Below are positions 1-64,000 of a stretch of DNA of 64,000 nt, one piece after another. This DNA comes from Felis catus (Eukaryota), in NCBI RefSeq assembly GCF_018350175.1, contig NC_058368.1:43712001-43776000 (forward strand). Direction: 5' to 3'. Each line of letters opens with the position of its first letter. The first letter of the stretch is position 1. The translations under genes and the position numbers were made by a program. The notes under the pieces were generated by a model, which saw only the letters and a program-made list of their open reading frames with translations, was not told where the DNA came from and searched no databases.

Positions 1-1000
1 AAATATGCTTGGGAAGAATCTATATTCTACTTTTTCTCATTGGAGTATTTTATAAATGTCAACTAGACCAAGTTTATTCATGATACTGTTCATGTAATCT
101 TTACTCTTGTAGATTTTTTTTGCCTGTTTAAGGTATCAATTATTGGGAGAGTTATATTGAATTTTCTTAACAATGATAAGTTTGTCTATTTCTCCTTTCA
201 GTTTTTGTCTGTTTCTCTCTATCAGTTTTCTCCTTGCATCTTGATGCTTCATTGTTAGATGCATGTATGTTTAAGATTGTTATGTCTTCTTGGAGAATTG
301 ACTTCTTTATCATTATGCAATGTACTTCTTTATTTCTGATATTCTTTCTTGTTCTAAAGTCACTTTATCTGAAATTAACATAGCTATTCCAATTTTCTTT
401 TGAATGGGGATAGCATGGTATATATTTCATCCTCCATTTCTTACCTGAGTCTTTGTAGTTTGTTTCTTGTAAACAGCACATAAGTGAGTCTTGACTTACT
501 TATTTTTTTAATGTTTATTCATTTTTTTGTGAGACACAGTGTGACTGGGGGAGAGGCAGAGAGAGAGGGAGAGGGAAACAGAAAAGGAGGCAGACTCCAG
601 GATCTGAGCTGCCAGCACAGAGCTGATGTGGGACTCAAACTCATGAACCGTGAGATCATGTGAGCTGAAGTTGGATGCTTAACCGACTGAGCAACCCAGG
701 TGCCCTAAGTCTTTACTTTTAAAATCCATTATGATAATATCTGTCTTTTAACTCATATTTACACCATTTATATTTAAAGAATTATAGATGCAGTTGGAAT
801 AAAATCTGTCATCTTTGTAAATGTTTTCAATTCTTTGCATTCTTTTTTCTACCTCCTTTTCTGTGTACTCTGATTTTAATTAAACATTTTATTTGATTCC
901 ATTTTATCTCCTTCTTGACATTTATGCTTCTTAAAAAATAGTGTGTGTTTTAGGATTTACTATATAAATTTGGAAATAAAGCCACCTCTACATAACACCA
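1..1000 (-). mobile_element. Old, degraded LINE-1 (L1M-type) fragment from the ORF2 endonuclease region, interrupted by a SINE
   Basis: T-rich strand with L1 antisense hallmarks (ttgttctaaagtcactttatctgaaattaacatagctattcca; ttgtttcttgtaaacagca) matching the EN-coding region of the younger L1 at ~40400-40550; boundaries approximate. Confidence 0.7.
500..706 (-). mobile_element. CanSINE (SINEC_Fc-like tRNA-derived SINE)
   Basis: Poly-T, (GA)n, ...cgtgagatcatg...aaccgactgagcaacccaggtgccc (reverse complement of the SINE head); imperfect TSD agtctt(g/t)actt. Confidence 0.93.
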
Positions 1001-1084
1001 TACTGTTTCATTTGTAGTTTGGGTACTTTATGAGAGGTACCAGTCTCATGTTTATTGTGTGTTTTATAAGATTTAAAAATTAAT

Positions 1085-1460
1085 TTTATGACGAAATACA
1101 ACACACTGACACTTGGATAGATGAAAGACTGAATTCTTTGTTGCATACGGCTTCCAACCATAGAAGGCTGCCACTCAGGATCACACAACAGGTTATAAAT
1201 AAGGACAGTGTCACTAGCAAGCTTGAGCTGTAGAGGGCAGAATATATATACGGCAAATGGGGTAGGGTAGTTACATTTCACCAAGCTTTCTGAGGACTGG
1301 CTAATTTGAAACATTTCATGATCTCCAAGGTAGAAAAATTGTTAGTTCTTTAGTACCCAGTCTCAAAATATGGGATACTAATAAGCGAGACAGTTGGTGA
1401 ATGTGCCTGGGAAGGATAATTAAAAGTTTTTAACCATAAATTCAAAGCTGGGTCATGACT
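1085..1460. mobile_element. Probable degraded ERVL-class solo LTR
   Basis: Motifs gcaagcttgagctgtagagggcag and gactggctaatttgaaacatttc resemble old eutherian LTRs as I recall them; no TSD seen; boundaries uncertain. Confidence 0.3.
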
Positions 1461-1961
1461 GTACTTTTGAAATATTATGTTACAATTGACACCTTGATAT
1501 CTTGACATAATTGTTCACTTTTGAGCTTGATTATGTGGGATTATTTCATTGACCTGAATAGTAAAGGAGACTTCCAGAGGGTAGGGCATGGTTGCCCTAA
1601 AAACACATAAAAAACGTTTTGTGACAGTAAAAAGAAACCAAGTAGAAGCATGAAGAGTCCCTGACAGCTAATTAGTAGCCAAGCTCCTCTGTTTGGTTTT
1701 AATCAGGAGAAAAAAAATCCAGTCACAACATGGGCCTTCAATAATATTCTGGTTGAATTATGGAAAGTGTTAAAGGTGTGGGTTATTTATTATTTTTTAG
1801 GGTGATAATTTAGGGTATATTTATTATACTAATAATAGTGAATATTTGTCTGCTTATTTGTTTTTATTCATTATGTCTTTATATTTTATTTAAGTTGTTG
1901 GGTCAATTTATTTTGTTTATTGAATATTGAACACTGTGTATTAAAAATTGTAAAGATTGGG

Positions 1962-2326
1962 TTTTTTTTAATTTAGTGATTCATCACTTAACATATAAAG
2001 CCCAGTGCTCATCACAAGTGCCCTTCTTAATCTCCATCACCCATTTAGCCCACACCCCACTCCACCTCTCCTCCAGCAACCCTCAGTTTGTTCTCTATAG
2101 TTGAGTCCCTTATGGTTTGCCTCCCTCTCTGTTTTTATCTTATTTTATCTTTTCTTCCCTTCTCCTATGTTTATCTATTTTGTTCCTTAAATTCCACATT
2201 TGAGTGAAATCATATGGTATTTCTCTTTCTTTGACTGACTTATTTCAACGAGCCTAATACACTCTAGTTCCATCCACATCATTGCAAATGGCAAGATTTC
2301 TTTTTTGTTGTTGTTGTTGGCTGAGT
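1962..2326 (-). mobile_element. 5'-truncated carnivore LINE-1 3' end
   Basis: Poly-T at 1962, L1 3' UTR, and reverse-strand ORF2 C-terminus ILPFAMMWMELECIRLVEISQSKKEKYHMISLKCGI. Confidence 0.9.
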
Positions 2327-2337
2327 AACATAAGTAA

Positions 2338-2528
2338 AGGGAATCTAGAATTAGAAAAATCCTCCAAAGTTTAAAACCCATTATCATAGTAAGTTTTTAA
2401 ATATCTTTACCATTTTTGTTGTGTAGATATTTAAAAACTTTCTATGATAATATTTTCTTCTCTAATCCAATCTGAAGTTGTATTAAATTTTTTAAACTTT
2501 GGAGGATTTTTCCAATTCTAGATTCCCT
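2338..2528. repeat. Nested inverted repeat: 39-bp arms 2338-2376/2490-2528 and 27-bp arms 2380-2406/2425-2451
   Basis: Direct reverse-complement comparison; one mismatch per arm pair. Confidence 0.95.
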
Positions 2529-2932
2529 GATGTTTTCCTTCAGTGATCATAATAGAAAGACTGGATGTTTATAATTCCCCTGTGTTTTGGTCAATGCTTA
2601 CCTCCAATTTTTTTATCTCCACCCTTGTGAGATTGCAAAAACCTTACCATGGTTGCCCAACTTCTTGCTCAATAATTTAATTAGGGATTTCAAGCCAATC
2701 AGATACTCTAATATGTGAGGGTGGGTTTCCGTCTTTGTAAGACCCAGTCTATTTTCAGTTAGAATTCACTCCTGGAAAGTAGTCTTTCAAGGACTCAAAT
2801 TGAAATGATTGGCTATTTAACAGGATCCTTTCATCTTGTGAGTCTTGAACACTACTTTTTGTCTCCCTAATCCTGTATGACAGTGTGATAGCTTTTATTG
2901 AATTTTATTCATTATAGAATTAAAAAATATAT

Positions 2933-3121
2933 TTTTTCAAATGCTTCTTTATTTTGAGGGTGGGAGGGGGACAGAGAGAGAGAGGTAGAGAGAGACTCCT
3001 AAACAGGTTCTGTGCTGTCAGCACAGAGGCTGATACAGGGCTCGATCTCTAGAACCCTGAGATCATGTCCTGAGCTGAAATCAAGTCAGTCACTTAACTA
3101 ACTGAGCCACCCAGGTACCTT
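2933..3121 (-). mobile_element. CanSINE
   Basis: (GA)n tract, tgctgtcagcacagag, gagatcatgtcctgagctgaaatcaag...actgagccacccagg. Confidence 0.9.
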
Positions 3122-4189
3122 CTAGAATGAAAGATTTTGGACATAACTCCAGGGAAGTTCAAAGAATTTCAACTCTGAGAACTTCAAAACTGTACTTTCA
3201 TAGGCATGACACACATTTTTTGTTTGAATAACCCATTGAAAATTGCATTGGTTGCTTTTAAACGATCCATTCTTTATATTGCAAACAAACTTCTCCCATC
3301 TGCTTACATTTGAATTAATATGATGCTCTTTTTTTCCTGCCTGCATGCTTAGACTCAGAATTTCAAAAACAGTATGTATTTCTCCCTGTCCACACACACA
3401 TATATAGTTTCTACCTTTCCTTTTTTCCTTGCTTTTTTCTAAATAAAAACCTTGTGATATCTCTCAAAGTTTTCTGTTCCTATTTGTTCTGTGATTACAT
3501 ATATTTAAGGCCACATTTCACTTCCCAGTAAGATCCCTCACCTGGTTTCCTGGGGACATACTTTTTCCCTTTCCAACCTATTTTGTAATATTTCTATTTT
3601 ATTCTTCCAGGAATACTCCTCTAATAAGGTACTCCAATGATAAAAATTGTGTAGAGCTCTGGGTTTTGTTTTGTTTTGTTTTGTTTTGTTTTTGTTTTTG
3701 TAAATAGTGTCCACACATATAATAATTCAATGCATACATAATTTCACCTTTGCATTGTATTTCTCACAATTCTTCAGGATATTTATTGTTTAGAAATGTA
3801 GAACTAATAAATACTTTGAATTGATGTATGAAATTCAATTTAGCATTTTATTGGACTATCTTTGTAAAAATATCTTCATATCCAACCCTGATTGCTCTTT
3901 CTGAAGCTTAAAACTAAAACACCAATTCTCATCATTTTTTCTTTCGAAACAATATATTGCATCTACAGCATTTTTCTTCAGATATTTTCTAGAATGCCTT
4001 TCTCTGTTACCATATAGTTGTTTATGTATTTTATGTCCTCAGCTAATGCATTTATTCTTCAGAGAGCAACTTTCTTATTTGATTAATGTTTGTTTGCTCA
4101 CATCAGTCAACATAGTGCCTTAAAAACAAAAACAATTGGCACACAAAACAGCAAACAATTTGTTCAATGAATTTATTGAATTGCAACAA

Positions 4190-4745
4190 AGTTGGCAGCC
4201 TAAAATTAAACCACTTATTATTTAATAATTCTGTGGGTCAGAAAACCAGGCAACTCCACTGAGTCTCCGTTTAGATTTTACAAGGCTGAGGTCAATGTGT
4301 TGGCTGGGTGGGAGTTTTATATGGAGTCTCTGGGGAAGAATATGTTTCCAAAATCATTCAGATGGCTAGCAGAATTCACTTCCATGATGTTCTGGGATAG
4401 AGGTTTCAGTTTTCTTGTTTGCTGTTATCCCTGGGCTAATCTCATCTTCTAGAAGATATCCAAATTCTTGTCATACATGCCCCCCATCTTCAAGCCAGCC
4501 ACAGTCTGTCAAATTCTCATGCTTTGATTCTCTCTCACTTTCCTTTTCCACTAACCAGGGAAAACTCTTCTAATGGGTTCACCTATTGCCTCAGACCCAT
4601 TGAGATCTTTTTATCATAATTTCGGTGAATTTGACACCTCAATTAGCCTGCAAAATCCCTTTATCATGGTACCTAGATTAATATTTGAATGAAGAATGAG
4701 GGAATAGGCATTGTCAGGTATATCCTTATAATTATGCCTACCATA
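4190..4745 (-). mobile_element. MaLR (MLT1-type) solo LTR
   Basis: Motifs ttctgtgggtcagaaa, acaaggctgaggtcaatgtgttggctgg, ctctggggaagaat and the end tgcctaccat resemble MLT1 LTRs. Confidence 0.7.
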
Positions 4746-5697
4746 AAAATAAAAAGAATCCCCACTATTATCACAATCAGAATTGTCAATCCTTAATTAT
4801 CAAGGATCTTCTGCACTGAATTTTAGGAAAATTTTAAACAGCATGGTTGTAATTCTTTATAATTTTCCTAACAATACATTCAATATTAAAAGTCTTTTTT
4901 ATTAGAGTTTTACACTATGAATTCCAGTATTTTTTTGTTCAGCAAGAATTTTCAAAGCCTTTATATTTGACTCATGAATTATTAATAATTAATAAATAAG
5001 GAATAAATAATTATTAATAAATAAGGAATAAGTTTTTATCTTCTTGGAAAATTTGTGGGAAATAATGGAATTCTTATTGCCAGGTGTAAGATGTGTTTGG
5101 TTTCTTTCTTTCTTTCGTGTTTTTTGAATGTGTGTAGTTTCTTCAATGAGGTGTTAGAAGTGATATATGATTATCGAAAAATAATCATAGAATTTTACTT
5201 AGTGCTTCCACATATAAGATTCTTTAAACAAAGCTTAAGAGAAAGTTTATTTCAATTATAGTATATAAATAGAGTTTAAATTAATTGTCCACAGCCATAT
5301 CATAGGTAAGTGCCATACTTAGGACTTGGAAACTGGGTCTTATTTTACATTCAGTGCTCTTTCCATTAAATAGCAACTATGAGGTATCACTTCTTATACT
5401 TATAAACTCATATGACATAAATAATTTTATTTCTTTGTAAGCCATGTCCCCAAGGCATGTGCTTTGGGTTAAATTCTCAATGGAACAGCAGCTATTTTAG
5501 TATACTGTTCTTCAATTTCTTCCTGCTAAAGTTACCTGAAAGTTATAAAATATATTCTGGCCAGTTGTTATATTTTAAAATTTATATTTTTAAAACTAAA
5601 AAGGTAAATTCCAATGAAATAAAGATAGATTATGTTTGATAGATGAAAGAGCAGTTACATTTTAATTAAGTTACTGAGGCTTTTAAAAGAGAAAACA

Positions 5698-5928
5698 CTT
5701 TTATTTTATTTATTTATTTATTTTTTAACATTTATTCATTTTGAGAACAGAGAGAGACAGAGTGAGAGCAGAGGAGGGGCAGAGAGAGAGCTGGAGACAC
5801 AGAATCTGAAGCAGGCTCCAGACTCTCAGCTGTCATACAGAGGCCAATGTGGGGCTTGAACTCAAACCGTGAGATCATGACCTGAGCCAAAGTCAGATGC
5901 TCAACAGACTGAGCCATCCAGGCACCCC
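5698..5928 (-). mobile_element. CanSINE
   Basis: T-rich tail, (GA)n, gacacagaatctgaagcaggctcca...gactgagccatccaggcacccc. Confidence 0.95.
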
Positions 5929-5966
5929 AAGAAAAAATGTTTTTAGGCCAATATATATACGTATGT

Positions 5967-5967
<1 letters not shown>

Positions 5968-6023
<56 letters not shown>
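5968..6023. repeat. Compound (TG)n(TA)n microsatellite
   Basis: Seen directly. Confidence 0.97.
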
Positions 6024-6026
<3 letters not shown>

Positions 6027-7106
6027 AAATATAAGAGAACACTCAAGAGATAACACAATTCATAATTTTCAGTATGGTTGAACTGTCTGCAACATTTTGG
6101 TGTTTCAATAATTTATAATTTGATCATCATTAGCACTGTTGACTCTATAACAACTAGAAATCTCATGGCAAGAAATTTAATGCCAACTTATTTCTTACTG
6201 TCTCCAAAATTTAGCACTAATTTTTATATATATTTCCTTTAGTGATTTTGCACACTGTGGAGTAAAAGTTTCTACTACATTTGAAAGTAATTTCAGTCTT
6301 CCAGCAGTATCTGAGTTTATCTCCCAGTCATTGTTTTCTCCCTGTTATCCTAGGCAACCATAACACTAACTAGGTGCATCCTCAGAATATATCTCCCCAG
6401 TGACATTAGCGATTATAGATTTTTTCTTTTTCTTTTTTCTTTAGTAAAGTACACACACTTTTGCAAAAACACTAAGTGAATGCAATAGCCTTTTTGAAAG
6501 GTAGTGCAGCCTATCTCCTGAGGTTTCACTCTAGTCTCTGACATCAGACATCTCTCTACTATACACTGCTACTTCTTCACTCCGTGAACCACGGAGGGAA
6601 ATAGCACAAAGCACACAAAAGCCCTGGTATTATAATTTCAAGACATATCAATACAATACTTATTATTTGGAAACTAATTTTCAGCATTTTGGTTGTCATC
6701 TGTATGTAGGTTTTAAACAGCTTAAGTCATGCAATAAGTGTTTAAAATCATGATGGACACAATGCATTCTTCCAGATAACTTTAAATCCTTAAGGTGACA
6801 TTTAAACTACTAGTTTTATAATTAAGTTTTATAATTAAGTGTATAAAATTGGTCAACAGAAACAAAAATTCTCTCTCTCTCTCTCTCAACTGCAGGTGGA
6901 AAAATCAACTTGTTCATATTTATTAGTTCATAGCACATAGCGCAATATCATCATTGGTCCTTGCAAGTTTCTCCTTTCATTTTATTATTTATTTACATAT
7001 GCCATTTTATCCATATCTCATTAATAGCAGTAGCAACGATTAAATTCATTTAATATATTTAGCAACAAACTTTGATTAAATGTATTTTTCCAACATGTGT
7101 ATTTTT

Positions 7107-7536
7107 TAATATAATTTATTGCCAAATTGGCTTACATACAACACCCAGTGCTCATCCCAACGAGTGCCCTCCTCAGTACCAATCACCCATTTTCCCTCTC
7201 CCCCACCCCACTGTCCATCTTCAGTTTGTTCTCTGTATTTAAAAGTCTCTTGTGGTTTTCTTCCCTCCCTCTCTGTAACTATTTTTTCCCCTTCCCCATC
7301 CTCATGGTCTTCTCTTAAGTTTCTCAAGATCCACATATGAGTGAAAACATATGATATCTGCCCTTCTCTGACTGACTTATTTCACTCAGCATAATGCCTT
7401 CCAATTCCATCCACGTTGCTGCAAATGGCATGATTTCATTCTTTCTCATTGCCAGGTAGTATTCCATTGTATATATAAACCACATCTTCTTTATCCATTC
7501 ATCAGCAAACCACTATACAGAAGCGCATGCGCTTGT

Positions 7537-7576
<40 letters not shown>

Positions 7577-7649
7577 TCCTTAATAAAATTTACGTAGTTT
7601 AAACATTTACAGAAACAAATAAAAATACTATGATCCAGCAATAGCACTA
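7107..7649 (-). mobile_element. 5'-truncated LINE-1 with a short inverted L1 segment and non-L1 filler, flanked by a 17-bp TSD
   Basis: TSD ccaacatgtgtattttt at 7090-7106 and 7650-7666; L1 3' end 7107-7505 (-); ctatgatccagcaatagcacta (ORF2 YDPAIAL, + sense) at 7628-7649. Confidence 0.88.
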
Positions 7650-7684
7650 CCAACATGTGTATTTTTATTTGTTTCTCTATAGGA

Positions 7685-8115
7685 AAAAAAAGAATCAAAT
7701 TTCAGTGTTTCCTGGTTTCTGTGGTATTATAGACACAGCGCCCATAGCTGGTTCAAGCTACCAGCAGATGTGTCCGAATGCAGAGTTGGTTAGTAATGTG
7801 CAATAACAAGGTTTATATAGTATTTTTGTCATACATATATAAGAGATATAAATATATTTAGTGTACATATGTAACTGATATAAATTTATAGATGTATAAT
7901 ATGAATATAAATATTTCAAAAACAGAAGAATAGTAAATGTAGTAAAATAATTACTGATGACATGTGAATATTTATCAGCTTTGTTTTATCATAGTTTATT
8001 TATAAATGTATGTAGAATTTTTAATAACAGCTATATTCAACAATTATTTAGTAAATTCATGAAAATATCACAATAACTCATAAACTTATATGAGCGGACT
8101 CTCAGTACACCACTG
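7685..8115. mobile_element. MER63-like (hAT-Blackjack) DNA transposon relic
   Basis: ttcaagctacca, gaatgcagagttgg, aatagtaaatgtagtaaaataatta and the terminal cagtacaccactg resemble the MER63 consensus as recalled. Confidence 0.65.
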
Positions 8116-11100
8116 ATCCTAAGACTGGAGAATTTTCTAGAAAGAGAAATCTGAGCTTATCTTACTTTCTTTTTTCTAGTTTAAATAATAAGACAATTGC
8201 CTGAAAGATTCCAATCTGGAGGAAGTTGAGAAATTTTCTGGTTCATGAAATTAGTCATCTGTGTTATGGTGAAGGCATGAAATGAGAAAAATTTTCACCT
8301 TGAATGTCAATCATCACTTTATTTTTAATTTTATTTATATTATTTTTATTGTTTTGTTTCTTTCTTTATATTTTTTTCAGTCCTAAATCAGTGATAATTT
8401 TATCATCTTATAGTACATGGCATTAAAGAAAATGAATAATAAACTTCACATGTAATCAACCTATATGAACACAGTAGTAACTAAAAGAATAAACTTAATT
8501 GCACATAAATGCACATATTTTTCCTGGGGATATAAATGCAAGATATAATAAATATGTCAAATAATTGTTTAAATAATCCTTACCAAAATTCTGAATATGG
8601 CTTTTTATCTCGTTTTTAAAGCCAATGGTGCTCTTAGTGCTGACAGAATATCTTGCTTAGATATTTTTATCATAATGATGAGAGTGTAAATAAGGTAAAA
8701 ATTAAGGAAAGACAATTTCATAATACACATTAAAATCTCTAAAATGTTTATGAAATTTTATCCAGTAATTCCACTTTTATGACTTTTAAAATAAAACAAA
8801 ACCGTATTTTAGATGTGCACATAATTTTAACTTATGAGGACACAATGAGAAAACTGCCAAGCAAATTGGGAATAATATGGGAAGTTTTTGTTTATTATAT
8901 AAAGTCATTTTGTAAATATAAAAATTTCTTGTGTATCCTTTAACACATTTTTGTAACAATGTAACAACACATGAGACCATACTTGTTAGTACATGTTACT
9001 TTCTAAGTTAGAATAGCCTATAAATATTCTTTTGTTTTTTAATTATATAATATGTCTTTATTTACCTATACAACAAACAAAACCAATACATTTTTTATTG
9101 TAATTAACATTGAGTTAACTATTATGGGTGATTTGTTTTAATTTTCTATACAACTGCAGTTTTCAATGTTTCTGCAGTTACACAAATGCCACACATATAA
9201 GTAGGAAAAATAAGATTTCACTTAATAGCCTATACAACTATGTGATGATTAAGTATATTGGTAATAAAATCCATGAAATCTAATGGTGTACATTTGGAAC
9301 TCTGGGTTTGAAAAATGTCTGGGGAAAATATCTGTATAAAACAAAGAAAATGTTCATTCAGTTACTTATTCTGCTATTTACAAGTTGTCTAAACTTAGAT
9401 GAGTCATTTTATTAACATGAAAGAACTTGTGTAGGAATTTATGAAAGAATTTAGGTAATAATTGAATAAGAATTTAAATTTATATATATGTAAATATATA
9501 CACATATGCATACATGTTTAACGTGTGTACACAAGACATATCTGTGTGTATATACACACACACATACATAAAACTAGATATATTAATTGTGTGATCTACT
9601 ATGTCACCAAACCCTCCAAAGGAAGATGCTTAATGTGGAGTTCCCCATGGGAAGTCCTTGACGACCATGTTTTAGAGCACATTTGCCTTCATTTTGGTTA
9701 CTGCTGTTAGGCTTGGCTCAGAAATGTGTATTGAACCAATAGTTTCTCTTTAACAGGATTATGAACTGTGAAATAACTAGAGAATAAGGCACTTACCTGC
9801 CAAAGCTAGAGAAGAAAGGATGCACAGAGAAAAGCCATGAGTAATATGGTCAACAAAGTGATAATGGCAAACCAAATTTAGGAGAAGGCTGAAAATCTGA
9901 GCAAGCAGAGCCTAAGAGATCAAGAAGTAATAAAGAAAAGATAACACTGAGCTTGTGGGGCAGGAGGAATAAAGAGATGTATGGGAGTACACATATGGAG
10001 AACTGTTTATGCCTATTAATGCCCATTAGTCTAGTACAGATACATTGGGCTCTGATGTTGAAGACCTTAGCAATTCCTTGCCTATAGAACTTACTGCAAG
10101 TAACACTGAGCATGTCTCATTTTTCCAGGGTTCTGAGGATGAGATTGACATGGCAGCCAAATTCATTTATTGGTCCATTTATATCTTTATATCTTTTTGT
10201 TCTGATACTATTAGCAGAGTTTACAAAGCCACGAGGCCCTTACTTTTTGCCCTAATTGCTGCTCCCTGCAGACTGCCTGAAGTAGTCTCTCACAGGTGAT
10301 ATATGAGAAATATGTCAAAATGAGTTTATAGGTTTGCGTGAATCCAGCGTCTGCTTTATCCATACTGAGAGGTGGATGATTGTTGGGAACACAAAAAGTA
10401 AAATCTTAACTTGAAATTACTAGAGAGCCATCTAATACTACCCTTTAAATTTTCTGTATGTGATTCTTTCTAGATCCCTCATCTCTCCAAGCAGAATATC
10501 CTATAAGGGAATCTCTGTATCTGAACCCCAAATGGTGCCATCACAGGTAGGAAAGAAATTAATGTTCTAATCCCCTTTTATTAAATATTATCATTTGGAC
10601 ATTAGATTCATAGGAATAAATCTTACAGATATTTTGAGCTGAGCAAACTAAAGATACAATTTAGGGATTGTACTTTTTACATACCTCTCCCTGGTGGTAG
10701 GTACAAGCCCCTCTTTTTATCATTTTGCCCAGGCAACACTGGGCTCTCTTAATCTCTACTTCCTGGTACCATAAGAGTCAAAAATAAAATAAGATACATG
10801 GATTACTATCTTTTCTACCTTGTTTGAAATAGAAGCCAAATCTATATGTGACATTCATCGCATTATTTCATGTTGGAAATAAAAATAGTGATTTTTTTCC
10901 TAATTATTAATTCAGTAGAAGTGCTAAAGACTGGAGAGAGAATAAAAGAGAGAGAAATAAAAGTGAAAAAGAATGGCCTTTTATGAAATAAGCATTTATA
11001 CATTTATTTAAAAAATAGTTGAGTAGCACTATGTCTATTAAAATACATATATTTGATCCATAATGTAATTATTTAGAAGCATTAAAAATTTCACATGGCA

Positions 11101-13119
11101 AATTTTTGTTTTGCAAAAAGTCAAATACAAAAGAAATAAAATGTTAAAAAATTAATAGAGATAAAATAATATAAATTTGTTAACCATAAGTTATTAAGCA
11201 CAGATCAAAATTGTGATAATGGAAGCTTTAGAAGGAAAAAAGTAAATGGAATATAATCCATAATCAAAGGTTTAAGTTAAAATACATCTTAGTAATTTAT
11301 AAATAAGATCATAAAATTAATAAGGCTCACTGTTTTTAGTTTGCTAACAAAACAATCTTCACACAAAATGTTATTTTTATTCAAAGGACTAGAAATCATT
11401 CTCTATGCTTGTAATAAAAAAATGTTTTTTCAAAGTATTAAAATTGGTACAGTTTTAACAATCGGTATAAGAAGGCAGTGGCATGTTGCCTAAAAACAAA
11501 CACATTCTAGAGACAGAAAGAGTCAAAATTGCTGTGCCCAGATAAGTTACTTTCCAGATGTGAAGATCACAAACTGGCAAATAAAGTAAAATATAATATT
11601 TATGTATTCTTTTGTCATAAAGGACTGAAGCTTAGTACTGTCACTGGAATGTTTAGGAAGGAGTCAGTGTGCTCAGGAAAACAAAAGGGAGGCAGAGGGG
11701 AAGACCTTGCTCAAAGTGCCAACTCAAGGCACTTTGTGAATGGGATCCCTATGAATGGGATCCTACACTGAAAGATATGAAGGGTGGGAGGTTGTTACAC
11801 ATAGTTAAAGTATAATATTGCTTAAAACAGTAATCTTATTATATTTTCCTTTCAAATGTTTTTTTCAACTCTTGACTATTTTATCATTTAGAATATTAAA
11901 TTTGCCCTTAATTAACTGAAATAAAGCACTCTCTACATTTTCTAGTTAAAATGATCTCATTCTGTCTACAAAAGATGATGTCACTCTCCTCTTTTATTGT
12001 TATGTCTTAAGTTTTTGAAACGTTAATTTTTCCCGTCATTAAATTTTACTTACAAAGTAAATACAGCTTTGAAATATTTGAAGTGTTTGAATAGACTTAA
12101 CAACCAAAATTATACTTCATTAAAACTTCTTGTGTTTATTCAATAAATAATTATTATAACAATGTTTTGTATTATTTCTTAAACATATTATAGTTTAGTG
12201 AAAATCCCAGAGTTTCTTTATTTCACTATAATGTTACACCAAAAACTCTAAGTAAATGGATTTAGATCCAGAAATGAAAAAAAAACATATTTTTTTCATG
12301 ATACAGAAATTTGGCTTGTAAAATCATGTACTTTAAAGGGATCTAAACTTTGTTTCATTAATTTTACTCAGCGACTTACATAAATGACTACGATTTTTTT
12401 TGCTGTGTTGAATATGTGTAAATCCCAAGTCTAATGATTAACAAGTAGGATATGTGTAATTATATGCAAGTTATGAAAAGAGAATTACCTGGGATCATAA
12501 ACACCTGGAGTTTGAACCAGTTGTTTGGCATTGATGTACATTATTAACAAGAAGCTCTCCAGAGGAAGCAAATTCACAGTTTGTCATTAAGGAGGATTTG
12601 GTGCTAAGCCCCATGTGCAACATCTTGGTGTCTTAAGCAGAGCTGAGAAGATAAACTGAGGGTCCCTTTGGCACTGCTAGGCCTATTTTCACTGGGTCTC
12701 ATCATAATTTTGTTCAATTAGTGTTTACACCCCTAAAGTGAGAACAAAAACAGAAATAGATGCCCAAGTATAATTTTACTCTTAAAAAAACGGAATCAGG
12801 CTTCTGTGACTCCATCCTTCCTAAGGTGTGACCTAGTCTCAGTTGCAGCTAGAGAAAGGTGGATTTAGAAGGAGATAAAGGAGTTAAAAAGAGATAAAAG
12901 ACTTAAAAAAAAAAGTGCCTTTTCATGACACTGAAACCACAATGCACCAGAAAGAATAAAACCAAAAGAAGTTAAATTATAGATCAATACACATAGGTAA
13001 AATCTTAAGTAAAATATCTACTCATTTTCTTTACTTAGCACACAGACTGGGAGATTAAAAAATAGACTAGGAGCTAAGAATATAAAATGATTTGTCTTAA
13101 ATATTTTAGCCTAGCTGAG

Positions 13120-13350
13120 ATGCACCTTGGTAATGGGCTAAAAGCATGAATTGTGGAACTGGAATACAGGTTTGAGTTTTGGCTCTTTTGTTGTGCCTGC
13201 AGAACTGCCGTGGGAGCTACTTAAAATCCTTTGGTGTCTATTTTCTCATCTTTAAAATTATTATCTACCTCATGGGCTTATTATAAAGATTAAATAAATA
13301 TCTTCAGAGCACTTAGAATTCTGCCTAGACATCATAAACATAGAAATGCT
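13120..13350 (+). mobile_element. MIR SINE relic
   Basis: Core-like ttttctcatctttaaaat...atctacctcatgggcttattataaagattaaataa...gcacttagaa. Confidence 0.65.
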
Positions 13351-13832
13351 TGCAAAATAAATTTATAATGGTATATATATTGTATACATGTACATACATT
13401 TATTGAATGCATGTAATCTGTCAAATATGTGAATCATAATACATTAATCATTTTTCCTTTACTACGCAAGTGTGTTTTGAATGATGGATAAAACTAAAAT
13501 AAATACTAATCAAAATAATATTAAAATAGTTTGCTGCTATATAATAGACATTTAACTAATGAGTACATTAAATGAATATGCAGAATTAAGCCTAACTCAA
13601 TAATTATTTTAATACTTTTTGAAAAACTAAATAAATGTTTATAAAACTACTGAGAAAGAACTGAATAATAGGCAAATTTTGTTTAGAATAATAGTATTTC
13701 TGATAGTTTTCTGGTAAAAATTGTTAGCAAAGGTCTACAGTTCTCACTCAGACATAATACAAGTAATTATTAATGGCATAAGTAGAAACAAATATGTTTT
13801 ATCATTCCAAAATGATATTTATTCAGAATACG

Positions 13833-13922
13833 ACTTTTAAAAATTAAATTCAAATTAAAGTTTATGCCTTTTTATTACAACTTTTAAAAATTAAATTCAA
13901 ATTAAAGTTTATTCCTTTTTAT
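13833..13922. repeat. Tandem duplication, 47-bp period, about 2 copies
   Basis: acttttaaaaattaaattcaaattaaagtttat(g/t)ccttttt starts at 13833 and at 13880. Confidence 0.95.
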
Positions 13923-15612
13923 AGTTATCAATAACCAAAAAACAAAGAATCACCAAAACTTGCTGCAAAATTAAGTAAGTTTCAGGAAACAGATAGGTCC
14001 ATCTGTTAAAAGGTTCCATATTCATAGAACATTTCATGTCCTATGAATTAGTAAATGTTATGCATATTTTGTTTTAAATAAACTACTTATATTGTGGCAA
14101 AGGAGCTCTGACCTAGGCACTTTATCAAATTTTCAAAAATGATCAAAATTCAATATCAGCAATATAATGATGGTAAGAATCAATACATCCACAAAACAGA
14201 AGATTCAATTGCATTTTGCAATTGTATAGTGTAAGCTAAGTCTGGGTTAATTTAAGTGCTAAGGAAACCATCACTAACTAGATGTGAGGACCATGACCAA
14301 AACCTAATAAAGTTAAGGATGCATTAGCCAATCCATGCTCACTTAGAGAGACAGAGATAGAAAATAATGCTGGTCCAAGGAGAAGAAGGATGTTGTGTGT
14401 GATCAGATAGGTATACCTACAAGTCCAAAGAATAGAAAAGCCCATGGTATTCTCATGTGTGTACATACGGATATTCTGTTGAAAATTAATTGACCATATA
14501 TGCATTGGTTTATTTCGGGCTTTCTATTCTCCTTTGATCGATGCATCTCATTTCATGCCAATACCATACTGTTTTAATTGCTATAGCTCTGAAATATAGT
14601 GTGAAATCACTAAGTGTGATGCTTCCAGTGTTGCTCTTTATCAATACTGCTTTGGTTATTCTGGGTCTTTTGTGACTACAATTTTAGGATTTTTTTCTTT
14701 TTCTGTGAAAAAAAATACCATTGGAATTTTGGTACAGAGTGCATTGGATCTGTAGATTGCTTCGAGTAGTGTGGGCATTTTAATAATATTAATTCTTTGC
14801 ATCCAGGAACATGGAATATGTTTTCATTCATACATGTCTTCTTTTTCTTTCATGAATATCTTGTAATTTTCACTGTATAGATCTTTCACTTCTTTGGTTA
14901 TGTTATTCCTAAGTATTTTATTCATTTTAATGGTATTGTAAATGGATTGATTTCTTATTTCTTTTTCTGATAGTTCATTGTTAGTGTAAAGAAACACAAC
15001 TATTTTTTGTATATTGGTATTGTATCCTACAATGTTACTAAATTTATATATTAGTTCTAAAAAATTTTTGGTAGAGTCTTTAGAGTTTTCTGTATATAAA
15101 ATTTCTATATATAATATCATGTTATCTGCAAATAGAGACAATTTTACCTTCCAGTTTGGATGCCTTTTATTTCTTTTTCTGACCTAATCAATCGGGCTAG
15201 GGCTTCCAGTATTATGTTAATAAAAGTGGGCATAATTGTTTTGTTCCTGATCTTGAAATGTTTTCATTGTTGAGTGTGATGTTAGTTGTGGCTTATCATA
15301 TATGACCTCTATTATCTTAAGATAATGTACCTTCTTTACTCAGTTTTTGAGCATTTTTATCAAAAGGATGTTAAATTTGCCAAATGATTTTTTACATCTA
15401 TTGAAGTGGCCATATGATTTCTATTACTCATTTTTTAAAGTGGTGTGTCACATGTATTTGCTTCCAAATGTTGAAACATCCTTGTATCTGTGGAATAAAT
15501 CACACTTGATTATGGTGCATGATCCTTTTAATGTGTGCTGTTGAGTTTGGTTTGCTAGTATTTTGCTGGGAATTTTTTGCATCTATGTTCATCAGGGATA
15601 TTGGCTTGTAAT

Positions 15613-15620
15613 TTTCTTTT

Positions 15621-15687
<67 letters not shown>

Positions 15688-15688
15688 C

Positions 15689-15743
<55 letters not shown>

Positions 15744-15753
15744 CTCTCTCTTT

Positions 15754-15792
<39 letters not shown>

Positions 15793-15803
15793 GTCTTTCT
15801 TTC
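15613..15803. repeat. (TTTC)n tetranucleotide microsatellite inside L1 ORF2
   Basis: Seen directly. Confidence 0.97.
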
Positions 15804-15919
15804 TGTGGTGTCTTGGTCTGACTTTTGTTACAGTGTAATGCTAGCCTCTCAAAATGAGTTGGAAGCATTCCTTCTTCTTCTGTTTTTTTGGAGAAGTTTT
15901 TAAAGGATTGGCATTAATT

Positions 15920-16060
15920 CTTTTTTTTTTTTAATTTTTTAATGTTTATTATTTATTGTTGAGAGACAGAGCCCAACATGAGGCTCAAACTCACAAACCA
16001 GGAGATCCTTCCCTGAGCCAAAGTCACATGCTCAGTTGGCTGAGCCACCTAGATTCCCCC
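15920..16060 (-). mobile_element. Internally deleted CanSINE
   Basis: Poly-T, aatgtttattattt, gagagacagag joined directly to cccaacatgaggctcaaactcacaaacc...gctgagccacc. Confidence 0.85.
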
Positions 16061-17224
16061 AGTAATTCTTCTTTAAATGTTTGATAGACTTCACTGGTGA
16101 ACGTTTCTGTTCTAGATGATCTGTCTATTGTTCAAAGTGTTTACTGACTTCCCTGGGTTCCAGGAAAGATCACAGCTGGCCCCTAGTTGCATGTTAAATT
16201 ACAAGCTAGACCTTTATACAGTAGCTTATAAAGTATGCAGTTAGACCTCTTTCAGGGAAATTTTGGGAGATGGGTGTGTTTATGCCTATCCCCTCTGCAC
16301 TGACCCTGGGAAGGGGAAGTCACAAGGTCTTCCTTGCTCACTAGGAACTGCTTCTTGTTTGCCATAGACTTGTGTTTCATGTATGCAAGCCCCATTGGCT
16401 TTCAGAGCTAAGTGTTTGGGGGGGGCCTGTTCCTCAGGTGGAATCTCAAAATTTGGGGTGATAGATGTTTGTTTCAGACTTTTTGCTCCTCAGAGAAAAA
16501 CTGGGAGTTGGTGGTTTCTGATTATATGACACTATGGTATTTATGTCAAGAGTGAGCCTCAACCATTCTTACTCCTTTGAAAGTTGGTATTTTCCCCATT
16601 GCCTGATGTGTAGGAGTCGCTCAGATAGTTTCTAGATTTCTTCAGAGGGAATTGCTCCACGTGTAGCTGTACATTAGGGGGCTCATCTATGGGAGGAGAG
16701 ATGTTCGTTAGCCTTCTGGGTCACTATCTTGCACTATCCTCTTGACTTTCTACACTCAAAATGAGCTTAAAAAATTTTCAGGACAACAGTGATGGTTTTT
16801 TTTGTTAATAGCAATGAAAATATCCAAACATATAAATTGTGTGCCAAGGCAAACTTTATCTTTGTTCTCATATTTCTTAGAATCAAGTCAATGGAATGTA
16901 CATATTCCAAAGAAACATAAAATATATTTATATGTTATATTAATATCTATTATATATGTTATATATATTTATATAATGTAAAGTAAGCTAATTATTTTTA
17001 AAAAGTACTAGTTAGAATTTTTTGAGCACTTACTGTATAATAATTTTTTTAAAAAGTAGTAGTTAGCATTTATTGAGGACTTACTGTATGCTAGACCTAA
17101 CTATAATCAGTTTACATACATATCTATTTTTTCATAATTTTGACAATTGTATGACATAGATGTTATCCATATACTCATATATTATGTATGTTTTCTATAT
17201 ATTCTATAAAATAAGGTAATTATT

Positions 17225-17462
17225 TTTATAGTAGAAGTTAGCATTTATTGAGCACTTACTGTTGCTGGACCTGACTATAATCTCTTTCTATTTTTGTAAT
17301 TGATGACAACTGTATGACATAGATGTTAATACTATACTCATGTTACAAATGTGGAAACAGAATAAGAAGTGAGGTGAGTTGCTCAAGTTTATAGAGCTAA
17401 CAGCAGAACCAGGTTTTGAACTAAGGCAATTTAATTTTAGAGACTTCCCTTAAATTCTAAGC
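17225..17462 (-). mobile_element. MIR SINE relic, with partial duplicate copies of its end at 16991-17190
   Basis: gcatttattgagcacttactgt...catgttacaaatgtggaaacaga...ttgctcaagtttatagagctaa...ggttttgaactaaggca. Confidence 0.75.
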
Positions 17463-17672
17463 TATGATTACCCTCAAAGGAGCATAATATAGTACCCATA
17501 GCAAGAGCTAAGAATAGGTCCATGGTTCCATGAAAGTTTGTATTAGGGTCATATGTCATAAGAAGATTGCTGTTTTCTTTCTGCTTTTTGTCCCTCTAGA
17601 TTTGGATAATACTTTTTAAATTATAAAAATATTTAAGTTGCTAACCAAATTCAAAGTATATTTTCTTAAACA

Positions 17673-18057
17673 TTTTTTTAATTATTGTAAGAACACATAA
17701 CATTAAATCTACCCTCTTAACAATTTTTAAGTGTAAAATATGGTATTGTTTACTATATGTATAAAATTGTGCAGCAGATCTCTAGAATTGTTTTCATCTT
17801 GCATGAGTAAAACTATTTACCTATTAAATTAGCTACTTCACAATTCTCCCTTCCCCCCAATCTGAAAAACACTATTGTATTTTAATTTTCTGAGTTGTAT
17901 ACATAAAATGGAATATTATTCAGCCACAAAAAAGGAAAGCTTGTCATATTCTACAACATAGATGAAACTGGAGGACATGCTAACTGAAATTAGATAGTCA
18001 TAGATCATTATTCTACTTATATGAGAGATCTAAAGTAACTAAACTCATAAAAGCAGG
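17673..18057 (-). mobile_element. L1MA-type 3' end with 5' inversion (17673-~17896 minus, ~17897-18057 plus)
   Basis: Minus part has L1MA 3' UTR motifs (agatctctagaa, taacaatttttaagtg); plus part has aatggaatattattcagcca...ggaggacat...aactcata. Confidence 0.7.
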
Positions 18058-18400
18058 GTTTTATTTTTTAAGGATGTGAAACATGATCTGCAATCAGATA
18101 TATAAGTAGTAGATAATCTGGAAGAAAAGTTCTTAAACAACTTTCCAACAAGAGCATGTTTAAGTCCTTGTGGGAAGAGCATGAGGATAAAAGAAAGTTG
18201 GTTTGGCTGAAGCACAGATGTCAAGAACCAGCCTTGTGAGAGGTGAGGAAGGAGAGATAGGTAGGGACTAAACCACACACATGAAAAAAAATGTTTTATT
18301 AAGGAATTATAATTTTAGAAGATTAGGAGACTTAACTTTTCTCAAATATTTTTTAAAACTTTACCAATTACATTATGTTTGGGGGTATTTACTTAACTTT

Positions 18401-18619
18401 CTTTTTAATTTTTTTTAATGTTTATTTATTTTTGAGACAGAGGAAGACAGAGTGTGAGTGGGGGAGGGGCAGCGAGAGAGGGAGACACAGAATCTGAAAC
18501 AGGCTCCAGGCTCTGAGCTGTCAGCACAGAGCCTGATGTGGGGCTTGAACCCACGAACCGTGAGATCATGACCTGAGCCAAAGTTGAATGCTTAATTGAC
18601 TGAGCCACCCAGGCGCCCC
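18401..18619 (-). mobile_element. CanSINE (SINEC_Fc-like)
   Basis: Complete body ending ccacccaggcgcccc; TSD acttaacttt at 18391-18400 and 18621-18630. Confidence 0.96.
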
Positions 18620-19391
18620 AACTTAACTTTATTTTTTAGTTATTCTCTCAGAATTATTTGGGGGACAGTAAAAATGTTGAATATATAAGAACTAAATGTG
18701 TTCTTTGATATATTTTCATTGCAAACCTCAATTTATTTTTAATTCTAGTTGAGAATACTAATTCAAAAAAGTGTTATATATCCCATTTCTTAAATTATCT
18801 TTTTTTTCCTTCTAAGTTAGGTTATTTAGTTCTTGTTATTATCCTTCTTCTTGGATATTTAATCTCTACAGCTCGTTTTTTCTCCTGTAAGCACCTGATT
18901 AATAGAATATTTTTTTTAAAAAAAGAAAATTATTGATAGGGGTGCCAAACTTATTCAGTGAGTAAGTTATTAGGCTATTATTTTCTACAGTTATCTTCTC
19001 AGGATGGTAAATTTGAGAGAAGCTCTGGGTATGTGGATGATATGTGCTAAAGATTATTTTAGCACATATTTTAGCACATATTTAAAGATAATTATTTAGA
19101 TTATTTGAGAAAGAAACAGTATACTGGGCATTCATCTACTCCACTAGTCCTCCATCTGCCTCAAGCCATAAGATAAAGTAGGTTACCGCAGGTTTCTGTA
19201 CATGATTTGAGGGTTAAGAAAAGAATCAAATTGGAAGACATACATTTCTTAACACAAATTTTTGAAATCTGTTTTCTGATAATTGCCTCAGAGTCAAAAT
19301 AAAAACAATGAAGCTCCATAGTGTTGTATGGCCATCCAATACCCCCTCTGATGATTTTTAGATCAAAGTATCAGAGACACTTTGGAGCTAG

Positions 19392-19739
19392 TACTATAAA
19401 CTGAATGTATCCCTCCAAAATTCACATGTTGAAATAATAGTCCCCAGTGTGATAATATTTGTGGTGAGGCCTTTGGAGGATGATTAGGTCATGAGGGTGG
19501 ACCCTTCATGAATAGGATTAGCGACTTAAAAAAAGAGACCCTCATGAACCGTCCCTTCCACCATGTGAGCGCACAGGAAAAAGACAGTTGTTTGTGAACC
19601 TGGAAGCAAGCCCACCCTCACTAGACACTGAATCTGACAATGCTTTAATATTGGACTTCCCAGTCTCCAGAACTGCATGTATTGTTAAGCCACCCAGTAT
19701 CAGGTATTTTTGTTACAGCAGCTGGAATGGACTAAGACA
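19392..19739 (+). mobile_element. MaLR MLT1A-like solo LTR
   Basis: Starts tactataaactgaatg...ccaaaattcacatgttgaa, ends ggactaagaca; 5-bp TSD gctag at 19387-19391 and 19740-19744. Confidence 0.9.
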
Positions 19740-19959
19740 GCTAGAAAGCCAAATATTTGAGGGATTAGATGATAAAGCCAAATTCAATACAAAACTTTGA
19801 TGGAAGACTATTTATGCCATGAATAGTGGTGAATTGTAGTACCCAGCTCTTAAAGAATCCTGGACAATCATTTCTGAGAAAAAAGACAATGAATATTTTT
19901 TTATGCTGTCATCGGAGATGCCATATGGCACTCAGATGCCAAAAACCAGGATATGTAAT

Positions 19960-20350
19960 TGTTGAACTAATGAGACATGGAGATGAGTTTGAAATGTAGA
20001 TTTGTGACTATTAGCATGTAGAAAGTAGATTCATAGAATGGATCGCCTTGACAAGAAGAGTAGATGCTTTGAAGAGAAACGAGATAAGGGAAAAGACCTG
20101 GGAAAATCAACATTTAACATTTCAGTATGGCTTGTGGCACTCATAAAAAATCCTGAGAAGAAAGAGCCAGAGAAATAGGAGAATAGTGTCAAGGAAGCCA
20201 ATAGGAGAGAAAAATTAGAGGTAAGGAGGCAATACTGAACAATGAAAAATACTTCCGAGTTGCAGTAAGAAAAGAATATGTTTCTCAGATTTAGTAATAA
20301 AAGTGTCATTAATGACCTTGGCAACTGAAGTTCAGTAGATTAATGGGCCT
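19960..20350. mobile_element. L2 LINE relic
   Basis: Purine-rich motifs ccaacatttaa-like, gtgtcaaggaagccaa, gtcattaatgaccttggcaa typical of L2; heavily decayed. Confidence 0.5.
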
Positions 20351-22446
20351 GAAGTTATAAATCAATGAGTAAAGAAATGGTGTTGAATACAGAGTGACAG
20401 GTGGTATAGAATGCTCTCTAAACTGTCATTTGCTAACATGGCAGCACAGGCATGAAACTGAGAATTAGGACACATTAGAAGTGAAGACATGCTTTGTTTT
20501 GTCTTGTTTTTGCTTTCCAGTATTGGAGATGTTTAAGTAAATTTCTATAAAAGTGCTTTAGAGAGAACATTCTTCAATATGCTGAAGAAAGTGGGGATAA
20601 TTAAAATGGGAACAGGAGAGTTAGTCTAAATAATAAATAGATGGATCCGTTATGAAGGAGTTGATACCTTTCAGTAGGTGGTTGGAAAATAAATCAGAGA
20701 GGAAAGGAAAGGGACATCCACCAAATGTTTTATCGGTAAAAAATGTTATGACTGGTTAGACTAAAGGTTATATAATATGCATCTTATTTTAGTCAATTTC
20801 TTTCTGTACAAATAATTTATATTATTTTAATGTAAATTCTATTTGCCTTAATACTTTTATTAATATGAATTCCATTTGTATTATTATTATAATTATTATA
20901 AGAAAATGACATATGGGGTATAAGAATTCTATGATTGAAAGCACATTTTAATAAACAATGCACTCTATCTCCTGACATGACTACATACCTGATACGGCAA
21001 AGTGAGCTTATTTCTCTTTTCTTCTTCTTCCTTTTTTTTTTTTTATTACCAACAAATCAAACTATTAAACTACAGCAGTTGGCTTATCAATCCCAGGTCA
21101 GAGGAAAGTGGTTTGCTGATGTTTCACAAGTTTTATTCAGTCTTTGAGAAATAAGAAAACGATCTCAAATAAAACTTTTCACAACCCTATTGTACTTTCT
21201 TTATCTTCTAAGTAGAGCCCCTTGTCAGCCTTTGATCCTACTCTACTAAAGTTTCCAGTAATTCTGCTGTCCCAGAGTGATACGTTCTACAGCATTTCTG
21301 TAATTGCAAACCAGCTGGTAGAACTTCAAGAGACCAACAAAAAAATATCTTAAAAGGCTATTCTAAAAACTATTAGTTGTTAAATTACACTCATTTTCCT
21401 CACCATTTAAAGTATTCTGCACATAAAATATGCCCAGGATTACCAAATTAAAATAGAGAAGAAAAATTTTTTTTACAATTTACCTTTAAGCAAAAGCATA
21501 TTTTTATAATAACCTTGCTGCTGTATTTTTCTCTCTAGTACCTTTTCCTAACAAAATGTATGCTGTATTCAATAATCCTTTCACCTGTAGGTCTATTGGG
21601 CACTGCTAATAATAACTAGACCTTTGCTATTTGTAGAGAAAGTTGCCCAGTGAAAATGGGGTCATGAAAATCTCTTTTTCAATGGATGCACAACTTCCTA
21701 TATAGGAAAGGAAGGAAGGAGTGTAAGGTTGTCTTCCCAATCTATAGAAACATGATTCCTAACCACTTTAATTCTATTTGATTATTTTTATTAAAAAACA
21801 TAGCACATAATTTATAATTCCCTGGTTCTGTTATGTAGAATCATGTTTCCAAGGGAGTCATTCAAAGTAGAAAGGCTTTTTAAAATATAAATGTGGCAGT
21901 TTCTTTATCATCGTCTCATAAATGATCTTTTATCTTCATGCTTTAACTTAAATCATACTTCTTTTTTTTTCCATTAGTTGGAAAGCGTACGTGAACGTTA
22001 ATAGCAGTTAAAGATACAGTAGGACTTTGACCTGAGGGAGTTTGGGGGATAATTTGATATAATTTGATACTCTGGTGATTATATCCTGTAGGTTTTTATG
22101 ATGGTATGTTCATTTTTTCAACTTTTTAAAAACATTTTAAATATTTCACAATGCATTTGTACTGTACAGTGGTCCTGAAATTCAAATCATTAGGTCAGAA
22201 CCTAAAGTACTGATTAAGCCAACTTCAACCTCCCAAAAAAGGGAGAAAATAATATCTTTTCCACTCTGATTTTTACCAAGGGTTTTTTTGAACATTCAGC
22301 GAACTGTTTTGTTTTTGGGGTTTTTTTTTTCTTTTGTTTTTTTTTAAATTTCTGTGCAAACTTGTTTATGGACTATGTATGATACAGATTTAAAATATAT
22401 GTATTTACAAGATTATTCCTGGGATTGTTACAAGGTATGTCTTCTA

Positions 22447-22672
22447 GGGGCGCCTGGGTGGCGCAGTCGGTTAAGCGTCCGACTTCAGCCAGGTCACGAT
22501 CTTGCGGTCTGTGAGTTCGAGCCCCGCGTCAGGCTCTGGGCTGATGGCTCAGAGCCTGGAGCCTGTTTCCGATTCTGTGTCTCCCTCTCTCTCTGCCCCT
22601 CCCCCGTTCATGCTCTGTCTCTCTCTGTCCCAAAAATAAAAATAAAGGTTGAAAAAATAAATAAATAAATAA
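22447..22672 (+). mobile_element. Young CanSINE (SINEC_Fc-like) with retained CpGs
   Basis: ggggcgcctgggtggcgcagtcggttaagcgtccgact...gagttcgagccc (Pol III A/B boxes), (CT)n, A-rich tail; perfect 17-bp TSD acaaggtatgtcttcta at 22430-22446 and 22673-22689. Confidence 0.98.
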
Positions 22673-25600
22673 ACAAGGTATGTCTTCTAAAGAGGTCTCT
22701 AATTCAGATTTGTTATGATTCTTTATTTACAAGGTCTTATTACATTTAACACAATAAACCAATTGCTGGATTTACTTTAAAGGCAAGAGGTTATCTAAGA
22801 AAATGGATAGTTTTTTTTTTTCTAAAGTGCATATTTAATCCCAAATGTAGCAAGGAATAATTGTATGAACACCTTAAAATGAAGGCATCTATGTACTATG
22901 AAAGTTTTACAGCATTTCCCAAAGTACAGGGTCCTTTCATCTAGTGTAAGGAATTTTTATTTAATTTAAGTGGCTCTGTGAAAATATGCAAGTGTCTGTT
23001 TGAAGCATTCTTCTTCTTATATATATTTTATAAAAATATAATGTCTGCTAAAAAATTTACTTAAAAATTCAGATAACACTCAGTTAAATGGACACTTGAG
23101 CAAATTAATGAGAAATTTGAGTAATATGAGTAAAAATTCATCCTCTTCAAATTTTTTCTTTGAGGCAGTCATTTTTTCCTTGTATTTTCCAGATGATTTC
23201 TCAATTTCTTTCTTGGATATTCTTTAAGGGTATTAAATTTTTAGCTCCTGATATGAGTGATGTTGGCCATAAAAAAGACTGGAAAAACTGTTTACTTCAA
23301 TAAAGATTAAAATTAATTTCCAGCACACATTTTGACATTTAGATTAGCATCTTCTATAAGCCTATTTGCCAAACTTTTATAAGCAGTAGTCAAGAATATA
23401 CATATAGAAGTTAAATAGCTCCAGATTTCAATTAAAGATGACACAGAAAAATAGCTCATTACAGTGTCTCTCTCACATAGTGAGAAAAATTGTATGGTGA
23501 CTATTTTCCAATTTGATGGTCAATCAAAAGATGAATAGGTTATATTCTTTATTATTAAGCTTAGGAAATTAAACCTACATATGTGACCCACAGTTACTAT
23601 TTGAGTTTATCTTTTATAGGCAACCAGTAATTTCTAATGTCATTTAGGCAATTAAAATTATGCATGTGTCTCTGTGCTCTGTTTAGCATCTTGTGAAAAT
23701 AAATGAAAAATTTGGAACATCCATCAAGTTTTTCTTTTCTATTTTTAAAATTTTCTTTTTCTTTTTCTCCTTTCTTTACTTTTGCTTTTATTTTTTTCTT
23801 CATAATTTTAAAGATGACCGTAAAAATGAAAGGGATATTGCTTTATATAAAACTCCCTTGAGTAAGAGTCATTAACTTCTAGCCAAAAAAAAAAAAAAAA
23901 AGAAAAGAAGGATGGATTCAAAAAAAGGTAGTAGTGCTCTATCTGGGATAGGAAGTCTTACATCCCTAGCACATTTCAAAAAGATCTTGAGCACATTCTT
24001 TAGAAGATACATGATTAAATATCTTACCTTTGAGTTTTTAACAAAGAACCTGCTATGAACTCTGATATAGAGGAGGGATTATGTGTGTGTGTAATGTATT
24101 TTACCATAAAAAAGCATTGAAGGGTGGAAGATTAGAGAGCTAATTTTGAATGTAAATGGACATACCTTTAAGAACTGAGGCAAGATACTAATGCTCAGTT
24201 TATTAGAAAATCTACTGGGTAAGTTATAATGCCAGCAAGAATTGCTTGGAGCCACTGCTAGAAAGATATCTACCACTCATTGTATCACTGACATATTTTT
24301 TGCTCATCTATCAGATTTCTCACATAAATTTGATTTTAGATCAGGTGGATTTGAGCAGATATCCAATGAGTTTCTTATTAGAGGCATTAGCCTTTCTTTA
24401 AGTATTTAAAATATGTGTTTGCCTTTTTTTTCTTTTTTTTTTAGCATTTGAACTTACATAGACCTTTCTTCATACCTCAAGTATTGCAGTCACTACCCAT
24501 GATTACATTTGTTTCTTCTTTTCCTCCTCTCCCTTGCCTTTCCTTTTCTTCCTCAATCTCCTCCTTCCATTCATATGTTGCCCCCCTCTCCTATCTCTCA
24601 GCAATGAGCCTGTAAGGATGAAGGACTGAACAGAGATATAGAATTAGCATTGAACAGTGCTGGGTAAGCTGAAAATAAGACTAGTAACAGAATATGTTAA
24701 GAGTTAAAAGCTTTAGTTTACTTTAATGTATTCTGTCTTTGTATTAAGAGCAATGAGATGCCTTGATGACTTTAAGCTGGGATAGTGAAATACTATGACT
24801 TGCATTTCAAAAGGCTTTCAGACACAGTAAAAAGAATGAGCTCCAGAGAGAATCAGAGCAGACTAGTGTAGACTAGTTAGGAGGCTATTTTCATAGTCTG
24901 GGAGACTGATGGTAGGTTGTTTAGAGGTGTAATTATAAATGGTGTAAGTGAAGAAAAGTAAAGGAATGAAAACTACTTATCATGAAAAATGACCACTCCT
25001 TGCTGATAATTGGAAATGGTCCAGACATAGGAGATGCACTTAAGAATGTTGCCATTTTGTTCCTTTGTATTCAAGTCTACTATGAAAGGGAATTTAATAC
25101 TATCCCTGAAGCTCATAATGGGAAAGACTTCAGTATTCTAAATTTGGGCATCTCTATGTTGTTAAAATTGATTTTGTGTTTTTTATATAGCTTTACTCAT
25201 AAAATCTTACATGAGCTATTACAAAGTAACTTAGTGAAACATTATTTGGCAAGTAAACTTAGCACCAACTTTTAGTGATGAATTAGATAAGGGTTCAAAT
25301 TAGAGAAATGTTTCAAGGATGATTGCTTTACTTATAATCTCACCAGTAGAGTTGAAGGCCAAGTTTAGAGAGATTATGTATTTAAGATGTATTAAGATGC
25401 TGTTGAAACATGTAAGATAACCTTATTTTGAGAGAACATATATTACATTTCATCAAATTTTCATATGAATGAATTTCAAAAACACATCACTTCAGTAGTC
25501 CATTCATCTCTTCATTCACTTCTCTTTAGGAGAGGAGGTGTGATTTAACTGATTTATGTGTGAGAAAGAAAATAAAACATATGGATGTTTCCAAACATTG

Positions 25601-25989
25601 CATATTCTCTTTTGCCTATATCTGCCTGCAGAAAAGGCAAATTCTGATCTGCTTTCTCAATATGCTGTGAAGGGATAGTCCCTCTGTGATGTAATAATAC
25701 ATGGTTCTTCCTATATAGTTATTTAAATGTACTTAATGTATAAATGTGTATTGTACACTAATGAAGAATGAGTAGCTCTACTTTCCCATGTACTTCCTAT
25801 TCAACTTCCCCCTAGCTTTTTATTTTGAAATATTTCAAACATGCAGAATAGTTGCAAGAAATGTGGTAAGAATGCTCATATGTCTGCTATCTAACCTCAA
25901 CAAATGCAATGGTGGTTTAATATTAAAAAAAAAAACCCAAAATTTAGTTAGCTTTACTAGTCAAATTTTGAAGAAAAAATTATATTTCT

Positions 25990-27284
25990 TTATTTATATT
26001 AATTATTAAAATAGATGTAGAAAAAATTATTTGATAAAATTCAGCAACCTCTAAGCAAATTAAGAACAGAAAGAAACCTCCTCACCTTGAAACATTATTT
26101 TCAAAATACTTTCAAGACGCGTTTTCTTAAAGGAGAGAAATTGAATATTTTCCCATAAAATGAAGGACAAAACTAATATATTCATTATTATACTCCTATT
26201 TGGCAAGAAGAAAGAACTACAGTTATAAAAATATGAAAGTATGATCAAAACTGTCATTACTAGCTGATGTTATAACATACATAGAAATATCAAAATAGTT
26301 TCCAAACATCATTAAAATTAATAAGTGAATTTATGAAGGGGTTGGGTTGCTGGATAGTCAATAAGCAATTATCAATTCTTTTTTTATATATATGCATCCA
26401 ACATTTGGGATTTTACATTGAAATACAATTCCATTTGTAATACCACAAAATTTAAATACCTAGGAATAAACCTAATGAAGAATGTGGAAAATCACTACAT
26501 TGAAAACTACAAAATATTCCTGAGGAAAATGGGAAGAGAGCTTAAAGAATGGAGACCAATACCATATTTATTCTTTGGAAGACTTAATATTTTTAAGAAA
26601 TCAGTTTTCTTAAAATTTTTTTATATATTAGGTGTAATCCCAATAAAATTGTATGTGTTTGTGTAAATTGACAAACACTTGAAAATTTATATAGAAAGTG
26701 AAAGATCTAGAATGCCAATGCTATCTTGAATGATAAGCTTGGAGGGCTTACACTATAAGAAATCAGACTTTTTATAAGAATGTAGACATTGTTTTGTTGG
26801 CAAAAAGAAATGCAAAAATAAAGTAATGAAACAGAATAGAGAGTGTAAAGATAAACATATATGTGGTCAATTAATATTTGACAAAGATACCAGTGCAGAT
26901 CACTCAAAAATGACTGCTGAATAAATGTTGATTGAACAATTACATACCTAAATGGAAAAATAAAATAATTTGACCTATACTTCACATCTCCTAGATAGGA
27001 GTGGGTTCTAGACGGATTATAGAAATAAAATTTAAATATAAACAAACATCTAGAAAAAGAGAAGGAGGATATATTTATAACTTCAGGTAAAAAAAAGTTT
27101 CAAAAAAAACTTTCAGAAATAGACCATTAAAGTATTCATCATAAAATAATTACTTGAATTTTTTAGTTAAAATTTTTAATTAATTTTTTAATTAAAAGTT
27201 TTTTTTTAATTAAAAGTTTCTATACATCAAAGGATAGCAGTAAGAGAGTGAAAAGCCAAATCACAGAAATCTAAAAAGATACTC
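25990..27284 (+). mobile_element. Old L1M-type ORF2 fragment, 5' part; split by the younger L1 and resuming at 33229
   Basis: Remnant KYLGINLMKNVENHYIENYK; the sequence corresponding to [11 protein letters not shown]...DKG reads across the insertion (aaagccaaatcacagaa...aagatattcacaatgtataaccgacaaagg). Confidence 0.8.
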
Positions 27285-28209
27285 GTGGAGTTCTGGGAGA
27301 GTGGCGGCTTAGGAGGACGCTGGGCTCAGCGTGTCCTGCGGATCACTTAGATTCCACCCACACCTGCCTAAATAGCCCAGAAAATCGCCAGAAGACTAGC
27401 AGAACGGATTCTCCGGGGCAAAGTGTAGATGAGAGGCCCACAGAAGAGGGTAGGAAGGGCGGAGAGGTGGTGCTCGCTACACAGACTGGCAGGAAGGAGC
27501 CAGGGCAGAGGGGCAGTCTGCCAGCCAAGCAGAGCCCCCGAGTCTGGCTTGCAAAAATGGAGAGACCGGACAGAGTGTGTTCGGACAGCAAGCGGGACTT
27601 AACATCTGGAAGGTTATAAGTTAACAGTTCTGCTCAGAGAACGGGAGGACTGGAGGAAAACTGGAGGGAGAGTTGTTGAGCCCCGGACAAGGGAGAGCAG
27701 CTTGGCGGGTAACAAAGGCGCTCACCAACACCATCTCCCTTGCCCATCCCCCAGCCAAAATCCCACAGGGAACCAGTTCCTGTCAGGGAACTTGCTTCCA
27801 CCACGCGAGCACCTAACGCTGTGCTTCTGAGGATCCATCCTTCCAGTGGGTCTGACTCCCTCCCAGTGCCCCAGGGCCCCTCCCGAAGCGGATCTCTGAA
27901 GGAAAAGCAAGCTGAGCCCACCCCTCCTGCCCCTGTGCACCTTGCCAATCCACCACAGCTAATAGGCCAGATCCCCAGCACCACAAGCCTGGCAGTGTGC
28001 AAGTAGCCCAGACGGGCAATGCCACCCCTCACTGAATCCCGACCCTAGGAGAGGGGAAGAGAAGGCACACACCAGTCTGACTGTGGCCCCAGTGGTGGGC
28101 TGGGGGCAGACATCAGGTCTGACTGCGGCCCCGCCCACCAACCCAAGTTATTCAACACAGCACAGGGCAAGTACCCTACAGTTCCACACCCCTCCAGGGA
28201 CTATCCAAA

Positions 28210-29085
28210 ATGACGAAATGGAAGAATTCCCCTCAAAAAAACATCCAGGAAATAAGGAGCTAACAAACTGATCAAAAACGATTTAAACATATAACAGAAA
28301 GTGAACTTAGAATATTAGTCATAAAATTAATTGCTGGGCTTGAAAACGGTATAAAGGACAGCACAGAATCTACTGCTACAGAGATCAAGGGACTAAGGAA
28401 CAGCCGGGAGGAGCTAAAAAATGCTATTAATGACCTGCAAAATAAAACGGAGACAAACAGCTTGGATTGAAGAGGCAGAGGGGAGAATACGTGAACTAGA
28501 AGAAAAAATAATGGAAAAAGAAGAAGCCGAGAAAAAGATAAAAAAAAAAAAACCCAGGAGTATGAGGGGAAAATTAGAGAATTAAGTGATGCACTAAAGA
28601 GAAATAATCAACACATAATTGGTATTCCAGAGGAGGAAGAGAGAGGGAAAGGTGCTGAAGGTGTACTTGAAATCATAGCTGAGAACTTCCCTGATCTGGG
28701 GAAGGAAAAAGGCGTTGAAATCCAAGAGGCACAGAGAACTCCCTTCAGACGTAACTTGAATCGATCTTCTGCATGGCATATCATAGTGAAACTGGCAAAA
28801 TACAAGGATAAAGAGAAAATTCTGAAAGCAGCTAGGGATAAATGTGCTCTAACATATAAAGGGAGACTGATAAGACTCTTGATGGATCTCTCTACTGAAA
28901 CTTGGCAGGCCAAAAAGAATGGCAGGAAATCTTCAATGTGATGAACAGATAAAATATGCAGCCGAGGATCCTTTATCCAGCAAATCTGTCATTTATAATG
29001 GAAGGTCCTCCCAAACAAACAAAAACTGAAGGAATTCATCACACCTAAACCAGCCCTGCAAGAGATCCTAAGGGGGATCCTGTGA
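28210..29085 (+). pseudogene. L1 ORF1p, frameshifted
   Basis: ATG at 28210, fragment NRSSAWHIIVKLAKYKDKEKILKAAR, TGA at 29083-29085; collinear with ORF1 of the second L1. Confidence 0.9.
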
Positions 29086-29129
29086 GACAAAGTACCAGAG
29101 ACATTGCTACAAGCATGAAACCTACAGAC

Positions 29130-32100
29130 ATCACGACTCTAAACCCTATCTTTCTATAATAACACTGAATGTAAATGGACTAAATGCGCCAACCAAAAGA
29201 CATAGGGTATCAGAATGAAAAAAAGAAAAAAGCAAGACCCGTCTATTTGCTGTCTACAAGAGACTCATTTTAGACCTGAGGACACCTTCAGATTGAAACT
29301 GAGGGGATGGAGAACTATTTATCATGCTACTGGAAGTCAAAAGAAAGCTGGAGTAGCCATACTTATATCAGACAAACTACACTTTAAATTAAAGGCTGTA
29401 ACAAGGGATAAAGAAGGGCATTATATAATAATTACAGGGTCTATCCATCAAGAAAGACTAACATTTATAAATGTCTATGTGCCGAATACGGGAGCACCCA
29501 AATTTATAAAACAATTACTCAGAAACATAAGCAACCTTATTGATAAGAACGTGGTAATTGCAGGTGACTTTAATACCCCACTTGCAACAATGGATAGATC
29601 ATCTAGACACATGGTCAATAAAGAAACAAGTTCCCTGAATGGTAGGTACATTGGATCAGATGGACTTGACAGATATATTTAGAACTCTGCATCCCAAAGC
29701 AACAGAATATACTTTCTTCTCGACTGCACATGGAACATTCTCCAAGATAGATCACATACGGGGTCACAAAAGCCCTTAATAAGTATACAAGAATTGAAAG
29801 TATACCATGCATACTTTCAGACCACAATGCTATGAAGCTTGAAATAAACCACAGGAAAAAGTCTGGAAAACCTCCAAAAGCATGGAGGTTAAAGAACACC
29901 CAACTAAAGAATGAATGGGTCAACCAAGCATTTAAAGAAGAAATTAAAAAATATATGGAAACAAATGAAAATGAAAACACAACAATCCAAACGCTTTGGG
30001 TGGGATTCAGTGAAGGCAGTCCTGAGAGGAAAATACATTGCAATCCAGGCCTATCTCCAGAAACAAGAAAAATCCCAAATACAAAATCTAACAGCACACC
30101 TAAAGGAAATAGAAACAGAGCAGCAAAGTCACCCCAAACCCAGCAGAAGAAGAGAAATAATAAAGATCAGAGCAGAAATAAACAATATAGAATCTAAAAA
30201 AACTGTAGAGCAGATCAACGAAACCAAGAGTTGTTTTTTTGAAAAAATAAACAAATTGATAAACCTCTAGTCAGGCTTCTCAAAAACAAAAGGGAGATGA
30301 CCCAAACAGATAAAATCAGGAATGAAAATGGACTTATTACAACCAATCCCTCAGAGATACAACCATTATCAGGGATACTATGAAAAATTATGTGCCAACA
30401 AACGGGACAACCTGGAAGAAATTGACAAATTCCTAAACACCCACACACTTCCAAAACTCAAACAAGAGGAAATAGAAAGCTTGAACAGACCCATAACAGG
30501 TGAAGAAGTTGAATCAGTTATCAAAAATCTCCCAACAAATAAGAGTCCAGGACCAGATGGCTTCCCAGGGGAGTTCTACCAGACATTTAAAGCAGAGATA
30601 ATACCTATCCTTCTCAAGCTATTCCAAAAAATTAGAAAGGGAAGGAAACCTTCCAGACTCATTCTATGAAGCCAGAATTACTTTGATTCCTAAACCAGAC
30701 AGAGACCCAGTAACAAAAGAGAACTACAGGCCAATATCCCTGATGAATATGGATGCAAAAATTCTCAATAAGATACTAGCAAATCGAATTCAACGGCATA
30801 TAAAAAGAATTCTTCACCATGATCAAGTGGGATTCATTCCTGGGATGCAGGGCTGGTTCAACATTCACAAATCAATCAACGTGATAGATCATATTAATAA
30901 AAGAAAAGATAAGAACCATATTATCCTGTCTATTGATGCAGAAAAGGCATTTGACAAAATTCAACAACTTTTCTTAATAAAAACCCTTGAGAAAGTCGGG
31001 ATAGAAAGAACATACTTAAAGATCATAAAAGCCATTTATGAAAAGCCCACAGCTAATATCATCCTCAGTGGGGAAAAACTGAGAGCTTTTCCCCTGAGAT
31101 CAGGAACACGACAGGTATGCCCACTCTCACCGCTGTTGTTTAACATAGTTTTGGAAATCCTAGCAACAGCAATCAGACAACAAAAGGAAATCAAAGGCAT
31201 CAAATTGGCAAAGATGAAGGCAGGCATTAACTTTTTGCAGATGACATGATATTATACATGGAAAATCTGATAGACTGCACCAAAATTCTGCTAGAACTGA
31301 CACATGAATTCAGCAAAGTTGCAGGATACAAAATCAATGTACAGAAATCAGTTGTATTCTTATACACTAATAATGAAACAACAGAAAGACAAATAAAGAA
31401 ATTGATCCCATTCACAATTGCATCAAGAAGCATAAAATACATAGGAATAAATCTAACCAAAGATGTAAAGGATCTGTATGCTGAAAACTATAGAAAGCTT
31501 ATGACAGTAATTGAAGAAGATTTAAAGAAATGGAAAGACATTCCCTGCTCATGGATTGGAAAAATAAATATTGTCAAAATGTCAATACTACCCAAAGCTA
31601 TCTACACATTCAATGCAATCCCAATCAAAATTGCACCAGCATTCTTCTCAAAACTAGAACAACCAATCCTAAAATTCATATGGAACCACAAAAGGCCCCG
31701 AATAGCCAAAGGAATTTTGAAGAAGAAGACCAAAGCAGGAGGCATCACAATCCCAGACTTTAGCCTCTACTACAAAGCTGTCATCATCAAGACAGCATGG
31801 TATTGGCACAAAAACAGACACATAGACCAATGGAATAGAATAGAAACCCCAGAACTAGACCCACAAAAGTATGGCCAAATCATCTTTGACAAAGCAGGAA
31901 AGAACATCCAATGGAAAACAGACAGCCTCTTTAACAAATGGTGCTGGGGGAACTGGACAGCAACATGCAGAAGAGTGAAACTAGACTACTTTGACACACC
32001 ATTCACAAAAATAAACTCAAAACGGATAAAGAACCTGAATGTGAGACAGGAAACCATCAAAACCCTAGAGGAGAAAGCAGGAAAAGACCTCTCTGACCTC

Positions 32101-32965
32101 CGTCGTAGCAATTTCTTACTTGACACATCCCCAAAGGTAAGGGAATTAAAAGCAAAAATGAACTACTGGGACCTCATGAAGATAAAAAGCTTCTGCACAG
32201 CAAAGGAAACAATCAAAACTAAAAGGCAACCAAGGAATGGGAAAAGATATTCGCAAATGACATATCAGACAAAGGGCTAGTATCCAAAATCTATAAAGAG
32301 CTCACCAAACTCCACACCCGAAAAACAAATAACCCAGTGAAGAAATGGGCAGAAACCATGAATAGACACTTCTCTAAAGAAGACATCCGGATGGCCAACA
32401 GGCACATGAAAAGATGTTCAGCGTCGCTCCTTATCAGGGAAATACAAATCAAAACCACACTCAGGTATCACCTCACGCCAGTCAGAGTGGCCAAAATGAA
32501 CAAATCAGGAGACTAAAGATGCTGGAGAGGATGTGGAGAAACGGGAACCGTCTTGCACTGTTGGTGGGAATGCAAACTGGTACAGCCACTTTGGAAAACA
32601 GTGTGGAGTTTCCTCAAAAAAACCTATTAAAAATAGACCTACCCTATGACCCAGCAGTAGCACTGCTAGGAATTTACCCAAGGGATACAGGAGCACTGAT
32701 GCATAGGGTCACTTGTACCCCAATGTTTATAGCAGCACTCTCAACAATAGCCAAATTGTGGAAAAAGCCTAAAAGTCCATCAACTGACGAATGGATAAAG
32801 AAATTGTGGTTTATATACACAATGGAGTACTATGTGGCAATGAGAAAGAATGAAATATGGCCCTTTGTAGCAACGTGGATGGAACTGGAGAGTGTGATGC
32901 TAAGTGAAATAAGCCATACAGAGAAAGACAGATACCATATGGTTTCACTCTTATGTGGATCCTGA
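29130..32965 (+). pseudogene. L1 ORF2p (endonuclease / reverse transcriptase / C-terminal domain) with multiple frameshifts and stops
   Basis: Fragments [35 protein letters not shown], the FADDM-coding tttgcagatgacatg, and a 344-aa piece at 31246-32280. Confidence 0.95.
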
Positions 32966-33188
32966 GAAACTTAACAGAAACCCATGGGGGAGGGGAAGAA
33001 AAAAAAAAGAGGTTATAGTGGGAGAGAGCCAAAGCATAAGAGACTGTTAAAAACTGAGAACAAACTGAGGGTTGATGGGGGTAGGAGGGAGGGGAGGGGA
33101 GGTGATGGGCATTGAAGAGGGCATCTTTGGGGATGAGCACTGTGTGTTGTATGGAAACCAAATTGACAATGAATTTCATATATTAAAA

Positions 33189-33219
<31 letters not shown>

Positions 33220-33228
33220 ATATAATAA

Positions 33229-34000
33229 AAAAAGATATTCACAATGTATAACCGACAAAGGATATATTGTCATATCAGCATATAAAAATAATTTCCACAA
33301 AAAGAAGAAAAAGAGAATCTAATTTTTACAGCTGGTCAAAAACCAGACAAGGCACTTTATAGCAGATGATATACCTATGTTTAACAAGCATAAGAAAAGG
33401 TGCTTAACTCCATTATGCCTTGGGGAAATGGAAATTAAAACAAGGAGATACCACTTCACACACATCCAAAGAGGAAACTCAAAAATTTTTTCTGTCAATA
33501 TAAAGTACTGTAAGATGGAATGCAACTACAACTGTCAGTCAATGCTAAAGGAAGTTAAATTGACAGACACTTTGGAAAACTCACTATCTTTGAAAGTAAA
33601 ATATAGGCCTAGGCTATGACCCAACAATTTTGCTTGCAAGTACCCCAAGAGAAATGAGTATATGTGGCCACAAAAAAGATATGCATAAGAATGTAAATAC
33701 AAATTTTATTTGTAATTTCTCAAAACCATCACAACACAATTATACAAGTCAATGAATAAGCATTTTATTTGTTAAATGAAATATATGTAGAAAAATGAAA
33801 GGAAATTACTGATAAATATAATACATGGAAAAAATCTTATAGACCAAATTTCAAGAAAAGAAGCTAACTTCACAAGATTACGTACATTACGACTGCATTT
33901 ATATGAAATGTTAGAAAAGGCAAACCAAATCAAAAGTGACAGAGTAGTAGTAACAATGAAGATGGCAGATATTGACTGGGACAGGATACTAGTTAAACTT
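33229..34000 (+). mobile_element. Old L1M-type 3' part, continuing 25990-27284
   Basis: Remnant HKKRCLTPLCLGEMEIKTRRYHFTH, ctatgacccaacaatt, old 3' UTR motifs. Confidence 0.75.
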
Positions 34001-34087
34001 GCATTTGTCTAAAAATTTAATAGATAATACCTTTTACACTGGGGTAACATTCTTTGACTCTATCACTCAGTTCACTTTATGCACTTT

Positions 34088-34300
34088 CATTTTTTTTAAT
34101 GTTTGTGTATTTTTGAGACAGAGGGAGACAGGGCACGAGTGGGGGAGGAGCAGAGAGAGAGGGAGACACAGAATCTGAAACAGGCTCCTGGCTCTGAGCT
34201 GTCAGCACAGAGCCTGATGCGGGGCTCAAACCCACTAGCCGTGAGATCATGACCTGAGCCTAAGTCGGCCGCTTAACCAACTCAGCCACCCAGGCGCCCT
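34088..34300 (-). mobile_element. CanSINE
   Basis: Full body; TSD actttatgcacttt at 34074-34087 and 34302-34315. Confidence 0.96.
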
Positions 34301-35625
34301 GACTTTATGCACTTTAAAATGTGTGTCTTACCATACAAATAAGTAAAAACAAAAGAGGAAGAAAGGAAATACAAGAACGTAACTGACACATTGCCAGGAA
34401 AAACATATAACGTTTGGTATTTCTTATGTGATCTTCCTTTGGTTTAGGCACTAACTATTATAATGAGATATGTGTTATCTTGACTCTTGGTCTTTACTTA
34501 GACTTCTGGTAGGCAGTCCTTCTTTCTTTCCTCCCCACATATAAAGACAAAATGGTTTTTGCCAGGAGAGGGCTTTAGTAAACTCAAAATACAATGAGAC
34601 AATAGGATGAAAGCTGCTATACCTCAATATTAAGCTGATTATATGCATTTTGGCCTAACATTTCAAGAAAGTCTACACCAAGAATCAGTTCTGAATAAGA
34701 ATTGGTAAACAGAACAATGTTTGATAGTTTACTTTGTTTTCAGCAGGGTCTGCAGCCCAAGATAGATTTTGTAGTGCAAAGTGAATTGATTTCCATGTGA
34801 ACCATAGAGCCCTATGTGTGAGGTTAATTTCAATTCTTGTTGACATGCTTAGGTAGAAATAGAAAACTTTTCACACCACTTTCAGTAATTGCAAAGCCAA
34901 CAAGGATCTGGAAAGATTAAGTTCTCTAGAGGCATCTCTCTACATCTAGTCGCATTTGGCTGTGGATATGTTAATTTTATAAACTCCAAAAAGCATGAAG
35001 GTAATAAAAATTCCTCTACCAAAAATACTCTGTCTCCAGGAATAAAGGATGCTCAGGACATAAAAAGGACCTGGTGATGGTTAGTCATATGATTGGATGA
35101 CATACGCCTAAGAACTATGTCCAAATGGTAAACAAAACAAAACAATAATAACAATAGCAACAACAAAGAGACAGCTAAGAAATGCTAAAAGGAACCATCA
35201 TTTTTATTTCTCTTGTATGACTTTTCTTAATTTACAGTATAATATATGATCCAGATTTCAGATATATTTGCTAGAGAGATTCATTCATTGCAAAACTCAA
35301 GATTATTTATTTGCCTATATATCCAATTTATTTCTTAAAACCCAGTTGGGTCAGCAAAAAATACGACATTTAGATTTCCATTTACCTGAATTTTTATCTA
35401 TTTTGTTAATCTATTTTGTTAATGGATACAAAAAAGTTATTCTTTTACTTATCACCTGAAAAATATAACAGAGGACATAACTAGAAAAGTGGATATGGGA
35501 ACCTGGAATGGAAAGGAGAAGCCTGGCATGAAGATGTACCTTTTTTTCAGTAATCACAGAATTATAATTATAGTTGATAGACAGAAAGCCCAAAGAAAAT
35601 GTTCAAAGTAAGGAAAGAGAAGCCT

Positions 35626-35819
35626 TGACAGAGCACGAATGGGGGAGGGGCAGAGAGAGAGGGAGACACAGAATCCGAAGCAGGTTTCAGGCTCAGAGCT
35701 GTCAGCACAGAGCCCAACACAGGGCTCGAACCCACAAACCGTGAGATCATGACCTGAGCTGAGATCATGACCTGAGCTGAAGTTGGATGCTCAACCGACT
35801 GAGCCACCCAGTTACCCCT
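35626..35819 (-). mobile_element. CanSINE lacking its tail, with an internal 18-bp tandem duplication
   Basis: gagatcatgacctgagct at 35743-35760 and 35761-35778; no poly-T on the left. Confidence 0.92.
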
Positions 35820-35972
35820 GATCATAGGATTTTTTAAATCTGAAAACTGTGAGCCTTTGTTTTTTGCTCGTTTTGATGAAAATATTGTGTTATTTTGTTG
35901 TTTTATTCATTTTCACATGTATTTTAAATGCTTATGGGGCATCGCAAAACTTTTTGTTTTAAAATAATTGTA

Positions 35973-36190
35973 GGGGATCCTGGATGGCTCAGTGAGTTAA
36001 GCGTCCGACTTCAGCTCAGGTCATGATCTAGAGGTTGGTGAGTTAGAGACCCTCATCGGCTTTGTGCTGACAGCTCAGAGTCTGGAGCCTGCTTCAGATT
36101 CTGTGTTTCCCTCTATCTCTGCCCCTCCCCTGCTCACACTTTGTCTCTCTCTGTCTTTCAAAAATAAATAAACATTAAAAAAGAATTAAA
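35973..36190 (+). mobile_element. CanSINE
   Basis: ggggatcctggatggctcagtgagttaagcgtccgact...(CT)n, A tail; TSD aaaataattg. Confidence 0.95.
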
Positions 36191-36851
36191 AAAAATAATT
36201 GCAAAGTCACATGAAACTGTAAAAAGGTAGTACACGTCATGTAACCTTCACTCAGTTTCTTCCAATAGTAACATCTTGCATAATTGTAGTTCTGGAAATT
36301 AATACTGATATTTTCTACCAATCTTATTCACAAATTGTAGGTTTTACATCGACTCAATTGTTTGTATGTGTGTGTATTTAATTCTATACAATGTTATCAC
36401 ATGTGTACATTCATGAAACTGTCACTGTAGTAAACATACCCAACAGCTCCATCACTGGATCCCATGTGCCACCCTTTCATAATCATGTCTACCTCCCTCC
36501 CTCTTCTCTTCTTTAATCCCTATGAACAACCAATCTGGTCTCCACTGCTATAATTTTATCATTTTAAATTGTTATAGAAAGAAACTGTTACCTTCTGAGA
36601 TTGACTTTTTTTTATTTATTTTTATTTTTTTATATGAAATTTATTGACAAATTGGTTTCCATACAACACCCAGTGCTCATCCCAAAAGGTGTCCTCCTCA
36701 ATACCCATCACCCACCCTCTTCTCCCTCCCACCCCGCATCAACCCTCAGTTTGTTCTCAGTTTTTAACAGTCTCTTATGCTTTGGCTCTCTCCCACTATA
36801 ACCTCTTTTTTTTTTTTCCTTCCTCTCCCCCATGGGTTTCTGTCAAGTTTC

Positions 36852-39800
36852 TCAGGATCCACATAAGAGTGAAACCTTATGGTATCTGTCTTTCTCTGTA
36901 TGGCTTATTTCACTTAGCATCACACACTCCAGTTCTATCCACGTTGCTACAAAAGGCCATATTTCATTTTTTCTCATTGCCATGTAGTATTCCATTGTGT
37001 ATATAAACCACAATTTCTTTATCCATTCATCAGTTGATGGACATTTAGGCTCTTTCCACAATTTGGCTATTGTTGAGAGTGCTGCTATGAACATTGGGGT
37101 ACAAGTGGCCCTATGCATCAGTACTCCTGTATCCCTTGGATAAATTCCTAGCAGTGCTATTGCTGGGTCATAGGGTAGGTCTATTTTTAATTTTCTGAGG
37201 AACCTCCACACTGCTTTCCAGAGCGGCTGCACCAATTTGCATTCCCACCAACAGTGCAAGAGGGTTCCCGTTTCTCCACATCCTCTCCAGCATCTATAGT
37301 CTCCTGATTTGTTCATTTTGGCCACTCTGACTGGCGTGAGGTGATACCTGAGTGTGGTTTTGATTTGTATTTCCCTGATAAGGAGCGACGCTGAACATCT
37401 TTTCATGTGCCTGTTGGCCATCCGGATGTCTTCTTTAGAGAAGTGTCTATTCATGGTTTCTGCCCATTTCTTCACTGGGTTATTTGTTTTTCGGGTGTGG
37501 AGTTTGGTGAGCTCTTTATAGATTTTGGATACTAGCCCTTTGTCTGATATGTCATTTGCGAATATCTTTTCCCATTCCGTTGGTTGCCTTTTAGTTTTGT
37601 TGGTTGTTTCCTTTGCTGTGCAGAAGCTTTTTATCTTCATAAGGTCCCAGTAATTCACTTTTGCTTTTAATTCCCTTGCCTTTGGGGATGTGTCGAGTAA
37701 GAGATTGCTACGGCTGAGGTCAGAGAGGTCTTTTCCTGCTTTCTCCTGTCTCACATTTAGGTCCTTTATCCATTTGGAGTTTATTTTTGTGAATGGTGTG
37801 AGAAAGTGGTCTGGTTTCAACCTTCTGCATGTTGCTGTCCAGTTGTCCCAGCACCATTTGTTAAAGAGGCTGTCTTTTTTCCATTGGATGTTCTTTCCTG
37901 CTTTGTCAAAGATGAGTTGGCCATACGTTTGTGGGTCTAGTTCTGGGGTTTCTATTCTATTCCATTGGTCTATGTGTCTGTTTTTGTGCCAATACCATGC
38001 TGTCTTGATGATGACAGCTTTGTAGTAGAGGCTAAAGTCTGGGATTGTGATGCCTCCTGCTTTGGTCTTCTTCTTCAAAATTCCTTTGGCTATTCGGGGC
38101 CTTTTGTGGTTCCATATGAATTTTAGGATTGCTTGTTCTAGTTTCGAGAAGAATGCTGGTGCAATTTTGATTGGGATTGCATTGAATGTGTAGATAGCTT
38201 TGGGTAGTATTGACATTTTGACAATATTTATTTTTCCAATCCATGAGCAGGGAATGTCTTTCCATTTCTTTAAATCTTCTTCAATTTCCTTCATAAGCTT
38301 TCTATAGTTTTCAGCATACAGATCCTTTACATCTTTGGTTAGATTTATTCCTAGGTATTTTATGCTTCTTGGTGCAATTGTGAATGGGATCAGTTTCTTT
38401 ATTTGTCTTTCTGTTGCTTCATTGTTAGTGTATAAGAATGCAACTGATTTCTGTACATTGATTTTGTATCCTGCAACTTTGCTGAATTCATGTATCAGTT
38501 CTAGCAGACTTTTGGTGGAGTCTATCGGATTTTCCATGTATAATATCATGTCATCTGCAAAAAGCGAAAGCTTGACTTCATATTTGCCAATTTTGATGCC
38601 TTTGATTTCCTTTTGTTGTCTGATTGCTGATGCTAGAACTTCCAGCACTATGTTAAACAGCACCGGTGAGAGTGGGCATCCTTGTCGTGTTCCTGATCTC
38701 AGGGAAAAGCTCTCAGTTTTTCCCCGTTGAGGATGATGTTAGCTGTGGGCTTTTCATAAATGGCTTTTATGATCTTTAAGTATGTTCCTTCTATCCCGAC
38801 TTTCTCAAGGGATTTTATTAAGAAACCGTGCTGGATTTTGTCAAAGGCCTTTTCTGCATCGATTGACAGGATCATATGGTTCTTCTCTTTTTTTTTGTTA
38901 ATGTGATGTATCACGTTGATTGATTTGCGAATGTTGAACCAGCCCTGCATCCCAGGAATGAATCCCACTTGATCATGGTGAAGAATTCTTTTTATGTGCC
39001 GTTGAATTCGATTTGCTAGTATCTTATTGAGAATTTTTGCATCCATATTCATCAGGGATATTGGCCTGTAGTTCTCTTTTTTTACTGGGTCTCTGTCTGG
39101 TTTAGGAATCAAAGTAATTCTGGCTTCCTAGAATGAGTCTGGAAGTTTTCCTTCCCTTTCTATTTCTTGGAATAGCTTGAGAAGTATAGGTATTATCTCT
39201 GCTTTAAACGTCTGGTAGAACTCCCCTGGGAAGCCATCTGGTCCTGGACTCTTATTTGTTGGGAGATTTTGGATAACCGATTCAATTTCTTCGCTGGTTA
39301 TGGGTCTGTTCAAGCTTTCTATTTCCTCCTGATTGAGTTTTGGAAGAGTGTGGGTGTTCAGGAATTTGTCCATTTCTTCCAGGTTGTCCCGTTTGTTGGC
39401 ATATAATTTTTCATAGTATTCCCTGATAATTGTTTGTATCTCTGAGGGATTGGTTGTAATAATTCCATTTTCATTCCTGATTTTATCTATTTGGGTCATC
39501 TCCCTTTTCTTTTTGAGAAGCCTGGCTAGAGGCTTGTCAATTTTGTTTATTTTTTCAAAAAACCAACTCTTGGTTTCATTGATCTGCTCTACAGTTTTTT
39601 TAGGATCTATATTGTTTATTTCTGCTCTGATCTTTATTATTTCTCTTCTTCTGCTGGGTTTAGGCTGCCTTTGCTGTTCTGCTTCTAGTTCCTTTAGGTG
39701 TGCTGTTAGATTTTGTATTTGGGATTTTTCTTGTTTCTTGAGATAGGCCTGGATTGCAATGTATTTTCCTCTCAGGACTGCCTTCGCTGCGTCCCAAAGC

Positions 39801-40655
39801 GTTTGGATTGTTGTATTTTCATTTTCGTTTGTTTCCATATATTTTTTAATTTCTTCTCTAATTGCCTGGTTGACCCACTCATTCGTTAGTAGGGTGTTCT
39901 TTAACCTCCATGCTTTTGGAGGTTTTCCAGACTTTTTCCTGTGGTTGATTTCAAGCTTCATAGCATTGTGGTCTGAAAGTATGCATGGTATACTTTCAAT
40001 TCTTGTAAACTTATGAAGGGCTGTTTTGTGACCCAGTATATTATCTATCTTGGAGAATGTTCCATGTGCACTTGAGAAGAAAGTATATTCTGTTGCTTTG
40101 GGATGTAGAGTTCTAAATATATCTGTCAAGTCCATCTGATCCAATGTCTCATTCAGGGCCCTTGTTTCTTTATTGACCGTGTGTCTAGATGATCTATCCA
40201 TTTCTGTAAGTGGGGTGTTAAAGTCCCCTGCAATTACCACGTTCTTATCGATAAGGTTGCTTATGTTTATGAGTAATTGTTTTATATATTTGGGGGCTCC
40301 GGTATTCAGTGCATAGACATTTATAATTGTTAGCTCTTCCTGATGGATAGACCCTGTAACTATTATATAATGTCCTTCTTCATCTCTTGTTACAGCCTTT
40401 AATTTAAAGTCTAGTTTGTCTGATATAAGTATGGCTACTCCAGCTTTCTTTTGGCTTCCAGTGGCATGATAAATAGTTCTCCATCCCCTCACTCTCAATC
40501 TAAAGGTGTCCTCAGGTCTAAAATGAGTCTCTTGTAGACAGCAAATAGATGGGTCTTGTTTTTTTATCCATTCTGATACCCTATGTCTTTTGGTTGGCGC
40601 ATTTAATCCATTTACATTCAGTGTTATTATAGAAAGATACAGTTTTAGAGTCAAT
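36852..40655 (-). pseudogene. L1 ORF2p with one premature TAG (39128-39130), one frameshift (~38705) and a 21-bp in-frame deletion
   Basis: ORFs of 526, 137 and 603 aa with EN motifs (LQETH, GDFN, SDHN), RT motif LFADDM and C-terminal CWRGC...HCWWEC. Confidence 0.96.
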
Positions 40656-40704
40656 GTGATGTCTGTATGTTTTATGCTTGTAGTGATGTCTCTGGGACTT
40701 TGTC

Positions 40705-41592
40705 TCACAGGGTCCCCCTTAGGATCTCTTGTAGGGCTGGTTTAGTGGTGACAAATTCCTTCAGTTTTTGTTTGTTTGGGAAGACCTTTATCTCTCCTTC
40801 TATTCTAAATGACAGACTTGCTGGATAAAGTATTCTCGGCTGCATATTTTTTCTGTCTAGCACCCTGAAAATCTCATGCCAATTCTTTCTGGCCTGCCAA
40901 GTTTCAAAAGAGAGATCAGTCACGAGTCTTATAGGTCTCCCTTTATATGTGAGGGCACGTTTACCCCTTGCTGCTTTCAGAATTTTCTCTTTATCCTTGT
41001 ATTTTGCCAGTTTCACTATGATATGTCGTGCAGAAGATCGATTCAAGTTATGTCTGAAGGGAGTTCTCAGTGCCTCTTGGATTTCCATGCCTTTTTCCTT
41101 CCCCAGTTCAGGGGGAAGCTATTATTTCTTCAAGTACCCCTTCAGCACCTTTCCCTCTCTCTTCCTCCTCTGGGATACCAATTATGCATATATTATTTCT
41201 TTTTAGTGTATCACTTAGTTCTCTAATTTTCCCCTCATACTCCTGGATTTTTTTATCTCTCTTTTTCTCAGCTTCCTCTTTTTCCATAACTTTATCTTCT
41301 AGTTCACCTATTCTCTCCTCTGCCTCCTCAAGCCGAGCTGTGGTGGTTTCCATTTTGTTATGCATTTCGTTTAAAGCGTTTTTCAGCTCCTCGTGACTGT
41401 TCCTTAGTCCCTTGATCTCTGTAGCAAGAGATTCTCTGCTGTCCTGTATACTGTTTTCAAGCCCAGTGATTAATTTTATGACTATTATTCTAAATTCACT
41501 TTCTGTTATATTATTTAAATCCTTTTTGATCAGCTCATTAGCTGTTGTTATTTCCTGGAGATTCTTCTGAGGGGAATTCTTCGCTTGGTCAT
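40705..41592 (-). pseudogene. L1 ORF1p with two frameshifts
   Basis: ATG at 41592 followed by a 1-nt deletion relative to the other L1; coiled-coil fragment LEEAEERIGELEDK; second shift near 41115; C-terminal MQPRILYPASLSF...[12 protein letters not shown]. Confidence 0.93.
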
Positions 41593-42519
41593 TTTGGATA
41601 GTCCTTGGCGTGGTGAGGACCTGCAGGGCACTTCCCCTCTGCTGTGGTGTATAACTGGAGTTGGTGGGCGGGGCCGCAGTCAGACCTGATGTCTGCCCCC
41701 AGCCCACCGCTGGGGCCACAGCCAGACTGGTGTGTGCCTTCTCTTCCCCTCTCCTAGGGGTGGGATTCACTGTGGGGTGGTGTGGCCCCTCTGGGCTACT
41801 TGCACACTGCCAGGCTTGTGATGCTGGGGATCTGGCGTATTAGCTAGGGTGGGTAGGCAAGGTGCACAGGGGCAGGAGGGGCAGGCTTAGATCGCTTCTC
41901 CTTAGGTGATCCACTTCAGGAGGGGCCCTGTGGCAGCGGGAGGGAGTCAGATCCGCTGCCGGAGGTTTGGCTCCGCAGAAGCACAGAGTTGGGTGTTTGT
42001 GAGGAGGGAGCAAGTTCCCTGGCAGGAACTGGTTCTCTTTGGGATTTTGGCTGGGGGATGGGCGGGGGAGATGGCGCTGGCGAGCGCCTTTATTCCCCAC
42101 CAAACTGAGCTCTGTCGTCAGGGGGCTCAGCAGCTTTCCCTCCCTTTGTCCTCCAGCCTTCCTGCTTTCCGAGCAGAGCTGTTAACTTATGACCTCCCAG
42201 ACGCTAAGTCGTGCTTGTTGTGCGAACACAGTCCGTCAGGCCCCTCTCCTTTTGCAAACCAGACTCGGGGGCTCTGCTTGGCCGGCGAGCCGCCCCTCCG
42301 CCCCGGCTCCCTCCTGCCAGTCCGTGGAGCGTGCACCGCCTCGCCGCCCTTCCTACCCTCTTTTGTGGGCCTCTCGTCTGCGTTTGGCTCTGGTGACTCC
42401 GTTCTGCTAATCCTCTGGCGGTTTTCTGGGTTATTTAGGCAGGTGTAGGTGGAATCTAAGTGATCAGCAGGACGTGCGGTGAGCCCAGCTTCCTCCTAAG
42501 CCGCCATATTGCAAACCTC
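41593..42519 (-). promoter_or_regulatory. L1 5' UTR internal promoter, CpG-rich, with a YY1-type site at 42501-42510
   Basis: ccgccatatt matches the YY1 consensus CCGCCATNTT about 10-20 nt from the element 5' end, as known for L1 promoters; the equivalent site in the first L1 (agagtggcgg, ~27298) is altered. Confidence 0.75.
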
Positions 42520-42538
42520 TCTGAGATTGACTTTTTTT

Positions 42539-43520
42539 AAACCAGTATTTTGTTTTCTTGATTTCCCCTTATTATTTTTATGTTTATGATTCCATTGGTT
42601 TTAAAATCTTATCTTTTTTATTTCATCCCTTCTGCTTGATTTGCGTTTTTGTTCTTTCTTTTATTGTTTGTTGAAGCTGGAAGTTAAATATTGAATTTTT
42701 AATGTAAATATTTTTAATGTAAATCTTTTCAATGTAATTTTTAATGTAATCTATTTTAATGTAAGAATTTGATGCTGTAAATATTCTTTTCAACATTAAA
42801 TTGCATCACATATATTTTTGACGTTATTTTCATTTTTTAATTCTGTGAATATTTTATTTCCTTTCACACTTAATCGTTGATAGATTATTTAGAAGTGTTT
42901 AATTGCCAAATATTAGAGATTTTACTGATGTCTTTTATTGATTTCTAGTTTGATTCCATTATGGGTAAAAATGTACTTTATGTTATTCTATTTCTTTAAA
43001 ATTTGTTGAATTTGTTGTGGTTTATATTATTTCTAAGGATATGGAGTATTTTAACTTTTTTTCTAACGTATTCTGCTTTTTAGGTAGAGTGTTCTATATA
43101 TGTCAATTAAATCATGTTGGTTGATAATGTTGCTCAGATCTTCTATATTTTTGCTGATTTCCTCTGTCATAATTCTATGATTGGTGAGAGTAGGATATGT
43201 ACGCCTCCATTATAATTGTGGATTTGTGTATTGCTTCTTCCAACTCTATTAGTTTTTGCTTCATATATTTTGAGGCTCTGTTGTTTGCTGCTTATTCACT
43301 TCAGATTATTATGTGTTCCTGATGGATTGATCTTTTTATTATTATGTAATGTCCCTTTATGCTTATAGTGATTTTCTTTGTTCTGAAGTCTACTTTATCT
43401 GATATTATTATAATCACGTATGTTTTTCCTTTGCAATTAATGTTTTTTCATGATATATCATTTTCATCCTTTTATGTTAAACCTACATACGTTGCTGCAT
43501 TTGAATTGATCTAAGCAGCA
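42539..43520 (-). mobile_element. Old L1M-type fragment (EN region); host of the young L1 together with 36200-36593
   Basis: ttctgaagtctactttatctgatatt, ataattgtggatttg and gttctatatatgtcaatta are L1 antisense motifs. Confidence 0.72.
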
Positions 43521-45469
43521 AGGTGATGTGCTTGTGGCAGCTTTTGTCAGCTTGGCTTTTGTTTGATGTGTCTTGGTGGTACACTTGGGCATGTGAGAAC
43601 ACCCAGTTAAGCCTGATAGAGGAATTAGCTTAACTAGGCCAGCTTCTTTTGCAAGGTTGGGACTCAAGATGCTAAGCCTTCAGCTTTTGGTAGACGAGTT
43701 ATAGGAGGCCCTGCCTGAATGTCGTTCCTCCAGTCCTGGGGTTCCTAACTAGTGTGTCTTTCTCCTATTTTTCAGAATACTTTTATGGCTGCCCCTTGCA
43801 TTAGTTCAATGGTTTACTGAGATACTTGGTTGTGGGAGGGTGAATGATGGGAGGAATAGATAACTCAATGCCGACTTGTCCAGACTGGCTGTTTAGTTAC
43901 TATGATCTAAAGTGTTAGTGTTTAAATGATTGAGCACCTACTATATGGTCATTACTCCACATATATTTGTACTTTACCTTGGCTTATATATTTTATATCA
44001 CAATAATATTTTCGCTAATTTTGAAAGCATATTACATATTTTGACATTTGTTATTCTAAAACAGGGATAATTCCCTTTACATTCTGTATTATAATCGTTA
44101 CTAAATGATATTCTTAATTATTTTAGGTAACAGTGCAGGCTTCATATGCTTTCATAGGCAAAGTAACCAATACCTTATATCTTTTTCATTTAAAAATCTA
44201 TAACTTCACATTCACTTATTATACATATCTTATCTTCCAAACATATATCCAACTAAATTATGCCCTAATATACTGCATTTAAATTGCATTATATCAAACT
44301 CTGCTGTTTTTATATTACAATTACTCAGTAATTTTATTGATAAAATATAGTTTCTGGGTACTCTTTGCACTTTCTGGATATTTAGAATTCTGGGTCATAA
44401 GATTGTCCTCTATGTAACTTCTGAATCAATTTGATGATCTGTTTATGCCTGGATTTATTACCTAACAGATGTCTGTGTAGTTAGAGACCCATATGAATAC
44501 TGTATCCTGTTGCTTAAAATGCCTTTCAGGTAATCAATTATAACTTAGACTAAAAGACTTTGAATTTAGAAGATAATTTAACAAATACTTGTGTTTTTCA
44601 CATTATATTGAGGATTCTAAAAAAAAGTTTATGTAGCTGACTCTATGGTCACTATTCCACGTACATTTTTGTTATTACTAATAATTTAACATAATACCAC
44701 CAAACAACTTCAGATATTCAGCTACCACATTTTAAAAACATCAATAGTATATTTTATTTAAAATAAAGTAAAATTTAAATTTATGCTAATTTTATTTTAT
44801 GTTTTTGTTTTCCACTATCATAACGAAATTGTGTGAGACAGGAATATAGATTTTCAAAAGTTATTCAGAATTAGTGAGGAAAACAACTTGAAAACCACTG
44901 TTAGGTATATTGTATCCTAAAAATAATTAGCTAAGGAGTCTACTATGGTTTTTCACATTGATAAAAATATCCTAAACAAAGAATTGAGATCAAATGGGAG
45001 AAAAATAATATGATGAAGTAATAATATTACTAATATTATTATAAAAATAATTTATATTATTTATTATAAATTTATATTGCAAATTATGTATTATTTGCAA
45101 CATAATAAATGGAATATATAATAAATGGGAGGAGATTTATACAAGAAGGAACAAAGTGCAAGTCTGTGGAGATTAAAATAAGTATGTTTAGGAAAACATT
45201 CAGCAGAATCTGCTTAGACTGTGTTTGGTTTATTGTTTTTGAGGGGCAGTGTGAGGATTATAGCTGAATAATTATATGCTATGGAGGCTATCAAGAAAGT
45301 TTAATGCCAGATGACTAATAATATAAACTAATGTTAAATTTAAATGTCATATCACATACTTAAAATTTATAGAATTTACTAAACTTTATAATTAAGAATT
45401 AGAAAATGATTTATATAGTCTATCAAGAAAGATATGAACACATGATAATATTTTTTTAAATATTAATCT

Positions 45470-46905
45470 GGGACATTAGCAAGATGGCAAATAACAAACC
45501 TAAGACTCTCTTCCTTCCATGGAGACAATACATAGACCACTTCTTGTGAAAACAAAATCAGAATCTAATTAAAGGACTCCTATATACCCCAGGTAAGTGT
45601 AAAACCAGCTTCACTGAGCTGGTAGGAAAGTCCGTGGCCCCTCCCTGCTCCCATAGCCCCTCCCCAGAGCACAGTACCATGTGACCAGGAAGAAACTTCT
45701 ACCTCCCAATCTAACCCTGAGGTGGGAAAGAGAATACTAGACCATACAATAACCTGATGTTTCTAGGGACTACCTGAGGGACCGGTTTCTGTTTCACCTG
45801 TTTCAGAGTGTGGATGGGATCTATTTAGCATGCTCTAAATGCCTGGAGGTCATTGAAAAGTAAAAAAAGGGGACAAAAAAAAAAGATCTGGGCAGCCTTT
45901 TGCTGCTCCAGCAGACCTGCAATAGAGCAGACAAGCTGATAAAGCCTGAGGGCCTCTCCTCCCAGCAGGAAAGCGAAGGATGGAGCATATGTCAAATGTT
46001 CCAGCTTTTCAGGGGACTGCTTAAGGGACTAGTTTTTGGCTAATCTGACTTTGGCATTGATGGGACTCAGAGTAATCCAGATACCTGGGGCTACTGAGAG
46101 TTGGGTAGTGTGCTGTGTGCCGCTGCTTTGGAGTACAGTCGACAAACATTAGAGGGAGCAAGAGATCATAAGGTCTAGAAAGGAAAGGAGGGAGGGAAGG
46201 AAAAGAAGAGAAAGGAGAGGAGAGAAAGAGAGAGAGAGAGAAGAAAGAAAGACAAGAAAAAAACAAGGAAGGGAAGGGAAGGGAAGGGAAGGGAAGGGAA
46301 GGGAAGGGAAGGAAAGGAAAGGAAAGGAAAGGAAAGGAAAGGAAAGGAAAGGAAAGGAAAGGAGAGATCAGCCAATCCTTCTAATCAAGAATCTACATGC
46401 ACAAGTCCAGAGAAGACACATCTACAGTTTGAGGGGTCCCCAGAATCTCTAGTTAAACTGAATGGTAAAGGTATTTCCCTATACCAAGCCAGTGGCTATT
46501 TTTTCAAATACATAGATACCAACAAAAAAGTTACAAGGAATGTGAAGAAAAAAAAAGGGAAATGGCCCTATCAAAAGTAAAACATAAATTACCTAAAATC
46601 AATCTTAAAGAAACAGATATATATTTGTTATCTGAAAAATAATTCAAAATAACCATCATAAAGATGCTCAACAGGCCTGTGTAAACAATGAATAAATCAA
46701 ATGAAAATTTCAACAAAGAGATGGAAAATATAAAAAAGAACCAGTAAGTTTCTGGAACTGGTAAGGAGATTGAATCAGTAATCCAAAATCCCCCAAGGAA
46801 TAAAAGCCCAAGGACAGATGGCTTCACTAATGAATTCTACCAAACATTTAAAGAGGCATTATTAGCACCAGTTCTTCTCAACTGCTTCCAAAAAAAAAAA
46901 AAAGA
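45470..46905 (+). mobile_element. Older L1 5' UTR plus ORF1 start, joined by a deletion to an ORF2 fragment
   Basis: caagatggc at ~45480; ORF1-like aattcaaaataaccatcataaagatgctc; ORF2-like aaaagcccaaggacagatggcttcactaatgaattctaccaaacatttaa. Confidence 0.7.
46177..46366. repeat. Polypurine tract with (GGGAA)8 followed by (GGAAA)n
   Basis: Seen directly. Confidence 0.95.
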
Positions 46906-46909
46906 AGGG

Positions 46910-49712
46910 AAAAATGTCTGCAAGTTCAACTCATCCCAGGGAGACAACTAGATAACACCTCTGTCAGCATGAATAACCCAGGAAATGACTCAAAGACTGG
47001 TAGAACAAACTCCACAATTTAAGGCAAGGAAGAGGCCATATCAAAGAAGGTAGGAAGGGTGAAGACACTGTCTGGAAGCAAAACAGGCAGAGGACATCTA
47101 CAGTGGGGAGGGAACCAGTAGTGTGGAGAAGGGCAGAAAACTGATTTTCACACCAGGGAGCCCATGAGGTGGGAGGACTAATCTTCATAAGATATGCCTT
47201 GGAAAGTGAGAAGGGCCAGATTTCATTAGTTCTTAAAACCAGTAGGACTTAAAGCCTGGAAATTTCAAAATTGGTGGATGGGACTCTGGGAGAGCTGTGT
47301 GGATGTTAGGAAGTGGAATCTCTGCTCTTAAAAAGACAGCACAACAAACAGCCAGTGTAGATACAGCATAGAACCAGCAGTTTGAAAAACTTTGGGAGCA
47401 GATGGCAAGGAGAGTGATTTGCTCATCCCAAAGCATGGCCTGGAGAGACAGGGATCATAGGGAAACCCCTCCAGAAACAAAGGAGATAGCAGGTGCCATT
47501 TCCCCTCCCCATTCCCCAGCATAAACAATAGCTACCTGTGGGAATCAGCATGGAGCCCACACTCCTTACCTAACTTGCTTGTATCAAGCCTGGTCCTGTA
47601 CCTACACTTCAGCACATCCATCCTTCCAAGTCACATGTGGGTGAGTCCCAGTACTTTGGACCCCTTCCCCAGAAGACCGGCACAAACCCTGCAACACCAC
47701 ATTTCCTGACCCACGTATTTTGCAGGACCTCAGTTCCGGAAGTGGTGGGTGCAACTCTCCTTTTGCAAGCAGACCACTGCATACCTTGATACCCACAATA
47801 GGTGAAGAAACTCAGAAGACAACTGGTCTGAGGGAAAAAGAGGCCAAGACTCAATAGCACAGCACACACCACTCACATAGGAGACACTCCCAGAAACCCA
47901 GGTCTTGGAGAAAAGGAGACACTGCACTGCAGGGCACTACAAGACCTCTTTATAAGGCTGTTACCTTTAAGGGCAAGAGAATTAGCTGACTTTCCTAACA
48001 CAGAGAAATATACAGAAACAGATAAAGGAAGTTAGACAAAAAGAGGAGAGAGAGAAACATCTTCCAAATGAAAGAATAGGTCCAAACCGCAGCAAGAAAC
48101 CAGAGTGAAACAGGTAAAAGTAATATGACTTATAAAGAATTTAAAGTAATGATCATAAAAATATTCACTGGACTAGAGAAAAGGATGAAGGACATCAGTG
48201 AGACCCTTAGCACAGAGATGAAAAGAACCAATCAGAGATCAAGAACACAGTAAATGAAATTCCATCATTTTACTCCATCAAGGGTAATAATATTTGCATT
48301 ATAGGGATCTTAGAAGAAGAAGAGAAACATAATAGGGCAGAAATATATGTGAAAAATAATAGGTGAAAATTTCCCTAATCTTGAGAAAGAAACCAAGATC
48401 TATATCCAAATATGTATGGCCAACTAATCTTCAACAAAGCAGGAAAATTCTTTCCAATGGTTCTGGGAAAACTGGACAGCGACACATAGAAGAATGAACC
48501 TGGACCATTTTCTTACACCATACAAAAAAAAAATGGATGAAAGACCTAAATGTAATATAGGAAACCATCAAAATTCTAGAGGATAAAAGAGGGAACAACC
48601 TCTTTGACATCAGCCACAATAACTTAGTAGAAATGTCTCCCAAGGCGAGGGAAACAAAAGCAAAATGAACTATTGGGACCTCATCAAGATAAAAAGTTTC
48701 TGCACAGTGAAGAAAACAATCAACAAAATAAAAGGCAAGCAATGGAATGGGAGAAGATATTTGCAAATGACATATCAGATAAAGGATTACTATCCAAAAT
48801 CTATAAAAAATTATTAAACTCAACACCCCAAAAATAAGTAATCCAGGGAAGAAATGGACAAAAAACATGAACAGACACTTTTTGAAAGAAGACATCCAGA
48901 TGGCTAACAGGCACATGAAAAGGTGTTCAGCTTCACTCATCATCAGGGAAATACAAATCAAAAACATAATGAGAAATTACCTCACACCTGTCAAAGTGGT
49001 TAAAATGAATAACTCAGGAAATAACAAATGTTGGCAAGGATATGGAGAAAGTGGAACACTTTTGCATTGCTTGTGGGAATCCAAACTGGTGCAGCCACTC
49101 CAGAAAACAGTATGGACTTTCCTTAAATAATTAAAAATATAGCTACCCTATGACCCAACAATTGCACTACTAGGTATTTACCCAAAGGATACAAAGATGT
49201 TGATTTTAGGGGCACATGCACCCCAATGCTTATAGCAGCACTATCAATAATAGCCAAATGTCCATCGAATGACGAATGGGTAAAGAAGTTATGGTATATA
49301 TTACAATGGAATATTACTCAATGATCAAAAAAATGAAATCTTGCCATTTGCAAGAACATGGATGGAACTAGAGTGTATTATGCTAAGCGAAATAAGTCAG
49401 TCAGAGAAAGATAAATATCATATGATTTCATTCATATGTGGAATTTAAGAAACAAAACAGAACATAGGGGAAGGAAAGGAAAGATAAAATAAGATAAAAA
49501 CAGAGAGGGAAGCAAACCATAAGAGACTCTTAAATACAGAGAATAAACTGAGGGTTGCCAGAGGGTGTTGGTGGAGGGATGGGCTAAATGGGTGATGGGC
49601 ATTAAAGAGGACACTTGTCAGGATGAGCACTAGGTGTTTGATGAATCACTAAATTCTTTTCCTGAAGCCATTATTGCACTACATGTTAACCAATTTGGAC
49701 TTAAATAAAATA

Positions 49713-49751
<39 letters not shown>

Positions 49752-50528
49752 ACAAACAAACAAACATACAAACAAAGTAAAAGGAATTTTGGTGGGAAAA
49801 ATATGACACTATATACATAAATTGTAGGAGTGAGAGGAGTAAAACTTGGGTCTAAACTTAAGTGACCATCAATGTACATAGAGTGCTATATGCAGAAGAT
49901 GTTATGTACAAACCTAACCACAATTCAAAAACCAGTAATAGATAAGCAAAGAATAAACAGAAATTAATCCAAGTGTATCTCTAAAGAAAGCCAACAAACC
50001 ATGGAAGAAAGCAAGAGAAGAAAGGATCAGAGAAAATGTATAGAAACAAGAAGAAAACTTGCAGCCACTTTGGAAAACACTGTGGAGTTTCCTCAAAAGT
50101 TAAAATTGGAACTATCCCATGACTGAACAATTGCACTACTAGGTATTTATCCAAGAGATGCACAAATATTGGTTTGAGGTGGCACACTGCCCTGATGTTT
50201 ATAGCTGCACTACCAACCACAGCCAAATTATGGAAGGATCCCAAATTTCCATCAACTGATGAATGGATAAAGAAGAGGTTGTGTATACAGACAATATTTC
50301 TCAGCCTTCAAAAAGAATGAAATCATGTCATATGCAATGATGTGGGTGGAGCTAGAGTGTATCATGCTGTGTGAAACCAGTCAGTCAGAGAAAGACAAAT
50401 GCCATATGATTTCATAAGTATGTGGAAAGTAAGAAAAAATAAAAACAAATGAATGTGGGGAAAGGAGATGAGAGAGAGAGAGAAACCATAAGAGACTTTT
50501 AAAATTTTTTTAACATTTATTTATTCTT

Positions 50529-50563
<35 letters not shown>

Positions 50564-51304
50564 CGCAGCAGGGGGGAGTGGCAGAAAGAGAAGGAGACAC
50601 AGAATCCAAAGCAGGCTCTAGGCTCTGAACTGTCAGCACAGAGCCCGATGTGGGGCTTGAACCCACAAACCACAAGATCATGACCTGAGCCAAAGTTGGA
50701 CCCTTAAACAACTGAGCCACCCAGGAACCCCACACCATAAGATACTCATAATTATAGAGAACAAACTGAGAGTTGCTACAGGAGAGGTGGGCGGGGGATA
50801 GGCTAAGTGGGTGATGGGTATTAAGAAGGGCACTTGTTGTGATAAGCACTTACATATAAGTGATGAATTGCTAAATTCTGCCCCTGAAATCAGCATTACC
50901 CTATGTATTAACTAACTAGAATTCAAATAAAAACTTGAAACAAAAATCAATCAATCAACCAATTCATGATTTAAAAAGAGAAAAAGAAAACACAATGGTC
51001 CAAAATCTTTGGGATGCAGCAAAAGTGGTTCTAAGAGGGAAGTTTATACAAACACAGGCCTACCTGAAGAAGGAAGAAAAATCTCAAATAAGGAACTTAA
51101 CCTTGTACCTAAACGAGTTAGAAAAAAAAGTCCCAAACACAGAAAAAGTAAGGATGTAATAAAGATTAGGTCAGAAATAAATTATATAAACAGTAAAAAA
51201 CAAACAAACAAGCAAAAAACAAAAACAATAGAACAAATTGGTGAAACTGGGATCTGGTCTTTGAAAAATTCAACAAAATTAATAAAGCTGTATCAAGACT
51301 CATT

Positions 51305-51359
<55 letters not shown>

Positions 51360-51775
51360 ACCCAAATAAACAAAATTACTAATGAAAGAGGAAATAACAA
51401 CCAATACCACAGAAATACAAGCAATTTTAAGAGAATATTATGTAGAACTAAATGCCAACAAATTGGACAACTAGAAGAAATGAATAAATTCCTACAAAAA
51501 TATAGCCTACCAACACTAGAGCAGGAAGTAATAGAAGAATTTGAACAGACCAGTTACTAGCAATGAAATTGAATCTGTAATAAAAAATCTCCCAGTGAAC
51601 AAAAGTCAGATGGCTTCACAGGCAAATTCTACCAAATAATGAAAAAAGAATCAATGCTCATTTTTTTAAGTAATTCAAAAAAAATACAAGAGGAAGGAAT
51701 GCATTCAAATTTATTCTATAAGACTATTATTACCCTGATACCAAAACCAGATAAAGGCACCACAAAAAAAAAAAA

Positions 51776-51817
<42 letters not shown>

Positions 51818-52475
51818 CTCCATTGGCTGGTGTCTCTCATGTATATAAATGCAAAAGTTCTCAACAAAATATTAGCAAACTGAATCCAACAATATATAGT
51901 TAAAAAATCATATACCGCAATAAATTGAGATTTATTCCCGGGATGCAAGAATGGTTTAATATTCTCATAACAACCATAGTGATAATCACATCAAAAAGAA
52001 AAAGGACAAAACCACATGATCATTTCAGCAGATATAGCAAACACTTTTGACAAAGAACAACATCCATTCATGATAGAAACCTGGGATATTACTCAGCCAT
52101 TGAAAAGAGTGAAAACTTGCCACTTGCAGCAACATGGATAGAGGTAGAAAGTATAATGCTTATTGAAGTAAGTCAGTCAGAGAAAGACAGATGCCATGTG
52201 ATCTCACTCATATGTGGATTTTGAGGAACAAAAACAGTAAACGAAAAGAAAAGAGAGACAAACCAAGAAACAGACTGAACTACAGAGAACAAACTAATGG
52301 CTTCCAGAGGGGAGGAGGCTGGGACACCGGGGTTGATGGGACATGGGGATTGAAGAGTACTCTTATCCCGATGAAAAATAAAATGAAAACAACAAAAAAT
52401 AAAAATAAAATATAAAATAAAATAATAAAATAAAGTAAAATTAAATTAAATTAAAATTAAATTAAATTAAATAAA
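46910..52475 (+). mobile_element. Nested carnivore L1 pieces: 5' UTR/ORF1 (46910-48400), truncated L1 3' parts (48405-49775 and 50058-50935), ORF2 middle (50965-52085) and 3' end with tail (52085-52475)
   Basis: Remnants [21 protein letters not shown] and NLWDAAKVVLRGKFI; three separate L1 3' UTRs; (TAAA)n tail at ~49705-49775 and (TAAAA)n-like tail at ~52390-52475; internal boundaries approximate. Confidence 0.85.
50504..50730 (-). mobile_element. CanSINE inserted in an L1 3' UTR
   Basis: Full body; imperfect TSD accataaga(g/t)act. Confidence 0.94.
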
Positions 52476-52749
52476 AAACACATAGCACTGGAAATCCTAC
52501 CAAGAGTGATTAGGCCAAGACAATAAATAAAAGTCATCCATCAGAAAGGAAGAATAAAATTCCCTCTGTTCACAGATGACATGAATTAATATACAGAAAG
52601 CCACAAAGAGTCCACAAAAGAAATTATTTGAACTAATAAACCTATTCAGTAGGGTCAAAGGATACAAAATCACAATACAGAAATGATGTGAAGCTTATAT
52701 GGTAATAATGAATTATGCAACAAAATAAATTAAGAAAACAAGCCCATTT

Positions 52750-53849
52750 CTTCTTCCTCCAGACCAAGGGATGGAGCCCATGCAGGCCTTTTTAGCTCAC
52801 ACAATCCCAGCCAGACTGTAAGCATAGAGGCCAGCCTGTGTATAGATGAGTTGAAGCTCTACATGACTGAGAACTTCATCTCCACAATCCCTGCCATCTA
52901 GGGGGATACAATGATGAGCATCAAAATTATCTGATACCACTTCACTGGAATCCTAGCTGGCTCCTTTTTTATAAAAAATTCACAGATTTGGCCACAGCCA
53001 AGAAGCATTTGCATGAAATTAATGGGAAGCCCCTTCCAGGACCTACACCTTTACTTAGCTTACAGCTGTACCAGGCTGGCACATCTGGGTTCATAGAATC
53101 ATGGAGCTGGCAGTGCCCTTAATGGTTCCCTTCATTTTATACAGAATAAAAAGCTGTGGCTTTTTTTTTCCAAGGCAAAACATTTTTAACTGAACTATGC
53201 CACTTATTGGAAACAACCAGAAAACATCCTTGAGTATTTCTTCTTTGTGAGGGACCTGACCCAGATGTGGATGATGGCATATTGTATGAATTCTTTGTCA
53301 AAGACTACCCCTCCTTTTGGGGAGTCAGGGCAGTTTTGGACCAAAGAGATATGTCTAAAGGCTATGATTTTGTCACAGTTGCAGATGTACTGAAACAGAA
53401 GTGAGCCCTGACTGAGTGCCAGGGAGCAGTCAGCCTGGCATCTAAACCAGTGTGGCTGAGGAGTCTGGCAATCCCCACATGAGCCAAGTGAAGTCAGTGA
53501 GGTAGAATCAGAGTTAATACTTAACAGCTACAACCCCCATTACCAGCAGTAGCAGAACTACTACACCCACTGGTGCATGACCAGAACAGAGGCAGCTACA
53601 GCTACAACTGTCCCCAGTTTGGTTACACTCAGAGCACTATGTAGACATATGAAGAAGCTGGGGATGACACATTGGAGGACCCCATGCCACAGCTGGATGT
53701 GACTGAAACCAACAAGGAGCTCATGGACCAGAGCGAGGACCTGTAGGATGCACTGATGGACCATAACTAGCAGCCCCTGGACAGTGTCTTCAGACAGGAC
53801 ACAGGACAAGCCAAAATGGACTATGTGAGGGAGATAAGAGACTCTTTTT

Positions 53850-53890
<41 letters not shown>

Positions 53891-54077
53891 ATATTGGAAA
53901 ACTTTAACTTTTGGGAAATAATTTGTAAGAGTTTAGTAATTGACTAGTCTGAGATTATGACTATTCCTGAAACACTGCTGCCTTCATTTGACAGTGAGAC
54001 ATGTGAGTTTGAAAACCAAAGGACCAATTCATAATGTTTGAACAAAGTTCCAAAAAAAAGAGAAAAAAAAAGAAGAA
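52750..54077 (+). pseudogene. TRNAU1AP: Processed pseudogene of tRNA selenocysteine 1-associated protein 1 (SECp43, two RRMs)
   Basis: Manual translation from 52824 gives [67 protein letters not shown] (restoring one frameshift), [41 protein letters not shown], matching the recalled TRNAU1AP protein; intronless, many stops and frameshifts; A-rich tail at ~54052-54077; 18-bp TSD aagaaaacaa(g/t)ccca(t/c)tt at 52732-52749 and 54078-54095. Confidence 0.95.
53849..53890. repeat. (AAC)n microsatellite in the retrocopy 3' UTR
   Basis: Seen directly. Confidence 0.95.
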
Positions 54078-54123
54078 AAGAAAACAATCCCACTTACAAT
54101 ATCATAAAAATGAATAAAATACT

Positions 54124-54338
54124 GGGGCGCTTGGGTGGCTTAGTTGGTTAAGCGACCAACTTCAGCTCATGATCTCATGGTTTGTGAGTTTGAGCCTCGT
54201 GTCAGGAGCTCAGAGCCCAGAGCCTGCTTCAGATTCTGTGTCTCCCTCTCTCTCTGCCCCACCCTGCTTTCATTCTCTTTCTGTCTGTCTCTCTCTCTGA
54301 CTCTCTCTTTCTCAAAATAAACATTATATTTTTTAAAA
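54124..54338 (+). mobile_element. CanSINE
   Basis: ggggcgcttgggtggcttagttggttaagcg...(CT)n...aataaacatt; TSD gaataaaatact. Confidence 0.93.
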
Positions 54339-54556
54339 ATAGAATAAAATACTTAATGATAAACTTAACCAAGGAGGCAAAAGGCATGTACACTGAAAAC
54401 TACAAAACACTGATAGAAATAATTTTTAAAAGATACAGATAAATGGAAAAGTATCTTGTGTTTATAGCTTGGAACACTCACTGTTGTTAAAATGTCCATA
54501 CTACCCAAAACAATGTACAGATTCAATGCAATCTCTATCATGATTTCAATGACACT

Positions 54557-54559
<3 letters not shown>

Positions 54560-54606
<47 letters not shown>
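54560..54606. repeat. (CA)n microsatellite
   Basis: Seen directly. Confidence 0.97.
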
Positions 54607-54609
<3 letters not shown>

Positions 54610-55195
54610 GAAAAATATTCCTAAAATTCTATGGAACTAAAAAGGACCCCAAATAGCCAAAACAACCTTGACCAAAAGAAGAAAAAAGCTTCAGGACACA
54701 CACTTCCCTATTTTTAAAACATATGAAAAAGGTACAGTAATTAAACCTGTTTGATACTGGACAAAAACCACACCTGTAGACCAGTGGAACAAACTTGAGA
54801 GCTCAAAAATAAATTCATACGTATGTGGTCTCCTGATTTACAACAAGATTGCCACATTAGGGAGGATGATTCTGGGAAAACTGGAAATATACATGCAATG
54901 GAATGAAACTGGACCCTCTTACACCATACACAGTTATCAAGTCAAAATAAAGACTAAGGAAGATGTTCAATTGTAAAATTCCTAGAAGAAAACATAAAGG
55001 AAAAGCTTTGTGGCTCCTTGGGTATGACCATCAGAAACACAAGGAACAATAGCATAAATAGATAAGTCAGAATATATCACACAAAAAAACTTCTGCATGG
55101 CAAAGGAAAAATCAACACCATGAAAGGCAAAATGGAAAAATCAACAGAATGAAAAGGCAGAAAATATTTTCAATATATATGTACTAAGAGGTTAA

Positions 55196-55197
55196 TA

Positions 55198-55245
<48 letters not shown>

Positions 55246-55451
55246 TATTATATATATATACTATATATATATATAGTATATATATAGTATATATATATAG
55301 TATATATATAGTATATATGTGTATATATAGTATATATATATAGTATACTTTATATACTTTTGGGAAATAATTTGTAAGAGTATATTAAGTATACTATATA
55401 TATACTATAGTATAGTATATATATATATATATATACTATTATATATATATA

Positions 55452-55488
<37 letters not shown>
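55196..55488. repeat. Complex interrupted (TA)n array
   Basis: Seen directly; tatag/ctata variants and one embedded unique segment. Confidence 0.95.
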
Positions 55489-55490
<2 letters not shown>

Positions 55491-58400
55491 ACACTCATAA
55501 TTCAATGGCAAAGTAAACAAATGACCCAATTAAAAATGGTCAAATGACTTGAGTAATGACATGTCTCCAAAGATCACATACAAATGGCTAAAAGGTATAT
55601 GAAAAAATGATCAACTTCACTAGTAATCAGGGAAATGCAAATCAAAAACACAATTAGATCTCAACTTATACCTGTTAGGATTGCCATTATTAAGAAAAAA
55701 TAACAAACAAAACCCCCAGAAAATAAGTGTTGGCAACCATGTGGAAAAATTAGAACCCTTGTACGTTACTACAGGGAATGTAAACTGGAGCAACCACTGT
55801 GGAAAAAAGTCTAGAGGATCCTTCAAAAAATTAGAAATAGAACTAGCATGTGATCTTGCAATACCACTTCTGTATGTTTATCTAAAAGGTCTGAAGTCAT
55901 AATCTTGAAGAGATGTTTGCTCTCCCATGTTCATTGCACCATTATTCACAATAGCCAAGAAATAGAAACCACTCATATTTCTATCGACAGAGGATTAGAA
56001 AATGTGGAATATATATATATATATAAATGTACATTGAAAACTACAAAACATTGCTGAAAATAATTTTTAAAAGATACAGATAAATGGAAAGGTATTTTGT
56101 GTTCATGGGTGGAAGACTTACTGTTGTTAAAATGTCCATACTACCCGAACATATACACACATATATGTGTGTCTGTATGCATGTATGTGTATATATACAT
56201 TTACATACATATATATATATTAAAATCCTGTTTTATGCTACAACATGGATTAATTTTGAGGACATTCTGTTAAGTGAAGAAGCCAGTTACAGAAGACTAA
56301 ATATGCATAATCCCACTTATATCTATCTTATACCTAAGATAGTTAAAATCACTGAAACAGAAAATAGAATGTTGGTTGCCAGTAGCTGAGGGAACGATAA
56401 TGGGAGTTGCTGTTCAGTGAGTATAAAGTTTCAGTCATGAAATAAAAGTTCTGGAATTCTACTGTGTAGTATTATGCTCATCATTAACAATAATGTAGTA
56501 TACGCTTAAGTTTGTATTAAATGGGTTGATTTCATATTATGTGCTGCCTATCACAATTCTTGTCTGAAATGTAGTGGCGGCTAGATTGAAGAAGGGAGTT
56601 GGAATAGGAGGACATACTAATGTGGGATAGTTAGGATTATAATGGGAAATGGAAGAAGTCTTGATTTAGGATGGTAACAGATGATTTTTTACAAATTTAT
56701 TTTTCTCAGTTTTGAGAGAAAGAATTGCTGTTCTATATTAGATGCATGATAGATGCAGAAAGAAAATGAAATGAGAATATTAATAAGAGGATGTTTTCAG
56801 ATGAAAGGAGGAATTAAAATTAGACAAATGTGAAAATCTGGGAAAAAATGAAGAATTTTAAGTCCGTTTTTGCCATCTGTTGCCTACTGCAGTTTGGCAA
56901 TTTTGTATTATTTGGCAGTTTAAAGATAGGTAACACTTGGCAAATAATAAGTTTATCTTTTTAGGCATTTAGTACAAATACTACCAAAGTGTAGAAATAG
57001 ATCTTTTAAAAAAAATCTGCCCAAACAAAAAAAAAAGCAAAACAAAAAGTCTGAACAGGACTTCATTAATAAAAATATTTAAGATTCAGTATGGAAAAGG
57101 GACACAAAAAGTTGGTCAACATACTTTAAGGAAATCAAAAAAAAATTAAGAAATCTCTTTAGAGTGACTAAAAAACCCTAACCACTGAAAATATCAAACT
57201 TAGTGAGGGTGTGTAACAACAGGAACTCTTATTTATTGCAGGTAGGAATGCAAATTGGGGCAACCGCTTTGGAAGACAGTTTGGCAAGGTAAACATCAAG
57301 ATAAACATAGACACATCATATGTGATACAACAGTCATATTCCCAATGATTAGGCAGATATTTATCTAAAAGCTGCTTTTAAACTTAGTGTTTAACAGATG
57401 TCCTGAATTGGAAAAAGTGGATAAGACTATTATATCTCCCATCAATAAATCTTGGATAAGGGTGGCCCTGAATATTGGCCATGATCTCAGGTAAGCAGCT
57501 CCTCGTAATAGACTATAACACAGAAAAAAAGACGTAGCTGCTAGCCATAAGCAGTCAAACTTCCTAGAAGTTTGGAAAATAAGTCCTTGGTCATTAAGGT
57601 GATCTATTTTAGTGGCACACCAGAATATCAACTAAGTCTTGTTTTCCTCTTTAAAACTGTAGGTCTCCTCCCTGAATTAGAACTGTAGATGGGTTGGTGG
57701 GTTTGTCAGAGATTTTGTAGGTTCTTATTACAGTTTTTTCCTAGTCAATTATTTTCATGTATATGAATGCCCATGTATAGTAACACTTTTCATGTATTAC
57801 ATGTAATCTTTCTTAGTAAAATAACAATATTATCGTAACTTCATTTTGCTAGGTCATGTTTCCAAGTAGATGATTCAACTAGTATATTTTAAGGGAATTC
57901 TAGCCACTTGCAAAGAAGTTAAATGATTTTACACAATGTTATTTTAGAAGCTCCTCCTATGAATTTAGGAAAATTCATAGTTAGGAAATTAGTTAGGAAA
58001 TTTCTTAAATCTCTTTCTAAGTTTTAATTTGACCCTCTACAAATTCCCATCTGTTTCATATTACTTTCTTGTCGGCTTTATCTAAGTCAGGTCTTGAATT
58101 ATTGGTGGCAAAGAGAAAAGGAAATACTTGACAATTCACTCTATACTCCTTTATAATACAATGTTGTGACAAATATGTTTTCCTTTTTTTGACAAAATAC
58201 ATATGTTATATGTCCCTTCGATAATTGAAAAGATTTTTTTTTGAGATCTTTATGAGAAAACACAGTTCCAAGTGTCTGATACCCTTCATGAAGTCAGTCA
58301 CAACTGCTGCTGCACTGAGCATCAGAAATTTACATTCTCAGTTCAGGATAGCAAGGAAACGTCTTTTAAGATGAATTTGTATATTCTTGTGTTAAACTAC

Positions 58401-59137
58401 GACTTGTGCAATGAAACCATTGTGCCCAACTTCCGGTAGGTTTTTCTCCATATAGCCCCATTCCTTAGACTATTTCAGTGAGATTTTAGGTAGAAAGTAA
58501 AATCTTGAAATGAAACTATACTTAGTATACAATGTTTTAAATACATGGAATTTCCTAAATGGACAAGTTTTGAAATTACATTACAGTTTATATGCCAAAA
58601 ATGGGGATTTTTAGGTATTCAAAATGGCAAGCATCAATTGATACTCAAATATATTTTGATACAATATCCCATGTTTACTACTATTCAGAGTTGTTTTTCT
58701 AAGGCATGCATACTCATGACATGTATCTTGTAAAAGTAAATTTAATTTAATTTAAATCACATTAATTTAATTCAGTTTATCTCAGCCATTATTAAGGTTT
58801 CAACTACTTTAAGGCTATAATTTTGGTTTACTCTGCAATTTATAGAATATTCAAGCTTGAATGTGCAGTATGCTTCCAAGGTTATAAAAAAATCAAATAA
58901 ACATTGTGAGAAGCCTCAGGAATTTACCCTCTCAGACAAAAGATTAGATTTAGAAATGTACTATTAATAAAAAAGGAAAAGGAAAACAATTTTACACAAT
59001 TGTCTAATGAATTAAAATGATTTTTAAAATGAAAAATAATCTTGTAAGATTTAGTACACAAACTTTGTTCTTTAGGGTTTATAAATACTAACTATTATTC
59101 TATAGGACTTGTAAAAGTTGTTGATTAAAAGCTCCAA

Positions 59138-59342
59138 GGAGCACCTGGTTGGCTCAGTCAGTTGATCGTCCAACTTCGGCTCAGTTCATGATCACACGGT
59201 CTGGTCCCTGAGTTAGAGCCCCGTGTCAGGCTCTGTGCTGACAGCTCAGAGCCTGGAGCCTGCTTCAGTTTCTGTGTCTTCCTCTCTCTGCCCCTCCCCT
59301 TCTTGCACTCTGTCTCTCTCTCAAAACTAAACATTAAAAAAA
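59138..59342 (+). mobile_element. CanSINE
   Basis: ggagcacctggttggctcagtcagttga...(CT)n, A tail; TSD aaaagctc. Confidence 0.93.
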
Positions 59343-59891
59343 AAAGCTCTCACATTATATATTCTTACCCAATAGCAATTTATATGTCAAATTTTTCTCC
59401 TTAAAACTCATGGAAATTAAAATGCCTTATGATTACTTGGGCTTTATTTTAGGACATGATTTTTTTTTATTTAAAAGGATATTCAAATAACAAAACAAGA
59501 AAGTCATGGTGCTTACATAAGTATACATCAGTCTATTTATTAATATCTTATATAATGATAAATTATGCAAATTTTTATGATAATCTCTATTTCTTAAGAT
59601 AGAGGCTTGCTATAGAAAAATATGCCTCATATTGATTTCAATAACTGTCATTTAAACACTCTGTTCTGTGATATATTTCATAATATAAAACATTTAAAAA
59701 GAAAAATAATAGAACACAAAAGCATTGTAGATGTCTCTTCTGTTTGTTCCCCATTTATTGCTATAAATATGACATTCAATCAAAGGTATTGCACTTAGAA
59801 TGAATTCAGTCTTAACAGCAGCCTAGTACTCAATATTCCTCAGTCTGTATGCAGATTTTATTTGTATATCTTAACATTATATAGCTTATCC

Positions 59892-60086
59892 TTTATGTAT
59901 TTATTTGTATTTTAGAGACAGAGCATGAACAGGAAAGGGGTCAGTGGGAGAAAGAGAGAGAATGTTAAACAGGCTCCATGCTCAGCACGAAGCCCAGTGC
60001 TGGGCTGGATCCCATGACCCTCGGATCATGACCTGAGCCTAAACCAAGAGTCAGAAGCTCAACTGACTGAGCCACCCAGGTGCCCC
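59892..60086 (-). mobile_element. CanSINE, older subfamily
   Basis: ggatcatgacctgagcc...caagagtcagaagctcaactgactgagccacccaggtgcccc. Confidence 0.9.
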
Positions 60087-61591
60087 AGTTTATCCATTAA
60101 AGTACTCTTTGTTTTCCACATTTTTTTTGATATCTTTTACATCTCTAATAGGATACAGATTTCTTGCCATGTATAAATTAGGCAACTTGGGATATACAAA
60201 AGTAAAATTTTAATCATGTCTCCAAAAATACTAAAGTTTGTTGATCATAAAAGTGATCAACATTTTCTAGCTCATCCAATTACAATAATTTTGGAAAATT
60301 TTATTTTCTTATAAACAGAGGAAGTGTTATTAATAGTGGCAACTATGTTACAGAAATTATGGTGCAACACGTAGTGTGAATTTAGTAATATTATAAGAAA
60401 ATAGTCCTTGATTAATTTAGGTGGTGTGGAATTTTCAGTGTCTTCAAAATGCTGACAAAGGCAAACAGCTTATCTTTGACCTTCTTTACTCATGCAGCAC
60501 AATTAATTGCATTTCTGCATGATCGACTGTTACATTCACTTTATTTATCTAAACATGAATTTGTCTTATAGTTCATTTGACTTTGAAGATTTTTTTTTGA
60601 CACTTGAATGCTGAAAATTTAGTGTCATACTGGTACTTTATTATCGGTCTCAGGGACATAAATAGAACCACAATGGACAAGATTGAAGGCTTTGAATATT
60701 TTATAAAATGTAATCATTTGCATCAACATATTTAAGACAGTCCGACTGCTTTTTGCTTTTTACATTATCACACTATTACAGTACATGCATGTGTGTTTGT
60801 ATGTGTGTGTGTATGTGAGAGACTGCAAGAAACACAGAGTGAGAGAGAGAGAGCAAGAGAGAGACTTTGTGGGAAAAAAGAAAGAATTTGACTTTTAAGT
60901 TAGACTTAAATAATTTTTTGGTAAGTGCTTGCTTCAAAAGTGTCATAACATTCTCCTAGTTCTATTGCTTTATTTATACAGATGTGATAATGTGATATCT
61001 GGTAGAAATTGACTGCATATTTGAAATTATAATCCATAGATCACTGATGGGTGTTATCAGTGTTCTGAGAGCAATAAATGATGGAGTGGATTGTTCCCCA
61101 ATCCTGGAAAAAATTGATAGAATTCAGTGAAAAAAATGTTAGCTAACCTGGTCAAACACAATAGTTTTCCCAGTAACTCACTGTAGGACATAACCAATAA
61201 AGAAGAATGCTTAAAATAACTACTTAGCTCCAGAAAATATTCTGAAGAAAAAAAAATGGTGATAGAAAAAGTCTTTAAGGTTTTCACACTAGGGTAAGAA
61301 TTTCAGGCTTTCATGCCTTTAACATTGTCTGGATTTAATTTTCTTCAAATGCTACGTTGCCAGATCTCCAAATATCTATTAATTTTTAAAAATAGAGAGA
61401 AGTAAAAAAAAAGTAACATGCATTTATAGAATATATATATTCTCCACATATTTTTCCAAAGAGTTGTTTATATTGTTTCACCAAAGAATCATTTCAAACT
61501 GATTTAGTAGAAAAAGAGAATATGAGGTTAGTTTCTTACACTGAAAAGGATTTCATATCATAGTTCAACAGCATGAAATAAAGTTTCAAGC

Positions 61592-61594
<3 letters not shown>

Positions 61595-61636
<42 letters not shown>
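61595..61636. repeat. (TA)n microsatellite
   Basis: Seen directly. Confidence 0.97.
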
Positions 61637-61639
<3 letters not shown>

Positions 61640-62085
61640 CACTGAAATTGATTCTGAAATTCAGTTTTCTTAAAATGCTTGAGATTTAATTGTCCAATTA
61701 ATTGTCCAATCTGTTACTTTTAGCAAAAGGAAAAACACGTTTGTAGCTATATTTATCATGTGTCAATAATTTACATTTAAAATGATACTAATGGTGCCTT
61801 CAAATATCATTGAACATGTAATATGCCATGCAATGAAGGCTAAACACTTTACATGCATGCCTCATGAAGTGTTGAAGAGGTAAGTAATTTAATGGAAAAC
61901 TCACAGCTAGCAAATGGTTTATTTGAAACCTGAAGCAGGCTACTCTGAACTTGAAGTTCACGGCCTTAACCATTCTGTTATTTAATGATAACTGAACTCT
62001 AAAGATCTATGAACACAGGTATAAAGTGATTTATTTGGGAAGTTTAAATACAAAAACAGACATTTTTCTGATTAATATTGTGGGG

Positions 62086-62294
62086 TTTCTTAAATTTTAT
62101 TTATTTTGAGAGAGAGAGAGAGAGAGAATGAGTGGGGGAGGGGTAGAGACGGAGGGAGAGGGAGAATCCCAAGCAAGCTCCATGCTGTTAGCGCAGAGCC
62201 TGAAGCTAGGCCAGATACCACTAACCATGAGATCATTACCTGACCCAAAATCAAGAGTCCAGAAGCTTAATCAACTGGGCAACCCAGGCACCCC
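62086..62294 (-). mobile_element. CanSINE, older subfamily
   Basis: (GA)n, gagaatcccaagcaagctcc...ccaggcacccc; TSD aatattgtg. Confidence 0.92.
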
Positions 62295-63292
62295 AATATT
62301 GTGTTTTGAATAGATGGTTTTGCATAAAAAATCACATATGTCTTTTGAATCACAAATGCAATGCTGGAAGCTATGTAACTACGTATATTTTTTTAAGAGC
62401 ATAATGTTAAGTGTGTATCATAGCCCTTCTGTAAGCGTTTGTTTTATAAATTATCAGATTGTATACATCTTATTTTCAAATATTAAATAACAACTTTGTT
62501 TAAAACCAGGGTAAAAGGCATATGATCTTTAACTTCTACTGTAAATATGTGAAATACAGGGAAAATGAATTTCATGGAGTACAAAGTCAACAATCCTTGG
62601 GATTTCAGAAATAACAAATGGTAACTTGGTTGTGGTTTGCTTTGTGGAAAAATGGCTTGTCATTCAAATTGTTGCAAAATGTTTTAAATGATAGACTCTT
62701 TAGACTTAGAGTTCCCTAAAGAGTAAACTGAATATTTTTTCTCTAACAATAGCTCAGTAGATAGAAAAGTTGTGTTTTTTTCAATTAATCATATCTGTGC
62801 AACTAACTTCCTAGGAATGCCTCTTTCCTCTCTATTTACTTGATACAAGAATGGTTGTTTATGGAAGAGGGTAATTTGGATCAGTGGGAGTAGCTAAAGA
62901 TCCATCCAAAAACATTGGTGTTTGGGAATACTTGCAAAGCCTTTACCAAGTGAGAGTTTTAAGTAACTTTATTTCCCCTGGGATTCCACAAGGAAGGAGC
63001 AGTGAGAACAGAATTTTTGTTGAAAGTCTCATGTGTTTAGATATACAATGAAGATTGTCCTATAGAGAGACTGGTTAAATACAACTTATTCTCCCATTAT
63101 TTGATTGTTGGAGCTGTGTTTTCTTCTTTGCCCTCAATTTCTTTCTCTCCTTATGTTTCTCTCTCTCCTTCATTCACTTTCTTCTTTGCCTCTTGCTTAT
63201 TCTATGTTAGTATCACCTTCATACATTCACACTGTTCATTTTACATATTAGGTGAATATTTGTATATCAACAGATTAGTCAGTAGTGTAAAG

Positions 63293-64000
63293 AATGAAAA
63301 AATGCTCAACATCACTCATCATCAGGGAAATGCAAATCAAAACTACAATGAGATACCACTCTGAAGCTGTTAGAATGGCTAAAATCAACAACACAAGAAA
63401 CAAGGATGGCAAGGATGTGGAGAAAGGGGAACCCTCTTGCACAGTCGGTAGTCATGCAAACTGGTGCAGCCGCCACTCTGGAAAACAGTATGGAGGTTCC
63501 TCGGAAAGTTAAAAATAGAATTGCCCTGTAATCCAACAACTGTATTACTAGGCATTTACCCAAAGGATACAAAAATACTAATTCAAAGGGATACATGCAC
63601 CCCGATCTTTATAGCAGCGTTATCTACAATAGCCAAAATATAGAAACAGACCAAGTATCCATTGACTAATGAATGGTTAAAGATGTAGTTTATATATACA
63701 ATGGAATATTGTTCAGCCACAAAAAGAATGAAATCTTGCCTTTTGTAATGACATGAATGGAGCTGGAGAGTATTATGCTAAGTGAAATAAATAAGACAAA
63801 GACAAATACCAAATTATTTCACTCATATGTGGAATTCAAGGAACAAAACATACAAGCAAAGGGAAAAAAAGAGAGAGGTTGGGAGGGAAATGGGGGGGTG
63901 GCAACAAAAAACACACTCTTAACTATAGAGAATAAACTGATGGTTAATGGAGGGGTGGTGGGTGGAAGGAATGGATGAAATAGGTGACAGGTATTAAGGA
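63293..64000 (+). mobile_element. 5'-truncated carnivore LINE-1 3' part, running off the window end
   Basis: [22 protein letters not shown] and MELESIMLSEI, followed by L1 3' UTR. Confidence 0.93.

Follow-up and report, generated by a model that had tools for sequence, protein, structure and literature searches.

A decayed TRNAU1AP retrocopy in the cat genome very probably preserves a copy of a conserved poison exon

Processed pseudogenes are said to serve as records of splice variants, a view reportedly set out by Shemesh et al. in 2006, and the poison exons of SR and hnRNP splicing factors are reportedly conserved or even ultraconserved (Leclair et al. in 2020). The closest described case for the locus presented here is human TRNAU1AP itself. 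The passages of PMC13408128 (Nat Commun 2026) drawn on here place a poison exon, self-regulated and cross-regulated with PRPF39, in the intron that separates exons 3 and 4 of the human gene. Knockout of PRPF39 lowered poison exon inclusion 3.2-fold and raised TRNAU1AP mRNA 2.5-fold, knockout of TRNAU1AP led to exclusion of the poison exon from a TRNAU1AP minigene, and overexpression of intronless TRNAU1AP and PRPF39 made the endogenous mRNAs fall; together, these effects are described as negative feedback by NMD in human cell lines (PMC13408128). The main-text passages of that paper mention neither conservation nor pseudogenes. Passages from two other papers couple an included alternative exon in human TRNAU1AP to mRNA loss (PMC5737218, NAR 2017) and report that HNRNPA1 overexpression lowers inclusion of a TRNAU1AP exon (PMC5932609, Genome Res 2018). 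These passages name no exon, and the exon in question is likely the one considered below. TRNAU1AP is also reported to drive the poison exon of PRPF39, in text passages that give no binding motif for TRNAU1AP (PMC11389820).

We analyzed a 64,000-nucleotide stretch of the Felis catus genome (C1:43712001-43776000, hereafter the window) and searched it against its own 2.43-Gb genome. Window positions 52750-54077 are an old processed pseudogene of TRNAU1AP lying inside an interspersed repeat (Table 1). Very probably, the source of this retrocopy was a fully spliced TRNAU1AP mRNA that contained a poison exon from intron 3 and underwent L1-type retroposition; what is left of that exon, in decayed form, is the 124 nt at 53051-53174. 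While the poison exon is already known in human, the new elements are a dated genomic fossil of its use and its strong conservation. The human exon was described in a living gene in cell lines (PMC13408128, in the passages used), whereas the present material is a DNA fossil together with a conserved cassette in the cat genome. A literature search for retrocopies together with poison exons matched only an hnRNP review. Like the splice-variant pseudogenes that Shemesh et al. reportedly described, the cat retrocopy preserves the exon composition of its source mRNA; it differs from them in that the isoform preserved would be an NMD-targeted, autoregulatory one.

Table 1. Features of the TRNAU1AP retrocopy and its target site, in window coordinates.
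Feature	Position	Strand	Basis
5' target-site duplication (TSD), 18 bp, host interspersed-repeat sequence	52732..52749	+	16/18 vs 54078-54095
Retrocopy 5'UTR and exons 1-2 of TRNAU1AP	52750..52948	+	Matches to L016, upstream of parent exon 3
Retrocopy exon 3 (RRM1, ...GKPLPGPTP)	52949..53050	+	84% vs parent L002 1015-1118; PDB 2div match
Poison-exon copy (probable), 124 nt (parent 149 nt), in-frame stop TAA 53120-53122	53051..53174	+	Genome search and full-length alignment
Retrocopy exon 4 (AKHF-stop-LNYATY...)	53175..53227	+	93% vs parent L002 1735-1787
Retrocopy exons 5-8, many stops and frameshifts	53228..53677	+	Matches to C17 exons
Retrocopy exon 9 and ~226 nt of 3'UTR, (AAC)n microsatellite inside	53678..54051	+	L008 1501-1817
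Decayed poly(A) tail	54052..54077	+	A-rich run from the end of parent 3'UTR homology
3' TSD, 18 bp	54078..54095	+	Repeats 52732-52749

The retrocopy displays the features of an L1-mediated processed pseudogene: intron loss, an A-tract with a TSD, and a disabled reading frame. Genome search and local BLAST found nine parent exons, in order on contig C17, that are contiguous in the window without introns. The two upstream exons were recovered by local BLAST against the parent locus upstream of exon 3 (L016), where window 52782-52854 matches 2086-2158 at 67% and window 52839-52948 matches 2655-2765 at 76%, placing the boundary between exons 1 and 2 at about 52839-52854. Downstream, exons 5-8 match C17:21437868-8002, 21439032-146 and 21443678-840 at 81% each, and a short exon among them matches L009 2066-2114. 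The 3'UTR match extends, by eye, to about L008 1864, ending at about window 54051. Stops occur in all three forward frames, along with frame changes, and the retrocopy is therefore dead. To confirm the TSD, we turned to copies of the host repeat that are uninterrupted at the insertion site (L014 and L015). In both, the two flanks of the retrocopy are contiguous and overlap by exactly 18 nt, which proves the target-site duplication.

The host of the retrocopy is an older interspersed repeat spanning window 52450-52749 and 54078-54600, with flanks that recur at many genomic places, and we take it to be an L1 ORF2-like region. Upstream of this repeat fragment, window 52400-52475 is an AT-rich short tandem repeat of aaat and aaatt units. 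A SINE at 54126-54320, beginning ggggcgcttgggtggct and presumably tRNA-derived and of the carnivore type, is inserted in the host repeat just past the 3' TSD. The host repeat resumes after it with about 15 nt of overlap on L015, suggesting that the SINE has its own TSD. Within the retrocopy, the (AAC)n microsatellite lies at 53850-53891, where the parent has only ...tttttaacaaaagt... (L008 ~1693-1706), so the repeat expanded after retroposition. The mRNA 3' end captured by the retrocopy falls about 226 nt past the stop codon, directly before ag/gtaggg in the parent (54040-54052, against L008 1850-1870). No AATAAA or ATTAAA is visible in the roughly 40 nt upstream of this end, which may reflect polyadenylation at a non-canonical site or splicing within the 3'UTR.

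We then considered the 124-nt segment itself. An initial annotation of the window, made from the sequence alone, had noted that TRNAU1AP homology stops cleanly at 53050 and restarts at 53175 with no coding sequence lost, and translation and alignment bear this out. Among the three forward frames, frame 3 reads ...FTDLATAKKHLHEINGKPLPGPTP and then LLSLQLYQAGTSGFIESWSWQCP-stop, giving the in-frame stop that the annotation had described, and frame 1 picks up with AKHF-stop-LNYATYWKQPEN.... Upstream of the segment, the translation aligns with the solved RRM of PDB 2div ('tRNA selenocysteine associated protein') as far as ...GKPLPGATP (E 1.3e-07), and alignment with the parent locus counts zero coding bases lost on either side. 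No TSD or A-tail surrounds the 124 nt, again as annotated; those that are present flank the retrocopy as a whole.

A genome search with window 52990-53240 returned, besides the window itself, three co-linear pieces on C17. The exon before the segment matches C17:21434074-137 (86%) and the exon after it C17:21434752-805 (93%); since two parent exons lie upstream, these are exons 3 and 4 of nine. The segment matches a single other place in the 2.43-Gb genome, C17:21434520-21434642, with an E value of 1.5e-23 and 80% identity, and a second search with the whole retrocopy as query placed it again in the parent intron (E 8.2e-23). This match is not due to chance. In the parent locus (L002, C17:21433020-21436142), exon 3 occupies 1016-1115 and ends on a complete codon at ...ggagccacacct followed by gtaagg (acacct/gtaagg), and exon 4 begins at 1735 after tttctag (tttctag/gcaaaacg). 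The GATP/AKRF boundary, named in the initial annotation as an exon junction, is thus one, with the 619 nt of intron 3 (1116-1734) between its two halves. It is within this intron, as had been predicted, that the segment finds its match, a 149-nt cassette at L002 1501-1649 that starts 385 nt past exon 3 and ends 85 nt before exon 4. Upstream of the cassette, the parent reads ...ctcttcccacag and ...ctgctcttcccacag (cccacag), and downstream it continues with gtaatttatt. With AG before it and GT after it, the cassette is a separate exon that has a 3' and a 5' splice site to itself.

Aligned over its full length, the segment agrees with the cassette in 107 columns, differs from it in 17 and is gapped in 25. 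The gaps are an 11-nt and a 14-nt deletion in the retrocopy, which leave it 25 nt shorter than the parent; here the ancestral length is taken from the parent and human cassettes and the retrocopy version is regarded as shortened. At the level of sequence, the retrocopy is an exact splice product, joining exon 3, cassette and exon 4 at base-exact junctions and containing none of the 385-nt and 85-nt flanking intron. As the retrocopy is a reverse-transcribed mRNA with splice-exact inclusion, the cassette was truly spliced into mRNA. The 24 sequencing runs listed for the parent cassette include 21 that hold the stretch or part of it, and none is recorded as RNA.

Read in the frame of exon 3, the parent cassette encodes LLSLQLHQAGTPGLIEPWSWQCP-stop, adding about 23 codons before a stop at cassette codon 24. 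The stop stands at the same codon in both copies, as TAA in the retrocopy and TAG in the parent. An mRNA is directed to NMD when a premature stop precedes its last exon junction by more than about 50 nt. The cassette is not a multiple of 3 in length and is followed by exons 4-9, and in combination with its early stop this would make the inclusion mRNA an NMD substrate. The parent cassette therefore has what is expected of a poison exon, namely its own AG and GT, a premature stop well upstream of the last junction, and splice-exact inclusion as recorded in the retrocopy.

The cat cassette corresponds to the human poison exon in intron, position and sequence. Supplementary Data 3 of PMC13408128 gives a human intron 3 of 613 nt with a 148-nt poison exon that starts after the first 380 nt and is separated from exon 4 by 85 nt, against 619, 149, 385 and 85 nt in the cat. 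When the sequences from that supplement were compared by eye, with no aligner, the cassette was identical in 146/149 columns, with one 1-nt indel and two substitutions. Identity, also by eye, was 39/40 in the 40 nt upstream, 75/85 in the 85 nt downstream, and 92/96 in exon 3. The poison-exon qPCR primer TRNAU_poison_F4 matches L002 1564-1580 at 16/17 positions by eye, and the exon-4 primer matches L002 1755-1774 at 19/20, likewise by eye (PMC13408128). Exon numbering also agrees with that of the human study, with two upstream exons and with the exon-3 and exon-4 primers and the annotation falling into place (PMC13408128). On these sequence grounds, the cat cassette and the human TRNAU1AP poison exon are orthologous. 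At both sites where the human and cat cassettes differ by substitution, the retrocopy has the human base, so these changes arose in the cat-lineage parent gene after retroposition. The 1-nt indel shifts the first in-frame stop, which is at codon 15 in human (by eye) and codon 24 in the cat; the poison exon has stops in several frames. With the published human poison exon as its counterpart (PMC13408128, as far as its passages go), the annotation's proposal that the source mRNA was an alternatively spliced, NMD-type isoform gains support from the AG/GT-bounded cassette and its in-frame stop. Its more general suggestion of self-regulation through an NMD exon likewise holds for the human orthologue, where inclusion is regulated by TRNAU1AP itself (PMC13408128).

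The divergence of the retrocopy offers a measure of constraint on the parent exon. Between retrocopy and parent, substitutions number 17/124 in the cassette (13.7%) and 91/568 across exons 3-7 (16.0%, exon 4 counted by eye). Had the parent cassette drifted neutrally, its divergence would be expected to reach about twice that of the coding exons. The observed values, together with the near-identity to human, indicate on sequence evidence that constraint on the parent cassette has equaled that on coding sequence. Neutral drift, our first reading of the 80% identity, was rejected because exons 3-7 are equally diverged and the human exon is nearly identical. After correction for multiple hits, 16% corresponds to about 0.18 substitutions per site, almost all of them on the retrocopy. 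Mammalian neutral rates are around 2-3e-9 per site per year. At these rates, the retrocopy would be some 60-90 Myr old, an estimate that has a wide error and is inflated by CpG decay.

The genome supplies an internal control in the form of a second TRNAU1AP retrocopy at C17:173886430-173887170, on the minus strand (L007 ~1421-2241). In this copy, exon 3 is joined directly to exon 4 at the canonical junction. It differs from the parent at 102/583 sites across exons 3-7, against the 91/568 of the window retrocopy. These counts point to two retrocopies of similar age, one made from a canonical mRNA and the other from a cassette-containing mRNA. Only the best candidates were scored, and the genome therefore holds at least two TRNAU1AP retrocopies. 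Homology of the second retrocopy starts near the start of exon 3, which points to either 5' truncation or an interrupting repeat; the initial ~160 nt of the stretch examined match repeats elsewhere.

Could the extra 124 nt have another source? They abut exon 4 in the retrocopy, and splicing of the source mRNA might have shifted to an alternative 3' splice site upstream of that exon, a possibility allowed for in the initial annotation, or left the last part of intron 3 in place. The end of the segment, a T-run followed by ccaag, does resemble a polypyrimidine tract with its AG. The parent tells otherwise: there, 85 nt separate the end of the match from exon 4 and gtaattt comes directly after the match, so that ccaag is the end of the cassette, and the retrocopy lacks the 5' splice site and the true 85 nt of intron in front of exon 4. 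The T-run itself aligns to cassette sequence across the 14-nt deletion and is a remnant of that deletion and of substitutions. Rescuing this reading by a later rearrangement of the parent intron is argued against by the identical 85-nt spacing in human (PMC13408128, supplement). With 85 nt of intron separating the extra sequence from exon 4 in the parent, we reject the alternative splice-site and intron-retention reading as almost certainly wrong. It is only slightly less improbable that the retrocopy came from a canonical mRNA and gained the 124 nt later at the DNA level, through gene conversion, filler DNA from the parent locus or an unrelated insertion. Nothing supports such a gain directly, beyond the segment being 25 nt shorter than the parent cassette. 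Both ends of the segment coincide to the base with the exon-exon junction and with the cassette splice sites, no TSD or A-tail encloses it, and the parent is on a different contig (C17 rather than C1). Its divergence of 17/124 is also like the 91/568 of the neighboring exons, indicating that segment and exons are equally old.

A subtler alternative accepts the origin by retroposition of a cassette-containing mRNA but holds that the captured exon was splicing noise, such as a weakly exonized repeat, with no role as a feedback switch, leaving the fossil silent on ancient regulation. A single retroposition event can indeed capture a rare transcript, and the 3' half of the cassette, including the ccaag/gt donor (L002 1580-1660), may resemble the MIR core. 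A MIR-like element also occurs in intron 3 of the parent, ahead of the poison exon (L002 1140-1420). Compared with this element rather than with a MIR consensus, the cassette scored 29, in the wrong register; 500 shuffles gave a mean of 21 and a maximum of 39, and 14/500 reached the observed score, so the similarity is not significant. Against noise stands the by-eye identity of the cassette between human and cat (146/149), which is at least that of the adjacent coding exon (92/96) and exceeds that of the adjoining intron (75/85), as does the retention of splice sites, spacing and premature stop in both species (PMC13408128, supplement). The exon is carried by one of the two old retrocopies found, out of at least two in the genome, and the human exon has been shown by experiment to be regulatory (PMC13408128). 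We consider splicing noise unlikely, though a more serious contender than either of the other two.

We therefore favor the retroposition of a poison-exon mRNA. In this model, a fully spliced and polyadenylated TRNAU1AP mRNA containing the intron-3 cassette was reverse-transcribed and inserted with an 18-bp TSD. Inclusion of the cassette introduces a premature stop upstream of at least five exon junctions, rendering the mRNA a predicted NMD substrate. As TRNAU1AP and PRPF39 promote inclusion in human cells (PMC13408128, in the passages used), the outcome would be negative feedback on TRNAU1AP levels. Taken by itself, the retrocopy documents a single past occurrence of the isoform, in a cell of the germ line or early embryo, and is not evidence of its regulation. 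We infer that the isoform was already autoregulatory when the retrocopy formed, ~60-90 Myr ago, and the same TRNAU1AP feedback may operate in the cat today.

The cassette has much in common with the poison exons of SR and hnRNP factors: a premature-stop cassette in the gene of a splicing regulator that binds RNA, inclusion promoted by the gene's own product, and conservation at or above the coding level. It is unlike them in that TRNAU1AP does not belong to the SR proteins and has a loop coupled to PRPF39, and the conservation seen here is that of two species compared by eye. Finding the exon in one of the two old retrocopies identified, of at least two present, would suggest that the NMD isoform made up a substantial part of germ-line TRNAU1AP mRNA. 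Evidence for and against a broader picture seems to us evenly balanced. In that picture, the TRNAU1AP poison exon would be an ancient, near-ultraconserved element, constrained at least as strongly as the adjacent RRM exon; poison-exon mRNA would have been present in the germ line of an early ancestor ~60-90 Myr ago, with the NMD isoform a substantial share of germ-line TRNAU1AP mRNA; and the TRNAU1AP-PRPF39 circuit would be older than the split between primates and carnivores.

The locus is a modest but solid addition that reveals no new mechanism. It illustrates cleanly how a retrocopy can record an isoform destined for NMD; transcripts of this class are difficult to observe in steady-state RNA. 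To a TRNAU1AP-PRPF39 circuit so far described in human cell lines (PMC13408128, in the passages used), it adds two independent lines of evidence. One is that the exon, its splice sites and their spacing have hardly changed between human and the cat, a distantly related placental mammal; the other is that a fossil mRNA copy proves the ancient splicing-in of the exon. A human splice form published in 2026 was, on this evidence, very probably already being made in the ancestors of the cat tens of millions of years ago.
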